The notes: generated by a model from the letters alone, not told the origin. A stretch of DNA of 64,000 bases from Nitrososphaerota archaeon (GCA_011605725.1 JAAOZP010000017.1:1-64000), one strand, 5' to 3'. Positions 1-64,000 are shown, numbered from the stretch's first letter. Numbers and translations: made by a program.

Positions 1-19
1 AGATGTGTATAAGAGACAG
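1..19 (+). other. Nextera/Tn5 mosaic-end adapter contamination
   Basis: Exact AGATGTGTATAAGAGACAG at the window start; it creates the spurious MYKRQ N-terminus of the first ORF. Confidence 0.97.
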
Positions 20-1015
20 CTCACTGGGAAGATGAAGTACATATGGGTTGGCGAAACCGCTCCCGTTAAGCAGGAGAGGGAGAGAATCAAGTTTGACATG
101 GCTATGAGCCTAGAGGATAATCTGGATAAGATAAGGCAACTTGTGAGGAGAGGCCTAGAATCTGAAGACGGGTTTGAAAGACAGGTTGCGACAGCAATCT
201 TCCTCATAGACCTGTTGAAGCTCAGGGTTGGCGATGAGAAGGATAAGGATGAGCTTGACACTAAAGGGGTTACAACCCTGACTAAGAAAAACGTTAAGAT
301 ACTTAGTGATGATACTGTCGAGTTCAATTTCCTAGGGAAGGCGGCTGTAAGGTTCCACCGTACAGTTAAGCTTCCCCCTGTTGTAGTTAGGAACCTTAAG
401 GAACTGATTGAAAAGACCCCTGGAAAAAGGCTTTTCCCAAAGCTTAGGTCAGAGCATGTTAACGAGTTTCTCTCAAAAGTCATGCCCGGCTTAACATCGA
501 AAATCTTCAGGACATACTATGCTTCGAAAGCAGTGTTTCAAAAACTCTACGAGTTTAAAACGCGCCCGGAGGATCCTGAGTATAAGAAGCTTTTCATAGC
601 TAAGCTGGCAAACCTTGAGGCGGCGAAGACTTTAAACCATAGGAGGACCCTGCCTAAGAACTGGGCTCAACGCCTTGAGAAACAGGTTGAAAGAGTTAGG
701 AAAGTCCTTGGTGAAATAGAGGAGCTTAAGAGGATTCTTAAGGAGAAGCCTACTAAAGCCCGTAGGAGGAGGCTGAAAAGGCTGAGGGAAAGGCTTCAAA
801 AAGAGAGGATTAGGCTTGAACTTATGAGGAGAACGAGAGACTACAATCTGAACACTAGCCTAAACAGCTACATAGATCCGAGAATATACTTGGAGTGGAG
901 TAGGAAAACCTCCTTCGACTGGAGCAAAATATACTCTAAGTCTCTGCAGAAGAAAATATCTTGGGCTCTCCAGACGCTTGAGCAGGAAACACCACCAGTT
1001 CAAGAGGAAACTTAA
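20..1015 (+). CDS. DNA topoisomerase IB, catalytic core/linker/C-terminal part (5'-truncated)
   Basis: Catalytic residues in order: LKLRVG (R), FLGK (K), KIFRTY (R), LNH (H), a long basic coiled-coil linker, then SYIDPR (Tyr). Confidence 0.93.
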   Translation, partial: LTGKMKYIWVGETAPVKQERERIKFDMAMSLEDNLDKIRQLVRRGLESEDGFERQVATAIFLIDLLKLRVGDEKDKDELDTKGVTTLTKKNVKILSDDTVEFNFLGKAAVRFHRTVKLPPVVVRNLKELIEKTPGKRLFPKLRSEHVNEFLSKVMPGLTSKIFRTYYASKAVFQKLYEFKTRPEDPEYKKLFIAKLANLEAAKTLNHRRTLPKNWAQRLEKQVERVRKVLGEIEELKRILKEKPTKARRRRLKRLRERLQKERIRLELMRRTRDYNLNTSLNSYIDPRIYLEWSRKTSFDWSKIYSKSLQKKISWALQTLEQETPPVQEET

Positions 1016-1132
1016 AATTCTGGAAGTGGAGGACACTGGTGCAGGCAGGAGCTTGAGCCTCGAACACGCGTCCAAGCATTAGGCTGAACACCCTTACCCA
1101 ACGCGGGGGAACACGGTGTTTCGACGTTTTAC

Positions 1133-2083
1133 TCAGGGGACTATAACCCCCTTTATATAGTCTAACGGTTTCTTCGACGCGTATTCGAAAGCCCTCTGAA
1201 TATCGTTGAGACTCCACTTGTGAGTAATAAGCTTCTCAAGATTAAAAACTCCTCTCGAAAGCATTCTTACAGCCATTTTAAAGTTCTCAATCATGTCTTC
1301 CGCTCTCGCTGGGCTCGTCATTATTACTTCCAATCCTTTCGAATCCCACTCCCTCAGGTCTACTGAAACCGGGTTAGGATGATAGCTGAATATTGCCAGC
1401 CTACCTTTCTGTCTCACTAGTCTGGTTGCCAACCCAACTCCGGCTGGGTTTCCAGTAGCCTCGATCACCGTGTCAAACCCTTTACCCTCTGTAATAGCAA
1501 GGGTTTCCTCGACAACATCCCTCTCCTTCGGATTCAAAGCAATGTTCACCCCATAGTTTTCAGCGAGCCTAAGCCTCTCATTATTCACGTCGACACCGAC
1601 TAAGTTTTCTAAACCCAGCCGGCTTAACGCTTGAACGAGAAGCAGCCCCATAAAGCCTGTGCCGACAACCGCAACATTGTCGCCGAGCCTCGGGTTGACG
1701 AGCCGCACAGCGTTAACTACGCAGGCAAGCGGCTCCCCTATCGCATATTCAAAAGGAGTATCCTTCGGTATTTTTTCCACCTGGCTCTCATCCACTAAGA
1801 CGAAGTCTGAGAAACCAGGGCCTCCTAACGCGGTGACACGGTCTCCCTTTGAAAACCGGGTTACTTTAGCACCGACTTCAACAACCTCCCCAGCGGGCTC
1901 GTGGCCTAGCGGGGAGGGTGGTTTAAACCAAACCGGGTATCCTGAGAAACCGTAAAGGTCTCCGGTGCATATGCCGCAGGCCTTAACTTTCACCAGCACA
2001 TCCTTCTCACCCAAGCGGGGGATTTCCTCCTCAACCAGCTCTATTCTCCCTTTTTCAACAAGGATTGCAACCCTTCTCCTCAT
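1133..2083 (-). CDS. Zn-dependent (MDR) sugar/polyol dehydrogenase lacking the structural-Zn lobe
   Basis: CGICTGD, GHE, EP, Rossmann GTGFMG; the 4-Cys lobe is absent. Confidence 0.88.
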   Translation of the reverse strand: MRRRVAILVEKGRIELVEEEIPRLGEKDVLVKVKACGICTGDLYGFSGYPVWFKPPSPLGHEPAGEVVEVGAKVTRFSKGDRVTALGGPGFSDFVLVDESQVEKIPKDTPFEYAIGEPLACVVNAVRLVNPRLGDNVAVVGTGFMGLLLVQALSRLGLENLVGVDVNNERLRLAENYGVNIALNPKERDVVEETLAITEGKGFDTVIEATGNPAGVGLATRLVRQKGRLAIFSYHPNPVSVDLREWDSKGLEVIMTSPARAEDMIENFKMAVRMLSRGVFNLEKLITHKWSLNDIQRAFEYASKKPLDYIKGVIVP

Positions 2084-2164
2084 GGTATGCAGGCTTTTTA
2101 AAAAAATAAAAGCTTTTTAACGCTTACTGGCTTGCGCTTCCCGCGTCACTCAAGCTCAATTGGC

Positions 2165-3187
2165 TCAAGGTTTTATCAGAACCTTTATCGCCCGCTTCCT
2201 CCGACTAGCTAGGCCGTTGAAAACCTCAACTATCTCGTCAAGCCCGTGAATATGCGTTATTAATGGTTTAAGCCTCAGCCTCCCTGAGGACGCGATGTTA
2301 ACAGCCCTTTGAAAAGTGTATGGGCTACGGTAGGAGGCGAATATGGATATTTCCTTATCGTATATTTCGAACGGTTTAACATGCCATACATCGTTCTCCG
2401 GGGCAACGCCGAAGATTAGCAGCCTGCCTCCCCTCCTGGTTAATCTAAACGCTTCTTCCACGGCCGAGGAGCTTCCGACGCACTCTATTGAAACATCAGC
2501 CCCCACTCCTTCAGTAGCCTCAAGAACAGCCTTCTCAGGATCCTCTTTCCCAATATTCACAACACGGGTTGCTCCAAGCTCCTCCGCAAGCCTAAGCCTC
2601 TCCTCGACCAAGTCTAAAGCAATGATGCTCGCCGCACCATAGTGTTTAACCATTTGAATCATGAGCAGGCCAATCGGCCCGGCTCCAACAATCGCAACAT
2701 TGCTCGCAACCGGGATCTTAACGTTGTCAAGCCCCCTGATTACGCATGCTAAGGGCTCGATTAAGGCAGCTTCCTCAAGCGTCATCCCGCTGGGAACCCT
2801 GTACACGTTTCTCTCAGGAGCCTTAACGTACTCGGCGAAGGCGCCGTCAACCGTAACACCTATCGCCTGAATGTTTTCGCAGAAAAAGTTTCTCTCGCTC
2901 ATCCGGCAGTATTTGCATTTCCCGCAAAGGATGTTTGGCTCCGCGACAACACGGTCCCCAGTTCTAACAGTGTTTACTCTAGAGCCTGTTTGAATCACAG
3001 TGCCTGAAAACTCGTGTCCCAGGACTATGGGAGGGTTAACCTTCCACTCTCCCTTGTAGAAATGCAGGTCGGTGCCGCATACTCCGCAGGCGCCAACCTT
3101 TATCAAAACCTCGTCTTCAGATATTTTTGGAACATCCTTCTCGATTAGCCTTAAGTCTCCTTCTCCGAATAGGCATGCAGCCTTCAT
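2165..3187 (-). CDS. Zn-dependent (MDR) polyol/sugar alcohol dehydrogenase
   Basis: Likely start MKAACLFG (3187); CGVCGTD, GHEF, CGKCKYC...C lobe, GAGPIG. Confidence 0.9.
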   Translation of the reverse strand: MKAACLFGEGDLRLIEKDVPKISEDEVLIKVGACGVCGTDLHFYKGEWKVNPPIVLGHEFSGTVIQTGSRVNTVRTGDRVVAEPNILCGKCKYCRMSERNFFCENIQAIGVTVDGAFAEYVKAPERNVYRVPSGMTLEEAALIEPLACVIRGLDNVKIPVASNVAIVGAGPIGLLMIQMVKHYGAASIIALDLVEERLRLAEELGATRVVNIGKEDPEKAVLEATEGVGADVSIECVGSSSAVEEAFRLTRRGGRLLIFGVAPENDVWHVKPFEIYDKEISIFASYRSPYTFQRAVNIASSGRLRLKPLITHIHGLDEIVEVFNGLASRRKRAIKVLIKP

Positions 3188-3297
3188 GGCGGATTCTACG
3201 CAACCACAGCATATAAGGGTTATGGGTTTCAAAGTGTTTTCGGAGCTTTTTCCCGCAGCTTTACCCCCATTTTTTGGAAGCATCTGGAAAAGTTGAC

Positions 3298-3338
3298 TGT
3301 CGGAAACTGGTTTTCGACAAACCAATAAACTTTTATAA
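3298..3338 (+). promoter_or_regulatory. Imperfect palindromic operator plus BRE/TATA of the GH1 gene (divergent promoter region)
   Basis: TGTCGGAAAC-TG-GTTTTCGACA (9/10 inverted match) directly upstream of AAAC-TTTTATAA, about 25 nt before ATG 3363. Confidence 0.5.
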
Positions 3339-3362
3339 TTGAAAAGCATTAGGATCTTCAAG

Positions 3363-4852
3363 ATGAACAGGTTCCCGAAAAGATTCATGTGGGGAATATC
3401 CATGGCTGCCTTCCAATACGAAATGGGTGGTTCTAAAGAGTCTGTTGACCCGAATAGCGATTGGTATGTTTGGCTACACGACGAGAAAAACATAGAGTCC
3501 AAGATTGTAAGCGGAGACCTGCCTGAGAACGGACCTGGCTACTGGGACCTCTACGAGATCGACCACGGCTGGGCTGAGTGGATGGGTCTCAACACTTGGC
3601 GCATGAACCCTGAGTGGAGCAGAATTTTCCCCAGGTCTACTCGCGAAGTAAAGGTTTCAGTGGATTCAGACGGCGAAGGAGTTAAGGAAGTGGAAATCAC
3701 TGAGCAAAGCCTTAGAAAGCTGGATGGTCTCGCCAACAAGCAGGCTGTTAAACACTATGGGAAGATTTTCCGAGACTTGAAGGAGAGAGGGATGAAACTA
3801 ATACTAAACCTTTATCATTGGCCGCTCCCAACATGGATCCATAACCCGATAGTGGTGAGGAATACTGGTCTTAAAGAAGGGCCGAGAGGATGGTTTGACG
3901 AAGAAACTGTTGTAGAGTTTGCGAAGTTCGCAGCCTACATAGCCTGGAAGTTCCACGACACTGTAGACATGTGGAGCACGTTGAACGAGCCGAATGTCAC
4001 GTGGAGCATAGGATACTTAGGCGGCAATTTTCCACCAGGCTTGATGGATGTGAAAGCTGTTGAAAGAGTTTCTTTCAACCTTGTTCAGGCGCATGCTAGA
4101 GCATACGACCAGATAAAAAGGATTGTTGGGAGAAGGGCGAGGGTTGGGGTAATCTACGCCACGAGCCCTGCTGAGCCCCTTACAGACTCGGATGAAGACA
4201 GGAAGGCTGCTGAAGCATGCGACGAGTATTCGACGAAATGGTTTTTCAGAGCCGTGGTCAACGGAGTTTTAAAAAGAGGCTCAGCGATGGGGGAAGAGGT
4301 TAAAAGGAGGGATTTGGGGAACAGGGTTGACTGGATAGGAGTCAACTATTATACGAGGAATGTTGTTAAGCATACTGATAATCCTCCTTACTTTAAGGCT
4401 GAGAGTAATTACGGTTTCGCCTGCCAGCCGGGCTCCATGTCTGCAGCTGGAAGACCTACTACGGAAACAGGTTGGGAAATATATCCTGAAGGAATAAGGA
4501 AGGCTTTGAACATCTACAGGGAGTATGAGAAGCCGCTCATAGTGGCGGAGAACGGTGTTGCAGACTCTAGAGACAGACACCGGACATGGTTCCTCGTCTC
4601 CCATCTACACAACCTTTTGAAAACCATTAGGGAGGACGGTTTAAACGTATCGGCTACTTGCACTGGAGCCTGATAGACAACTTGGAGTGGGCTTCAGGCT
4701 TCAGCAAGAGATTCGGCCTCATATACGTCGATATGAATACTAAGAGGAGACATCCTAGGCCGAGCGCCTATGTTTACCGCGACATCGTCGTGAGCAACGC
4801 GATACCCGAGTACCTGTCTGAATACGCTCAATACCCTAACATTCTGGTTTAA
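3363..4852 (+). pseudogene. GH1 beta-glycosidase (archaeal LacS/BgaS type) split by a -1 frame change near 4640-4650
   Basis: WGISMAAFQYEMG, TLNEP (acid/base), VNYY and ENG (nucleophile) lie in frame 0; [17 protein letters not shown] continues in the -1 frame. Could be a true lesion, an assembly error or a programmed frameshift. Confidence 0.85.
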
Positions 4853-5426
4853 CAGGGTTCCCAGCCTTCTTAAAACCCCTTAGCGAAACCATTATCAGCC
4901 ACGCTGAGGCTGCTAGCGAGGCAATGGTCTCCTGTATTGCGACGCCCCGCCAGGGCCACTTAACCATCCAGACGATTATTGAGGCTGAGCCGAGTAGGAA
5001 GGCGGCTGCACCCGTCTTTGGCGAGCCCAAGTACCTGGAGCAGAAGCCGTAGGCAAGCATCACAAGTATTATCGAGACGAAGAATATTTCCGACACTAAC
5101 CCGTGTATTCTGCCAGCGTCCTCCGGGAAGAAGCCGATGAGCGCAAGGTCGAAGCCGGCTATCGTAAGCAGGATGGACCAGCAGAGATACTTCCATGAGC
5201 AGTGCTTCACCGATATTAACATGCCGAAAAACGCTGCGAGAAAACCTGAGGAAACAAGGCCGAGATTGTAAAGGTTGGCGACCCAGCCGTTTCGAGCGAT
5301 ATTTCCCAGGTCGCTTAAAGCATTGTTATACGGGTTGAACCAGGGTGAAAGCATTATTGAAGCAGCTATGAAAGGATATGCTGCTAAAGCGCTTAAAAAC
5401 CCTAGGAACCTATAGGCCTTCGTCAT
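4836..5426 (-). CDS. DUF998-family membrane protein
   Basis: Likely start MTKAYRF; PWF..NALSDLG motif, IGFFPED...H, about 6 TM helices. Confidence 0.8.
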
Positions 5427-5637
5427 CTTCCCGCCACAGTATTCACACTTGGACATGTTTTTTAAAGAAACCTGGTGGTAAAAATATCTTTTCATCATTT
5501 TAGCGCACGCCATATTGCTGTGCTTATTCACCGAGGCAGCGTTATCACCTCTCCCGCTAAGCACTTGCAGCTTCGCCAACAACCGATTCACAGAATGTCA
5601 TAATCCATAAATATATCCTGCAATACTTGATTTTTCT

Positions 5638-6675
5638 ATGAGTAGGTTGAGGATTGGACTTATAGGGGCTGGAAGCATAGGGAGGATACACGCGTCCAGT
5701 GTAAAGTCTATTGAGGATGCTGAGCTTTCAGCAATAGTTGACGTAAGGCTTGAAAGAGCCAAGGCGCTGGCTGAGGAGCATGGTGTTAACAAGGTTTACA
5801 AGGATTATGTGGAGATGCTTGACAGGGAGCAGCCGGATGCTGTAATCATCGCTACGCCCAACTATCTGCATGCGAAGATGACTATAGACGCGCTGGCTAG
5901 GGGCGTGCATGTCTTCTGCGAGAAACCAATGGCTATGAATGCTGAAGAGGCGGAGAAAATGCTCAGGGCGAGGAACAAGTCTGGAAGAATATTGATGCTC
6001 GGCATGTGTCAGAGATTCAGGAATGATTCTAAGGCGATTAGAAACCTGGTTCTAAAGGGTGAGCTTGGCGATGTTTACTTCACGAAGATAACGCTGCTTA
6101 GGAGGGCCGGCATACCTGGAATGGGCAGCTGGTTCACCACTAAGGCTTTTTCAGGAGGAGGGCCCCTGATAGACCTTGGGCCACACGTGCTGGATCTTGC
6201 TCTCTGGTTGCAGGGTTTCCCTAAGCCTGTTTCAGCTAAAGGATATACTTTCTCAAAGCTCGGGACGCAGAACAAGTGTCTTGGAGGATGGGGAATACCT
6301 GAGCCCGGAGGCCCCTTCGACGTGGAGGATCTTGCAGTCGCCCTCATAAGGCTGGAAGGAGGCGGAGTCATGTATCTTGAGACAAGCTGGGCTCTTTACA
6401 CTAAAGAAGATACTTTCAACATAATACTGTCGGGAGACAAGGCTGGAGCCTCGCTTATGCCACCATGCAAGTTTACTGAGACTGACGGCAAATGGGTTGA
6501 GACCAGGATAGAGTGTCAAGAGGTAAACGTGTACTTGGAGGAGATGAAGCATTTCGTAGAATGTGTAAAGAAAAATACGAGTCCCGACCCATTGCCTGAG
6601 CACGGCGTCATGGTTATGAGGCTCATAGACGCGATCTATAGGTCAGCCAACACCGGTAACGAGGAAAAAGTTTAG
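5638..6675 (+). CDS. Gfo/Idh/MocA NAD(P)-dependent oxidoreductase (YcjS-like)
   Basis: GAGSIG, CEKPM, RRAGIPGMGSWFT, GGGPLIDLGPH. Confidence 0.92.
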   Translation: MSRLRIGLIGAGSIGRIHASSVKSIEDAELSAIVDVRLERAKALAEEHGVNKVYKDYVEMLDREQPDAVIIATPNYLHAKMTIDALARGVHVFCEKPMAMNAEEAEKMLRARNKSGRILMLGMCQRFRNDSKAIRNLVLKGELGDVYFTKITLLRRAGIPGMGSWFTTKAFSGGGPLIDLGPHVLDLALWLQGFPKPVSAKGYTFSKLGTQNKCLGGWGIPEPGGPFDVEDLAVALIRLEGGGVMYLETSWALYTKEDTFNIILSGDKAGASLMPPCKFTETDGKWVETRIECQEVNVYLEEMKHFVECVKKNTSPDPLPEHGVMVMRLIDAIYRSANTGNEEKV

Positions 6676-7715
6676 TGGGCGAGGAACTGTTTAAAATGAG
6701 TGGTGGAGAGACTGGTGTCTGCCTGGTTGGATGCGGCTTCATAGGGTTAACGCATGCTGAGAGATGGAGACGGATCCCAGGGGTTAGGCTTGTCGCTTGC
6801 GTCGACCTTGAGAAGGAACGGGCCGAGTTTTTCCGGGAGAAATACGGTTTTCAAGAGAGCGGGAACGATTTAGACCGTTTCATAAGCCTAGATAAGGTAG
6901 ATATTGTAGACGTGTGCACCCCGACTTACACGCATAAGGATATTGTGCTCAAATGTCTAGAGCACGGTAAGCACGTGATTGTTGAGAAACCGATTTCGCT
7001 GAAACTATCCGACGCGAAGGAGATGATTCAAAAAGCTGAGAGAAGCGGGCTTAAGCTTATGGTTGCGCACGTGCTCAGGTTTTGGGGGGAATACGTTTTA
7101 GCCAAGAGGCTGATAACGGATGGTGCAATAGGCGAGCCTTCAGTGGCGAGAGCCTACAGGCAGTCGCCCTTTCCAAGCTGGGCTTGGGAAAACTGGCATG
7201 ACTATTTGAACAAGGGAGGCGGGGTTTTCGTAGACATGAGCATACATGATGTTGACTTCCTTAGATGGTGTTTAGGCGAGGTTGAAGAGGTTTACGCTCA
7301 GGGGGGAACATACGTCAGGAGGAACGCTTCCTCGCATGACTATACTCACGCCCTGTTGAAATTCAGGAACGGGGCAATAGCGTATGTTGAGGGCAGCTGG
7401 ATAATGCCTGAAGACTATCCGTTCACGACTTTCCTTGAGGTTGCTGGAGCAAGAGGAATACTGCAGGTTGACAACCAGTCTACCGCATCGGTCTCGCTGC
7501 ACTCGAGCGGAAAGGTTGAAAGGTTCACTCCCTTTGAGAGGGACGGCTACTACCTTGAGCTTCAAGCCTTCTTGGACTCTGTGATAAGAGACACTCCTCC
7601 ACCAGTGAGCGGAGAAGAGGGTTTAAGAAGTCTTGAAGTCGTGCTCGCCGCTTTAAAATCCGTCTTAACCAGGGAGCCTGTGAAACTACCTCTGGAGGCT
7701 GATGTGATTGGGTAA
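6675..7715 (+). CDS. Gfo/Idh/MocA oxidoreductase
   Basis: GCGFIG, VEKPI, HVLRFW, GGVFVDMSIHD. Confidence 0.92.
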   Translation: MGEELFKMSGGETGVCLVGCGFIGLTHAERWRRIPGVRLVACVDLEKERAEFFREKYGFQESGNDLDRFISLDKVDIVDVCTPTYTHKDIVLKCLEHGKHVIVEKPISLKLSDAKEMIQKAERSGLKLMVAHVLRFWGEYVLAKRLITDGAIGEPSVARAYRQSPFPSWAWENWHDYLNKGGGVFVDMSIHDVDFLRWCLGEVEEVYAQGGTYVRRNASSHDYTHALLKFRNGAIAYVEGSWIMPEDYPFTTFLEVAGARGILQVDNQSTASVSLHSSGKVERFTPFERDGYYLELQAFLDSVIRDTPPPVSGEEGLRSLEVVLAALKSVLTREPVKLPLEADVIG

Positions 7716-8709
7716 AATCAGGTTCGCCATATTATCTTTCGCGCACATCCATGCTTGGAGCTATGCTAGAGTTTTAAGAGAGATTCCGGAAACAGAGCTG
7801 GTAGCGATATACGACGATTCCCCTGAAAGACTTAGAAGGGCGGGCGAAACCTACGGTGTTAAAAAGCTTTACAACGACGTTGAGAAACTTTTTCAAGCGA
7901 ACGAGGTTGATGCTGTAATAATAGCTTCTGAAAACTCGAAGCATCATGCGCTCGCGCTGGCCGCGGCTGAGGCTGGGAAACACATGATTGTTGAGAAACC
8001 GATTGCGACAAGCCTGCGAGACGCTGACGAAATGGTGTTGAAAGCGGAGAAGAAGAGAGTTAAGCTTCAAGTAGCTTTCGTAATGAGGTATCACGATTCA
8101 GCTGTAAAAGCTAGAGAGATTATTCTTTCAGGAGCCATAGGTAGGGTGATAGCGATAACCGCGACAAACCACGGGAAGTACCCAGGCCTATGGTTTGGAG
8201 ACCCCGTGTTAGCAGGTGGAGGAGCCATAATGGATCACACTGTACACGTTGCGGACTTGACGAGATGGTATACTGGAGACGAGTTTTCAAGAGTCTTCTG
8301 CCGTGTTGGGAGAAACATTAGGAGGGAGCTTAAGGTGGAGGATAATGCTCTCCTAATGTGCGAAACCAGAGGCGGGGTTAAGGTGAGCATAGACTGCAGC
8401 TGGTCTAGGCCCGACACATACCCTGTCTGGGGAGATGTTTACACCGGAGTGTTTGGAGAGAAGGGCTACCTGGTTCTTGACGCTTTCAAGTCAAACGTTT
8501 CACTCGTAGAATCAGGCTCACCTATGACCTACCAGTATTACGGTCCAGATGCTGACAGAAACATGATTCTTGACTTCTTGAACGTGATCAAGACAGACGG
8601 TAAGCCGCGTGCCTCTGGACACGACGGGAAGCAGGCTTTAGAAGTAGCGCTAGCAGCATACGAGTCGTCTAGAAGCGGTAAACCAGTCTCCCTGCCGATT
8701 AAAGAATAG
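7708..8709 (+). CDS. Gfo/Idh/MocA oxidoreductase (SFAHxHA subtype)
   Basis: SFAHIHAWSY N-terminus, VEKPIA, GGGAIMDHTVH; overlaps the preceding gene. Confidence 0.9.
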   Translation: MGKIRFAILSFAHIHAWSYARVLREIPETELVAIYDDSPERLRRAGETYGVKKLYNDVEKLFQANEVDAVIIASENSKHHALALAAAEAGKHMIVEKPIATSLRDADEMVLKAEKKRVKLQVAFVMRYHDSAVKAREIILSGAIGRVIAITATNHGKYPGLWFGDPVLAGGGAIMDHTVHVADLTRWYTGDEFSRVFCRVGRNIRRELKVEDNALLMCETRGGVKVSIDCSWSRPDTYPVWGDVYTGVFGEKGYLVLDAFKSNVSLVESGSPMTYQYYGPDADRNMILDFLNVIKTDGKPRASGHDGKQALEVALAAYESSRSGKPVSLPIKE

Positions 8710-8750
8710 GAAGGCGACAGCGTCCTACACCCGCTTATGCTTGCGAGAGA

Positions 8751-9629
8751 ATGTTTAAAAAAGCCGGAGAAGGTTTTCGACACAGATTGATAGATGCCCA
8801 CACCCATATCGGCAGAGTTAAATCCTGGAGTAGAAGACTGATAGGAACTGTTGAAGCAGGTTTACGAGACCTGTTGGAATACGTTGAAAGCGAGAAGCTG
8901 GAGAAAGTAGTTCTGCTGCCGGTTGCGAAAAGCTATCTTGATATTGGAGAAGACATTGTTAAAACCGACGGCGTGCTTAAAGCCTACTTCCTCCACCCGG
9001 ATAAGATAATCCCGTTCTGCGCCTTTAATCCGGAGGATGAGGGTTTAAGAGAGAAAATAAGGGAGGCGGTTGGGAATGGATGCAGAGGGTTTGGCGAGCA
9101 TAAGGTTGAAACCAGGATTGACAACGAGCATAATATCAGCCTTTTCAGAATCTGCGGGGAACACGGGCTCCCGGTGCTGATACATATCGACAACAGGTTT
9201 AATCCTGATTTTGAAGGCTTTAAAAAAGTGGTTTCAAGAGTTGAGGAAACTGTTTTCATAGTTCACGGCCCGGGATGGTGGGCTCAAATAAGCAGCGGTA
9301 AGACTGAGGAAACGTATCCGAAAGGGAAGATAAGCGAGCCGGGTGAAGCAGTTAGAATCCTTAAAGAATATAGGAATGTTTACGCCGACATCTCTGCCTT
9401 CTCAGGGTTGAACGCGATCTCGAGAGACAGGGATTTCGGAAGAAGGTTCCTAATCGAGATGAGCAGTAAACTGATTTATGGAACGGATTTCCCGTGTATA
9501 AACCCTGAAGGTTTACAATTCGGCCCAGACAGATCACACATATCCATGCTGGAAAGCTATAATCTTGATGAGGACGCGTTGGAGAAAATAACTCGCGGAA
9601 ACATCCTTAAGATATTGAAGCCGGATTAA
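8751..9629 (+). CDS. Amidohydrolase_2 family metal-dependent TIM-barrel hydrolase
   Basis: IDAHTH, GFGEHK, LIH, HG, ADIS, YGTDFP. Confidence 0.88.
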   Translation: MFKKAGEGFRHRLIDAHTHIGRVKSWSRRLIGTVEAGLRDLLEYVESEKLEKVVLLPVAKSYLDIGEDIVKTDGVLKAYFLHPDKIIPFCAFNPEDEGLREKIREAVGNGCRGFGEHKVETRIDNEHNISLFRICGEHGLPVLIHIDNRFNPDFEGFKKVVSRVEETVFIVHGPGWWAQISSGKTEETYPKGKISEPGEAVRILKEYRNVYADISAFSGLNAISRDRDFGRRFLIEMSSKLIYGTDFPCINPEGLQFGPDRSHISMLESYNLDEDALEKITRGNILKILKPD

Positions 9630-9748
9630 ATCACTTCTGAAAACAGGCTTGAAAAAGCCTGCTGAGAACATTAGCTGGAGAAGCTGTTGAAAAAGTTTTA
9701 TTTAAGCATTCACGCGTATCGTCGGCAAGGGTGTGCAGCCTGTTGAAC

Positions 9749-10750
9749 ATGGAGGATACGAATCCTTTCGAAACACCGGGCTCCTGGATGAAGGGGAATA
9801 TTCACGCTCACACGACTAATTCCGACGGAACACTGTCCCCCGAGAAGACGATGGATTACTACTCCAGCTACGGCTATGATTTCCTAGCTTTGACAGACCA
9901 TGGCAAGCTTACGAAAGCCTCTTCGGAGAAACTCCTGTTAATCCCTGGGGTTGAACTTGTTTCTGGGAAAAGTGTTTTAGGAGGGGACTATCATGTGGTA
10001 GCGATTAACGTTGAGGATGAGGAGGCTTTGCAGAAGCATGCGAAAGACTCGGTTCAAACACTGCTCGACTATTTGAAGGAAAACGGTTTCGCTGTGATCG
10101 CCCACCCATATTGGTCTAAGCTCACCACACAGGACCTGCTTAACATAACTAACTATCTCGGCATAGAGATATACAACACTGGGTGTGATGTTGAAGTTGC
10201 GAAAGGCTTTTCAACAATCCATTGGGATAACCTTTTGACGAACAGGATTAATGTTTACGGTTTCGCTGTTGACGACGCCCACTGGTATAGTAATCTGGAT
10301 GCTCCCGGAGGATGGATCTGCGTCAAGGTTAGAGAGAGAAGCCTGAGCGGGCTGATCAAATCCATAGAGAAGGGTCTATTCTACGCTTCAACCGGCCCGG
10401 TTATCAAAAGGTTTTCTTACGCGTCTAACGGGCTTGAAGCCGAGTTTTCAACAGTAAGAAGAGTCGACGTGGTTTCCGAGAATGGAACGGGCTTCAGCAT
10501 CTCGACGGATGTTTACAATATTGTTAGGAGGAAACCCGGGATTCAGAGAATCAGGATTGTGAAAACAGGCAGGAAGAACGGCGGTGAGGAAGTCTATGCG
10601 GAGATCCGTGGAAAGAGTGCAGTTTTCAAGCTATCTAAATCAGGTTTAAGCTATGTTAGGCTGGAAGGGTTCGACTTTAAAAGCTACGTGCGGCTTGAAA
10701 TCACGGACGCGAACGGTAGGAAAGCATGGACAAACCCTGTTTTCCTATGA
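9749..10750 (+). CDS. PHP-domain metallohydrolase (CehA/McbA-like)
   Basis: KGNIHAHTTNSDG, TDH, AHPYWS, DDAH, AWTNP C-terminus. Confidence 0.85.
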   Translation: MEDTNPFETPGSWMKGNIHAHTTNSDGTLSPEKTMDYYSSYGYDFLALTDHGKLTKASSEKLLLIPGVELVSGKSVLGGDYHVVAINVEDEEALQKHAKDSVQTLLDYLKENGFAVIAHPYWSKLTTQDLLNITNYLGIEIYNTGCDVEVAKGFSTIHWDNLLTNRINVYGFAVDDAHWYSNLDAPGGWICVKVRERSLSGLIKSIEKGLFYASTGPVIKRFSYASNGLEAEFSTVRRVDVVSENGTGFSISTDVYNIVRRKPGIQRIRIVKTGRKNGGEEVYAEIRGKSAVFKLSKSGLSYVRLEGFDFKSYVRLEITDANGRKAWTNPVFL

Positions 10751-10753
10751 CTA

Positions 10754-10785
10754 TTAGCATAACGCTTTAGCATAACGCTTATGCT
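10754..10785. repeat. 13-bp tandem duplication with overlapping hairpin
   Basis: TTAGCATAACGCT x2 (10754-10779); AGCATAA-CGC-TTATGCT inverted repeat (10769-10785); lies between convergent genes. Confidence 0.7.
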
Positions 10786-10905
10786 TGCCTTAACCATTTA
10801 GCTTAAGCTGAACCCTTAAGGCTGAGGAAGTCTTAAACCAGGAATAGGCTTAGCAGGATTAGCCCTAGATACGGGGCAGCAGCCTTTCGCCAGGCGGAGA
10901 GAATG

Positions 10906-11766
10906 TTAAAGCATGTGTGAACCGTCGCATGTCTCAGCAGTATGAAGCTCTGGAAAACCCTCTCTGCATGATGCGAAACCCATGGAGAGTTCTTCAGCAA
11001 CCTCCCTCACTTTTAAAATAAGCTCTCTGCGGAGACTCTCAGCCATGTAGGTTGACCTGCCTACGCGCTCGCCGCGCGAGTAAACATTCTTAAGCTCATC
11101 CTCCAATTCCGGAAACGCTGTTAAAACTCTTTTGAAATTATCAGGCTTAGCCTTGTAGGTTGAGGTTGTAACCTGTCTGACGCCCGCTTCAAACGCTGCT
11201 TTAAGAATTGCACTGATAGTATCCGAATCATCATTAACCCCGGGAATAATGGGGTCAAGCCTAATCATCGTCGGTATTCCAGCTCTGCTTAAAGCTTCAA
11301 GCGCCCGAAGCCTACTAACAGGCGGCGGGGCGAAGGGTTCAAGCCTCTTTGCAACATGCCCGTTAAGCGTCGTGACGGTTATGCTTACGCAAACCCTTCC
11401 TTTAGAAAGTATATCAATATCCCTAGCCACCAGGTTTGATTTAGTAACTATTAGCAGTTTAAACCCGTTTCTGATTAAGACTGGAAGAACCTCCCTCATG
11501 AGAAGGTTCTGAGCCTCTGCAGGGGTATACGGGTCTGAACTGTTAGCGATCGACACCGGCATACTTCTGTCAAGCTTCTTCACCTCTTTCTCAAGCTGCA
11601 GAATAGTGAACTCCTTAACCCTGGGTTGAAACGCTCCGGGAACGTATGAAGTTATGTAGCAGTAGACACACCTGTGCCCACACCCCCGGTATGGTGAGAA
11701 ACTATATTTTGGGGGGCATGTGCACAGCCTGCCACGCCACGGGTCAAACGGGGTTATGAGTTTCAA
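10906..11766 (-). CDS. Radical SAM protein (SPL/COG1533-like)
   Basis: PYRGCGHRCVYCY CxxxCxxC motif, SDPY, TKS, RLDPIIPG. Confidence 0.88.
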   Translation of the reverse strand: MKLITPFDPWRGRLCTCPPKYSFSPYRGCGHRCVYCYITSYVPGAFQPRVKEFTILQLEKEVKKLDRSMPVSIANSSDPYTPAEAQNLLMREVLPVLIRNGFKLLIVTKSNLVARDIDILSKGRVCVSITVTTLNGHVAKRLEPFAPPPVSRLRALEALSRAGIPTMIRLDPIIPGVNDDSDTISAILKAAFEAGVRQVTTSTYKAKPDNFKRVLTAFPELEDELKNVYSRGERVGRSTYMAESLRRELILKVREVAEELSMGFASCREGFPELHTAETCDGSHML

Positions 11767-11824
11767 GACTCAGGCTTCTCAAAAGTTGAACGATTAAGAC
11801 GATAAAAGCTTTTAACGAATGTTT

Positions 11825-13201
11825 TTAACCATATTTTGCAAGCGTTTCTTTAAGCCTTGTTTCCGCGTACCTAACTATCTCCTCCAGGGCCTGCCTGCTT
11901 CTCGCCTCAGCCGCCAGCTTAACCTGCGGAAGCGTGTTTGAAGCCCTTAAGATGAACCAGCCGTCTTCAAGCTCAACCCTAACCCCGTCTATAGTTATAG
12001 TCTTACGCCCTTCCTTTTCGAACACGCGTGCCAGGTCGTTAACCACCATGAACTTAACCTTGTCTGGAACACCATAATCCTTCCTTAGAAACTCGTATTT
12101 AGGCAGCTCAGAAACTAGTTCAGAAAGCTTTCTACCGGTTAAAGTTAGAAGCTGAGCAACTTTAAGCGTTGCGAAAATAGCGTCGTCCAAACCGTAGATT
12201 TCACCGAAGTAGAGGTGGCTAGATATCTCTCCGCCGAAAAAAGCCTTCTCAGACACCATCTTACCCAGTATGAAAGTGTGGCCCACCCTGCTCATCACAG
12301 GCACCACCCTGTTTTCCCTCGAGACTTCCTCAACCAGTTTTGAGCAGCTGACTTCGTAAACTATCTTCTCACCAGGCTTATCCCTGAGAAAATGCTTCAC
12401 GAAAAGCGCCAAGACTACGTCCCCACGAATAACGTTTCCCTCATCGTCCACAAATAGAGCCCTATCGCCGTCACCATCGTAGCCAACCCCGAAATCATAC
12501 CCCCCGTCCTTAACCATCTTTCTTAGAGCGCTTAGAGACTCTTCAGTAGGCTCAGGCGACCGAGACGGGAAGCCACCGTCAGGATAATCGTTCATCGATT
12601 CCACTGTCAAACCCGATTTCTGAAGTATTTTTTTACCGATTACTGAGCACGACCCGTTTCCAGGGTCTATAAGAACCTTAAGCCTCCCGATTCTCCCTTT
12701 GAAACTGTCAAGCAAGTAATTCTCATATTCCTCCAGAATCCTTTCCCCAGCATCCTCCACCCGTCCTTTAAAAGCGGAATAGCGGAACATTTTAGAATCA
12801 ATTATTTTCTTAACCTCCTCTAAGCCTGTTCCCCAGCCGCAGAGAAGAGCGTTCTCCCTGCAGAGTTTAAATCCGTTCCATTCAGGAGGATTGTGGCTAC
12901 TCGTTACAACTACCCCTCCATCAAGATTCCAGCTGGCGACAGCGAAGTAGACTATTGGAGTGGGCACAAGACCTAGGCTGAGGACTGTGGCACCAGTTAA
13001 GGATAGGCCGTCAATCAGCGCTGATGCGAGACTCCTGCTGCTTTTTCTAACATCCCATCCAACAGAGATCCTCTTTCCCTCGCCACCTAGATAGGTGGCG
13101 AATGCTAAACCTATTAGTTTAGCATCTTCCTCAGCAAAGTCTCTACCGTATACACCCCTAACATCATACGCGCGAAATATCTCTTCCCTCATGCTCGTCA
13201 C
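11825..13201 (-). CDS. Phosphomannomutase/phosphoglucomutase
   Basis: FRAYDVRG, TSSHNP phosphoserine loop, DGDGDR, GEISSH, RASNT. Confidence 0.95.
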   Translation of the reverse strand: MTSMREEIFRAYDVRGVYGRDFAEEDAKLIGLAFATYLGGEGKRISVGWDVRKSSRSLASALIDGLSLTGATVLSLGLVPTPIVYFAVASWNLDGGVVVTSSHNPPEWNGFKLCRENALLCGWGTGLEEVKKIIDSKMFRYSAFKGRVEDAGERILEEYENYLLDSFKGRIGRLKVLIDPGNGSCSVIGKKILQKSGLTVESMNDYPDGGFPSRSPEPTEESLSALRKMVKDGGYDFGVGYDGDGDRALFVDDEGNVIRGDVVLALFVKHFLRDKPGEKIVYEVSCSKLVEEVSRENRVVPVMSRVGHTFILGKMVSEKAFFGGEISSHLYFGEIYGLDDAIFATLKVAQLLTLTGRKLSELVSELPKYEFLRKDYGVPDKVKFMVVNDLARVFEKEGRKTITIDGVRVELEDGWFILRASNTLPQVKLAAEARSRQALEEIVRYAETRLKETLAKYG

Positions 13202-13392
13202 AATGGTGTTTTAAACCTATATAAACCGATTGGTTCCATTTGATGAATATTGAGCAATCCAGTAAACTCTCACGTTTCCCCAAACAGTATGCTGCACGCT
13301 TGTTTCAAGATGTTCACATATGCGTTTAGAATAGCGTGCAGCGTTTTGCGACAGCACACTGTATTAAAAAAGCTTTAACACTAGTGTTTAAA

Positions 13393-14013
13393 TCAGACGG
13401 TTGTGAACGACTTATCCATCCTTCTCCCATACCTGTTAAAGGAAACAATATCCTCCAGCCTGCGCTTGGGAACATGAAGAACACCGTTCACATCCCTCCA
13501 GTATTTCACGTCATCATTCTTCATATCTTCAACAATAGGTTCTTCAGCCCTGTATCCGAGGGCTACGACGAAGCATATCCTGCAGTGCTCAGGTATTGAA
13601 AGGATTTCCCTAAGCTTCTCACGGTCTACTGAAGCCATCCAGCATGCGCCAACACCCTCCTCCCAGGCTGTTAAAACCATGTTTTCAATAGCGGCAGCAC
13701 AGTCAACCTCGCCTCCTTCAGCCTTCTTTCTCGTGTTAACCAAGACGACAATGTAGGCAGTCGGCCTCTCGCCCTCCCTCGGAGCACCAGAGGGGCCAAG
13801 ATACATTGCCCATTTAAGCGTGTTGAAAACCTTGTCGAGCAAGTCATTCTCAGTCACTAAAACATACTCGCAAGGCTGAATGTTTCCACCGGATGGGGCG
13901 AGCCTAGCAGCGTTTAAAAGCTTCTTAAAAACATGCATGGGAATCGGTTTCTGAGTAAACCTGCGTATGGTTCTCCGGCTCACAGCAGCATCATACACGT
14001 TCAACACACCCAC
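13393..14013 (-). CDS. Nitroreductase family protein
   Basis: RRTIRRF, APSGGNIQP, GVGACW, HVPKR. Confidence 0.9.
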   Translation of the reverse strand: MGVLNVYDAAVSRRTIRRFTQKPIPMHVFKKLLNAARLAPSGGNIQPCEYVLVTENDLLDKVFNTLKWAMYLGPSGAPREGERPTAYIVVLVNTRKKAEGGEVDCAAAIENMVLTAWEEGVGACWMASVDREKLREILSIPEHCRICFVVALGYRAEEPIVEDMKNDDVKYWRDVNGVLHVPKRRLEDIVSFNRYGRRMDKSFTTV

Positions 14014-14066
14014 CTAAACGTTTCTCGCTTAACGTCTTTTTAAGGCTGTTGCCGCCGATTGAACCG

Positions 14067-14531
14067 TTACGGAACCTTCATCACTCTAGCGTTGAGAAGC
14101 CTTACGATGTCGATGGGCGAGATTTCAAGAGTCGCGTTAACAGCCCCTCCCCCAGCGTAAACCTTCTCTTTGCTCAGCAGGCTTTCGTCAACAATAGCAA
14201 GCACCTGTTTAACATGGCCGACTGGCGGCACAGCTCCAGCCACATACCCTGTGTGGTTTAAAACTTCCTCCTCAGTGGCTAACCGTAGTTTCCGGAAACC
14301 GAGTGTTTTAGCAAGCTTATCCTGGTTAACTCTGCGTCCACCTGGGACAACCACTATAAGCGGCTCCTTATTCTCGTTTACGAAGACAACTGTTTTAGCG
14401 ACCTGCTCTAGACTGATCCCGAGCTCCCTGCTTGCTTTTTCAGCAGAATAAGTTTCCCCGTGGAAAAGTATTCTATGTTTCACGCTCCGGCTTTCAAGGA
14501 AGACCTCCAGATCCCTGCTCGACAGCGGCAT
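14067..14531 (-). CDS. YbaK/EbsC aminoacyl-tRNA deacylase family
   Basis: AKTVV, GYVAGAVPPVG, AGGG; divergent from TyrRS. Confidence 0.9.
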   Translation of the reverse strand: MPLSSRDLEVFLESRSVKHRILFHGETYSAEKASRELGISLEQVAKTVVFVNENKEPLIVVVPGGRRVNQDKLAKTLGFRKLRLATEEEVLNHTGYVAGAVPPVGHVKQVLAIVDESLLSKEKVYAGGGAVNATLEISPIDIVRLLNARVMKVP

Positions 14532-14605
14532 TTTCAGGAACAGTTTGAAAACCTGTTTTTATCTTTTAAGCATGCATACTCTACTAAAATATTTAAAAAC
14601 AAACG

Positions 14606-15712
14606 TTGAAAAAAGGATTCAGCTTGGATGTAGAGGAAAGACTTGAGCTCGTTAAAAGCGTTGGCGAGGAGATCGTAACCCTGGATGAGCTTAGGATGCT
14701 TCTTGAAACAAAAGAGCATCCCGTCGCCTACGACGGTTTCGAGCCATCTGGGCTTGCGCACATAGCGTTCGGACTGTTCAGGCCGATTCTCCTTGAACCC
14801 TTGATTAAGGCGGGGATAAGGTTTAAGCTTTACCTTGCCGACTGGTTTGCCTGGATAAACCGGAAGCTCGGGGGGGACTTGGAGAAGATAAGGGTCTGCG
14901 GTGAATACTTCATAGAGGTTTGGAAGGCCGCTGGGGTTGATTTCAGCAGTGTTGAAACAGTCTGGGCGAGCGATATTGTTGATTCAAGCGAATACTGGAG
15001 GAACGTGATACAGGTTGCTAAGCTAACAACGGTTTCCAGGGCTGAGAGAGCATTGACAATAATGGGTAGGAAGAAAGGGGAGTTGAAGGATGTCGCCCAA
15101 TACTTCTACCCCATGATGCAAGTCACTGATATCTTCATGCTTGGCGCAGACATTTGTCAGCTGGGGCTTGACCAGAGAAGGGCGAACATGCTTGCTAGAG
15201 AAGTTGGGCCGAAGCTTGGATACTGGAAGCCCGTGGTAGTCAGCCACCACATGCTTATGGGTCTTCAAGGAGTGAGGGAACCGGAAGGCTTCGACGAGGA
15301 TAAGAATATAGATGTTCAAATAAGCTCGAAAATGAGTAAGAGTAAGCCGGAGTCAAGCATATTTGTGCATGATTCTCGGGAAACAATATTTAAGAAAATT
15401 CTTTCAGCATACTGTCCGGAGAAGGTTGTTGAGAACAATCCAGTATTAGACTGGACGAAACACATAGTCTTCAGGAAATTCAAGAGTTTACGGGTTGAAA
15501 GGCTTCCTAAGCATGGTGGGCCCGTGGAGTTCCACACGTATGAGGAGTTAGAGTCAGCCTATGTTAAGGGTCTTCTCCATCCGCTTGACTTGAAAAACGC
15601 TGTGGCCGACGTGATCGACAAGATGGTTGAGCCGATAAGAAGACATTTTGAGGAGAACAGTAGGGCTAGAGAACTCTACGAGGAGTTGAGGAAGACAGAA
15701 GTGTCAAGGTAG
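14606..15712 (+). CDS. tyrS: Tyrosine--tRNA ligase (archaeal type)
   Basis: YDGFEPSG, ADWFA, YPMMQVTD, GLDQR, KMSKS, LHPLDLK. Confidence 0.96.
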   Translation: MKKGFSLDVEERLELVKSVGEEIVTLDELRMLLETKEHPVAYDGFEPSGLAHIAFGLFRPILLEPLIKAGIRFKLYLADWFAWINRKLGGDLEKIRVCGEYFIEVWKAAGVDFSSVETVWASDIVDSSEYWRNVIQVAKLTTVSRAERALTIMGRKKGELKDVAQYFYPMMQVTDIFMLGADICQLGLDQRRANMLAREVGPKLGYWKPVVVSHHMLMGLQGVREPEGFDEDKNIDVQISSKMSKSKPESSIFVHDSRETIFKKILSAYCPEKVVENNPVLDWTKHIVFRKFKSLRVERLPKHGGPVEFHTYEELESAYVKGLLHPLDLKNAVADVIDKMVEPIRRHFEENSRARELYEELRKTEVSR

Positions 15713-15755
15713 TTCTTCATTTAACCTTTTTCCAAAAAGTAGCTATACGGTTATG

Positions 15756-17873
15756 TCACACTAATTTTAGAAGCCTCGGCTTCTCAGCCACCTGAAGTAT
15801 TGTTGAAAACAGTCCTTCGAACGCTGTCTTCACATTGTCATCGTGAGCAGGCTCGTTCAGCATGAATATGGCTGAACCATCCTTAGCTGAGACAAGCTCG
15901 ATCGCGTGTCGGGCGAAAGCATACGCCTGCTCCATGCTTGTTGAGAGAATCATGTCAGAGATGTCGAGAATAATCCAAGTATGCATCTCTGAATCCAGAG
16001 ACCTGTTTATAGCGTTAATCATTTGAGTAACATCGTCGAAGGAAACGCTTTCACCAGGCTTAGCACCCACGGTGACTACAGGGATGAGCTTAACGTTCTC
16101 TAAAGTCGGAATCTGCGATAATACTCCGCTCGCAGGCCTGAGAAGCATGACGCATCTTTCAGTGTTAGCATATATCTCGCGTACAGCCTTAGCCACATAG
16201 GGCTCGTAAAGATATTTCGGATTATATTCGAGAAGTATTTTTCTACGAATAAGCCTGTCATGCGTCAAGCCGAAAGCCTCTGAGAAAGCGTTCAGATCCT
16301 CTGCACGACAGTCCTCCACGCAGATGAGACGAGTTATTCGAGACCTACCGATATCCGTCGAAAGCCTATCCACTAGGGAGTAATAGGTCTTCCAGACACC
16401 CTTAGCCCCGGAATTAAGCATGAAGACCCTTCTCACCACCCCCAGATAGTTTTCAAACAAATCAGCGTTTTCTCTCGCCAAGTAGGCTGAGACTGCTGAT
16501 AGAAGCACGTTGAAAGCCTCCCTAACTGCTTCAACTCTTCTTCCATTAGGAATCGTCCTAACGTAGGCGACTAAGCGTTCAACACCTATTTCCCCGTCTG
16601 TCGAAACATCAAGATGCTTCACCACATCCATGCTCCTCATCTTCTTGAAGAACTCTGGTGCCAACGGACCTGCGATATGCTTTCGAACAGGCAGAAGCAG
16701 CCGCCTATATGTGCGGACAACAGCCTCCCACTCGGGGAGACCCTCTAAGGAAGCGTCTGGACTGATGAAGGATAGAAACTCGCCGGTGGCCAGCCCGTAT
16801 ATAATGTCGGTTTTCTTAAGATACTCCTGATGGTTCATAATTATGGTTTTAAAGGCTTCCTTCTCATCCTGAGACTTTAAATTGAAATATATGCTTTCAA
16901 GGACCTCCATCAACTCGTCCGCAGCCCTGTGAGCCCAATCTCTAGTTTCAAAATACTCCAGCGTTTTATCCAAAGCCTGAATACTGTTAAGACTTTCAAT
17001 CTTCTCCGCATTCAAAATGATTCTCAGCCTATCATAAGTAACCACGTCACTGAGACGAGTCTTATCCAAGTATTCTAAAAGATCCATGGTCTTCAAACCA
17101 AGCTCATCTGGAGGAGCAATATCGATCAGCTTATTAAGAAATTTCTGATAAGAGTTCGTTAAAGGATTGCCCATACCTGTCAATACAATTTCTTTAGGTG
17201 GACCTATGGCAAAAGAATATGAGAGGAATACAAAGGACAAGAAGTAGAATGGGCCGCTAGTAGGCGGGATATTTTCAAAAGAAATCAAAAGAGCGTTAAG
17301 GAGCATTATACCCATTATTTGAAATACAGTGAAGCCAAATAACATCAAACTATACTTTTTTCTTAGCCAAGGAGCTTTAGCCCTTTTTATTGAATTATAG
17401 AGGACAATTGTTATAAATATAGAATATCCAGTCATGTATAAGAATGTTACTATACCTTCAATAGTGAGGGGTGGATTTGGAATAAATACCCATCCGAAAT
17501 CTGATAACTTTGCTTTGTACGATATGAAAGCTGAAACAGTTACAATAAAAACTGGTGGGATGAGTATTAGATAGTAATCTTTTTCTTTTTCACCATTAGC
17601 TATGAACCCATACACTAGATATGCTAATAGCCCAATTGAAACGAAGTATAACGAGTTTGAAACTCTAAACAGTCTTAATGACAGATCTACATCAGGTACG
17701 GCCAGTTTAAAGGCGTTAGTGAAGAGATGTAACGAGGTTGCCAATCCGTAAATGAAAAATCGTTGGTGTAAAATTGAGTGACGTTGCTTTAGTAGAATAT
17801 CTAGAGATAGTAAAAATGACAATATGCCAGTTATAATATAAATGGAAGACCATATTATTGAACCCTCCCCCAT
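15756..17873 (-). CDS. Membrane receptor-like protein: N-terminal 7TM (HisKA_7TM-like), helical middle, C-terminal degenerate KaiC/RecA (DUF835-like) domain
   Basis: Start MGEG with GGAGG SD; about 7 hydrophobic helices in the first ~230 aa; C-terminal KILLEYNP (no Walker A Lys), WIILDISDM, AIFMLNEPAHD..FEGLFSTILQV; no His-kinase H-box. Confidence 0.7.
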   Translation of the reverse strand: MGEGSIIWSSIYIITGILSFLLSLDILLKQRHSILHQRFFIYGLATSLHLFTNAFKLAVPDVDLSLRLFRVSNSLYFVSIGLLAYLVYGFIANGEKEKDYYLILIPPVFIVTVSAFISYKAKLSDFGWVFIPNPPLTIEGIVTFLYMTGYSIFITIVLYNSIKRAKAPWLRKKYSLMLFGFTVFQIMGIMLLNALLISFENIPPTSGPFYFLSFVFLSYSFAIGPPKEIVLTGMGNPLTNSYQKFLNKLIDIAPPDELGLKTMDLLEYLDKTRLSDVVTYDRLRIILNAEKIESLNSIQALDKTLEYFETRDWAHRAADELMEVLESIYFNLKSQDEKEAFKTIIMNHQEYLKKTDIIYGLATGEFLSFISPDASLEGLPEWEAVVRTYRRLLLPVRKHIAGPLAPEFFKKMRSMDVVKHLDVSTDGEIGVERLVAYVRTIPNGRRVEAVREAFNVLLSAVSAYLARENADLFENYLGVVRRVFMLNSGAKGVWKTYYSLVDRLSTDIGRSRITRLICVEDCRAEDLNAFSEAFGLTHDRLIRRKILLEYNPKYLYEPYVAKAVREIYANTERCVMLLRPASGVLSQIPTLENVKLIPVVTVGAKPGESVSFDDVTQMINAINRSLDSEMHTWIILDISDMILSTSMEQAYAFARHAIELVSAKDGSAIFMLNEPAHDDNVKTAFEGLFSTILQVAEKPRLLKLV

Positions 17874-17877
17874 ATTA

Positions 17878-19593
17878 CTATAACCTCCTAAGCTCCTCAC
17901 ATATATCATGTCTTTCCGGCGGAATTATTTTTGGTGGCTTAATCTGACCCATAGGAATTCCTCTTTTCCCCCTTTCCATCGTATATCGGAGAAAAGCCCC
18001 TGGTTTAAGATACTCTACTTCTATAATGTCATTAGGATCATTTATTTTGTTTTCAGCAACTAGATGTCTGAAATCCTCGCTGACTGCTAAAAATGCTTGA
18101 AATATCCTTCTCACGGCCTCTGATTTCTCTAAACCCCAAGTATTTTCCATAAGAATAAGAATTTTCTCATGCTCGTTAATAGACTTGGTAAATGCCCATT
18201 TATCTGACAGACTTAATCCGGCTCTAGCCATTATCTGTACTGCTAAAGCTTCAGTCACACGAGGAAGAAATCCGCGAATTGCTATTATTTGGTTTTTCCT
18301 ACCCCAAAAACGAAAAACAGGCATCCCATCGTCTCTCAAATCGATAACAAGCACAGTATCTCCAACATCATAACGTGAAAAAAGACTGCCAAATGGAGTG
18401 ACTATAAGATCGTAAACATAACCAGGCTTAATTTCATCTATTTTTCTTATAACTCCATTTTCATCCCTAAACTCAAAATAACAACTCCTTAGATTAGGCA
18501 TGAGGTCCCCTTTCCTATCTGGAGATCCAAACATTGCGATACCAAGCTCCGAGACACCATAGATACAAAGAGGATCTACTCCCAGCTTAGTCTTAATATA
18601 ATCAGCGTATAAAGCAGTATCAACACCGCCGATCATTAACCCTTTCAAGTCAAGATAATCCTTAAGGTTTCTCGGTTTCTTGAAAAGCTTAGCCCGAGTC
18701 CACTTCTGGAGAAGATAAAGCTTCGCAACACCTAAGTCCAGTGACCTATAGTATTCTTCAAAAAGAGTTTCGGGATTGGAGAAATACTCGCACATTAGGT
18801 ATATACTTGGTGCAATACCGCCTGCCAAATTCACGCTATGACCATTTTCAAGGTATTCTAATGCAACAAAAAATCGCCTTCTAGCTTCTGAAATCTCATC
18901 CATAACACTTACGGGAGGAATATCCGTCACTAGACCTTGGGAAGCTTTCCTTCCCCAACCCGTAAGAAACGGTGCGGATGTCGTGAAGTTTAAACCTCTA
19001 TCACCTTTCTCAAATTTTGTAACACCCCAAGAGTCGCTGCAAGCAATCAACGTCGTGGCTATTACGTCTCGCCTGAAATTCTCCCAGAAAAAATTACCAT
19101 GAACTATCCATTTCGGTTCACCTGTTGTGCCGCTTGTCTTAACCGCGAATGAGAAATCTCCAATTATGTAATCAGATAGCGAACTAGATGCAAGCCTCCC
19201 TATCCTGTCATAGTAGTCCCAGTATAGTTCTCCGGGCATCCTTGGAGAGGTTTTCTCCAGCCTTTCTATCTTCTTCTTGAATTCAAGCAGCACAGGATAA
19301 TCGCTGTAGCTTGTCACAGGAATATCGTTAATCGTCTGGAAACCGTTTGGACAAAGGGTTTTCGCCTGTGCAGTCCGTCCCCATCTGGCGAGGTGCTCCT
19401 TCAGCAGGGCCTCGTTTATCTCCAGCTGCTGTTCGAAAGGTTTCTCATAGAACTCGCAGCATTCCCGCCAAAGGTCTGCACTGCTAGCCAAAGTCTCCTT
19501 TTCATATTCTTCAGCCACTCTTAAAGCTTTTTCGCCTATCTCCGCAGGCGGATGTAGAACCAGAGGAGGGTGGAGGCTCTGCAAAGGCTGCAC
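17878..19593 (-). CDS. GH3-family acyl acid-amido synthetase (adenylate-forming)
   Basis: Motif I KTSGTTGEPK, motif II YGVSE, motif III RYDVGD, hinge FWGR, N-terminal PVTSYSDY, C-terminal GQIKPP. Confidence 0.85.
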   Translation of the reverse strand: MQPLQSLHPPLVLHPPAEIGEKALRVAEEYEKETLASSADLWRECCEFYEKPFEQQLEINEALLKEHLARWGRTAQAKTLCPNGFQTINDIPVTSYSDYPVLLEFKKKIERLEKTSPRMPGELYWDYYDRIGRLASSSLSDYIIGDFSFAVKTSGTTGEPKWIVHGNFFWENFRRDVIATTLIACSDSWGVTKFEKGDRGLNFTTSAPFLTGWGRKASQGLVTDIPPVSVMDEISEARRRFFVALEYLENGHSVNLAGGIAPSIYLMCEYFSNPETLFEEYYRSLDLGVAKLYLLQKWTRAKLFKKPRNLKDYLDLKGLMIGGVDTALYADYIKTKLGVDPLCIYGVSELGIAMFGSPDRKGDLMPNLRSCYFEFRDENGVIRKIDEIKPGYVYDLIVTPFGSLFSRYDVGDTVLVIDLRDDGMPVFRFWGRKNQIIAIRGFLPRVTEALAVQIMARAGLSLSDKWAFTKSINEHEKILILMENTWGLEKSEAVRRIFQAFLAVSEDFRHLVAENKINDPNDIIEVEYLKPGAFLRYTMERGKRGIPMGQIKPPKIIPPERHDICEELRRL

Positions 19594-19600
19594 GCTCGAG

Positions 19601-20290
19601 TCATCGGATTTCAGGGTATAGGTCGAGGACTATTCCCGAGCCCCTGTCAACATGAAGCCTGTAATACCTTGTGTCATGGTTCGTAGCCCTCATTTTAAGT
19701 ATCATCAGCCTCTTGTCAAGCCTGTTTCCAACAACCACCGACTCCATTATTATGATTCCGTCGGATACGAATTCCTCCACGCCCAATCCTATTCCCTTGC
19801 TTCCCCACGGGTTCTCCGTGACCATTATCGTTGTGCAGCCAAGGTTTTTCAGCATTCTGGCGAGAAGGTTTACAACCGCCCTGACCTCGGATTTCCTGCT
19901 TAAAGCCATGTTTAGGGCTGAAACAGAGTCTACTACAACCCTGTCTGCCTTAAACTTCCTAGCCTCGTCCACTATTAGGCTTACAATGTCTTCAACACTG
20001 ATCTTAGCCATCGTCGGGAACTCGACTATCTTAACCATGCCTTTCTCCTCAAGCTTGGAAAAATCCCATCCTAGGCTTTGCATATGAGCCTTAAAATGCT
20101 CACCTGTCTCGCTCATACATATGTAGAGGCCTTTCTCACCGTATTGCGAAGCCCCGTTGTATATGAACTGGGCTGAGAGAATGGTTTTGCCTACGCCAGC
20201 GTTTCCCGCGATGATGATCAGCCCGCCTCTGGGTACTCCACCCTCCATCAGGCTGTCGAGCTCACCTATGCCAAACGGTGTTCTCTCCAT
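19601..20290 (-). CDS. Single-domain KaiC/RAD55-like ATPase
   Basis: GIGELDSLMEGGVP, Walker A GNAGVGKT, Walker B VVVDS, VEEFVSDG (KaiC CI-like), KMR arginine finger. Confidence 0.92.
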   Translation of the reverse strand: MERTPFGIGELDSLMEGGVPRGGLIIIAGNAGVGKTILSAQFIYNGASQYGEKGLYICMSETGEHFKAHMQSLGWDFSKLEEKGMVKIVEFPTMAKISVEDIVSLIVDEARKFKADRVVVDSVSALNMALSRKSEVRAVVNLLARMLKNLGCTTIMVTENPWGSKGIGLGVEEFVSDGIIIMESVVVGNRLDKRLMILKMRATNHDTRYYRLHVDRGSGIVLDLYPEIR

Positions 20291-20295
20291 TTTTC

Positions 20296-20919
20296 TCAAA
20301 CCTCCGAAAGTATTTCTGAGAATTTCATCAGTATTACGCTGCTGTCCTCCGTTAATGATGATATTTCTACGCTTCCACCGGTCAGGGATTCCAGCAGCTG
20401 GGTCATAATGCCTCTGAACATGAACCGGTTTATCCTGAGATTGTTTAAAGTAGCCTTTATCGCACCGTTTCCAACTCTTTCAAATAGAACACCTCCCCAT
20501 CCTCTGAGGACACATATCTTGGAAAGATTTGTCAAAACGTCTTCAACCGCTGTTTTTCCTCCCGTCATCTCCTTGATCTCCTCAAGCAATGCTTGTCCAA
20601 CCCCCTTTCCAGCGTAGAAGAATATGACGTCGGCTGCAGTGTAATACATGTTTTTGAACGATTTTTCAAACTCGCTCCATTCAGCAGGTGAAAACTTGAA
20701 TTCAACAGTCTCGTTGGAGCTGAACAGTAGGCTCCTAGCGTAGTCGCTTAAAACAGGCTGATAACCAAGTATGACGCCCTCGTTCTCCATCCTGTTTATT
20801 CTTCTAGCAACCGTCCGGTCCGATACTTCAAGACGCTTAGCGATGTCACGGTAGCTCTGCTTAGGGTTGCTGCACAGTATGCGTAGTATCTCTAAATCCA
20901 GCTTATCCAGTGGATCCAT
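20296..20919 (-). CDS. Transcription regulator: Lrp/AsnC-type HTH fused to a V4R-like domain
   Basis: LDKLDLEIL..SYRDIAKRLEVSDRTVARRINRMENEGVILGY; C-terminal FYAGKGVG...RGWG...FRGI pattern instead of a RAM domain. Confidence 0.75.
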   Translation of the reverse strand: MDPLDKLDLEILRILCSNPKQSYRDIAKRLEVSDRTVARRINRMENEGVILGYQPVLSDYARSLLFSSNETVEFKFSPAEWSEFEKSFKNMYYTAADVIFFYAGKGVGQALLEEIKEMTGGKTAVEDVLTNLSKICVLRGWGGVLFERVGNGAIKATLNNLRINRFMFRGIMTQLLESLTGGSVEISSLTEDSSVILMKFSEILSEV

Positions 20920-20944
20920 TTTTCACTCTTAACCCGTTTGACCC

Positions 20945-21065
20945 CCCCATATATACTTTTCGATAAACGTAATTTTTTACTATACTCGACATTTCTAAAT
21001 TACAATCTTCGACATTAAGCCTTTCTAAAAAGCGTTTTTCGACAAAACGGTTCTAAACGACATTG
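20945..21065 (-). promoter_or_regulatory. Promoter (BRE/TATA) and repeated operator array of the HTH-KaiC-GH3-7TM operon
   Basis: Minus-strand CGAAAAG-TATATAT about 30 nt before the ATG; plus-strand CGACA at 20987, 21010, 21040, 21058 and TTCTAAA at 20993, 21023, 21051. Confidence 0.55.
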
Positions 21066-21303
21066 AAAATGTTCTTAAAGAGAAAAATGTTTTATGATAG
21101 CCTGCTGTCAGTAACTATTTGAAAAGACATTTATTAAGAAAGTGTTTCAAAGTTTGGCTCCACATTCCGAGCGGAGCTTGGCGCTAGGAGTGTTCTCCGC
21201 TCTAAGCATCCCGTCTCTATCAACTCTACTAAGTTTCTTCTTCAGGAAGTAATTTAGTTATGATATCTATCAAACGGAGAGTTGTCTAGCATGCGCCAAG
21301 GGT

Positions 21304-22887
21304 TTAGAGAACCTGTGTCTCCTTCCGGGTTCTGACGGTAAATAGCTGGGGAAGCTTCTTTCTTCTGTAAATATGATACTCGTGTAATAATATTGCTAAG
21401 GCAATAATTATAATTAGGATCGCTATTATTAAAAGAATGGTCTGTGAAAGAGTCATTGAAACACCAAGTATCTTGAGGAAGACGTCAAGCTCAACTTTAA
21501 CTAGATGGTCACTTGTAAGCGTTACTTGAGTTCTCCTAAGAAATTGGTCGAAGGAAACCTCAATAGTGTAGTCTCCATCAGGCAGCTCAACCTCCGCGTT
21601 CCCACCCTTATCTGTAAGCATCCTAACCAGTTTAACACCATTCTTCAAAACAGTGACGCCAGCACCCTCTAAAGCCTGTCCCTGAGCACCCCTCACCATA
21701 ATGGTTATACTGTGCACGTTTGAAGGCGTTACAGTTATTTCGCCGCCTGTCACAATCTCTATTTTCTGAAACACAAGGTCTGAGCCAAGCCATTTAGCTG
21801 ACACCGTGTAGTTTCCCGACGGAACCTGTGCTGCCAAGACTTCACCGTTCGCGTCAGCCTTACCCAAGTATACTCCCTCCAAGAAAGCATCAGCATTCGT
21901 CAAGGGTCTCCCGCCTGGTGACAATAATCTTAAAACAATGTCGTAGACTGGCATTATTATTACAGTGTCCTCCGTCACGGTTGTCTTCACGACAGCCTTG
22001 CTGCCATACCTGCTCACCCATTCGGCGGTAAGCCTGTAGCTTATCCTCGGCATCTTCTGGAAAAGCAGGGTTCCAGCCTCATCGGTGAAACCACTAATCC
22101 CCCATTCCTCAAGGAGGACGTGAACGTTTTTCAACGGCCTGCCTTGCGCATCGTTGAGAGACATAGCCATGTCGCCAACGTCAGCCCTGAATATTTTAGC
22201 CTGCGAGACGGCGTATTCAGAAGTGGAGGCGTAAGACTCGGGGCGTATACCCAAGTATATGTACTGGTGCTGAGGCTCGTCAGTATAGCTGTCGAAAACC
22301 ACTACTGTAGAAACTGGGCCGAGAATCTTGCTACAGCCAGCAGGCCTATAGTAAACCATAACATAGTATTTCCCGTAGAACCTTGCCCATCCTGATCTAC
22401 CGTTGAAGGTTAAGTGTTGAACATACTCGTCTCCAACGGGCTGCGGCGGAAAATTGTTCGAAACAGGGTCCCACTCGGGGTTGACTGGCTCGCCCGTAAG
22501 CATCATGTTCTCGTCGAGCCAGAACCATCCTCTTAGCAGGTTGAACCCTATGTCAACCCTGTCTCCGGGCTCAATCTTCAAGTGTTCAGCAGCGTTGCCA
22601 GCTCCGACGAAGAGTGTCCCAGCATGACCATGGTTGTCCGTTATCGCAGCGGTCACGTTACCCCCGGTGTAAGCGTCGACCACGTATACCCACGCGTCGT
22701 CAATAGGCTGCCCGTCTTCAGTAACCAGGGTAATCATGAGCCTCGCGTTCCAGTCGAGATGCACTACTGTGCTGTCCCAGCCTGAAGCATGCTCCACCCT
22801 TAAGCTGCTCAGAGGGGAAATGCTTACTACTAATAGGAGTGAGAATGCTGCAGCCACATTAATCCTCAGACTGCTCTTCCCCTCCAT
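21304..22887 (-). CDS. Secreted, C-terminally anchored surface protein with carboxypeptidase-regulatory-like (prealbumin-fold) repeats
   Basis: Signal peptide; repeats GRPLxNxxV...TDxxG...PxGxYTI; C-terminal TM helix plus RRKK. Confidence 0.8.
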   Translation of the reverse strand: MEGKSSLRINVAAAFSLLLVVSISPLSSLRVEHASGWDSTVVHLDWNARLMITLVTEDGQPIDDAWVYVVDAYTGGNVTAAITDNHGHAGTLFVGAGNAAEHLKIEPGDRVDIGFNLLRGWFWLDENMMLTGEPVNPEWDPVSNNFPPQPVGDEYVQHLTFNGRSGWARFYGKYYVMVYYRPAGCSKILGPVSTVVVFDSYTDEPQHQYIYLGIRPESYASTSEYAVSQAKIFRADVGDMAMSLNDAQGRPLKNVHVLLEEWGISGFTDEAGTLLFQKMPRISYRLTAEWVSRYGSKAVVKTTVTEDTVIIMPVYDIVLRLLSPGGRPLTNADAFLEGVYLGKADANGEVLAAQVPSGNYTVSAKWLGSDLVFQKIEIVTGGEITVTPSNVHSITIMVRGAQGQALEGAGVTVLKNGVKLVRMLTDKGGNAEVELPDGDYTIEVSFDQFLRRTQVTLTSDHLVKVELDVFLKILGVSMTLSQTILLIIAILIIIIALAILLHEYHIYRRKKLPQLFTVRTRKETQVL

Positions 22888-23654
22888 CTGTCTTAAAGAG
22901 TTGGGAAGACGGGTTTAAACATTGTTTTACAATCCTTTAAATACGGAGAGACAGAGTATTACTGCGTTTTCCAGCATTAGCATGTGCTAAACCGTTTTAG
23001 ACATGTTGCTCGTGTTTCCCCACACTATTAATCTAGGGTTTGACCAGCTGTAAGGCAGCATGCCGGCTGCCAATCCGGCCTTAAAACGGCGCGCGCTATA
23101 ACGTTAAGTTTTAACGGAGGCTTATCAAGCTGGAATGATTCTCGACTCGTCGAATTCCCATTGCTTCTTAAGAGAGGAGCCCTACTTCGGAGGCTTGCTT
23201 TTCACCGTCAGCATTGCTAGCGTGCAGACTGTTTAAGGCTGAAGATTCCTCCTTCAGAAAAAGGGTGGGGGAAGAATCCAAACCCTCCATGCTTCCGACC
23301 GTTAAAAAGTGGGAAAACATTCGTTAAAAGGCCTATAAGCAGGGAGAACGCTAGTCCATCCATGAATCTTTCCCTCAGTTCATCTGTGTCAGGCTCCATC
23401 CACTGCTCCTCCGAGGAAACATGCAGAATGTTTTTAATAAGAATTGTTTCACAACCCTGCCTACAAACAGGCTCTACCTTTAAAAAATGTTTGAAAAGAA
23501 AAATATTTATAGGATAATTCGCCCGAATACCCGGCACGGAATCAACGGGGAATATTTCTATCCAACATGACGATCCGCTGAAAAGCAGTGGAAAAGCGTG
23601 TTTTTAAAACCTGCCAAACAAGTTTAAGAAACACTTGCGTTTCCACTTTAAACG

Positions 23655-24083
23655 GTGATGAATGTGATCGTGGTTGAGACGGAGCTTGGAGTAAAGACTA
23701 AAGGGGAGCTTGACATCGTGAATATTACAGGTGAAATTGAGAAGATAGTTTCGAAAACCGGTATTAAAAACGGTATTGCTAATGTTTTCGTACCCGGGTC
23801 CACGGGGGCAGTGACAACGATAGAGTATGAGCCAGGCTTGCTTAAGGATCTTCCTAATGCTCTGGAGAGGCTAGCTCCCAGGCATGCTGTATACGAGCAT
23901 GAGAAGGCTTGGCATGATGGGAACGGGCATTCCCATGTTAGGGCATCGATAATCGGGCCGAGCATAACGATCCCCATAAGGGATGGTGCTCTCAGACTCG
24001 GCACCTGGCAGCAGGTAGTGTTCGTAGAGCTTGACGTTAGGCCGAGGACTAGGAGGCTCGTCGTAACATGTCTTGGAGAGTGA
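23655..24083 (+). CDS. YjbQ/UPF0047 family protein
   Basis: GSTGAVTTIEYEPGL, HDGNGHSH, LGTWQ. Confidence 0.93.
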   Translation: MMNVIVVETELGVKTKGELDIVNITGEIEKIVSKTGIKNGIANVFVPGSTGAVTTIEYEPGLLKDLPNALERLAPRHAVYEHEKAWHDGNGHSHVRASIIGPSITIPIRDGALRLGTWQQVVFVELDVRPRTRRLVVTCLGE

Positions 24084-24092
24084 GCACATGGG

Positions 24093-25442
24093 ATGGTTAG
24101 CGTTAAAATAAGCGTAGTAGGGGCAGGCAGCGCAGTCTTCTCCATAAGCCTGATTAGAGACCTGTGTTTAACGCCCAGCCTTTCCGGAAGCACGGTCAGC
24201 CTGATGGATATAAGTAGGGAGAGGCTTGACGCTGTTTACGCGATTTGCAGAAGGTATGCTGGGGAAACTGGAAGCAGGCTAAGGATTGAGAAGACTCTTA
24301 ACCGACGCGAATCCTTGAGGGAAGCCGATTTCGTCGTAAACACTGCGCTCACAGCCGGCTACGCGCGGCTTAGAGAGGGCTGGACCATAGCCCGGAGAAG
24401 GGGGTACAGGTTTGGCGGAAGCCTTCACGTTATGCATGATGAAGCATTCTGGATAAACTTCTACCAGCTTATGTTCTTCGACTCCCTGATGGAGGATATT
24501 CTTGAAGAGTGTCCTGAAGCCTGGCATATTCAACTGGCTAATCCTGTTCTAGCCGGAGTTACATACTTGGGTAGGAGGCACAGTAAGGTTAAAACCATAG
24601 GCTTATGCCACGGCTTCACAGGAGTATACCGGGTCGCCAGCCTGCTTGGGCTCGACGCGAGCAGGATAGGTTTTGAAGCGTCTGGAGTAAACCATTTCAT
24701 ATGGCTGACAAGCCTTACTTACGAGGGTGAAGACGTGCTCCCGCTGCTCGACGACTGGATCACTAGGGAAGCTGGGAAACATTCGGGAAAAGTAGGCTTC
24801 AGCAGCGAGCTTGGCCCTAAGGCTTTCGACCTCTACAGGAGGTTCGGCGTTTTCCCGGTTGGAGACACTTGCACCCCGGGCGGGGGTTCATGGCCATGGT
24901 GGTACCATACGGATGAGGAGACTGAGAGAAGATGGAGGGAGGATCCTGAATCCTGGTGGGAAGGCTTCTTCACCCATAATAGGGAAACCGTTGAGAAAAT
25001 AATCAGAGTATCCTCGGATTATTCTAAAAAGGTTACGAGCGTCTTCCCAGCGGAGAAATCCGGGGAGATAATAATACCCTTGATAGAGTCTATTGCCTGC
25101 GATGTTCCACGGGTGTTTCAAGTTAACATCATTAATTCGGACGGGCTTGTGCCAGGCATCCCCACGGATTTCGAGGTTGAAGTGAAGGCGGAAGTGAGCG
25201 GGAGGGGAGTGCGTGGAATTAGGGCCAGAGGCCTGCCGAAACCACTAGTGGCGTTCATCCTCAGGGATAGGGTGGCGCCTGTGGAAATGGAGCTTGAAGC
25301 ATACGAGGCTGGCAGCAGGGAGAGGCTTCTCGAGCTTGTGGAGATGGACCCCTGGACTAGGAGCGAGGAGCAGGCGGAAGGACTTTTAAACGATATTCTT
25401 TCAATTCCGTACCATGAGGAAATGCGTCGACACTACAAGTAG
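24093..25442 (+). CDS. GH4 NAD-dependent alpha-glucosidase/alpha-galactosidase
   Basis: GAGSAVF, ANP, GLCHG, GVNHFIW. Confidence 0.92.
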   Translation: MVSVKISVVGAGSAVFSISLIRDLCLTPSLSGSTVSLMDISRERLDAVYAICRRYAGETGSRLRIEKTLNRRESLREADFVVNTALTAGYARLREGWTIARRRGYRFGGSLHVMHDEAFWINFYQLMFFDSLMEDILEECPEAWHIQLANPVLAGVTYLGRRHSKVKTIGLCHGFTGVYRVASLLGLDASRIGFEASGVNHFIWLTSLTYEGEDVLPLLDDWITREAGKHSGKVGFSSELGPKAFDLYRRFGVFPVGDTCTPGGGSWPWWYHTDEETERRWREDPESWWEGFFTHNRETVEKIIRVSSDYSKKVTSVFPAEKSGEIIIPLIESIACDVPRVFQVNIINSDGLVPGIPTDFEVEVKAEVSGRGVRGIRARGLPKPLVAFILRDRVAPVEMELEAYEAGSRERLLELVEMDPWTRSEEQAEGLLNDILSIPYHEEMRRHYK

Positions 25443-25506
25443 AGTAAATGCGAAAATGTTAACAAGCGATGGGCTTCTGTAACATGTGCACATCCGGCTT
25501 TAAAGC

Positions 25507-26481
25507 CTAAATTCTTATCTTAACATTGTTCTTCTCGAGAAACCTGTTTAATTCATCTCTAGAGGGGAGAGCTGTTATCGCACCCGGCTTCGTGACGACG
25601 AGTGCTCCCACAGCATTTGCAACCATGACGCATTGCTCAAAATCCAGACCTTTACAAAGACCTACTAAAAGGCCTGCGTTCCAGCCGTCTCCAGCTCCAG
25701 TCGCGTCAACAGCCTTAACCTTGAAAGCGGGCGCGTAAACCTCAGGCCCACCTCTAGCTTTCGCGAAGGAGCCTTGAGAGCCGAGTTTAATGCCCACAAT
25801 CCTAACCCCGTACTTTAAGGCTTTTTCAGCAGCATTCTTGGGGCTACTTGTCCCAAAGATGAACCTAGCCTCTTCCCTTGAGAAAGTAGCTATGTCGGAG
25901 AGCCTAAGCATACTCGCGTAGGTTTCCCTTAGGACTGTTTCAGAACGCCAGACGTCGAGCCTCAGGGTGGGGTCGAAAGATACGTCTACGCCAGAATTCT
26001 TAGCGTGCCTCACCGCCTTAATTAATGCCTGCCTAGCGGGTTTTTGGGAGAGCGCGAACCCTGAAACATGCAGTATCTTAGCCTGAGATATGTAGTCGTA
26101 ATCAATGTCTTCTGGTGATAGTAGAGTGTCTGAAGTATGTTTCAACCATGGGCTCCGGTAGAAGATACAGACCCATCCTTTAACAGGATCGTTAACGATG
26201 AATGCCAGCGTGGTTCTAACTCTCCTTTTAATTTCTACACGCGATGCGTCGACACCATTCTTTTTAAACTCTTCAAGTATAAATCTTCCGAAGAAGTCGT
26301 CGCCGACCGCTGCTATAGCTCCTGCTTTAACACCTAGTCTCGCAACACCAACTACAGTATTCATCGGAGCCCCTCCAAAACATTTTTTGAAAGTCTCAGC
26401 TTTATCTAGAGAAGTGTGTTCAACACCTATAAAATCTATAAGCACCTCCCCAATACCGATAACCTGAGGACTACGCGGCAT
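25507..26481 (-). CDS. PfkB-family carbohydrate kinase
   Basis: GGAPMN, VGDDFFG, FDPTLR, DATGAGD. Confidence 0.93.
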   Translation of the reverse strand: MPRSPQVIGIGEVLIDFIGVEHTSLDKAETFKKCFGGAPMNTVVGVARLGVKAGAIAAVGDDFFGRFILEEFKKNGVDASRVEIKRRVRTTLAFIVNDPVKGWVCIFYRSPWLKHTSDTLLSPEDIDYDYISQAKILHVSGFALSQKPARQALIKAVRHAKNSGVDVSFDPTLRLDVWRSETVLRETYASMLRLSDIATFSREEARFIFGTSSPKNAAEKALKYGVRIVGIKLGSQGSFAKARGGPEVYAPAFKVKAVDATGAGDGWNAGLLVGLCKGLDFEQCVMVANAVGALVVTKPGAITALPSRDELNRFLEKNNVKIRI

Positions 26482-26571
26482 GCCTCAACATGTTTTAAAG
26501 CCTTATTTATCCTTAACGATTCAAAGATTCTCAGTGAAGCTTATATTTCCAACAATTCTGAAAGGATTCTA

Positions 26572-27537
26572 ATGAAGGCGACTGCAAAAGCCCATCCGAT
26601 CCAAGGTTTAATAAAGTATCACGGCTTAAAGGATCCTGTTTTAAGAATACCGTTTCACGACAGTATATCAGTGTGCGTTGATGCTCTTTCCACAGTCACA
26701 ACTGTTGAAACCGATGAAGAATTGGGGGAAGACTTGATAATAGTTAACGGGGAGAAGATTACTGGAAACGCTAAGGATAGGGTTGAAACGGTCCTCCGGA
26801 AGCTTAAGAAGATGGCAGACTACCAAGGGTTCTTCAGAGTTGTTTCAGAAAACAGTTTAAAAGAGGGGAAGGGCTTGGGTTTTTCCGCATCGGGATTCGC
26901 CGCCCTCGGGTTGGCTGCCAGTGCCGCCTTAAAACTGGATTTAGACGACGCTTCTCTGTGTGAAACAGTAAGGATGGGTGCTGGTTCTGCCACGAGGAGC
27001 CTCGTAGGAGGCTTCGCAATATGGTATGCTGATAAAAACGGAAGATCGTATGCTGAGCAGATTGCTACGCCTAAAGATGTTGATCTAACTATGGTAATAA
27101 TCCCGATTCATTCCAGTTTTAAGACTGATGAGGCACATTTCGAAGTTCTAAGTTCACCGCTCTTCGAATCCAGGTTGAAAAGCATTTCAAGCATGGTTGA
27201 ATCCATGAGAAAAGCTATAGTTGAAAACGATGTACGGAGCATCGGGAGACTTGCTGAAGAAGATACTTTGAATCTTCACGCGATTACGATGACGGGTAAG
27301 TCGAGAATAATCCTATGGGAGCCAGAGACGCTTCGGATAATAAAAGAAGTAGTGAAAATGCGTGCTGAGGGCATACCTGCGTGGTATTCTATTGATACTG
27401 GCCCTTCCGTTTTCATCAACACTCTTAAGGATTACGAGGATTCCGTCGTCAGTCGGATGAAAGATTTAAAACTTCCTAGAATCATTGTTAGCAGGCCAGG
27501 CGGTGGGGCTTCACTCATCAGCAACAATTTGTTCTAA
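26572..27537 (+). CDS. mvaD: Phosphomevalonate/diphosphomevalonate decarboxylase (haloarchaeal PMD-like)
   Basis: MKATAKAHPIQGLIKYHG, PFHDSISV, GHMP loop KGLGFSASGFAAL, RMGAGSATRS, SIDTGPS. Confidence 0.88.
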   Translation: MKATAKAHPIQGLIKYHGLKDPVLRIPFHDSISVCVDALSTVTTVETDEELGEDLIIVNGEKITGNAKDRVETVLRKLKKMADYQGFFRVVSENSLKEGKGLGFSASGFAALGLAASAALKLDLDDASLCETVRMGAGSATRSLVGGFAIWYADKNGRSYAEQIATPKDVDLTMVIIPIHSSFKTDEAHFEVLSSPLFESRLKSISSMVESMRKAIVENDVRSIGRLAEEDTLNLHAITMTGKSRIILWEPETLRIIKEVVKMRAEGIPAWYSIDTGPSVFINTLKDYEDSVVSRMKDLKLPRIIVSRPGGGASLISNNLF

Positions 27538-27609
27538 CGCCTAGTTAACTATAAGCCCATATTTTCGGAAAAAAAAGTTACATCATCCTCCGGGTTAAAG
27601 GTTTCACGG

Positions 27610-27903
27610 ATGAATGTCGTTAAGGTCGACGGTAAAAACAGTAAGCACAGGGTTCTACTGTACGCGTTGAGCACCTGTGGCTGGTGCAGGAAGACTAAAA
27701 AGTTTTTAACGGATAACAGCGTTGCGCACGAATATATCGACGTAGACCTGTGTACTGACGAAGAGTATGAGCAAATATGCAGAGATATTTTGGAAAGAGG
27801 AGGTAGAATAGCGTTCCCAACGCTGATAGTGGACGATTCCAGACTAATAACCGGTTTCAATGTGGATGAGATTCGGGAGGCATTGGAGATTGGTAACACT
27901 TGA
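27610..27903 (+). CDS. Glutaredoxin-like protein
   Basis: YALSTCGWC, FPT..ITGF. Confidence 0.9.
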   Translation: MNVVKVDGKNSKHRVLLYALSTCGWCRKTKKFLTDNSVAHEYIDVDLCTDEEYEQICRDILERGGRIAFPTLIVDDSRLITGFNVDEIREALEIGNT

Positions 27904-28438
27904 GCAGGTGAGGCAAAGGGCTGAAAACGATGCGAGGACGCATGGCTACTATTTGAACCCTGACGAAGAGTTTCTGATAAGCCTGCTTGAGGGATTAAGG
28001 GAGAATGAGGAGCGCTACGGGTACCCCTCATGCCCATGCAGGCGTGCAACCGGAGTTTTTGAACTCGACAGAGACATTATATGCCCATGCGACTACAGAG
28101 ATCCTGATTGTGAAGAATACGGCTACTGCTATTGCGGGCTCTACGTGAGGAAGGATGTTGCTGAAAAGAGGCTGCCGATAAAACCGATACCTGAACGGAG
28201 GCCTTCTGAGAAGCTTGCTAGAGCATATTCCAAGGAGGATGTAACTGTCAGTGAAAAACCGGTTGAAGAAATCAAGACAACTCTAGTTTCTGAAGAGCAT
28301 CCTGCGGAGGTGTTGAAAATGTGGTATTGCAGGCAGTGTGGCTATGTTTGCTTTCGAGAAGAACCGCCATATGTTTGCCCAATCTGCAAGGCTAAGAGGG
28401 AAATGTTCAGCAGGTTAACAGTAAAGATAATTGGATGA
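27890..28438 (+). CDS. Ferredoxin:thioredoxin/disulfide reductase catalytic subunit fused to a C-terminal rubredoxin-like domain
   Basis: CPC...CPC...CYC motifs; WYCRQCGY...CPICKA; probable TTG start at 27890. Confidence 0.9.
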   Translation: MVTLEQVRQRAENDARTHGYYLNPDEEFLISLLEGLRENEERYGYPSCPCRRATGVFELDRDIICPCDYRDPDCEEYGYCYCGLYVRKDVAEKRLPIKPIPERRPSEKLARAYSKEDVTVSEKPVEEIKTTLVSEEHPAEVLKMWYCRQCGYVCFREEPPYVCPICKAKREMFSRLTVKIIG

Positions 28439-28492
28439 GACTGAGATTAAATGTAGAAATATTTTTAAAGAAGCGTGAGTCAGAGGGCAGTA

Positions 28493-29443
28493 ATGAAAGA
28501 CAGGCTGTGGCGCGGCATACACGTGTTGGCGAACAGCAATAGTGATGTTGACGCTTTGGCTAATGAGGCTCCTGAGCTAGCAGGCCTCGGCGTGAATGTT
28601 CTCATCGTTGAAGTAGATTACAATTATGCTTATTCCTCTCACCCTGAGCTACGTGGCCCAGATCCTATAACCTTTGACCATGCAAAGACCCTGGTTGAAG
28701 AGTGTCGTTCACACGGCATCCGCTTGATCCCGCAGTTCCAGTGTCTGGGACACCAGTCTTGGGGTAAAACGACTTTCCCGCTTCTAGCCAGGTATCCTGA
28801 ATTCGACGAGACCCCTGGCCAGTTTCCCAATAACGAGGGGATTTACTGTCGGAGCTGGTGTCCCCAGCATCCTGGGGTTAACAGGATTGTTTTCAGGCTT
28901 TTCGACGAGCTTATAGACGTTTTTGAAGCTGATGCGTTGCACGTTGGGATGGACGAGGTCTTTCTCATAGCTTCAGAGCATTGCCCACGCTGCCGAGGCC
29001 AGAGTCCAAGCAGGCTTTTCGCAAAGGCTGCTAACGATTACTATGAGCATTTGAGGGAGCGCGGGGTTGAGACGTTGATGTGGGGCGACCGCTTGCTAGG
29101 GAGTAAAGCCACCGGATACGGAATGTGGGAGGCCTCTGAGAACCAGACTCACCCAGCGGTCGACATGATTCCTAGGAGCATAGTGTTATGCGACTGGCAC
29201 TATACTCTGCGCGAAGACTATCCCTCAATACCGTTTTTCCTTGAAAAGGGTTTCCTCGTCCTGCCGAGCGGCTGGAAGGATGTTGACGCGACTAAAGCGT
29301 TCATAAGGTTCTCGCAGAGATTCATGAATAATGAACGACTACTCGGCTACCTATGCACTACTTGGGGTGCTGTTAAGCCCGGGAGCCTTGCAGAGTGGCC
29401 GCCCATCCGGGTGGCGATGGAAATGCTTCAAAATGAAAACTAG
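28493..29443 (+). CDS. GH20-like glycoside hydrolase (hexosaminidase-like catalytic domain)
   Basis: IPQFQCLGH, HVGMDE catalytic pair, MWGD, CDWHY, TTW. Confidence 0.82.
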   Translation: MKDRLWRGIHVLANSNSDVDALANEAPELAGLGVNVLIVEVDYNYAYSSHPELRGPDPITFDHAKTLVEECRSHGIRLIPQFQCLGHQSWGKTTFPLLARYPEFDETPGQFPNNEGIYCRSWCPQHPGVNRIVFRLFDELIDVFEADALHVGMDEVFLIASEHCPRCRGQSPSRLFAKAANDYYEHLRERGVETLMWGDRLLGSKATGYGMWEASENQTHPAVDMIPRSIVLCDWHYTLREDYPSIPFFLEKGFLVLPSGWKDVDATKAFIRFSQRFMNNERLLGYLCTTWGAVKPGSLAEWPPIRVAMEMLQNEN

Positions 29444-29506
29444 TCTCTTGTTGACCAGGTATCCTCGCGAGGTACAGTTATTAAGCACCCTGTTTAACAC
29501 TCGCAT

Positions 29507-30379
29507 ATGCTGAAAACCGGTACGAAGATCCTGGGACCCTTACTGCTAGTTATCGTATCGATTCTCTGGGGAACATCTTTCCCCATGATTAAAATGGTTG
29601 TTTCCAGAATAACCGCTGGAGAGTATGTTGTCTTCAGGTTTACGCTGTCAGTCCTTCTCCTACTGCCATACTTTGTTCACAGTCTCTTTAAAAACATGGG
29701 TAAAACGCGTGAAGCAGCGAGGCCAGGAGCAATTTTAGGATTACTCTATTTCGGAGGGATTTTCCTTCAGGGGCTTGGAACAGAGTATACTTCCGCATCA
29801 AACTCAGGCTTCATCACGAGCCTCTATATCCCTATGGTTTACGCTGTCGACGTTCTGCAGCGAAGATCCAACTATGATCATAAATTTACTCTGACGTTAA
29901 TACTGTCAGTAATCGGAATGTACTTGATGTCAGGAGGATCCTACGAGTCGAGAATCGGAGACCTAATGGTTTTAGCAGGCGCTTTCTTCTGGGCGCTCCA
30001 AGTCTTAGCGGTTGACAGGTTTTCGAAAAAATACTTCTCACTGGATTTAGTCTTCTTCCAGTATGCTGTGACAGCAGTCACTGGCCTTGCGTTTTTCCAT
30101 AATTCGTTAAGCGCCGGAAGCCTGGTTGAAGCCCTCCCGGTTCTCCTCTATCTTGCAGCGGTATGCTCCGTACTCGTCGGAGTATTACAAGTATGGGGTC
30201 AGAAATACACTTCCGCCTCCCAGGCTGTTCTAATCTATGCTCTTGAACCGGTTTCAGCAGCATTATTCTCCTTTCTAATACTGGGTGAGAAGCTTGGAGT
30301 AACTGAGTCAACCGGTGCAGCGCTGATTTTAATCTCAGTAACCATATCCCTGGGAGAGATGGCTCGTAGCAGAAAATAA
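29507..30379 (+). CDS. DMT/EamA family transporter
   Basis: LWGTSF, two 5-TM repeats, LEPV..LGE. Confidence 0.9.
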   Translation: MLKTGTKILGPLLLVIVSILWGTSFPMIKMVVSRITAGEYVVFRFTLSVLLLLPYFVHSLFKNMGKTREAARPGAILGLLYFGGIFLQGLGTEYTSASNSGFITSLYIPMVYAVDVLQRRSNYDHKFTLTLILSVIGMYLMSGGSYESRIGDLMVLAGAFFWALQVLAVDRFSKKYFSLDLVFFQYAVTAVTGLAFFHNSLSAGSLVEALPVLLYLAAVCSVLVGVLQVWGQKYTSASQAVLIYALEPVSAALFSFLILGEKLGVTESTGAALILISVTISLGEMARSRK

Positions 30380-30447
30380 GGTAAGGATGTAAAATGCTAT
30401 TTGAAAAATCTGGTGAGAACCAGGTGTTGAGGATGCTGCCCCTGTTC

Positions 30448-31287
30448 TTAAATCATTAGCTGTGGAAAATATTTCCTCAACCAGTTAACCGTCTCGTCAA
30501 TAGCCTTATCCACGGGCAAAGAGTGGCCGGAGTCATGCACGACTAGCTGCTTCGGCTCCCCAGCTTTCTCAAACAACTTCATACCGTTTTTAAAAGGAAC
30601 AATATCATCATGCTTCCCAAGCTGGATTAGAAGTGGTCGTGGAGACACCTTATCAATATAGTTTATCGGGTCTACTGGAGCCAGAAACGGTTTAACAATG
30701 TTAATCAGTTCAGGAGGTATTTTACTCCTGAGTTCAACCAGCATCGGTACTCTGCTTTCAGAAATTATTTCAAAAAGATCCCCGCCTGGAACGTAAAGCG
30801 CAGCACCACTAACCCTCTTGTCCACCCCAGCCACTACACCTCCAAGTATTCCCCCCATGCTCACCCCCGCAAGTATAAGCTTCCCCTCCTCAACCCAATG
30901 GTTTCTGAAAGCAATATCTATAGCAAGCCTATTGTCAACAATGGTTTTACCTAAGTATTCGATTAGCAGCTCCGGCCTGATTTTTTCAGGATCCAGTTTC
31001 CTCTCTCCATGACCCCTGGCGTCAACAGCCATTATTGAGAAGCAGAATTTTTCCACGAATGCTTTGAAGTATAGAACATCCTCCTTACTGCCGCCCAGGC
31101 CATGTAGGAAAAGCAGTAGTTTTCCAGACGGGCCTGCTGGGTGGTGTGCAGCCAATCCCGGAATATCCTCGTCGAACCCAGTTATTCTAAACCTGTTTAA
31201 AACAACTCCCTCCCTGGCTTCCCTGCCTACTTCAAAATAGCTGATTCTCCCACGGGCCTTCTCGTAAGCCTCATCGTGAGACTCCAT
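30448..31287 (-). CDS. Alpha/beta hydrolase
   Basis: HGLGG, DARGHG, GVSMG nucleophile elbow, DDIV, SGH. Confidence 0.88.
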   Translation of the reverse strand: MESHDEAYEKARGRISYFEVGREAREGVVLNRFRITGFDEDIPGLAAHHPAGPSGKLLLFLHGLGGSKEDVLYFKAFVEKFCFSIMAVDARGHGERKLDPEKIRPELLIEYLGKTIVDNRLAIDIAFRNHWVEEGKLILAGVSMGGILGGVVAGVDKRVSGAALYVPGGDLFEIISESRVPMLVELRSKIPPELINIVKPFLAPVDPINYIDKVSPRPLLIQLGKHDDIVPFKNGMKLFEKAGEPKQLVVHDSGHSLPVDKAIDETVNWLRKYFPQLMI

Positions 31288-31359
31288 GCCACCAACATTC
31301 TTCCCAGAGGCTAATAAAGGTTACAGTATTCACTCTAGTTTGAAACACGTGTCCACAGA

Positions 31360-32058
31360 CTAGGCTAAAACATTCAGAACCGAGAATGCTTCAGGCGCGA
31401 AAAAATAGAACAGTATAAGAATCAGGAAAGCAGAAACCGGAACAGTTATGTTATCGTCTATAGGGCCGAACTCGAAATGCTCAATAATGCTGCTAAACAG
31501 CCCGGCGACGACGCCCGGCAGCGCAAGCTTCAACCCTATCACGACGTTGACGACAGCCATAGCCAGGTTTCCCCACCAAGACTTAGTACGTCTCTTAAAC
31601 ATAGCGTTCCTAACAAGCCCGGTTACAGCATCCCCCAGAGCCATGAACATTATGGGTATTACTCCAAACCAAAAGTCTCCGCCTGTGAGAAGCCAGCCTG
31701 CAGTCAGTATCAGCCCCCAGCTTAAGCAGAAATGAACCTCGTAAGCATTATCATTCGTCTGAAACCAGTACATAGGCTTTTTAAGAAGGTGTGGGATGAG
31801 TGTGAAAACCCCTAGAACCATTGAGAGGACTAATGGGTAGAACGGTGTGCTGAAAGCGAAGGGTACAAGGTAACCTATTAATCCGCCTGCAAGAATATGG
31901 ATAATCTTCCTGTTATAGTAGACTGCTACTCCTTCAGGAACCTTCTTAACGAGTATCTTGTAGGACAGGTAGGTTAAGACCCCGACGACGAATAATACCC
32001 ATATAAAGAATACTAGTGCACGCAGTCCTTCTACCAGTAATGTTTCTGCTTCAAGCAA
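31360..32058 (-). CDS. Dolichol/phytol kinase family membrane protein
   Basis: NRKIIH, GDAVTG, KSWWG, DDNITVP. Confidence 0.85.
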   Translation of the reverse strand: MLEAETLLVEGLRALVFFIWVLFVVGVLTYLSYKILVKKVPEGVAVYYNRKIIHILAGGLIGYLVPFAFSTPFYPLVLSMVLGVFTLIPHLLKKPMYWFQTNDNAYEVHFCLSWGLILTAGWLLTGGDFWFGVIPIMFMALGDAVTGLVRNAMFKRRTKSWWGNLAMAVVNVVIGLKLALPGVVAGLFSSIIEHFEFGPIDDNITVPVSAFLILILFYFFAPEAFSVLNVLA

Positions 32059-32178
32059 ATTGTCTAGCTTCTTTTTTTAGGCTATAAAACTGTTTTTCGT
32101 CAGAGATAAGATTTTAACGACATTTGTCTAACTGCTTCATTAGGGAAGAACAATTCCCCTTTTTATTGGCATAAATCT

Positions 32179-32640
32179 CTAAATAGGGATATTGAAATCC
32201 TCTTTAACCACGGTTAAGACGAAATGAGTATTGGTCCTCTCAACGTTCGGCATTGAGAGAATTCTCTTTGTAAACCTGCTTAACTCAGCCGGGTTCCTAA
32301 ACTTGCTTATCACTATGGCGTCAACATCCCCAGTGACATCGTAAACAGCGCACACACCTGGCAGCTCAGCCAGCTTCTTCTCCACCTCCACGAGTTTACC
32401 TTTTGAAACCCTTATCTCAGTAACACTGGTAACTGAGAACCCGAGTTTCTCGTAATCAACGCTTAAAGTATACTTTTTCAAAACCTTGTTTTCCTCCATT
32501 CTTCTAATTCTTGCTAGAACCGTTCCAGGAGCGACTCCAAGCTCGTTAGCTATTTTCCTGTAGGACATTCTGGAATCAGTCATAAGCTGCCTGAGTATCT
32601 TCAGGTCCAGTTCATCCAAGGCTGGCTCCGTTGAAGACAT
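32179..32640 (-). CDS. Lrp/AsnC transcriptional regulator
   Basis: HTH plus RAM domain (YDVTGDVD, RTNT). Confidence 0.93.
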   Translation of the reverse strand: MSSTEPALDELDLKILRQLMTDSRMSYRKIANELGVAPGTVLARIRRMEENKVLKKYTLSVDYEKLGFSVTSVTEIRVSKGKLVEVEKKLAELPGVCAVYDVTGDVDAIVISKFRNPAELSRFTKRILSMPNVERTNTHFVLTVVKEDFNIPI

Positions 32641-32669
32641 GACTAACCATACTAGTGTAAGGTTATAGG

Positions 32670-33887
32670 TTATAAAAGTTTACTAACCATGCTGTTCAAC
32701 TTTTCAAGGAAGCCATGCAGAATGTTTTCATACTCTGTTAAGTCTCTTCCACCCGGATAGTTAACATATTCGCAGACATGCGAGACTTCGAACCCAGCTT
32801 CGCCAAGCTTTGATGAAAGCTGGTTTGCCGCAGTCCCTCCCCAAAGCTTCGTCACAGTCACCGCTGCAAGTTTTCCACTACCGATCTTCTTTATCCGGAG
32901 AAGCTCGACAATGCTGCTTAAAGGGGGAAACACGTTCCCCTCGTAGGTTGGCGTTATGAAGATTACCCCTGCCGAATCAACTACGTCGGTTAAAACATTA
33001 TTTACACTGCTGACCACAGCGTTATGGACAGCAACCTCGTCAACCATATTCTTAACGACTTCGCATGCGTATTTCGCAAGCTGCTCCGTTAAACCGTACA
33101 TAGAACCATATATAATCGTTACCTTCTTCCTACTCTTTAGCGTGCACCAGGAGGTTAACTCCTTAATAAATTCAGGTATCCTGCTTCTTAAAACAATTCC
33201 ATGGGACGGAGCAATCATCCTCAGGTTTAAACCAAGTTTTCCAATCTTGTCTAATGCCCTCATAACCATTTGTCTGTATGCTGCAACGACTGTTGCAAAA
33301 TACTCCTTAGCACTAAGCATGTATTGCTCGAAGTCGCACTCATCGTCGAAAACAGGCTTCTCTAAAGCGCCGAATGCTCCGAAAGCATCGGAGCTAAACA
33401 GGATACCCTCGTCCTCAAGATAAAGGAACATGGTGTCGGGCCAGTGTATCCAAGGAAGCTCGATAACCCGAAGCTTTCTTCCACCGACTCTTATAGTATC
33501 GCCATCTTTAACAATCCCTGTTTCAACGTTAAACATACTCTTCATGAAAGAGGAGGCTCTTAACGTGGAGTATAATGCGGGGTTACCTATTCTTTTTGAA
33601 ATCTCGCCTATAAGACCACTATGATCAGGCTCCGAATGTAAAACGGCTATATGCTTTATTCGATTCAAACCCGAGACCTGATTTAGAAGGCGCAATATTT
33701 CTTCAACATTATAGACGTTTTTAGAAGAATCTATTAAAAGATACTCATCGTCGTCAGCAACCAAGTAAGAATTGTAGTTAACTCCGCTAGGTATTGGCCA
33801 CATGTTCTCGAAAAGCCTAGTGTTAACGTCAGGTATGCTCAGCCAATAAACCCCTCTGCCAATAATCCTCCAAGACGGTGTGTACAT
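32670..33887 (-). CDS. FprA-type flavodiiron protein
   Basis: YNSYL, HSEPDHSG, HWPD, SSDAFG, PSHG; flavodoxin domain YGSMYGLT. Confidence 0.92.
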   Translation of the reverse strand: MYTPSWRIIGRGVYWLSIPDVNTRLFENMWPIPSGVNYNSYLVADDDEYLLIDSSKNVYNVEEILRLLNQVSGLNRIKHIAVLHSEPDHSGLIGEISKRIGNPALYSTLRASSFMKSMFNVETGIVKDGDTIRVGGRKLRVIELPWIHWPDTMFLYLEDEGILFSSDAFGAFGALEKPVFDDECDFEQYMLSAKEYFATVVAAYRQMVMRALDKIGKLGLNLRMIAPSHGIVLRSRIPEFIKELTSWCTLKSRKKVTIIYGSMYGLTEQLAKYACEVVKNMVDEVAVHNAVVSSVNNVLTDVVDSAGVIFITPTYEGNVFPPLSSIVELLRIKKIGSGKLAAVTVTKLWGGTAANQLSSKLGEAGFEVSHVCEYVNYPGGRDLTEYENILHGFLEKLNSMVSKLL

Positions 33888-33900
33888 GCTAAACCTTTTT

Positions 33901-35193
33901 TTAAAAACGCTTTAAAAGGTTTCTCCGAATCGGAGCCTTAACAAAGCCCCGGGGCTTTTGCCTAACCCCAGTCAAGATAAAAACGCTAACCATGAGGAAA
34001 AACGCGGAGGCCAAGAAAGCCGAGTCATATCCATGAGTCTCAATAATCAAGCCTCCGACGATAGGAGCAATCGCCTGAGGGATTGCTCTCAAGGCGCTGT
34101 TTAAACCTATGTATGTTGGCCTATCTTCCTCCGGAGCCATCTCCATCAGGAATGGGAAGCTTGAAACCATGAATGAACTGAAAGACGCTCCTGAGAGAGC
34201 AAACACCAGCATGAAGTAGCTTGTTGAAGAGGAGGCAAGCGCAGTGATGGTTGCTAAGATTCCAGCCATGTTCCCCGCTATAAGAACAGTCTTATGGCCA
34301 TATTTCTCCTGAATAAGCCCCCAGAGGATGTTGGTGAGTATCTGCGCCCCTACAAGGACTGATGTGAATAAGCCTATTTCGAAGCTGCTTGCCTTAAACC
34401 TATCTATAGCGTATGCCGTGTAGAATGAAGAGGCTATGGCTCCGAAGGAACCGATTATTCCTGAGAACGTGTAAAACATGTAGTTTCTGTCATTCTTAAT
34501 AATCCTCGGGATCTTGCTGAAGTATTCTCTGACGTCACGCTGGTTTCCAACAGCGTTTGAAGGCGGCTCGTCTATAAACATGATGTCCAACCAAGATATG
34601 GAGACAAGTATGAATGCAGTCAGAAAGCACATAGCATAGTTAACTGGGTATTTGAAGAAATCCATGTAAAAAGCCACAGCAATACCGCTCGCCAACCCTA
34701 AAACTGATGAAGCAAAGTTTGCAGTTGCGAAGAAGAATCCTCTCTTCTCCTCAGGAATAGCCTTTGCAACAATATCTAGCCAAGCTGTGGTGCATAGTCC
34801 TGCAGAAACATTTATCGTAATATATGAAGCATATAGCAGCAGCAGAGTTAATGAAGGATCTTTTTCAGCAAGAAGTAGAGTTGAGAAGGCAATTATCAGC
34901 CACGGTATTCTTTCACCAGGAGTTATTTTAAGTAGAAAAGGCTTCTTATACCTCCTCATTTCTACTCTTCCTGCTGAAACCAGCTGGAAAAAATTCCATC
35001 CAAAAACCGATATTGTTGAGATCAGTCCAACAGCGATTTTAGAATCCGTTAGACTCATTACAAAGGCGGGGAGAACAGTAGTTATGGAAACGAAGTTCAT
35101 GGCTGAACCATACGCCATCCAGTCTATAAGCAGGATTAGAAGGTTTCTCCTATACCTTTTTTCCGAAGCCTTATCGCTAGGTGTCTCGGCCAT
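33901..35193 (-). CDS. MFS transporter
   Basis: About 12 TM helices, IPEEKRG and APEEDRPTYIG motifs. Confidence 0.88.
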   Translation of the reverse strand: MAETPSDKASEKRYRRNLLILLIDWMAYGSAMNFVSITTVLPAFVMSLTDSKIAVGLISTISVFGWNFFQLVSAGRVEMRRYKKPFLLKITPGERIPWLIIAFSTLLLAEKDPSLTLLLLYASYITINVSAGLCTTAWLDIVAKAIPEEKRGFFFATANFASSVLGLASGIAVAFYMDFFKYPVNYAMCFLTAFILVSISWLDIMFIDEPPSNAVGNQRDVREYFSKIPRIIKNDRNYMFYTFSGIIGSFGAIASSFYTAYAIDRFKASSFEIGLFTSVLVGAQILTNILWGLIQEKYGHKTVLIAGNMAGILATITALASSSTSYFMLVFALSGASFSSFMVSSFPFLMEMAPEEDRPTYIGLNSALRAIPQAIAPIVGGLIIETHGYDSAFLASAFFLMVSVFILTGVRQKPRGFVKAPIRRNLLKRF

Positions 35194-35292
35194 TTATGAA
35201 GCCTCCTTATAAAAACCGGATTTAAATTTGTTTTCCCGTTTCACCTCCACTGAAAAACTTATTTCATCCCTCCTTATAATGGGAATGATGGA

Positions 35293-35832
35293 ATGTCCTA
35301 TGTGAAAATTGGAGAATGCACCATAAGGCTTGTGAAAGGCGATATTACAAAACTGAGAGCCGACGCGATCGTTAACGCTGCTAACAGTCTGCTTAGACAC
35401 GGAGGAGGCGTAGCGGCTGCAATAGTCCGGGCTGGAGGCAGGATTATTCAGGAGGAGAGCAACAGGATAGTTGAGCAAAGAGGACCCGTGAAAGTTGGGG
35501 AAGCAGTTTACACTACAGCAGGCTCCTTACAGGCGAAGTATGTTATTCACACAGTCGGTCCAAAGATGGGAGAGGGCGATGAGGATGAGAAGCTTCGAAA
35601 CGCCACGCTCAACAGTTTGAAGCTTGCTGAGCAGTTGGGTTTAAGCTCAATAGCATTTCCAGCAATATCCACAGGCGTGTTCGGCTACCCTAAGGATAGG
35701 TGTGCGCAAGTAATGTTAAGGACGATCAGGGAATATGTTTCTTCAGGTGGAAAGATCAGGGAGATCATACTCTGCCTGTATGATGATGAAACATACAGGG
35801 TTTTTGAGGAAACACTCTGGAAAATGTTTTAA
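35293..35832 (+). CDS. Macrodomain protein (ADP-ribose/O-acetyl-ADP-ribose hydrolase)
   Basis: GDIT, NAAN..HGGGV, HTVGP, PAISTGVFGYP. Confidence 0.95.
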   Translation: MSYVKIGECTIRLVKGDITKLRADAIVNAANSLLRHGGGVAAAIVRAGGRIIQEESNRIVEQRGPVKVGEAVYTTAGSLQAKYVIHTVGPKMGEGDEDEKLRNATLNSLKLAEQLGLSSIAFPAISTGVFGYPKDRCAQVMLRTIREYVSSGGKIREIILCLYDDETYRVFEETLWKMF

Positions 35833-36013
35833 GTTTCTTGTTTAAGTATGTGGGATTGCCAGTTTGTCAACCCTGTTTTAGATATGTCTAGCGACTAAAA
35901 GCTTTATGAATTGTATTTAACCGACTAATGTTCACTCAGCTCCTTAAGACGTGGGAACCGCGTTAAAAAGTTTTATATAAAAAATCGGATTAGCGTTCAC
36001 AGATAAGACTGCC

Positions 36014-37099
36014 ATGAGGATTGGGAGAGGCATAAGGGTTAAAAAGCTACTTGGAGAGGGTGTTTTGAGAATACTCAGGACAAGAAACCTTGTTGACAAG
36101 ACTCTCCGGATTAAAAGAAACGGGGATTTTCTAGTCATACCTCTCACCATGGAGGTTCAGAGGGAGGAGTTGAGAAAGCTGGGTGTTGAAGGGGATTTGG
36201 TGGTTGAAGGGTTTGAGGAAGCCACTAGTACGCCGAGCCTGTTTGAAAACCTTAGAAATGTTTTATCTGATGACGATTTAAAGATCGTGCCGCGATCGTA
36301 TGATGTGATTGGCGACGTCTGTATTCTTCAGCTTCCTAAGGAACTGTATGACCGTCGCAAGATAATTGGAGAAGTGTTTCTAAAAACCATGAAGAACATA
36401 AGAATGGTGCTTAACAAGACTGAACCTCTTTCTGGCGAGTATAGGGTTGGTGGATACGAGGTTTTAGCCGGCGAAGGAAGCATGGAAACAGTCTACCGGG
36501 AGCATGGTTGCATTTTTAAACTCGATATTTCAAAAGTCTTCTTCACACCGCGGCTCTCAGCCGAAAGAATAAGAGTGGCCTCACTAGTTAAACCTGGAGA
36601 AGTTGTCTGCGACCTTTTCGCTGGAATAGGGCCTTTCAGCATAATTATTGCGAAGAAAAACCCTAGCGTAAAGGTTCATGCTTGCGACATAAACCCATAC
36701 GCCTATAAATACCTTGTTGAAAACATAAGGTTGAACAGGGTTGAAGACAGGGTTAAGGCGTATCTTGGAGATGCTAGAGAACTGTCTGAGAAGAGTTTGA
36801 AAAACGTTGGTGACAGAATTATTATGAACCTACCGATGAGCTCTGAAATGTATCTTGATGCAGCTAAGAATGCGCTTAAAAAACGCGGGGGAATAGTGCA
36901 TCTTCACGTCTTCCTAGAGAAAGATACTGATCCTGATGAAAAATATGCAAGGATTTCAGAATCGTTCAGAAGGCTTGGCTGCGAAACCAAGCTCTTATCC
37001 TCAAGAAGAATAAGGGAGGTTGCTCCCTTTAAATACCATTGGGGTTTCGACATAGAGGTTAAACCGGAAAACGCTGAGTTACAGGCTTCCAGTTCCTAG
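36014..37099 (+). CDS. trm5: Trm5/Taw2-family tRNA methyltransferase
   Basis: SYDVIGD, FFTPRL..ER, DLFAGIGPF, DINP, MNLP. Confidence 0.85.
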   Translation: MRIGRGIRVKKLLGEGVLRILRTRNLVDKTLRIKRNGDFLVIPLTMEVQREELRKLGVEGDLVVEGFEEATSTPSLFENLRNVLSDDDLKIVPRSYDVIGDVCILQLPKELYDRRKIIGEVFLKTMKNIRMVLNKTEPLSGEYRVGGYEVLAGEGSMETVYREHGCIFKLDISKVFFTPRLSAERIRVASLVKPGEVVCDLFAGIGPFSIIIAKKNPSVKVHACDINPYAYKYLVENIRLNRVEDRVKAYLGDARELSEKSLKNVGDRIIMNLPMSSEMYLDAAKNALKKRGGIVHLHVFLEKDTDPDEKYARISESFRRLGCETKLLSSRRIREVAPFKYHWGFDIEVKPENAELQASSS

Positions 37100-38172
37100 T
37101 TGGAAGCGGGTTCACCTGTCTGTATCAATAAAGATTTATTTAGGTCTATTTTGACAACAACTCTTCTTCCAACCATTCCAGATACCGCTTCATACTCGGA
37201 GGAATCATTCCCAGCGCATTCAATCACACCCTGGCTTGTTTTAACACGCGTAACTATTTTCCTACCTGCAAAAAGTGTGCTTAAAAGCTCTCCCTCCAAC
37301 AGGCCTTCACCCTCCAGGCTTATTGAAGCATCTTCAGGTCTGAATAGGAGAACCATTTTCCCGTCCACCTTAGACCCATGCCACCTCATCTTAAACTCGC
37401 CGCTTGGAAAGACAAGTCTGATGGTTTCCATGTCTAGGCGTTCAACCCTGGTTTCAAGCCTATTAACGAACCCTAGGAACCTCGCGGTTTTCTCCGTAGG
37501 GGGCTTCACGTACATCGTGTAAGCATCAGCATAAGAATCTATGACTCCGTCGAACATCGTGGCTATAAAGTCGCCCATGGCGAATGCTTCAAGCTGGTCG
37601 TGTGTAACATATATTGTTGTAATGCCCAGCTTCCTCTGAATCGTCCTTATTACGCTGGATATTTCTGCCCTTAGCCCAGCATCTAGAGCAGTAAGAGGTT
37701 CATCCAAGAGCAGTAGCCTAACTTCGAACGCTATCGCCCTCCCTATTGCCACCCTTTGCTGTTGCCCCCTGCTCAGCTCGTGGGGCCGCCTCTCTTCAAG
37801 CCCGGAGAGCTCAACTAGTTCCACAACCTCCTTAACCCGTCTACCGATTTCCTCTGGACTCCTTCCCCTGGCCTCTAATGGGAATGCAATGTTCTCCCTA
37901 ACATTGAGGTTTGGGAATAATGCTGGGCTTTGGAAAACCATCCCGACGTTTCTCTCTCTAGGGGGGAGACCAGTCACGTCTTTCCCGTCGAATAGAATTC
38001 TACCCGAATCAGGCTTAAGAAGCCCCGCGATTATTCTGAGCGTAGTAGTCTTACCGCATCCGCTGGGACCCAGAAGAGCAAGTGTTTTCCCAGGCGGGAT
38101 GCTGAAACTGACGCCCCTTAACGCTTCAAAGTTTCCAAACCTTTTCCTTAGATCCTGTGCTTCAAGCCTCAT
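37096..38172 (-). CDS. ABC transporter ATP-binding subunit (thiamine, ThiQ-like)
   Basis: GPSGCGKTT, LSRGQQQR, LLLDEP, TOBE-like tail; last gene of the TPP-riboswitch operon. Confidence 0.88.
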   Translation of the reverse strand: MRLEAQDLRKRFGNFEALRGVSFSIPPGKTLALLGPSGCGKTTTLRIIAGLLKPDSGRILFDGKDVTGLPPRERNVGMVFQSPALFPNLNVRENIAFPLEARGRSPEEIGRRVKEVVELVELSGLEERRPHELSRGQQQRVAIGRAIAFEVRLLLLDEPLTALDAGLRAEISSVIRTIQRKLGITTIYVTHDQLEAFAMGDFIATMFDGVIDSYADAYTMYVKPPTEKTARFLGFVNRLETRVERLDMETIRLVFPSGEFKMRWHGSKVDGKMVLLFRPEDASISLEGEGLLEGELLSTLFAGRKIVTRVKTSQGVIECAGNDSSEYEAVSGMVGRRVVVKIDLNKSLLIQTGEPASN

Positions 38173-39789
38173 TCAAATCATCCTCACTCTTTCTTTTGAA
38201 AATTGCGACCCGGCTGTTTCAACAATAATTACTATTGAAGTGAGGAGCGAGGTTAAGGCTAACGCCAGGTTAAGCCTTCTGTAATCTATAAGCAGGTTGA
38301 TGGCTACTGGGATCGTCATCAGGTTGAGCGTGCTGAAGAAGGTTGAGAACGTGAAGTCGCTTAAAGACGAGGAGAACGCCATTAGAAGCGTCGCTACCAC
38401 GGCGGGCAGTATGAGCGGTATTTCAACCCTTATAAGCCTGAAGACGACGGTTGCACCATGAGCATCAGCAGCTTCACGGTATTCTTTAACTATTCTGCTC
38501 CAGGATGCTTCGATAATTCTGGTTGCAAGCGGCACGACTACTGCTGACTGGCCTATCACCATGAGCATCCAGCTTCCATATAGCTTGACAATGCCAAAGC
38601 CGTAGGATAGAAGTATTCCGAGGGCAAGTGATGAGCGCGACATTGTTAATGGAAGAACCATAAGTATGCTTACGATTTTCTCTAAAACACCGCCGGCAAG
38701 CTTTGAAGACCAAACTATCGCAACGGAGAGCAGTGTTGAAAAAACTGAGACGATGAGCGCTATCGATAGGCTTTGAAGAAAAATCTCGCTGAGGCTGAGG
38801 CCGAAGCCGAATTTAAAATCGCAAAGCTCCCTGAAAAGCAGCGGCACGGAGTGTCCTGCCTCTAAAAACGGGCCTACAACCGGTATCACGATGGGCGTAA
38901 GCTCGAAAACGCAGATGAACACCACGTATGCAGCCAGAAGAATCCCGCTGAAGCTTGAAAAGAGCTTTGAAACAGGTTCCTCAACATGACGCTCCACTGA
39001 GGAGGGGGCATAGTATTTTTCCCTTAAAAAAATAATTATGATCGACAAGAACAGTGTTGACGATAGTTGAAGCAGAGCTATGGATGATGAGACTGGTTTA
39101 AACCTGGTGGCGTATATCTCGACCTCAAGTGTTGTAAACTTTCCTCCCACGAGCATTGGTGTGGAATATGTTATGAATGAGAATGCGAACACAAGTAGTG
39201 AGGCAGCAACCATGTGCGGCGTTAAAAAGTTTAAGTATACTGTTTTGAAGACTCGTAGAGTTGAGCCTGAGAAAACCCTGGCGGCATCTACAAGGTCTTG
39301 ATCAACAGAGGAAAAGCCCTGTTCAAGAATGAGGGTTGCTAACGGAACATAGTATATTACGTGCGCCAGTATCACAGCCCACATTGAATATAGGATTTTA
39401 ACAACCGGCTCGCCTGTTGCGAAAATTTGGGAAAGAAGAGAGTTGACGATTCCTTTTTCCCCAAGCAACACTATAAGGCCCTCTGCTACTGTGAAAGCAG
39501 GGACAAAGAACGGTGTAAGTAAAACATACTCTAGAATCCTCTTTCCTTTAAACGAATACTTAGCTAGGAAGAATGCTAATGGGAGAGATAGAAGCAGGGT
39601 AATCAGCGTTGAGAAGACGGCTTGCATAAGAGTCCCGTAGAACAGCCTATGAATATAGTCGTCAAGAAGGATATTTACAAGGTCCTTCTGGTTCACGTTG
39701 CCTATTAGAAAGGATAAGGGCATCATGTAGAAGAAGAGCAGGAATAAAAAGAAAGGCGTGAAGATTAGAAGCTTCCTGATGATGCTCAT
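38173..39789 (-). CDS. thiP: ABC transporter permease, two fused domains (ThiP-like)
   Basis: Two EAA-type loops (DAAR, EAAD), about 12 TM helices; ATGA overlap with the binding-protein gene. Confidence 0.8.
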   Translation of the reverse strand: MSIIRKLLIFTPFFLFLLFFYMMPLSFLIGNVNQKDLVNILLDDYIHRLFYGTLMQAVFSTLITLLLSLPLAFFLAKYSFKGKRILEYVLLTPFFVPAFTVAEGLIVLLGEKGIVNSLLSQIFATGEPVVKILYSMWAVILAHVIYYVPLATLILEQGFSSVDQDLVDAARVFSGSTLRVFKTVYLNFLTPHMVAASLLVFAFSFITYSTPMLVGGKFTTLEVEIYATRFKPVSSSIALLQLSSTLFLSIIIIFLREKYYAPSSVERHVEEPVSKLFSSFSGILLAAYVVFICVFELTPIVIPVVGPFLEAGHSVPLLFRELCDFKFGFGLSLSEIFLQSLSIALIVSVFSTLLSVAIVWSSKLAGGVLEKIVSILMVLPLTMSRSSLALGILLSYGFGIVKLYGSWMLMVIGQSAVVVPLATRIIEASWSRIVKEYREAADAHGATVVFRLIRVEIPLILPAVVATLLMAFSSSLSDFTFSTFFSTLNLMTIPVAINLLIDYRRLNLALALTSLLTSIVIIVETAGSQFSKERVRMI

Positions 39790-40811
39790 CCGGTTTTTAC
39801 CTCTCTCCTCCACTTTTCAAGCCACTGTTCAACGCTTCCCGCAATCTCAGCGTTGAAGGTTACTTTCTCTGAAGGTATTGGAGCGTAGCTAAACAATTCG
39901 ACGGAAGCCTTAGGGTTAACAGGATACATGTATCCTTCAGGTGCAATAAGGTTCTGCGCCTCAGTGCTTAAAACGAACTCTATGAACTTCTTAGCTATTT
40001 CAGGATGCTTAGCGTTCTTAACTAAAGCTATGCCTTCCCTGTAAACAAATCCCTCGACAGCCATGCTTGTAAGGTTAGGAGTCTCCTCGTAACCCACGTC
40101 AGTGTTAAACATGGGTCCAATAGCAACCTCACCTTTTTTCAAAGCCATTATAGAGGAGGTCCAGCCTGAAGGATGAGTCTTAACATTATGCTCAAGCTGT
40201 TTTAGGAAGCTGAATCCTTCTTCAACACCTTTAACGGATAAAACCCATACTAAGAATGATAAGCCTGTTCCGCTTGAAGTCGGATCCTGGTAGAATACTA
40301 GGCCCTTATACTCTGGTCTAAGCAGGTCGTCAAGCCTCTCAGGCGGTGGAAGGCCTAGTCTGGCGAGGATACTGCTGTTGTATGTTATTATAACGTAGCC
40401 TTTATCCATAGGTATAACCGTGCCAGTATGATCCCATATTTCATCCACCGGTATCAGTGAAATATTCTGAGGCCTATACGGCTCTAAAACACCTGCATCT
40501 ATCAAGGTTTTCGCATAAAATTCAGGAATACCCATTATTACATCAGCCACTGGAGAATCTTTTTCAAGGATGAGCTTGTTAGCTATCTCGATTGAACCCA
40601 TGCCGTAGCTTATGAAAGTCACGTTCACGTTAGGATACCTGTTTTTAAACTCTCTCACAAAAGCCGTTGCGAGTCCTGATATTCCCCTAGGCCCGTAAAT
40701 TATCAACGTGTCTTCAAGCCTAGGCTGACTGAGTTGAAGATACAGTATTGAAGACACTATGGCTAGCACTGCAGCTGCCGAAGCCAGCATTATTCTCCAG
40801 CCTATTCTCAT
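39786..40811 (-). CDS. thiB: Thiamine ABC transporter substrate-binding protein (TbpA/ThiB-like)
   Basis: N-terminal TM anchor; LEKDSPVADV, DPTSSGTG, GW, YPVN; downstream of a TPP riboswitch. Confidence 0.82.
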   Translation of the reverse strand: MRIGWRIMLASAAAVLAIVSSILYLQLSQPRLEDTLIIYGPRGISGLATAFVREFKNRYPNVNVTFISYGMGSIEIANKLILEKDSPVADVIMGIPEFYAKTLIDAGVLEPYRPQNISLIPVDEIWDHTGTVIPMDKGYVIITYNSSILARLGLPPPERLDDLLRPEYKGLVFYQDPTSSGTGLSFLVWVLSVKGVEEGFSFLKQLEHNVKTHPSGWTSSIMALKKGEVAIGPMFNTDVGYEETPNLTSMAVEGFVYREGIALVKNAKHPEIAKKFIEFVLSTEAQNLIAPEGYMYPVNPKASVELFSYAPIPSEKVTFNAEIAGSVEQWLEKWRREVKTG

Positions 40812-40854
40812 TTATCCCACCTCCTTTCATACTGGGCGGTAGAAGAAGGAGCGT

Positions 40855-40958
40855 CGGGTAGCTTCCCTACGCCGGTATTATCCGGATCAGGTTAATAGGG
40901 GTCGACCCCCATGCAGGGTCCTCTCAGCCGGGCTTCCCCAGCTCCCCCAGCTACCGCC
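40855..40958 (-). ncRNA. TPP (THI-box) riboswitch
   Basis: Minus strand GGGGAGC...GGCUGAGAG...GACCC...AACCUGAUCCGGAUAAUACCGGCGUAGGGAAG; P1 GGUAGCU/AGCUACC; sits 5' of the thiamine transporter, with a TATA box at ~40985-40992. Confidence 0.95.
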
Positions 40959-41065
40959 GTTAAGCTCCCTTATGAAACAATCGCTTTATAAGTATTACTC
41001 CTGCTGTTCCGTCAGCGTTTGGAAAAATATATAATGTTTACGTGTTACAAACAGGTTCTCAAGGA

Positions 41066-41875
41066 ATGACCAAGATAAACTATCACATTCACAGCACGTA
41101 TAGTGATGGACGGGCCTCAATACTGGAGTATGTTGAGGAAGCAGCTAGAAAGGGGTTTAACGAGATCGCCTTTACTGAACACTTAGCAATACGGCCAGGA
41201 TCAATGAAAAAACTGTATTACTCTATAGATGTCTCCAAGATAGATGATTATGTTAAAGAGGTTAGAGAGGCTGAGAAAAGTTTAAAGGGCTTAAAGGTGA
41301 AGGCGGGTTTAGAGGTCGACTACTTTCCAGGCTCAGAATCATTGCTTAAAGACATCTTAGGAAGCAACGATTTGGATTTCACCATGGTGAGCATCCATTG
41401 GATAGGCGAGTTTTGTCTAGACTGTGTAAAGTATAAGAAGGCTTTTCAAATCGCGGTTAGAGAAGAGGGTTTCGACAAATTCTACTCGAAGTATCTGAAG
41501 CTTCTTGGAGAAGCAGTGGAATCAGGATTGTTCAACGTTATTGCGCACTTCGATATAGCTAGAAACTGGGGTTTCAAAACCTCTAATGATTTTAAGATGG
41601 ATGAGCTCATGATCCTGGAAAAAGCAAGTAGCCTGGGAATGGTTGTTGAGGTTTCCAGCAAGGGGTTGAGAAACCCTGTTAACGAGCCGTATCCGACTCG
41701 GAAGATTCTAGAATACTGTAGCTCCATCAAAATACCGATTACACTTGGTACTGATGCCCATAGGCTGAGCGAGATCGACTCAAACTATGATTCTATAGTT
41801 GAGTATGCTAAGACTGCTGGTTACTCAGAGTTAGCCACGTTCGACAGGAGGAAGCTGACTCTCGCTCCTTTTTAA
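41066..41875 (+). CDS. Histidinol-phosphatase HisJ-type PHP protein
   Basis: YHIHSTYSDG, FTEH, GLEVD, SIH, AHFD, GTDAH. Confidence 0.85.
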   Translation: MTKINYHIHSTYSDGRASILEYVEEAARKGFNEIAFTEHLAIRPGSMKKLYYSIDVSKIDDYVKEVREAEKSLKGLKVKAGLEVDYFPGSESLLKDILGSNDLDFTMVSIHWIGEFCLDCVKYKKAFQIAVREEGFDKFYSKYLKLLGEAVESGLFNVIAHFDIARNWGFKTSNDFKMDELMILEKASSLGMVVEVSSKGLRNPVNEPYPTRKILEYCSSIKIPITLGTDAHRLSEIDSNYDSIVEYAKTAGYSELATFDRRKLTLAPF

Positions 41876-42336
41876 GCCTCTTTAAACCATCGGCCTAAGC
41901 CGCCTTCCGTCTTTCTAACCCTGAATTGCTCAGCCTCCTTAAGAACCTCCTTGTAATGAGGATATTTAATTCTACTTATAGCTTCTTCTAAGCCTAGCCA
42001 TTCGAAGCCCTCGTGCTCCCAAGATATTGAAACATTTTTCTCCAAGGCTTCTCCTAGAAATAGGACTAGGGTTTTGCTGACGAGTGTACCGTCATCCCTC
42101 CTATAATAGTAGTTTAAAACTTTTCTGAAGCCAGGTATGACCCTAATTTTATCTATCCCGCTTTCCTCCTTCAATTCTCTCAAGGCTGCCGCGAGTTCAT
42201 CCTCGCCCTCCTCTATATTGCCCTTTGGAAAATCAAGCCTGCCTCCGATTTTTAGAAACAAGTATTTCACTTCACCGTTTTCCTTAGTAAAAACTATGAA
42301 GCCGGCGGACTTCTCTTTCATCCGAGAGCTGGACAA
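41872..42336 (-). CDS. Nudix hydrolase (Ap4A hydrolase-like)
   Basis: SAG, PKGNIEEGE..AALRELKEESG Nudix box, SWEH. Confidence 0.9.
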   Translation of the reverse strand: MSSSRMKEKSAGFIVFTKENGEVKYLFLKIGGRLDFPKGNIEEGEDELAAALRELKEESGIDKIRVIPGFRKVLNYYYRRDDGTLVSKTLVLFLGEALEKNVSISWEHEGFEWLGLEEAISRIKYPHYKEVLKEAEQFRVRKTEGGLGRWFKEA

Positions 42337-42416
42337 TAAGCTTTAACCCCGGTTTCTCTTTATAAGTTTTTTCGGGAAAAGCTTATTTTTAACGCCCGCA
42401 ACATGTAGAATGATGA

Positions 42417-42866
42417 GTGATGGAGAAGGAAGAGCTTTTAAAAATGCTCAACCATGCGCTTGAACTCGAGCACGCGGCTTATGTGCAGTACCTCAGTCAC
42501 GCTGAGCTGATAGACGGTGAGAACGCTGAACAATTAATAGCGAGGCTTAAGGAGATAGCAAACGATGAGAAAACCCATCAGGAGAAGTTCAGGTCTCTAA
42601 TAGGCATGCTTGGTGGAACGCCCAGCATGAGTATTGCAGAAACCCATCCGGCTAAAACAGTTAGGGAAATACTTGAGCAGAATCTGAAGGATGAGAAAGA
42701 GGCTGTCGACACGTACAGGAAGATATATGAAGCGGTTGTCAGAGGAAGGGGAAGAGGATATTATGATATGCTTCTTGAACATGAAATAAGACACATAATG
42801 ATGGATGAGCAGGAGCACATAACTGAGCTGGAACTATTGCTCGGAAAGTCAGGCGAAAGCTATTAA
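42417..42866 (+). CDS. Ferritin-like/bacterioferritin-type protein
   Basis: E..YVQY, DEKTH, E..AV..Y, DEQEH ferroxidase pattern. Confidence 0.88.
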   Translation: MMEKEELLKMLNHALELEHAAYVQYLSHAELIDGENAEQLIARLKEIANDEKTHQEKFRSLIGMLGGTPSMSIAETHPAKTVREILEQNLKDEKEAVDTYRKIYEAVVRGRGRGYYDMLLEHEIRHIMMDEQEHITELELLLGKSGESY

Positions 42867-42879
42867 ACTCTTTAAAAAA

Positions 42880-43833
42880 CTACCGGAATATCCAGTTAGG
42901 GTTTGCTTCTTTCTCCTCAACCAAACTTCTCAACGCTTCCCTATCTGTAATTTCTTTAACTGGTTTCATCAGCGCTTCCTCCTCTTCCGGAGACATGGAG
43001 AAGTTTGCCAAGTATGTCTTCCCGTTCAAGTATCTTAAACGACCCCTAACTTTTTCACCTATCCTTTTGTCAACCTCCTTAAAGTCCTCAGGCGACAGCC
43101 TAAGCCCTTCCCAAGGTTTTAAACCCATTACGAAACCCCAGTCGTCGCAGAAGCTTTTAACATAAACATGCAGAGGAACGGAGGCTCCAAAAACCCTTCT
43201 AACAGTCCAGAATATTCTTCTAAACTGGCTGCTCTGAAACGCGGTTGCCTGAGTAATAAAGGATCCGCCTGGCTTAAGAGCATTATGAACCATCCTGTAA
43301 AACTCTATGGAGTATAGTAGAACTGAAGGCCCTCCCTCCACGGGGTCAGTCAAATCTATCACTATTGAATCATAATAATTCTTTTTGCGCGATATGAATT
43401 TCCTAGCGTCAGTATAGTGAATTCTAACTCTCCGGCTTTTCAACGACCCCTTGTTTAAACGTTGAAGATATTTTTCAGAGACTTCAACAACTCTTCTATC
43501 TATGTCTACAAGATCCACTTGCTCAACATCCCTGTATTTTAAAACTTCTCTAAGCGCGCAGCCATCTCCTCCCCCCAGTATGGCGATACGCCTCCTGTTT
43601 TCAGCGTTCAGAAGCGGTGTGTGAACAAGCGTCTCGTGATACCTGTATTCATCGTATTCAGCAACCTGAATAAGGCCGTCCAGCACCAAGCATAATCCGA
43701 ATTCAGGTGACTCCACTAGTTCTAAGGTTTGAAACCTTGTTCTCTCAGCAAGCAAAATCCTGCTTACTCTGAAGAGAAAGTAATTGTTGAAAAGGTCGAG
43801 TGTTAAGTATCTTGCTCTAGTTAACCTGGACAT
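42880..43833 (-). CDS. speE: Polyamine aminopropyltransferase (spermidine synthase)
   Basis: LDGLIQ, YHETLVH, LGGGDG, VDID, DLTDP. Confidence 0.93.
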   Translation of the reverse strand: MSRLTRARYLTLDLFNNYFLFRVSRILLAERTRFQTLELVESPEFGLCLVLDGLIQVAEYDEYRYHETLVHTPLLNAENRRRIAILGGGDGCALREVLKYRDVEQVDLVDIDRRVVEVSEKYLQRLNKGSLKSRRVRIHYTDARKFISRKKNYYDSIVIDLTDPVEGGPSVLLYSIEFYRMVHNALKPGGSFITQATAFQSSQFRRIFWTVRRVFGASVPLHVYVKSFCDDWGFVMGLKPWEGLRLSPEDFKEVDKRIGEKVRGRLRYLNGKTYLANFSMSPEEEEALMKPVKEITDREALRSLVEEKEANPNWIFR

Positions 43834-44191
43834 GTTCTAACACTCCTCGCCTAAGCTCCCTGTACCGTACTTTTTTAGCTTTCAGAGCCCTGGTTATGTG
43901 TCTGAGAGCTAGCTTCGGCATGCTTCTCTTCCCACATGTGAATATATCTATGGCTGCATAGCCGTACTCCGGCCATGTGTGAATAGCTATGTGAGACTCC
44001 GCTATAACCACAACTCCGGAAACACCCTGGGGAGTAAACTTATGGAAACTGCAATCTATTATCCGTGTCTTGGCTTTTTCAGCAGCTTCCATCACTGTTT
44101 TCCTAACATATTCTAAGTCATCTAGCAGTTCTTCATCGCAATAGTATAGCTCCGCTATTATTTGCTCACCTAAACACATTATTCCACTCAT
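43817..44191 (-). CDS. speD: S-adenosylmethionine decarboxylase proenzyme
   Basis: FTPQGVS, AESH (pyruvoyl cleavage site), HTWPE, DIFTCG; overlaps speE. Confidence 0.92.
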   Translation of the reverse strand: MSGIMCLGEQIIAELYYCDEELLDDLEYVRKTVMEAAEKAKTRIIDCSFHKFTPQGVSGVVVIAESHIAIHTWPEYGYAAIDIFTCGKRSMPKLALRHITRALKAKKVRYRELRRGVLEHVQVN

Positions 44192-44578
44192 TTCTGATTT
44201 TTTCAAAATAGTGTATACTAAAACGATTTAAATTTTACGGTTTAAGCGTCAAAAATAAGGTTAAAATGTTTTTTCTTGGAAAAAAACGATTTTAAGTAGA
44301 AATTATAATTGAATGTTGAACAATACCTGACTTAGTCTTTTTTTCGGCTTCAAAAAGCATTTTTCTTCTGTTTTTTTAATTTTAAAACGCTTAACACGTT
44401 TTTTCAAGTCTCATTTTCCAGCATAGTATGTGGAAGACGGCCGGGGAAAACGCTGGAACCATGGCTGCGCAGGCCGTGTTAAAACCCTTGCGTCTAAGAA
44501 TCATTCCGTCAGCACACAGCCTTGTCCATCAAATAATGGACCGGGCGGGGTGAGCCCTCATGCTGCAAACCGTGAACC

Positions 44579-45541
44579 TCAGTAGGAGGATTTTAAAAGC
44601 AGGTCTAAATACCTGTAGCCACCGTCCGGCAGGACTGTAACAATATTTCCACCTTTAAAGTCTCCAGCCGCTTTCAAACAGGCTGAAACATTCGCCCCCG
44701 AAGATACTCCGCACAGCAAACCCTCGATCCTAGCAAGCTGAAGAGTTGTCTGAACAGCCTCTTCATCGCTCACCAGCATGACCTTGTCGACAAGACCCAG
44801 GTTATCCTGAAGGATTTTTGAGACAAAACCCTCTCCAATGCCTTCTATTATATGCGGTATCCCGGTTATCTTTGAAGTACTTATACCGTAAAACATGTTG
44901 TATAGCGCCGGGGAATTCTCAGGCTCGACTGCGATTAAACGCACATCTGGATACTTTTCCCTCAAGGCCTTTCCGACCCCTATAAGCGTCCCGCCGGTTC
45001 CTACTCCTGCGATAAAGGCGTCTATCTTCTCATCCAGTTGCCCGAGGATCTCTCTACCCGTACCCTCATAATGAGCCTTAACATTATCCTCGTTTGAGAA
45101 CTGGTTGACTAGGAAGCCATTAGTCTTTTCAGCTATTTCCTTAGCCTTTCTAACTACGCCCTCCATACCCTCCCTCTCAGGAACTAAAACTATCTTAGCG
45201 TTTAACGCATGCATCATCTGCCGCTTAGCCTTAGCAGTGGTATCCGGCATTACTAAGACAGCGCTGTAGCCTTTAACTGCTGCAACCATCGCGACAGATA
45301 TTCCTGTGTTTCCGCTAGTAGCCTCAACTATGATGGAGCCTGGTTTAAGAAGACCCTTCTCCTCCGCGGAGTTAATTATTTGCAGCGCAACCCTATCCTT
45401 TATGCTTCCCGTCGGGTTTAGGAACTCCAGTTTTGCAAAAATATTTGCTCCTGCTTTTTTCGAGATGCTGCTTAATCTTACTAAAGGGGTTTTTCCTATT
45501 GCACCAAGGACGTTGGGAACTTTCATATCCCGATCAGACAT
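44579..45541 (-). CDS. cysK: Cysteine synthase (O-acetyl/O-phosphoserine sulfhydrylase family)
   Basis: NPTGSIKDR (PLP Lys), TSGNTG, GVGTGGT, IEGIG, SSGAN. Confidence 0.88.
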   Translation of the reverse strand: MSDRDMKVPNVLGAIGKTPLVRLSSISKKAGANIFAKLEFLNPTGSIKDRVALQIINSAEEKGLLKPGSIIVEATSGNTGISVAMVAAVKGYSAVLVMPDTTAKAKRQMMHALNAKIVLVPEREGMEGVVRKAKEIAEKTNGFLVNQFSNEDNVKAHYEGTGREILGQLDEKIDAFIAGVGTGGTLIGVGKALREKYPDVRLIAVEPENSPALYNMFYGISTSKITGIPHIIEGIGEGFVSKILQDNLGLVDKVMLVSDEEAVQTTLQLARIEGLLCGVSSGANVSACLKAAGDFKGGNIVTVLPDGGYRYLDLLLKSSY

Positions 45542-45695
45542 GGCTTAGACTGGCTTATCAGCTTATAAACTCTAAGTGTAAAGCCTTTCTGATCCTTGAC
45601 TGATTATGAGAATGCATAGAGGTTTATGAAAAAGCAATTAGGAGGCTTCATAGCCAAAAACATGGGAAAAACATTGTTAACAGAATACCGGGCTA

Positions 45696-46199
45696 TTAAG
45701 ATAGGCGTGCCGTCCCCCTGAATATGGTTAGCATCCTGCCGGCTTCATCATTTAAAGCGCCCGTTCCTCTGACAGCATATAGGCCACCGCCCATCCAGAA
45801 GTACTTTATGTGAAGCGCCAGAGTTATCGAGCGCCCGTCGCAGCTAAGTCTAAGTAGGATAACATTCCTCTCGAGAAGTATGACGCCTTCCGCTTTATCA
45901 ACGCTGTAACTATTCTCGCCGATCTTAATTGTTCCCGTAACTGATTTAACGGGGATAAGATTCTTCCGTTTAACGCCAAGCTCAAGAGTCAAGTCCATAG
46001 TGAGCCTCATCCTTTCATTCTTCTCGTCTATTTTTCTTACAGTCACTCCATTCACATGAATAGAAACCTTTGAGTTTGAGCTCATTGAAGATACTTCTCC
46101 ATCAGGTTCCCCGACGATGTTTAGCGGCAACATAGCTAAAACTACTATCGCCAATAGGCTCATTAACAGCGTCTTTTTGAATTTCTCTATGTTTCTCAT
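45696..46199 (-). CDS. Secreted/anchored beta-rich hypothetical protein
   Basis: GGAGGTG SD, basic N-region plus hydrophobic signal, alternating beta-strand pattern. Confidence 0.7.
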   Translation of the reverse strand: MRNIEKFKKTLLMSLLAIVVLAMLPLNIVGEPDGEVSSMSSNSKVSIHVNGVTVRKIDEKNERMRLTMDLTLELGVKRKNLIPVKSVTGTIKIGENSYSVDKAEGVILLERNVILLRLSCDGRSITLALHIKYFWMGGGLYAVRGTGALNDEAGRMLTIFRGTARLS

Positions 46200-46235
46200 C
46201 TTCACCACCTCCATCTAGAAATGTTTTAACCCTGC

Positions 46236-46304
46236 TTTTTATATCTGAGGCATGATTCGTATGGATGATTCGTCCATAAACTTTAAAAATATTGATGAAT
46301 CAAC
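46236..46304. promoter_or_regulatory. Divergent promoters with repeated palindromic operator (GAYGAWTCRTC-like)
   Basis: ATGATTCGT at 46252 and 46265; palindrome ATGGATGATTCGTCCAT 46261-46277; GATGAATCAAC at 46294; TATA-like boxes at ~46236-46244 (-) and ~46282-46289 (+). Confidence 0.55.
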
Positions 46305-46317
46305 ATTTTAGACAATC

Positions 46318-46947
46318 TTGGACGGCTTACTGTTCCTATCCATTCTTACGGAGCCGGTGTGCGCAGTAATCAGCTTCATAATAAGTTATTATGCGTATAA
46401 GGGTTATAGAATATCGTCTGCCAGTAAACTTTTTCTACTGCATCTAGGGTTTTTATTGCTGGGTGTAAGCCTGCTGCTCCGCTTTATAACATTCGGCTTT
46501 CTCATCGCGTTGCGAATATCAGAACCATTGTTTCAAGCTTTAAGATCAAAAGTTCTTCTCGGAGGAATAGTTTTCTCCTCCCTTCAGCTGATTGCTTACG
46601 TTCTCTTCTCCGTATCGTACACCTCAAAGGCAGAATCATTCCAAGAGAATGGAAAAAATCTAGCTATTCTTCCAGGCATATACATCATCTTCTTCAACCC
46701 TCTTTTAGAACTTATCTCTCTCACTATACTCGGCTACGTTTTGGCCCGTGCTTTAATACTCTTCATTTATAAAACTGAAGGAAACTCCCTTCTAGTCCTA
46801 CTGGGTTTCACCTGTTTCTTCATAAGCCACCTTTTCTTCCTCTTCGCGACATTAGGTGAAGCACTTGTTTTCCTCGGCCAGATGATACAGCTCCTCGGCT
46901 ACATATTCTTTTTAATAATGTTGACACGGGTGGCCAGGTCGGTTTGA
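46318..46947 (+). CDS. Polytopic (6-7 TM) membrane protein
   Basis: Almost entirely hydrophobic helices; 4-nt overlap with the wHTH gene. Confidence 0.75.
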   Translation: MDGLLFLSILTEPVCAVISFIISYYAYKGYRISSASKLFLLHLGFLLLGVSLLLRFITFGFLIALRISEPLFQALRSKVLLGGIVFSSLQLIAYVLFSVSYTSKAESFQENGKNLAILPGIYIIFFNPLLELISLTILGYVLARALILFIYKTEGNSLLVLLGFTCFFISHLFFLFATLGEALVFLGQMIQLLGYIFFLIMLTRVARSV

Positions 46948-47231
46948 CTGCTCCAAAGGAGTATCGTTCAAAGGCACGCATATACTTCGACATACTGAAT
47001 CAAATAGCCGAGGAAGGTGGTAGAGCTGGACCCACACGTATTCTTTACGGTGCAAACCTGTCGCATGACCGTCTGACTAAACACTTGGCCCAGCTTATCA
47101 ACCTAGGGTTAATCGTTGAGGAAAAGGAGGAGGACAGGGTGTTCTACTCTTTAACTGAGAAAGGAATGGCTTTTATCCAAGAGTTTCGCCGGATACAGGC
47201 TTTCGCCAAAGCCTTTGGAATACCTATTTGA
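46944..47231 (+). CDS. Winged-helix transcriptional regulator (HTH_45/COG3432-like)
   Basis: RSKARIYFDIL, TRILYGANLS, YSLTEKG. Confidence 0.88.
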   Translation: MTAPKEYRSKARIYFDILNQIAEEGGRAGPTRILYGANLSHDRLTKHLAQLINLGLIVEEKEEDRVFYSLTEKGMAFIQEFRRIQAFAKAFGIPI

Positions 47232-47352
47232 AAAACCTTCACAATGCCTTTAGCAGCCAGCAATAAACAGTTAAACAGAGTTCAGAATCAATCTTCTCGG
47301 CTTCAAGCATGGAAAGATTTATGAGTGTAAGCAGGAGATTATAATACTGGTA

Positions 47353-48141
47353 ATGGAGACAATCGCCAAGATTAACGAGCCGCTTCACGGTTATGTTCAG
47401 GAGATAGCGTTAATCCCTGTGAATAAGCTTAAGGTTATAGAGGTTCAGAGAAAACCATCTGCTCCACATGTTAAGAGGCTTAAAAGCTCGATTAAGAAGA
47501 TAGGCTTCACCATACCGCTGATAGTTGTCAGAAGAGGGGAGGATAACATAATAATCGACGGTCAGCACAGGTTTCTGGCAGCGAAGGAGCTTGGGATAAA
47601 AGAATTGCCTGCGATAATAATACCGGAGAAGTATGCGCACAACCTGATGGAGCTTAACGTTGAGAAGCAGATGTCGCTGAGGGAGAGGGCTTACGTTGCG
47701 CTCAATGTCTACAGGATGTATTTGAATGAAAACCCGTCTATGAAGGAGGACGATGGGAGAATAATGGATTCTATAGAGTACGCGTACTACGTTACTCTTG
47801 GAGTAGCTTATGAGAAGAAGCCTAGGGTATCGGGATCGCCCTACGAGCCATTATTGAAGAAAGTGGACGGTTTTCTCTCGAAGCCGCTGAAAGACGCTTT
47901 TGTCGAAAGAGAGAGGAGGGCGGGAATCATAATAGAGACCGATGATTTAACCAGGGATGTTGTAAAGAAAGTCAAAGAATTGGGGGTTGAACACGAGTTC
48001 CTGTACAACGAGGTCGTTTCTTTCTGCAACCCTATGAAGAGGAAGAAGAAGGTTTCGCAGAGCTTCGACAACATTTTCAGCGCGCTGCAGAAGAACTTGA
48101 AGGACCTAGCTCAAAACCCTGAGAAAATTTTAAGGAAGTAG
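47353..48141 (+). CDS. ParB/Srx N-terminal domain protein
   Basis: LKSSIKKIGFTIPLIV, IIDGQHR, LNVEK. Confidence 0.82.
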   Translation: METIAKINEPLHGYVQEIALIPVNKLKVIEVQRKPSAPHVKRLKSSIKKIGFTIPLIVVRRGEDNIIIDGQHRFLAAKELGIKELPAIIIPEKYAHNLMELNVEKQMSLRERAYVALNVYRMYLNENPSMKEDDGRIMDSIEYAYYVTLGVAYEKKPRVSGSPYEPLLKKVDGFLSKPLKDAFVERERRAGIIIETDDLTRDVVKKVKELGVEHEFLYNEVVSFCNPMKRKKKVSQSFDNIFSALQKNLKDLAQNPEKILRK

Positions 48142-48159
48142 CGTAAATAAGGCTCACGG

Positions 48160-48990
48160 CTACGGTTTGGTGATCATTCTCACTGTAGCTAGCAGCAAAA
48201 TGGTGCCCAACAACAGTTTCAGAAGATCTTCGCTTACAGCGGTTGCGAGGCTGGCTCCAATATACGAGCCTAGGACTGAGGCGGAGCCCATCGTTAACCC
48301 GACGGCAACACCATAATTATTCAAGTGGCCTATGCGCCAGTGCTTCATGAAGCCGGCTAATATGGTCGGGATGGAAACCAGCAGGCTTACTGTCCCCGCT
48401 ATTTTAACTGGGAGTCCAAATAAGTAAATAAGGGCGGGAATTCTATACTCTCCTCCTGCAACTCCCAGCAGGCCTGAAACAATCCCGATTAGAAGGCCGA
48501 TGAGTATCGAGAGGCCGATTTCAATCAGGTACGGGAATGAGATGCTTGAAATTGGCCATTCCACCAACGGGTCTAGAATCATCCTCAGTCCTGCTGCAAT
48601 CAAAAGTGCTATTAGAGACTTCCTTAACAGGCTTTCATTTATCCTTCCAGACAGGCGTGCGCCAATATACCCGCCTAAGATTGAGCCGGGAGACATGAAT
48701 AGTGCGATGGCGGTTACCTCTGGGTTGATCAGGCCGCCCCAATACCTTATGGTAAACGAGACGGAGACTGTTAAGAGCCCGATCAACAGGTTTGTAACTA
48801 TTGAGAGCAGAACTGGTAAATCCAGAAGGTGGAGCAGGACGGGTATTCTGAACTCTCCTCCCCCCACGCCCAGTAGCCCGGATGCTAAACCAATTGAAAA
48901 ACCAGAGAATGCGCAAATAAGGAGTTTACCCGTTTTGAATCCGTGAGCCAAGCTTTTTAGAGTGCCGTACACCATTCTTAGTGCTCCCAC
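48160..48990 (-). CDS. TauE/SafE sulfite exporter family
   Basis: Duplicated GLLGVGGGE / GLLGVAGGE motifs, about 8 TM helices. Confidence 0.9.
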   Translation of the reverse strand: MGALRMVYGTLKSLAHGFKTGKLLICAFSGFSIGLASGLLGVGGGEFRIPVLLHLLDLPVLLSIVTNLLIGLLTVSVSFTIRYWGGLINPEVTAIALFMSPGSILGGYIGARLSGRINESLLRKSLIALLIAAGLRMILDPLVEWPISSISFPYLIEIGLSILIGLLIGIVSGLLGVAGGEYRIPALIYLFGLPVKIAGTVSLLVSIPTILAGFMKHWRIGHLNNYGVAVGLTMGSASVLGSYIGASLATAVSEDLLKLLLGTILLLATVRMITKP

Positions 48991-49032
48991 AGATCTATTG
49001 CGTATTTAAATCTGTGACGCACGTTGCCGGTT

Positions 49033-49533
49033 TTACTCTACGACCATCCTTTCCGAAACGGTTGTAAAAACGTTCTTAGAATAGTGTAAGACCGGTTGAA
49101 AGTCGAGTTTTTCAACATGCTCCTCTAAAACCTTTCCCACGACGAGCCAATGGTCTCCAAACTCCTTGAACAGCTCCACTCTACACTCCAGCTGGACCGG
49201 CATGTTTCTCACGAGCGGTGGCTTAACAGCCTTAGCCATTCTTGTCTCCAACCCAAGTAGGGTGAACTTGTCAACCTCTCTCCCAGATTTCGTGCCGCAC
49301 GCCCAAACCCTATTAATCATCTCCATCGGAGGAATGGCTAATACGAATTCTCCAACTTCCCTCAGGTTTTCAAAGGTCTTCCTCCTAGGGGAGACTGCAA
49401 ATGCAACATACTTTGGCTCAAAGCTTATGGGCATTAGGAATGAGAAGGCAGCGATATTCGGTTTTCCTTGACGGTCGCAGGTGATCACGAGACCAGTTAC
49501 CCTTGGGAATATGATTTCGCTAATCCTAGTCAT
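49033..49533 (-). CDS. Flavin reductase-like protein
   Basis: ISFEP, CGTKSGREVDKF, LECRV, GDH. Confidence 0.9.
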   Translation of the reverse strand: MTRISEIIFPRVTGLVITCDRQGKPNIAAFSFLMPISFEPKYVAFAVSPRRKTFENLREVGEFVLAIPPMEMINRVWACGTKSGREVDKFTLLGLETRMAKAVKPPLVRNMPVQLECRVELFKEFGDHWLVVGKVLEEHVEKLDFQPVLHYSKNVFTTVSERMVVE

Positions 49534-49633
49534 ATTTAAGACTAGGAAAGCTGGACTGTTAAATTTTTCACTGAATAATGCTTTAGGAACGGCATTTGCT
49601 CGACCAACCCTGTTGGTGGGTTAGGCAAGCTGA

Positions 49634-50257
49634 CTACCTGCCTTCCAGAATCTCCCTTATCCTTCTCAGCTCGGCTAGTATCTGCTGATCCACCCCTACT
49701 TGCGGAGCTGTTTCCACACCGGCTTCAACAGCCACTGGCCTAAGACTCCTAACCATGTCTAGAATGAAGCTCCTCACCTCTTCGACGTTCTTAATGCCTT
49801 GGAGAACCGCTTCCGCAACCCCGTAGCCGCCTCCGGTAGCAACATGATACCCGGCTGTTTGAACACGAAGCTCCCATAGGCCTAAGACTCTGGAGACAGG
49901 CCCCTGCCGAATGTCGACGTTAGTTATACGGTTGTAAGGCACTATGCTCTTCTGCTTCCACCACACCCCCTTCTCAACAATTATTTCGCTCTCAGTAAAA
50001 GTGTAGGACAAGCATTGGTAATACAGGTTTATCCAAATAATCGAGGGGATAAGTATTAGGAGGAATACGATTGTGAGGATGAACACGACTGTCGTGAGAA
50101 CCTCTAGGCCAAGAGTGAGAGGGGAGAGCATTATTAAGATGCTTATGAGGCATAGTGGAAAGACGAGGACTAGTGTTAAACCGATTAGAAGGTAGATGTA
50201 TTGAAGCTTCTTGAAAGACGGGCCCGGCTTAAACCTTTCACCAACTCTAACATTCAT
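49634..50257 (-). CDS. Membrane protein with bacterial PH (bPH_2) domain
   Basis: Two TM helices, then KGVWW..VPYNRITNVDIRQGP..QTAG. Confidence 0.85.
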   Translation of the reverse strand: MNVRVGERFKPGPSFKKLQYIYLLIGLTLVLVFPLCLISILIMLSPLTLGLEVLTTVVFILTIVFLLILIPSIIWINLYYQCLSYTFTESEIIVEKGVWWKQKSIVPYNRITNVDIRQGPVSRVLGLWELRVQTAGYHVATGGGYGVAEAVLQGIKNVEEVRSFILDMVRSLRPVAVEAGVETAPQVGVDQQILAELRRIREILEGR

Positions 50258-50478
50258 GCACGTTACTTGTTTCAACAGCAGTATCTACGTATATAAGACT
50301 TTTCCAGCGATTTGCAACAGGTTTTGAAAAAGCTATTTTTCCCGCTCGCCCCGCGGAAAGATGCGAGAAAGCATTATGGAGCGGCTGAGTGCAGCCTGCG
50401 AAAAACACGGTTCAGCTTCCCATGCTGAAGGCAAGCCTCGGGAGCTATGGTCTTCCAATATTTCCCAGGAAAACCGTT

Positions 50479-50985
50479 TTATTGTTGGGCCTCTACCTCT
50501 CTGAAACCGTTCTCCACATACTGGAGGCCTCTCCGAAGCATTTTGAAAACCTTCTTTCCGGCCTCGACACCTGTTTCACTCACAAAGCCCCTCTTTATCA
50601 GTATGCTCATGTACTGCCTGGGGTTTTCAAGCCCGCTTAGCCTAGCCTCCTCCTTAAACTTCTCCACATCCTCGTAAGTAAAATCTCTTTTCTCAACCAT
50701 GTACAGGTAGTAGCCGATCAACAGTATCTTCTCATAGCCCTTCAGCATATCCGGCTCCCTGCCAATCCTTTTAGCCTCTTCGGCGAGAAACTCGGTGAAG
50801 GTGATGCCCTGAGGCGGAGGCTGCGGCTCAATTACTCTAGCAGGCTCAAGCTTCTCCTGGAGAAACTCGTTCTTAAGCCTGTCGAAAGTAGTCTCTACAA
50901 ACTCCCTGCTGCCCCAGACCTCCACTTCAACGTCCCTCTTCCTAACCCTCACACCGTATTCCGGTTCACCGTTTTGCATATTCAA
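50479..50985 (-). CDS. Hypothetical protein with C-terminal winged-helix-like domain
   Basis: N-terminal EVEVWGSREFV module; C-terminal NPRQYMSILIKRGFV...RGLQYVE; co-directional with XPD. Confidence 0.65.
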   Translation of the reverse strand: MNMQNGEPEYGVRVRKRDVEVEVWGSREFVETTFDRLKNEFLQEKLEPARVIEPQPPPQGITFTEFLAEEAKRIGREPDMLKGYEKILLIGYYLYMVEKRDFTYEDVEKFKEEARLSGLENPRQYMSILIKRGFVSETGVEAGKKVFKMLRRGLQYVENGFREVEAQQ

Positions 50986-51024
50986 GCCGGGGAAGCATGT
51001 TTCTCAAAGAAATATAAGGCTTTC

Positions 51025-52986
51025 TCAGGAGAGGAACCCGCTTATCTCCCTCACGAGGTTTTCAATCTTCAAATGGGACTGCATGTCCTCCCTCCAGTCG
51101 GGGGGAAGCTTATCTCTTAGTCTTCCATATATCCTGCTGTCCATGATTACTATAACACCCCTATCCTGCTGGCTTCTTATAAGCCTACCCGCCATCTGGG
51201 CTAAGGCAACTATGCATGGCGTGGTGCTAGCATATTCGAAAGCTTTTTCGCCAAACTTCTTCTCATAGTATTTTAAAAGAGCCTCATGCATCTCACTCCT
51301 TTTAGGATAGGGTAGGCCGACTATTACGACTGCGGAAAGGAGGGAGGAGCCCTCGCTCGTAAGGTCCACACCCTCGCTTATCTTGCCCCTGGCAACACCT
51401 ACCGCCACACAATTATCGTTATCCTTGAGGAATCTTAACACATCCCTAACCCTGGTCTTCAAGTCCTCCCTTATTATCGGACGGCTTATCATGATTCTCG
51501 CTGAAACCCTCTCCATCAGCTCGTAAGACGGAAAGTATACTGCTACCCTCCCGTTTACTGATTCAATTATTCTCTCGAGTCTCTCAGCTATCCTGCCCAC
51601 CATCTCCTCCCTAAGCTCATACTTGGTTGTCACAGCCCTGTCCACGAGAATCAGCCTGTTTTCCCTTTTAAACGGCGAGGGAAGGGAGAGCGTCACCACC
51701 CGGTGCTCATCCAAGCCTAAAACATCCTTATAGTAGTTGAAGTCCCATAGTGTTCCAGACATTAAAACGGCTGACCTGACCCTGTTCAGGCTTCGCGTCG
51801 CCCTTGAAACATCCAGCGAGCATATTCCAATCCTCACTATCCTCCTGCCGCCAGCATCCTTCTCAACCCTAGCATACCTCACAGTGTCCTCAGAGTCTTC
51901 GGAAACCCATTTTTGAACAAACTCGGCGATCCTTCCAAGGTGTGACACAGGTGGCTTCCCGGAATCCATTTTCATCGAAACTATTCTTTCAGATTCATCC
52001 ATCATTTTCTGAAGGATTTCAAGCACTTTTCCCCCTGGAAGGCTAAGGGCCTTGAACAGAGAAGCTTCTTCCCCTTCTAAAACATGGTTCTCCCCTACGC
52101 CCACCTGCTTCAAAGCGTTTCTACCAAGCCTATCCATGAAAGCTTTGAAAAGCCTTATGAAACGTTTTTCTTCAAACCCGTACTCTACAGCCTCTTTCCA
52201 AGCTCTTAACAGGGTTCTCGTGGAAACCTCGTCTGAGAGAAGCCCTGAAGCAGCGGAAGGTAGGGAATGAGCCTCGTCGAAAACAATGTTCACACTGCTC
52301 ATCTGCATCCTCCCCCTGGCGAATATGCTTCTTCTAGCCTCATCTATCAGAAAATGATTGTAGTTGCCTATTATAACGTCTGATTCCGCAGCAGCCAGCC
52401 TGGTGAGTTCATACGGACACATGCCTCGTGAGGAAGCCTCCTCGTATACTTCCTCCGGGGTTAAGACCCGTTTGACACTGGTCTCCTCCAGAAAAACCAT
52501 TGCCTTCCTAGAGGGCCTCCAGTCCCTGAAGACTTCAGTGTAGAAGGTGCATAAGGATCCTGAAGCATTCTTCTTAAGCCTGCTGCAATACGTTAGGAAG
52601 CTCCGGTAATCCATTCTCCCAACATCCATCCTCCCCCTGGCTAAGGGGCACATCTCCTGCCTGCTCACCATCAGCGTTGCCCTGAGGACTGCCCCAGTTT
52701 TTTCAGCAATCGTCTTAAGCTCCCTAGCGTATATTTCAAGCTCGTTCCTAGTCCTAGTCAGGATGAACAGTTTCCCAACCTCCTCAATCTCCCTCGCCAT
52801 CAAGTATGCTGTTAAAACTGAAACTGATTTCCCGGTTCCACATGGAGACGATAATAACCCTATCCTCCCCCTGGTGAAAACGTTGAGTATGAACCCTATT
52901 GCTTCAAGCTGGTGCCCCCTGAACTCTGAATAGGGAAAGTATTTTCTAGCCCATTTCTCAACCGTCTGGTGCAAAGGCTTCCGCAT
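51025..52986 (-). CDS. xpd: XPD/Rad3-family Fe-S DNA helicase
   Basis: Q motif, SPCGTGKS, four Cys (EMCP, YCS, LCT, MCPY), DEAH, MSGT, SEGVD, QMAGRLIR. Confidence 0.9.
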   Translation of the reverse strand: MRKPLHQTVEKWARKYFPYSEFRGHQLEAIGFILNVFTRGRIGLLSSPCGTGKSVSVLTAYLMAREIEEVGKLFILTRTRNELEIYARELKTIAEKTGAVLRATLMVSRQEMCPLARGRMDVGRMDYRSFLTYCSRLKKNASGSLCTFYTEVFRDWRPSRKAMVFLEETSVKRVLTPEEVYEEASSRGMCPYELTRLAAAESDVIIGNYNHFLIDEARRSIFARGRMQMSSVNIVFDEAHSLPSAASGLLSDEVSTRTLLRAWKEAVEYGFEEKRFIRLFKAFMDRLGRNALKQVGVGENHVLEGEEASLFKALSLPGGKVLEILQKMMDESERIVSMKMDSGKPPVSHLGRIAEFVQKWVSEDSEDTVRYARVEKDAGGRRIVRIGICSLDVSRATRSLNRVRSAVLMSGTLWDFNYYKDVLGLDEHRVVTLSLPSPFKRENRLILVDRAVTTKYELREEMVGRIAERLERIIESVNGRVAVYFPSYELMERVSARIMISRPIIREDLKTRVRDVLRFLKDNDNCVAVGVARGKISEGVDLTSEGSSLLSAVVIVGLPYPKRSEMHEALLKYYEKKFGEKAFEYASTTPCIVALAQMAGRLIRSQQDRGVIVIMDSRIYGRLRDKLPPDWREDMQSHLKIENLVREISGFLS

Positions 52987-53025
52987 CCTAATCATGGATA
53001 CGCTTAAAAGCGTTAACACGCTTGC

Positions 53026-56000
53026 CTAACGCTGAGAATCCTGTTTTACACGGCCACTACTTCTCTCTTTCCCCTCGTCTTTAAAGCCTCTCCTCCTACG
53101 CCTCATTCTTAAAGCGAGAGCAGCCAGCAGCGGGGTTACGGATATCAGTGGAAACAGGTTTGTCTCTCGATTACTCCAAACCCTGACTGCGTGGGGAACA
53201 GTGTTCTCAGAGTATGCTACAAGTATAACTGGGTTTAAACCGTTCCCATCCGGAAGCTCTAGGCAGGCTTCCAGACATGAGCCTGGTTCAAGGTCTCCAA
53301 GGTTTTTTTCAACACCCGTATCCGCCACCTTAACCCTGACATTCCTGACGACAAGATGCTTAGCGAGAGACCTAACCCTGACCATAATCCTCCTCCCGTC
53401 GTACTCCGCATGATCTATTTTTAGCGCAAGCCTCTCGTCGAAGAAGAATCCTCCGGGAGGATTAAGAAACACGGTCATGCTTGAATTGTCACTCTGAACC
53501 TGGAGAACCCTTATTGAGCAGAATACTTCCGGAGGATATCCTTCAACCCTAATTTTAACCGGCAGACTGACAATGCCTGAATCAGCCTCAAGGCTTAGTA
53601 ACGCTTCAAACCCATACTGGTCGCCCTTTAAAACTGGGCTGCTCCAGTCAAGCCTAACAATCCTGACTCTGCAATCCCCGACTGTTCTCCATATGCCGGA
53701 GGGATGCGGATCCCATTTGAAGACGATTATTCTCTCAACGCAGGAAGAGTTATATTCAGAATCGCTCAAAAACAGCATTATTCTACCATTATCGTCTGAC
53801 AGAATCCTCTTTCCAGAGAGGCTTGTGTAGACGGGTAGGCTGCTTGCAGGGGAGCCGTTGTGAGCCCAGTGCGCCGTGGCGCAGAACACCCTGGTCCCGT
53901 TCAAGTCCAAAACGTAGTCGGAGGTTATGTTGAAGGCTGTGAAAACAGCCTCGATACTGAGCATGTCGCTGTAAACATTTTCTTCAAGCACCTTCACGCA
54001 GTAATGGTAAACACCTGGCTTAGACTCGGTCCAGTTGAAGCTAACCCCGTCGCTGGAGACTATAGTGCTTCTCACGACTGTCCCGTTTGAAGACAATACT
54101 CCAACCCTAATCCCGTGGGCAATACTATTGTTGCACTGCCACACAACCCTGGGTATCGTTATGTTGAGAAGATCCATTATGTTCAGCATAATGCTGAAGG
54201 AATAGTTTTCCAGAAGAATATTGTTCAAGAAAACCCTGGGGCAAGTGTCGTTAGGATTGCTGAATCTCACCCAGTTGGGAAACAGGGTTACGGTGCATGG
54301 TTCAACGCAGCCTAGGAAACCGGCAGCGTCGAAAGATGCTTTGGAAAAACCTTTTTCAGGTATTCTCAGCCTGAAGGATGCTGGACTCTTCCCGACGAGC
54401 CCGGTTTCAACCCATCTTACTTCAATCCCTTTCAGCAGCATGCTGTTGAACGAGAGCCTTGCTGAAACAGTTATCTCAACCTCTTCTCCCGGTCTACCTA
54501 CTACAATTGTTCTAGACGGTTCCAGCACTATTCTAGTGAAGATGATCCTAAGATGGGTCTCCCCCTCTATGAACCCGTCGCTCGCCTTCAACTCTCCCTC
54601 GTAAGCAACATCCCTGCCGGTTAACCTTAGAGTTGCAGCTCCGTCAACCCCTGTTAGGACAGAGGAGCCTGAAGGCTTAAACTCCACCAGCACGCCGGCG
54701 ACCGGTGTGAGGCTGTGAGAATAAACTGTTTTTACTGAAAAGCTTGGTGAAGCATTGTTGCAAGCGTAGTAGGAGCCTTCTAAGAAAACAGCGTCTACGG
54801 TTGAGACCTCAAGCTTAATCAGTGTGAAAACTATTCTTACGCAAGCCTCCTGGCTCAACCCGGCCCCGTTCTCGTCGACCACGACGAAGGTTAAGCAGGT
54901 TTCGCAGTCTTTCTCAACATACGTGAAAACCGCCTCTCCATCTTTACTGGTTAAAGCCTTGTTTCCGAAGGAATCCCTTATCCTAATCCCAGCCGCTGGA
55001 CTGCCGTCATGAGAGTGGTATGCTGCAACAGTGACGACCACGGAGGAACCGCTCCTAGCCCAGTAAGCACTGTTTCTAAGAACCCCGCCTGAAACACTTT
55101 TCACACTAAGCCTGTAGGAGGACCATGTGACTGTGAAGGTCACGTTACCGCCAGTCGTAGAAGTTATACCCATGTAAACTCCTTTAGGAGGGTTGAAAGA
55201 GTATTTCCTGACACCGGGGATGGATTCTGAGACCCTATAAACTTCTATCCTAGAGTATTCCCCAAGACAGTCGTAAACCCTAACCCTGAGCTCAACAGTC
55301 TCGCCCAGCATGTGTAAACCCAGATCAGACGGTCCAATCGGCTCGATCCCCATGGAGTCGAAACGTAGACTTATCTGCGGTAAGTCGACTGTAAGCGTTA
55401 ACTCATCAGTCCTGTTTCTAGATGAGAAAAAAATTCTTCTGGAGAAAACTCCTCCGCCAAGCTTCTTTAAGACGCAGCTGCCAGTTTCAACCCCGCTGGC
55501 AGCATCCTCCACAACCCATCCGTCTGCGCTGTAGAACCTTATTCTCTGAGACCAGTATACAGTAGAGCCGCTGTCAGCCCACGCGTCTAATCCGTGTACA
55601 AATGTTGAACCGGTCATGTTTAAGCCCAGGTACTCTATGGTCGTTACAAGGTATTCTCCTGAGGTGAATCCGACTTCATCCCCGTTGCTAACCGCTACAG
55701 CGATAATTTTCACCCCTGTTTCCGCAGTTCCCTCAGAGTAGACAGCGTCCACCCGGTATCCCTCGAGTGGTTCAACAAGCGGAGCCGAGCCCCCTATTCT
55801 CACCAGAACCGGGCTTGAGAAAAACCATGTATCCCTGTTAACTCCTGTGAACAATGCTTGCTGAAGGCTTCCCGGAGCCCCGCAGCCGGTTTTCTCAACA
55901 CTGTTCCAAACAGCTTTCCAGCTTACGAAACCAGCATCCGGATCTCCCGGAAGCCTGAAGGTGAAAACATGAGTCACCTTCCCATTCAGAGCAGCTTCAG

Positions 56001-56577
56001 CCTGGTGGGACTCAGCCTTAACCATTCCCGTACTCTCTATTTTAATATCCATAGTTGCACAGGCCATGGAGCGTTCTTCATAGATGTTTGAAACCACCTT
56101 CACTACGATGCCTATTGTAAGCTCAACAGTATGAGTACCCGGTTTGAGCTTCGCAGCTTTAGAGTAGCAGCTTGCCCACCAGTATTCTTTTCCAAGCTCG
56201 TAAACCTTCGCACCGTCCACGTAAACCTTCAGATACTTTTCCTGAATAATCCAGCCGTCTGGAACAGGGTTACGGTCGTCTCCACAAACATAAATGTTTG
56301 CCTCTTCTCCTTCGGGAACAGTGATTGTCGCAGTGGCTGTTTTCAAGTCGCCGTATACCCCTTGACCGTTAGCCCTAATCTGGAGATAGCCTGTTCCGCC
56401 GCACCAGAGACTCTTACTGAAAGAATAGCTTATTTGAACAGTATCCGTCTTTAAACCGCTCCACGAGTAGGAGGCCGGTATGCTTCCAGGATGGGCGTCA
56501 GCCTGAACCAGGTATTGAAGCAGGACTATGGCTAAAGTAGGCAGCAGGGTTCTCCAAATTATTTTCGAAGCCCGCAT
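53026..56577 (-). CDS. Large secreted multi-Ig-like surface protein with C-terminal membrane anchor
   Basis: Signal peptide; repeats HSHDGSPA / YSHSLTPV / WAHNGSPA followed by TxxDG-A; C-terminal TM helix plus RRRRR. Confidence 0.75.
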   Translation of the reverse strand: MRASKIIWRTLLPTLAIVLLQYLVQADAHPGSIPASYSWSGLKTDTVQISYSFSKSLWCGGTGYLQIRANGQGVYGDLKTATATITVPEGEEANIYVCGDDRNPVPDGWIIQEKYLKVYVDGAKVYELGKEYWWASCYSKAAKLKPGTHTVELTIGIVVKVVSNIYEERSMACATMDIKIESTGMVKAESHQAEAALNGKVTHVFTFRLPGDPDAGFVSWKAVWNSVEKTGCGAPGSLQQALFTGVNRDTWFFSSPVLVRIGGSAPLVEPLEGYRVDAVYSEGTAETGVKIIAVAVSNGDEVGFTSGEYLVTTIEYLGLNMTGSTFVHGLDAWADSGSTVYWSQRIRFYSADGWVVEDAASGVETGSCVLKKLGGGVFSRRIFFSSRNRTDELTLTVDLPQISLRFDSMGIEPIGPSDLGLHMLGETVELRVRVYDCLGEYSRIEVYRVSESIPGVRKYSFNPPKGVYMGITSTTGGNVTFTVTWSSYRLSVKSVSGGVLRNSAYWARSGSSVVVTVAAYHSHDGSPAAGIRIRDSFGNKALTSKDGEAVFTYVEKDCETCLTFVVVDENGAGLSQEACVRIVFTLIKLEVSTVDAVFLEGSYYACNNASPSFSVKTVYSHSLTPVAGVLVEFKPSGSSVLTGVDGAATLRLTGRDVAYEGELKASDGFIEGETHLRIIFTRIVLEPSRTIVVGRPGEEVEITVSARLSFNSMLLKGIEVRWVETGLVGKSPASFRLRIPEKGFSKASFDAAGFLGCVEPCTVTLFPNWVRFSNPNDTCPRVFLNNILLENYSFSIMLNIMDLLNITIPRVVWQCNNSIAHGIRVGVLSSNGTVVRSTIVSSDGVSFNWTESKPGVYHYCVKVLEENVYSDMLSIEAVFTAFNITSDYVLDLNGTRVFCATAHWAHNGSPASSLPVYTSLSGKRILSDDNGRIMLFLSDSEYNSSCVERIIVFKWDPHPSGIWRTVGDCRVRIVRLDWSSPVLKGDQYGFEALLSLEADSGIVSLPVKIRVEGYPPEVFCSIRVLQVQSDNSSMTVFLNPPGGFFFDERLALKIDHAEYDGRRIMVRVRSLAKHLVVRNVRVKVADTGVEKNLGDLEPGSCLEACLELPDGNGLNPVILVAYSENTVPHAVRVWSNRETNLFPLISVTPLLAALALRMRRRRRGFKDEGKERSSGRVKQDSQR

Positions 56578-56604
56578 TCCGATGAAATCTTGTCACCCGT
56601 ACAC

Positions 56605-57492
56605 TTAAGCACCAATATTGCTTGAAACAGCCTGGGCGAGATTGAGAAAATCCTGAACACTAAGCTCGAAAACCCTGCTTCTCTCCGGGATAATTTGGAA
56701 AACACTGTTGTAAGCATGCTTCCCCTTCTCCCCGTAAAGCTTTTCAAGACTGTTTCTTAAAACTTTTCTCGCAAGCCTGTTTCTCTGGCTGAACATTGTT
56801 CTAAGCAGGTTTTCCAGAATATTCATGTCCACATTTCTTCTCGAAGGTTTGAAACAGAGGACTGCGTGAGCAACCTTAGGCCTGGGATAGAACGAGGAGG
56901 AGGGGAAAAAGCCTAGCACGCGTGGCTCAGCCACCGTGTTAACCGAGACCGTCAACCTGCCGTAGCCTCTTGTCCCCGGTTTCGAGACGATTCTCTCAGC
57001 AACCTCCTTCTGCACGGTGACCACGGCTTTCTCAAAGCTCTGCCCCAGGATTTTGAATATTACTGGGGTTGAAACATGGTAAGGGATGTTCCCAGTGTAA
57101 ACGTTACCGTTTAAATCTATCTGTGTGAAGTCGCCTTGAACAACCTCAACGTTTTTAAAAGTTGAGAACCGGTCTTTCAAAACCCTTACGAGCACAGGGT
57201 CTATTTCAACAGCCTTAACTTTTGAACCATGCTTAGCCAGTTCGAACGTCAAGGTTCCCAATCCTGCTCCTATTTCAACAATAACATCGTTCGGCTTAGG
57301 CTGAATGTTTTCAACAATCGTTTTCACCAGATGTTCGTCGACGACAAAGCTTTGGCTAAGCCTCTTTTTAGGCCTTATTCCGTATTTCTTTATCAGACGG
57401 ATTGTCTCTGCGAAAAGTTCTCCACGATACGGGTGAGGAATGCTCCTGCTTGTCTGCGAGCCTACTCCTCTCCTAGTCGACACGTAGTTCAA
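56605..57492 (-). CDS. rsmA: 16S rRNA adenine dimethyltransferase KsgA/RsmA
   Basis: KRLSQSF, VEIGAGLG, EID, NIPY, QKEVAER, YGRL, FYPRPKV. Confidence 0.95.
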   Translation of the reverse strand: MNYVSTRRGVGSQTSRSIPHPYRGELFAETIRLIKKYGIRPKKRLSQSFVVDEHLVKTIVENIQPKPNDVIVEIGAGLGTLTFELAKHGSKVKAVEIDPVLVRVLKDRFSTFKNVEVVQGDFTQIDLNGNVYTGNIPYHVSTPVIFKILGQSFEKAVVTVQKEVAERIVSKPGTRGYGRLTVSVNTVAEPRVLGFFPSSSFYPRPKVAHAVLCFKPSRRNVDMNILENLLRTMFSQRNRLARKVLRNSLEKLYGEKGKHAYNSVFQIIPERSRVFELSVQDFLNLAQAVSSNIGA

Positions 57493-58951
57493 GAGTATAC
57501 ACGCTAACTGCCTTCAACAATGGGAAAGCCATGTTGGGCGGAGTATATTCCACGCACAGCTCAACGTTAATCATGTAGACACCGCTGGCAACAGTCCTCT
57601 TCAAATCCATGCTTAAGAATATGAATCTTGCTTCCCCGACTGTTATGTTCACACTTTCAATGCTTACCCCTATCTTCGGGAATCCCTCGCCAGTTGAAAA
57701 GTAAAACATGCCTAAATCCGATGGTGCATACGTATCTGACGGGTCATGCTTGTTTACCCTCAGGAAAACTTTGCCTTCAAACCCGTTTAAAGACCCGATT
57801 AGAAAATCGACGGTAGTCTTCCCGCCGGGTGACGCGTCTACACGTGGAAAATACGCCACTATGCCTGGAGCAGGATCATTATAGGTTGAAGAAACATTCG
57901 CAACCCCCAGCTTAACCACCTTTAACTCGCGATTGCGCGACGGGGTTTCTACAACAAAGGTTAAATCATTTATTCCGAATGGGGAACGCTCATCTATCTC
58001 CATCGTAATAACCACCCCGCTGTAGTTCCTCGGGGCTAAAAAGAAGTTGCTACCGTTAAACTCGATGAGACTGAGCCCAATATGGCTTGAGTAAACATGC
58101 ACTGTTTCGTCGAAACCGTAGAGCGGTGTAACGCTCACCAGGATGTTCACAACATCACCTGGCTTAGCAATAGTGATGTTCGGTTTGAAGCATATTTTGA
58201 AGTCTGGCGGAGGAGCCTCTGAAACTTCTATCGTCAGATTCACCAGAGCCTGATAGCTCGGCGATTTTAAAACCACTGTGAAATTATTAACACCAACTGG
58301 AATGCTCCTATTTGTTTTAACACTTATCCCAAGCATTTTCACACCCTTATCTATAACGCTTTTCTCAAGCATTGAACCCGGTAGACCCATTATCGAAACG
58401 TTTACAGTCTCGTTGAACCCGGCGTGCGGGGTTATTGAAATGTTCAACAGGAATGATTCAGTCTGAATGATGCTTGCGGGTTGAAGGTTCACACTGGCTT
58501 CAAACCAGGGTTTCTCAACCTCTTTAACGACCATTTCAAGACATGTTTTCCTCTCAACCTCCAAGTATGAGCCTGAAATGTTAACTAAATACGTGCCTGC
58601 AGAGAGACCAGTTGTGTTCAGAGTTAAGATAGCGTTTCTCGAAGACGGGGATAGAACCCAATTTGAAACAGAGTAGTCGATGCCAACCGGGTTTTCAATC
58701 TTAAGGACTACGCTTCCCTGAAAAGCACCCTCCGGCACAAGGGTTATGAGCATGTTCACAACCTTTCCTTGAAAAACCTCTACCCGCGTAGTGTTCAGCT
58801 CAAGCCTGAAGTCGTACACGGGCGGAGGGGGTGTGAGAACCTTCGTGAACAGAAAGTAGACAAGAACTACTGCAAGCAGAGCTACCGAGACTACTGCGAT
58901 GATTGGAAGCAGTCTTCTAATCTTCTCCTCATCCTCGCCCGGTTCGAACAA
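57473..58951 (-). CDS. N-terminally anchored surface protein with about four tandem Ig-like repeats
   Basis: TM helix plus PPPP, repeats GxF/FxxxVxL...GxYxI, many N-x-S/T sequons. Confidence 0.75.
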   Translation of the reverse strand: MFEPGEDEEKIRRLLPIIAVVSVALLAVVLVYFLFTKVLTPPPPVYDFRLELNTTRVEVFQGKVVNMLITLVPEGAFQGSVVLKIENPVGIDYSVSNWVLSPSSRNAILTLNTTGLSAGTYLVNISGSYLEVERKTCLEMVVKEVEKPWFEASVNLQPASIIQTESFLLNISITPHAGFNETVNVSIMGLPGSMLEKSVIDKGVKMLGISVKTNRSIPVGVNNFTVVLKSPSYQALVNLTIEVSEAPPPDFKICFKPNITIAKPGDVVNILVSVTPLYGFDETVHVYSSHIGLSLIEFNGSNFFLAPRNYSGVVITMEIDERSPFGINDLTFVVETPSRNRELKVVKLGVANVSSTYNDPAPGIVAYFPRVDASPGGKTTVDFLIGSLNGFEGKVFLRVNKHDPSDTYAPSDLGMFYFSTGEGFPKIGVSIESVNITVGEARFIFLSMDLKRTVASGVYMINVELCVEYTPPNMAFPLLKAVSVYTLELRVD

Positions 58952-59037
58952 GTGTCGCCTATAATGGTAAAGAAGGATTTTTAAAGTTCTCGTTTAAACA
59001 GAAACTCTTTAAAGCCTCCTGTAAGTTATGAAGAATT

Positions 59038-60252
59038 ATGCCCCTGGATCCCTACGTCGTCAGAGAGGATTTTCCCATCCTTAAAAGGGTTATAAACGGT
59101 AAAAGCCTTGTTTACTTTAACAATGCTGCGACAACCCAGAAGCCAGTTCAAGTTGTGGAAGCCATAAAAAACTATTATTACAATTATAACTCTGATGTTA
59201 TGCGTAGCGTAAACACGTTGAGCTCTCAGGCGACTGAGCTCTACATGGAGGCGAGGCGTAAAATAGCTGGGTTCATAAGCGCGCAGGAGGATGAAATAGT
59301 TTTCACCAAGAACACGACTGAGGGCTTAAACATGATTGCGGAAGCACTCTCCGGGAGAATCAGGGAGGGGTCTGTGGTCGTGACGAGCATAATGGAGCAT
59401 CACAGCAACCTCCTGCCCTGGAGGAGAGTTGCAACTAGAAACGGCGGGAGGCTGACGATAGTTGGAATGAACCGGGATTTCACGATAGACATGGATATGG
59501 TTGAGAAAAGCCTTGAAGAAGGTTGTGAGATACTTACTGTCGTGCATGTTTCAAACGTTCTTGGAACGGTTAATCCTGCTGGCGAGCTTTCAAAGCTTGC
59601 TCACAAGCATGGAAGCCTCTTCATACTTGACGCTGCCCAGAGCGTGCCGCACATGCCTTTTAACGTTAAAGAAATAGATCCGGATGCTACGGCTTTCAGT
59701 GGCCACAAGATGCTTGGTCCGACAGGCATAGGAGTACTATATGTTAAGAGGCGTATTCTGGAAGAAGTTGAACCCCCGCTTCTCGGAGGCGGGATGGTTA
59801 AGACAGTTACCCTTGGAAACCAGGTTTATGAGGACATTCCCTTCAGGTTTGAAGCCGGCACTCCCAATATTGAGGGCGTAATCGGGCTAGCAGCCGCCGT
59901 CGACTACCTGCGCAAGATAGGAATGGAGAATATTGCTGAACACGAGTTGAAACTGGTTAAGCACCTCTTGGAAGGATTAGACAGGAGCATGGTTGAGGTC
60001 TATGGACCCGGCGAGGCTGCGAAGCATGCCGGCATCTTAAGCTTCAACGTTAAGGGTGTTCACCCCCATGATGTGGCTCATTTTCTCGATGCAGACGGGA
60101 TCATGATAAGGTCGGGCGCCCTCTGTGCTGAGCCGCTTGTAAACGCTCTTGGAGTAAGCGCTGTCGCCAGAGTAAGCTTTTACCTCTACAACACCCTGGA
60201 GGAAGTCGACAGGTTTCACGAATCCGTCAGGAGGATGAAGCAATTCGTATAG
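59038..60252 (+). CDS. sufS: SufS-type cysteine desulfurase
   Basis: NAATTQKP, MEHHSN, DAAQS, SGHKMLGPTG, EAGTP, RSGALCA. Confidence 0.9.
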   Translation: MPLDPYVVREDFPILKRVINGKSLVYFNNAATTQKPVQVVEAIKNYYYNYNSDVMRSVNTLSSQATELYMEARRKIAGFISAQEDEIVFTKNTTEGLNMIAEALSGRIREGSVVVTSIMEHHSNLLPWRRVATRNGGRLTIVGMNRDFTIDMDMVEKSLEEGCEILTVVHVSNVLGTVNPAGELSKLAHKHGSLFILDAAQSVPHMPFNVKEIDPDATAFSGHKMLGPTGIGVLYVKRRILEEVEPPLLGGGMVKTVTLGNQVYEDIPFRFEAGTPNIEGVIGLAAAVDYLRKIGMENIAEHELKLVKHLLEGLDRSMVEVYGPGEAAKHAGILSFNVKGVHPHDVAHFLDADGIMIRSGALCAEPLVNALGVSAVARVSFYLYNTLEEVDRFHESVRRMKQFV

Positions 60253-60303
60253 CTGCTGAACGGGTGAGGAACAACGGAGAGTTCAAAGAATCTCCGGGAA
60301 TTT

Positions 60304-60651
60304 TTGAAACGGTTTAAAAACCCTGCTAACTACGGCGTGATTGAGAATGCTGACCTTGTCTCGGAGGAGACGGATTACTCTTGCGGAGACAGGCTGAGAA
60401 TGTTTTTCAAGCTTGAAAACGGGAGGATTGTAAACGTGAAGTTTACCTCGGAAGCATGCTTGTTCTGCAATGCTTCAGCATCCCTACTCGCCGACCTGGT
60501 TAAGGGGAAAACGCTCGAACAGGCGCTCAGCCTTAAAGAAGACGATCTTCTAAGACTGTTCAACACGGATTCTAAAAGCCCTCGCTACCGCTGTATAATC
60601 CTCCCTTTAAGAGTCATGAAGAAGGCTCTCCAAGGAGTTGGGAAAAGCTAG
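60304..60651 (+). CDS. SufU/IscU-type Fe-S scaffold/sulfur acceptor
   Basis: FKNP.NYG, SCGD, ACLFCNASAS, RYRC; the true start may be upstream. Confidence 0.85.
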   Translation: MKRFKNPANYGVIENADLVSEETDYSCGDRLRMFFKLENGRIVNVKFTSEACLFCNASASLLADLVKGKTLEQALSLKEDDLLRLFNTDSKSPRYRCIILPLRVMKKALQGVGKS

Positions 60652-61310
60652 ACTCCACCGTTCTCCTCAGATCTTTTCGAAAGAATCTCGACCCAAGGAT
60701 TGTCTTTCAAGAAGGAAGGGAGTTCTCCAGCCTTCGTCTGCTCCTTAGGGGGAAAGGTTTTTCGAACAGGCTCTTCAACAGCCATTGTTTTACCCTCCAA
60801 TGTCCTCCTTAGATCCCTGACTTCCCTCAGCAACGAGAAGTATGCTTTTTCAAGAGAGTCGACTCTTTCAGAGAGCTCTCTTATCATCGACTCTATCCTC
60901 ATAAGGCTTCTCTCCAGAGACTGGGTTTCAACAGGTTTCTGAACCTGCCTGATTAGATCCTTCTTAAGCCTGTTCTCCGCCGGAAGCCTCTCCTCCACGC
61001 TGTAATCATCGTACAAGATTAATCCAACACCCTTCTTCAGGAAGGAAGCCGTCTCCACATCCTCCCCAAGGATTCTAGGGGCAGCAACGTAAACCATGCT
61101 GTACTCATCGGCTTTTTCGATCACCGAGGCTAGAGCCTCATAGAGAATAATCCTGTCCGCCTCCTCCTCGAAAAGTATTTTAACCAAGACTTCCTGCCTG
61201 CCGTTTGAGAAAACAAGTTCACTATTCTCCTCAGCATACTCTATAGTCTGGAAACCGTTTTTGGAAAAGTATTTCTCAACCCTCTGCACAACCCTTTTGG
61301 AGAAGCTCAT
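60648..61310 (-). CDS. Arcadin-2-like crenactin regulator
   Basis: ATGA-coupled to crenactin; N-terminal nuclease-like fold, coiled coil, C-terminal DNPWVEILSKR resembling the crenactin-binding C-terminal helix of Pyrobaculum arcadin-2 (recalled, not aligned). Confidence 0.72.
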   Translation of the reverse strand: MSFSKRVVQRVEKYFSKNGFQTIEYAEENSELVFSNGRQEVLVKILFEEEADRIILYEALASVIEKADEYSMVYVAAPRILGEDVETASFLKKGVGLILYDDYSVEERLPAENRLKKDLIRQVQKPVETQSLERSLMRIESMIRELSERVDSLEKAYFSLLREVRDLRRTLEGKTMAVEEPVRKTFPPKEQTKAGELPSFLKDNPWVEILSKRSEENGGV

Positions 61311-62575
61311 CTGAACTTCATCCATCCCTCCATTCTTTCCCAGCTCCACCTGAAACCCTCTGGAACAGCATAGCCGTAAACTATGCATCCCCTCCAAACC
61401 GAATACTTGGGAGAACTCGCCATCACGACCCCTGCTTCCGAAACTCCTTTCTCACCGAGCATAATCTTAATCTTGTCAACCGAATTTACACAGGCGTCTT
61501 CAAGACCTGGAGGAACCTTCCATTCAAAGTTTCCGCCGGACAGTATTATCTGCCTGTACAAGTATGGTTGAAGCTCAACCGGGCATTTCTCAATCGACTG
61601 AACTATTGCCTCAGCCATGTCAACCATACCTAGGAAAAAAGTGTCTCCAACCTTAACATCCCCAGGCCTAGGCATCCCCCTTGCAAAATAGCTTTGAAAA
61701 ACCTCGTGATTAGGGTTAAAAACATACTCGCCTATGAGGAACCTGAGCCAACCGTTATCCTCAAGCGTGATCCTCAGCCTGGTTCCAGGTATGTTTATCA
61801 CTGATGCAAGCTTATCAGGGTTCTCCTTTCCAAACCGGATTGCCTCCTCCAGCCTTCTCGGCACCAAGCCAACCTGCTCCTTCACCTGTCTGACAACAGT
61901 CTCCTCCTTAGCAAGATCACCGTATCCACTGTCCTTCAATATCTCTGCCGTTATTGAGTTAGCATCTCCACCACCCCTGTTTAAAGCTATGATTGCAGTT
62001 CTGACGGGATATCTCGAGATCGGGGTTATCTGCGTATTGCCGTGGCCGGATTCTACGACAACACTCGTCGGAACCTTATGGGATATTGCAACCGCCAGGG
62101 GCTGCGGGATTATCGTGGCTGCCGCAACATTATGCTCCTCCGAATCTATTCTCCTGTAGATGTCGAACAGTTTTTCATACATGTATCTCGGCGCGACTGC
62201 TGACAGGGATGCTACAACGTAAAAACCGTTGAAGCCCTCCTCCTTAGGAGTGAATTCTCTCAACGCCATTCGGGAAACCTCTTCGACAACCTGCCAAGCT
62301 CTAGTGTCATTCTTATCTATCACACCGTTTCTGAAAGGATAGACGAGTCTTGACGCCAAGTCTTCCCTTGCCTCCAGGTAGAGCGGGATATCCTTGCCGA
62401 CTACAACCTCCTTACCCTCACCCATTATCCTAGTCATTATCGCATCCTTATCCGGAAAATACCCTCTGTTCTCCGTCAGCTCCGGTGTTTCCCCAAGCGA
62501 GATCGGGCCATACTTGAAGAAACTAGTACCATAATCCATTCCCATTACGTGTGAACGCTTATACGCCTCGGACAA
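61307..62575 (-). CDS. Crenactin (archaeal actin homologue)
   Basis: Phosphate-1 DYGTSFFKYGP, YPFRNG, QPLAVA, phosphate-2 ESGHGNTQ, adenosine motif LSGGNF, VWRG, W-rich C-terminus WSWERMEGW. Confidence 0.92.
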   Translation of the reverse strand: MSEAYKRSHVMGMDYGTSFFKYGPISLGETPELTENRGYFPDKDAIMTRIMGEGKEVVVGKDIPLYLEAREDLASRLVYPFRNGVIDKNDTRAWQVVEEVSRMALREFTPKEEGFNGFYVVASLSAVAPRYMYEKLFDIYRRIDSEEHNVAAATIIPQPLAVAISHKVPTSVVVESGHGNTQITPISRYPVRTAIIALNRGGGDANSITAEILKDSGYGDLAKEETVVRQVKEQVGLVPRRLEEAIRFGKENPDKLASVINIPGTRLRITLEDNGWLRFLIGEYVFNPNHEVFQSYFARGMPRPGDVKVGDTFFLGMVDMAEAIVQSIEKCPVELQPYLYRQIILSGGNFEWKVPPGLEDACVNSVDKIKIMLGEKGVSEAGVVMASSPKYSVWRGCIVYGYAVPEGFRWSWERMEGWMKFR

Positions 62576-62703
62576 TTCTCTTCACACTCTACTACCTATA
62601 CTCCTTTTTAAACCATTTAAAAAAGGTAATGGGCGGAGCCTCCTAGCTTACCAACCCCCCCTAGCCGTCCTTTAAAAACCTTATAAGACAATGGTTCAGC
62701 AAG

Positions 62704-63225
62704 CTAAATACCCAGTAGGCTTCTAAGCATTTCTGAAACAGTCCTACTTCTAACCGTTTTCCCGGAAAGAATCTTTGAAGCCAGGTTCATCCCCCTGTTT
62801 GGTTTGAAAAGCCTGTAGGAGAAAGTGGCGACCCCCTTATCGGGATAGGTTGAAACCCTGACTCCAACCCCCTCAACATAAAAGTTTTCACCCATTCCTT
62901 GAAGATGCTCGATACTACCCTTGACAGTAAAGTAGACTTCAACATAATCGCATAATTCAAGAATAGTGTTAACAATACTGTCAGCGATCAACGGGCTTCT
63001 TAAACCGGTGAAATGGAGTGAAACGTGAAGGGTTTTCTCAAGCTCCTCCTCATGGAAAAGCGTCATGCTGAAACCCTCGTAAACCTCCGTCCGGAGCCTT
63101 GTAGAAACATGTTTAGAAATCTTCTTAAGAGCTTCGATAAGCAATCGCCAGTATCCGGCTTGCTCCTTGCCAAAATAAGCCTCCACCCTCATGAAATACT
63201 CCTGTTTCTCCGGCTGGCTGGCCAT
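62704..63225 (-). CDS. Hypothetical protein upstream of crenactin
   Basis: 173-aa ORF with typical composition, co-directional with crenactin; no recognisable motif. Confidence 0.65.
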   Translation of the reverse strand: MASQPEKQEYFMRVEAYFGKEQAGYWRLLIEALKKISKHVSTRLRTEVYEGFSMTLFHEEELEKTLHVSLHFTGLRSPLIADSIVNTILELCDYVEVYFTVKGSIEHLQGMGENFYVEGVGVRVSTYPDKGVATFSYRLFKPNRGMNLASKILSGKTVRSRTVSEMLRSLLGI

Positions 63226-63941
63226 CAGCCTGATGACTCTAACAGAAGGAGATTTAAAACATTATCTGCACCATCTACTTAATCCTCCTGCCACTGAAAA
63301 CAGCTTACCAACAGCCTTCTCCAGTTTTCCCAGGTCCATCCGTATTTAATCTGCACGCGAAAAGGATATAGAATCGGAATTCCGTAAACGGTCGTCAACG
63401 GGGTTTCAACCGTAGACGCGAATCCTAGCAGCGCCATCGTAAGGCTCAGCCTCTCGACGAATAATTATTTGTTGTGTAGTATCGTCGTTAATGCCGGAGT
63501 AAAATTATGATTAGCTCTTAATACTTGTGAAGCCGAGTAGGTTGGCTAGCGCGCGCTAATCCAGGCTTCCAGGATTTTTAAGAATAGTAGTCGCAAGAAC
63601 ACGTTGACAAACAAGAATAATAGCGCTCTAGAGCAATACTCTAACGATGTTTTTACCGTGAAAACGGCAATTCTTAAGTATCAACTAATGATTTATTGAC
63701 ATCCACTTATATTTAAACTAGGGGTTCTCCGGTTTTCCAAGATCCTTTTTGACACCACTCTCTGGAAAACCTAGGCTGAACCATAAAGGTTTTAAACACT
63801 GAGTTTTCGAATGGGTGCTAGAGCTTGCCAGCCGTCGAAACCAGGAAAACTATCGGGTTGAAAAAGGTATGGAGCAGGATTATCGCTCGGCTGGACAAGC
63901 TTTCCGAGAAAAAAACAGTCGTGTACTCTCTTTACTTCGCT

Positions 63942-64000
63942 TCAATAATATTCTTCCTCGGAATCATTCTCCTCCCCTCTCTGCTCGGAATCCTGCTTAA
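63942..64000 (-). CDS. Possible acidic C-terminal end of a gene entering from the right edge
   Basis: Minus frame reads ...KQDSEQRGEENDSEEEYY*. Confidence 0.4.
   Translation of the reverse strand, partial: KQDSEQRGEENDSEEEYY

Follow-up and report, generated by a model that had tools for sequence, protein, structure and literature searches.

How does a thermophilic archaeon that most likely cannot make thiamine control its uptake? The question is raised by a 256-bp spacer in a 64,000-nt stretch of DNA, here called the window, from a hot-spring Candidatus Brockarchaeota genome (2.23 Mb, 20 contigs, 93% complete), a member of a Thermoproteota lineage of metagenome-assembled genomes. On one side of the spacer is a PHP/HisJ-family phosphatase gene, which is on the plus strand with its ATG at 41066 and is divergent from the other side, where a three-gene ABC importer is encoded on the minus strand. 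An original prediction placed a thiamine pyrophosphate (TPP) riboswitch ahead of the importer and read from it a translational expression platform. Here, the aptamer, the pairings available to its leader, and the distribution of the element among related genomes are considered in turn.

A TPP aptamer upstream of a thiamine-type importer

A canonical THI-box had been claimed to precede thiB, and a whole-genome covariance search bore this out. The Rfam model for the TPP riboswitch (RF00059) matched positions 40847 to 40958 on the minus strand at a score of 72 bits (gathering score, 54.3; E value, 3e-12; full model, 1 to 105), and the match was the only one in the 2.23-Mb genome. The consensus alignment showed helices P1 to P5 formed, with a single nonstandard pair at the base of P3 as the flagged exception. 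The ligand-contact cores, CUGAGA and ACCUGAUC..GGAUAAUACCGGCG.AGGGA, matched the consensus. P1 was read in the sequence and in the RF00059 alignment as GGUAGCU (40956 to 40950) paired with AGCUACC (40863 to 40857), both on the minus strand. Among orthologues, P1 carried a compensatory change from U-A to A-U, and P4/P5 covaried from CCGG/CCGG to CCAG/CUGG. Moreover, the aptamer ended 35 nt upstream of the start codon of the first importer gene and on the same strand, that is, in the 5′ leader of a thiamine-type transport gene. We conclude that, by aptamer family and gene context, the element is a genuine TPP riboswitch, with TPP as its predicted and most likely ligand.

The first importer gene (39786 to 40811, minus strand) encodes a thiB-like substrate-binding protein (SBP) of 341 amino acids, the AUG of which is at 40809 to 40811 and the N terminus of which, MRIGWR, was kept in orthologues. 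The protein matched TIGR01254, the thiamine SBP subfamily, with 143 bits (cutoff, 93), and its solved relatives are the PLP-binding protein P5PA (PDB 6wce) and Escherichia coli TbpA (PDB 2qry). Next on the minus strand are genes for a ThiP-like fused two-domain permease of 546 amino acids with two BPD_transp_1 stretches (38173 to 39813) and for a PotA/PhnT2-like ABC ATPase (PF00005) of 358 amino acids (37096 to 38172). The permease aligned over its full length to ThiP models with scores under their cutoffs (NF006955, 90.8 against 801), the ATPase scored under the cutoff for ThiQ (TIGR01277, 141.6 against 245), and the SBP missed the E. coli-type ThiB equivalog (TIGR01276, 80.9 against 317). 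Because no protein reached a ThiB, ThiP, or ThiQ equivalog cutoff and only the broader TIGR01254 was passed, we refer to the operon as thiBPQ-like. Homologues of the SBP formed a series at 81 to 92%, 62 to 68%, and 47 to 55% identity, all from uncultured archaeal-type contigs. Below 47%, identity fell to 36% for Thermococcus and to 28% for Chloroflexota. Thermococcus was the closest named relative beyond the order, and named bacterial homologues (Chloroflexota and Thermomicrobiales) were at 28 to 30%. The series, which is an identity ranking and not a tree, offered no indication that the importer was acquired recently from bacteria.

Thiamine synthesis genes were also sought in the genome. ThiC, ThiE, ThiD, thiamine pyrophosphokinase (TPK), and true Thi4 were not detected in the 93%-complete assembly; ThiL was present (188.7 bits; cutoff, 184). 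Since the synthesis genes are absent at that level of completeness, gene content indicates that the host is most likely a thiamine auxotroph. The riboswitch-preceded importer was the only route of thiamine acquisition found in the genome.

Mutually exclusive pairings in the leader

A TATA box, TTATAAA (TTTATAAA in orthologues), was found at 40991 to 40985 on the minus strand, where one had been predicted near 40985 to 40992, and its distance from the 5′ arm was conserved, with GGCGG following 22 to 26 nt downstream in every orthologue. Archaeal transcription usually starts about 26 nt from the center of the TATA box. The spacing therefore puts the most likely 5′ end of the RNA at approximately 40958 to 40962 (minus strand), and the strand on which switching depends would be the very start of the transcript. 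At the other end of the leader, the Shine-Dalgarno (SD) sequence GGAGGUG (40818 to 40824, minus strand) was located 6 nt before the AUG, as expected from the prediction, and was assigned its full 7 nt because the 16S rRNA ends in ...GGAUCACCUCCU, to which it is complementary. Genome-wide, SD 5-mers showed a peak of about 5-fold between −16 and −10 ahead of long open reading frames, and SD-led initiation is therefore in use in this genome.

Two strands of the leader, both on the minus strand, have more than one possible partner. The 5′ arm, GGCGGUAG-CU-GGGGGAGC (40941 to 40958), is the switching strand and either supplies the 5′ strands of P1 and P2 within the aptamer or acts as an antisequestor in the ON state. 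The platform strand, GCUCCUUC-UU-CUACCGCC (40835 to 40852), the sequence of which occurs once in the genome, has the 5′ arm as its partner in the ON state and the SD, contacted through UUCUACC.CC, in the OFF state. Three mutually exclusive pairings are present, namely, P1, anti-SD with SD, and 5′ arm with platform. When read on the minus strand, every position given in the original prediction was correct.

Secondary structure was predicted with ViennaRNA. The ON pairing was the minimum-free-energy (MFE) fold for RNA starting at either 40958 or 40965, at both 37 and 60 °C, and in it the arm and the platform formed two 8-bp helices, the aptamer was disrupted, and the SD was free. When P1 was enforced, the canonical aptamer formed together with an SD hairpin in which UUCUACC.CC paired with GG.GGUGGGA, and the same combination was found in eight of eight orthologues from the genus. 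The SD was paired in all such folds and was 14 to 34% unpaired at 37 °C. Moving the start 10 to 15 nt farther upstream altered the predicted MFE in this genome. The MFE of RNA starting at 40975 contained an outer helix between GGGAGC (40969 to 40964) and GCUCCU, which was discounted because its upstream strand is not conserved and is upstream of the predicted transcription start.

The strength of each duplex was compared with that of controls. The arm-platform duplex of 16 bp (−30.0 kcal/mol) was equalled by 1 of 3,000 dinucleotide shuffles of the platform, which averaged −16.9 ± 2.8 kcal/mol against the arm, and by 0 of 4,000 random genomic 32-mers. The anti-SD-SD duplex (−11.8 kcal/mol) was not beyond chance, being equalled by 1,477 of 3,000 shuffles and by 584 of 4,000 genomic 32-mers (15%). 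That duplex is unremarkable because the platform is pyrimidine rich and the SD is purine rich, such that any arrangement of the platform pairs with the SD. Thus, the OFF pairing that had been predicted was present in all P1-enforced folds, but its strength was no better than that of shuffled or genomic sequence. As only the arm-platform duplex beat its controls, we conclude that the strongly supported feature of the leader is an alternative helix that competes with the aptamer.

Conservation was consistent with the alternative helix. Twelve distinct full orthologous leaders, drawn from genomes and metagenome contigs and associated with SBPs 81 to 92% identical to that of the window, were compared. 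All 16 ON pairs were invariant in the 12 orthologues, and the only variable columns of the two strands were the two that form a predicted 2-by-2 internal loop; in the platform, 1 of 18 columns varied, and it was in that loop. The loop position of the arm also closes P1, and there it covaried with its P1 partner (U-A to A-U). Covariation was not seen in the ON helix among the 12 orthologues; its pairs never vary and so offer no compensatory changes, and its support is that of conservation. Mean pairwise identity across the 12 orthologues was 98% for the platform and 96% for both the 5′ arm and the TATA box, 85% for the remainder of the aptamer, 74% for the spacer before the SD, and 49% for the 26-nt leader from the TATA box to the arm. 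The two 8-bp ON helices of the original prediction were therefore recovered by MFE folding, by comparison with shuffles, and by invariance among orthologues. At five sister-family loci and at those of more distant orthologues (SBPs 53 to 68% identical), the leader sequences differed, and MFE readings made without statistics indicated a downstream complement of the 5′ half of the aptamer, GCAAGGGGUGCCG or GGGGAGCUGGG; at one of the five sister-family loci, the complement overlapped an anti-SD, CCUUUACCU, opposite AGGUGAGG.

We propose that, in a thermophilic member of the Brockarchaeota unable to make thiamine, the element probably serves the thiBPQ-like importer as a translational OFF switch. 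The transcript would begin at, or a few nucleotides upstream of, GGCGG (40958). In the absence of TPP, the first 18 nt (GGCGGUAG-CU-GGGGGAGC) would pair with GCUCCUUC-UU-CUACCGCC just 3′ of the aptamer, P1 and P2 would be broken, the SD and the AUG would be single stranded, and the importer would be made. When TPP is bound, the aptamer would keep the 5′ arm in P1 and P2, the pyrimidine strand would be released, and UUCUACC.CC would fold onto GG.GGUGGGA, such that the SD is hidden and 30S binding is blocked. The direction of regulation is thus most likely repression by TPP. The model is concrete and open to mutation, as it consists of three short strands, a strong SD, and a defined promoter; example variants would change GGCGGUAG in the arm to GGCCCUAG and CUACCGCC in the platform to CUAGGGCC.

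Occlusion of the SD is, from the predicted folds, the most likely natural output of the switch, and the case for it is one of plausibility and of the absence of an alternative signal, because the anti-SD-SD duplex did not exceed its controls. That same duplex being statistically unremarkable also favors a different output, in which the switch, with a real aptamer and a real alternative helix, would regulate not SD access but the fate of the transcript, either by exposure or protection of the 5′ end with respect to a 5′-3′ exonuclease or by aCPSF1/FttA-type termination or cleavage in the pyrimidine-rich platform. Consistent with control of transcript fate, the very 5′ end would be paired in the ON fold and its first 2 to 3 nt free in the OFF fold, and the outputs of archaeal riboswitches are essentially unstudied, with the fluoride riboswitch of Thermococcus kodakarensis the sole one tested (PMC8241225). 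Between the aptamer and the start codon, however, there were 0 terminator-like sites and no oligo(U) tract (longest U run, 2), and intrinsic or oligo(U) termination was ruled out for lack of both. Moreover, the platform is followed by a strong and correctly spaced SD that was paired in every P1-enforced fold, in a genome that uses SD-led initiation. We therefore consider control of transcript fate unlikely and retain translational control by SD occlusion as the preferred reading. A leader open reading frame from the AUG at 40830 to 40828 was also rejected, because its frame is not that of thiB and its AUG is missing in several orthologues.

Energetic balance and growth temperature

The growth optimum of the host was estimated from proteome composition at about 78 °C, and GC content was 62% for the 16S rRNA, 64% for the aptamer, and 46% for the genome. 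With the two states constrained, the ensemble free energy of ON minus OFF across the 12 orthologues ranged from −4.0 to +2.8 kcal/mol at 75 °C, a temperature at which the nearest-neighbor energy parameters are extrapolated and unreliable, and was as high as +8.9 kcal/mol at 37 °C, favoring OFF. Without ligand, OFF was predicted to be more stable at 37 to 60 °C and, in four orthologues, at 75 °C as well (by at most +2.8 kcal/mol). The two states were thus predicted to be nearly isoenergetic at 75 °C, close to the estimated optimum. With the models placing the switch so close to balance, modest energy from ligand binding could be enough to tip it.

The same energies raise the idea that the element integrates temperature with TPP, such that the translatable ON fold is accessible to the apo RNA only at about the temperature of growth and uptake is off in the cold as well as at high TPP. 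The fall of the ON-minus-OFF difference between 37 and 75 °C in the 12 orthologues is in the direction that this would require, but the pattern may merely reflect an RNA tuned to its normal temperature, and the extrapolated energy parameters are uncertain. We regard temperature integration as improbable, and a translational switch that responds to TPP remains our preferred reading.

Riboswitch, ThiR, and distribution

ThiR, reportedly a thiamine repressor of archaea with helix-turn-helix (HTH) and ThiN domains, would do the same job as the riboswitch but with a protein as sensor. A search of the genome for thiR had been suggested together with the original prediction, and none was found: the ThiN domain (PF10120) had no match in the genome of the window (93% complete), and thus, neither ThiR nor a ThiN synthase is encoded there. 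Within the order, the riboswitch was present in 12 of 26 genomes. ThiR-like genes (305 to 325 amino acids, HTH and ThiN) were found in five genomes of the order, with the architecture confirmed by Pfam in three, and were confined to riboswitch-negative genomes, such that the gene and the riboswitch never occurred together in the 26. One genus carried the orthologous importer behind a plain AT-rich promoter without a riboswitch, and a thiB orthologue of 47% identity, belonging to an uncultured lineage, had a divergent HTH-ThiN gene 87 bp upstream and no riboswitch.

In a 151-genome sample of the phylum, the ThiN domain was lacking from 16 of 31 genomes with the riboswitch versus 4 of 120 genomes without it, an informal contrast, since the genomes are related. 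Strict exclusivity of riboswitch and ThiR throughout the phylum was contradicted by one family in which the riboswitch genomes have two ThiN-domain genes each and one genome has a 328-amino-acid frame of ThiR size. Exclusivity is therefore local to the order. We tentatively suggest, as something that may well prove otherwise, that within one order some lineages place the same importer operon under an RNA sensor (bistable, anchored at the 5′ end, SD sequestering, and isoenergetic only near 75 °C) and others place it under ThiR. If so, the element would be a natural, compact translational switch tuned to a hyperthermophile, the first riboswitch from a TACK archaeon with a fully readable mechanism, and a clean case of replacement between RNA and protein regulators. 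The separation of riboswitch and ThiR within the order bears on the evolution of vitamin regulation in auxotrophic archaea.

In one related genome, the importer genes were gone, with the gap located exactly between the phosphatase gene and Trm5b, and the orphaned riboswitch was decaying (10-nt deletion; 44.6 bits). Decay where the importer was deleted ties maintenance of the RNA to the importer. That the aptamer is conserved but vestigial or nonregulating, with the importer constitutive or otherwise controlled, would fit the decayed copy and the predicted stability of the OFF fold even without ligand in several orthologues, but it is highly improbable given that conservation is higher in the arm and the platform than across the aptamer on average, with drift in the flanks, that decay was restricted to the genome with the importer deleted, and that neither ThiR nor another thiamine regulator was detected in the genome of the window.

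Textbook precedents exist for the aptamer family, for thiM-type logic, and for a thiBPQ context, and the understanding of what a TPP riboswitch is stays unchanged. The E. coli thiM riboswitch is of the translational type. Like thiM, the element of the window belongs to RF00059, has no terminator, and follows a three-strand logic in which the partner of the anti-SD is the SD in the TPP-bound state and the 5′ part of the aptamer in the TPP-free state. Unlike thiM, it has an archaeal TATA promoter and a transcript that apparently begins at the switching strand, is GC rich and balanced for about 75 °C, precedes an ABC importer, and is known from sequence alone. A THI-box reportedly also precedes bacterial thiBPQ (tbpA-thiPQ) operons, in which a riboswitch likewise stands before the SBP, fused permease, and ATPase of a thiamine importer; the proteins of the window differ in that they pass the thiamine SBP subfamily cutoff only and miss the ThiB, ThiP, and ThiQ equivalogs. 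Thermoplasmatales TPP riboswitches are also archaeal aptamers before thiamine transport or synthesis genes, but the host considered here belongs to a different phylum.

What is distinctive at this locus is an unusually legible, conserved, and temperature-balanced expression platform in a little-studied host. The fluoride riboswitch of T. kodakarensis (Speed et al. 2018, as cited in PMC8241225) is comparable in having a hyperthermophilic archaeal host and a presumed translational mode of action; its ligand and family differ from those of the TPP element. According to that 2021 paper, no other archaeal riboswitch has been tested in vivo (PMC8241225). Very little is known of how riboswitches work in archaea, and the platform makes one mechanism directly testable. 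Coming from a thermophile, the element could serve as a heat-stable tool for genetics or be transferred to reporters in Thermococcus or Sulfolobus.

TPP riboswitches had been taken to be rare in archaea outside the Thermoplasmatales, a view that did not survive the survey: RF00059 matched in 30 of the 150 other Thermoproteota genomes in the sample, representing 17 of 77 genera, and TPP riboswitches are thus common in Thermoproteota, at about a fifth of the genomes sampled. By comparison, riboswitch counts for any class by McCown et al. (2017) were 6 in Crenarchaeota, 1 in Korarchaeota, and 1 in Thaumarchaeota (PMC5473149), and our literature search found no paper tying TPP riboswitches to Brockarchaeota or other TACK groups. 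In most of the other Thermoproteota TPP riboswitches that were fetched, the start codon was directly at the 3′ end of the aptamer, before genes for small membrane proteins; the element of the window differs from these in having a separate platform of 45 nt.

Thiamine regulators and importer loss in related genomes

GTDB genus g1, to which the organism belongs, divides into two groups, one of large genomes (1.8-2.3 Mb) and the other of small genomes (1.2-1.5 Mb). The large genomes carry the TPP riboswitch together with thiBPQ except for G008, in which only a relic of the riboswitch is left. The small genomes lack the riboswitch, and the three of them that were checked for the thiB-like substrate-binding protein lack that protein as well. 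Several small genomes contain ThiD-ThiN-sized genes and genes resembling that of the protein repressor ThiR.

In G008, the PHP phosphatase gene and Trm5b flank the exact spot from which thiBPQ is missing (L016, G008:C2:88498-91601), and no substrate-binding protein was found across the whole genome. The orphaned riboswitch relic lies at about 1500-1603 of L016, scores 44.6 bits, which is under the cut-off, and has a P2 shortened by a 10-nt deletion.

Riboswitch-negative genomes of the same order encode ThiR-like genes, the products of which combine an HTH domain with ThiN (305-319 aa). Such genes were located in G004 (C19, L088 931-1872), G022 (C52, L092 1209-2138), G024 (C46, L091 646-1563), and a JGI/Logan contig of P0033 (L073 1-525), and one ThiR-like gene adjoins, in divergent orientation, a thiB orthologue that is 47% identical and lacks a riboswitch. 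The RNA regulator and the protein regulator appear to alternate among related operons.

Thiamine metabolism and the divergent phosphatase gene

A search of the whole genome containing the window (G000) found no ThiC, ThiE, ThiN, ThiD, TPK, or true Thi4. ThiL was present (C20:3707-4645), and two more genes of the PurM superfamily (C7:283087-283932 and C4:224951-225721) gave ThiL scores below threshold. Thiamine auxotrophy is probable for this organism, in which no gene was assigned to the conversion of thiamine to TMP.

The gene next to the riboswitch, read in the opposite direction, encodes a PHP/HisJ-family phosphatase (41066-41875, plus strand; it scores 134 bits with TIGR01856, for which the cut-off is 90). 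The position of the gene is kept in several genomes of the same genus (L016 and L098) but not in all of them (L093), and a role for the phosphatase in thiamine phosphate metabolism is conceivable.

Other riboswitch layouts and a genome with two loci

A number of other Thermoproteota TPP riboswitches have an archaeal layout different from that of the window element, as the start codon falls 70-79 nt past the CUGAGA core, right at the 3′ end of the aptamer, and there is no separate expression platform (L007, L008, L015, L026, L028, L031, L032, L034-L036, and L041). The genes behind them encode membrane proteins of 170-195 aa. On two metagenome contigs (L071 2304-2504 and L072 2286-2504; substrate-binding protein 55% identical), about 148 nt separate the aptamer from the downstream thiB orthologue, and gene callers predict a putative leader ORF of 66-72 aa that spans this spacer and terminates on the thiB start codon.

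Finally, one metagenome-assembled genome, G009, contains two distinct riboswitch-thiB loci on separate contigs (L003 on C12 and L017 on C86), the substrate-binding proteins of which are 90% and 92% identical, respectively, to that of the window. Because contamination of G009 is 5%, the two loci probably reflect a mixture of strains rather than paralogy.
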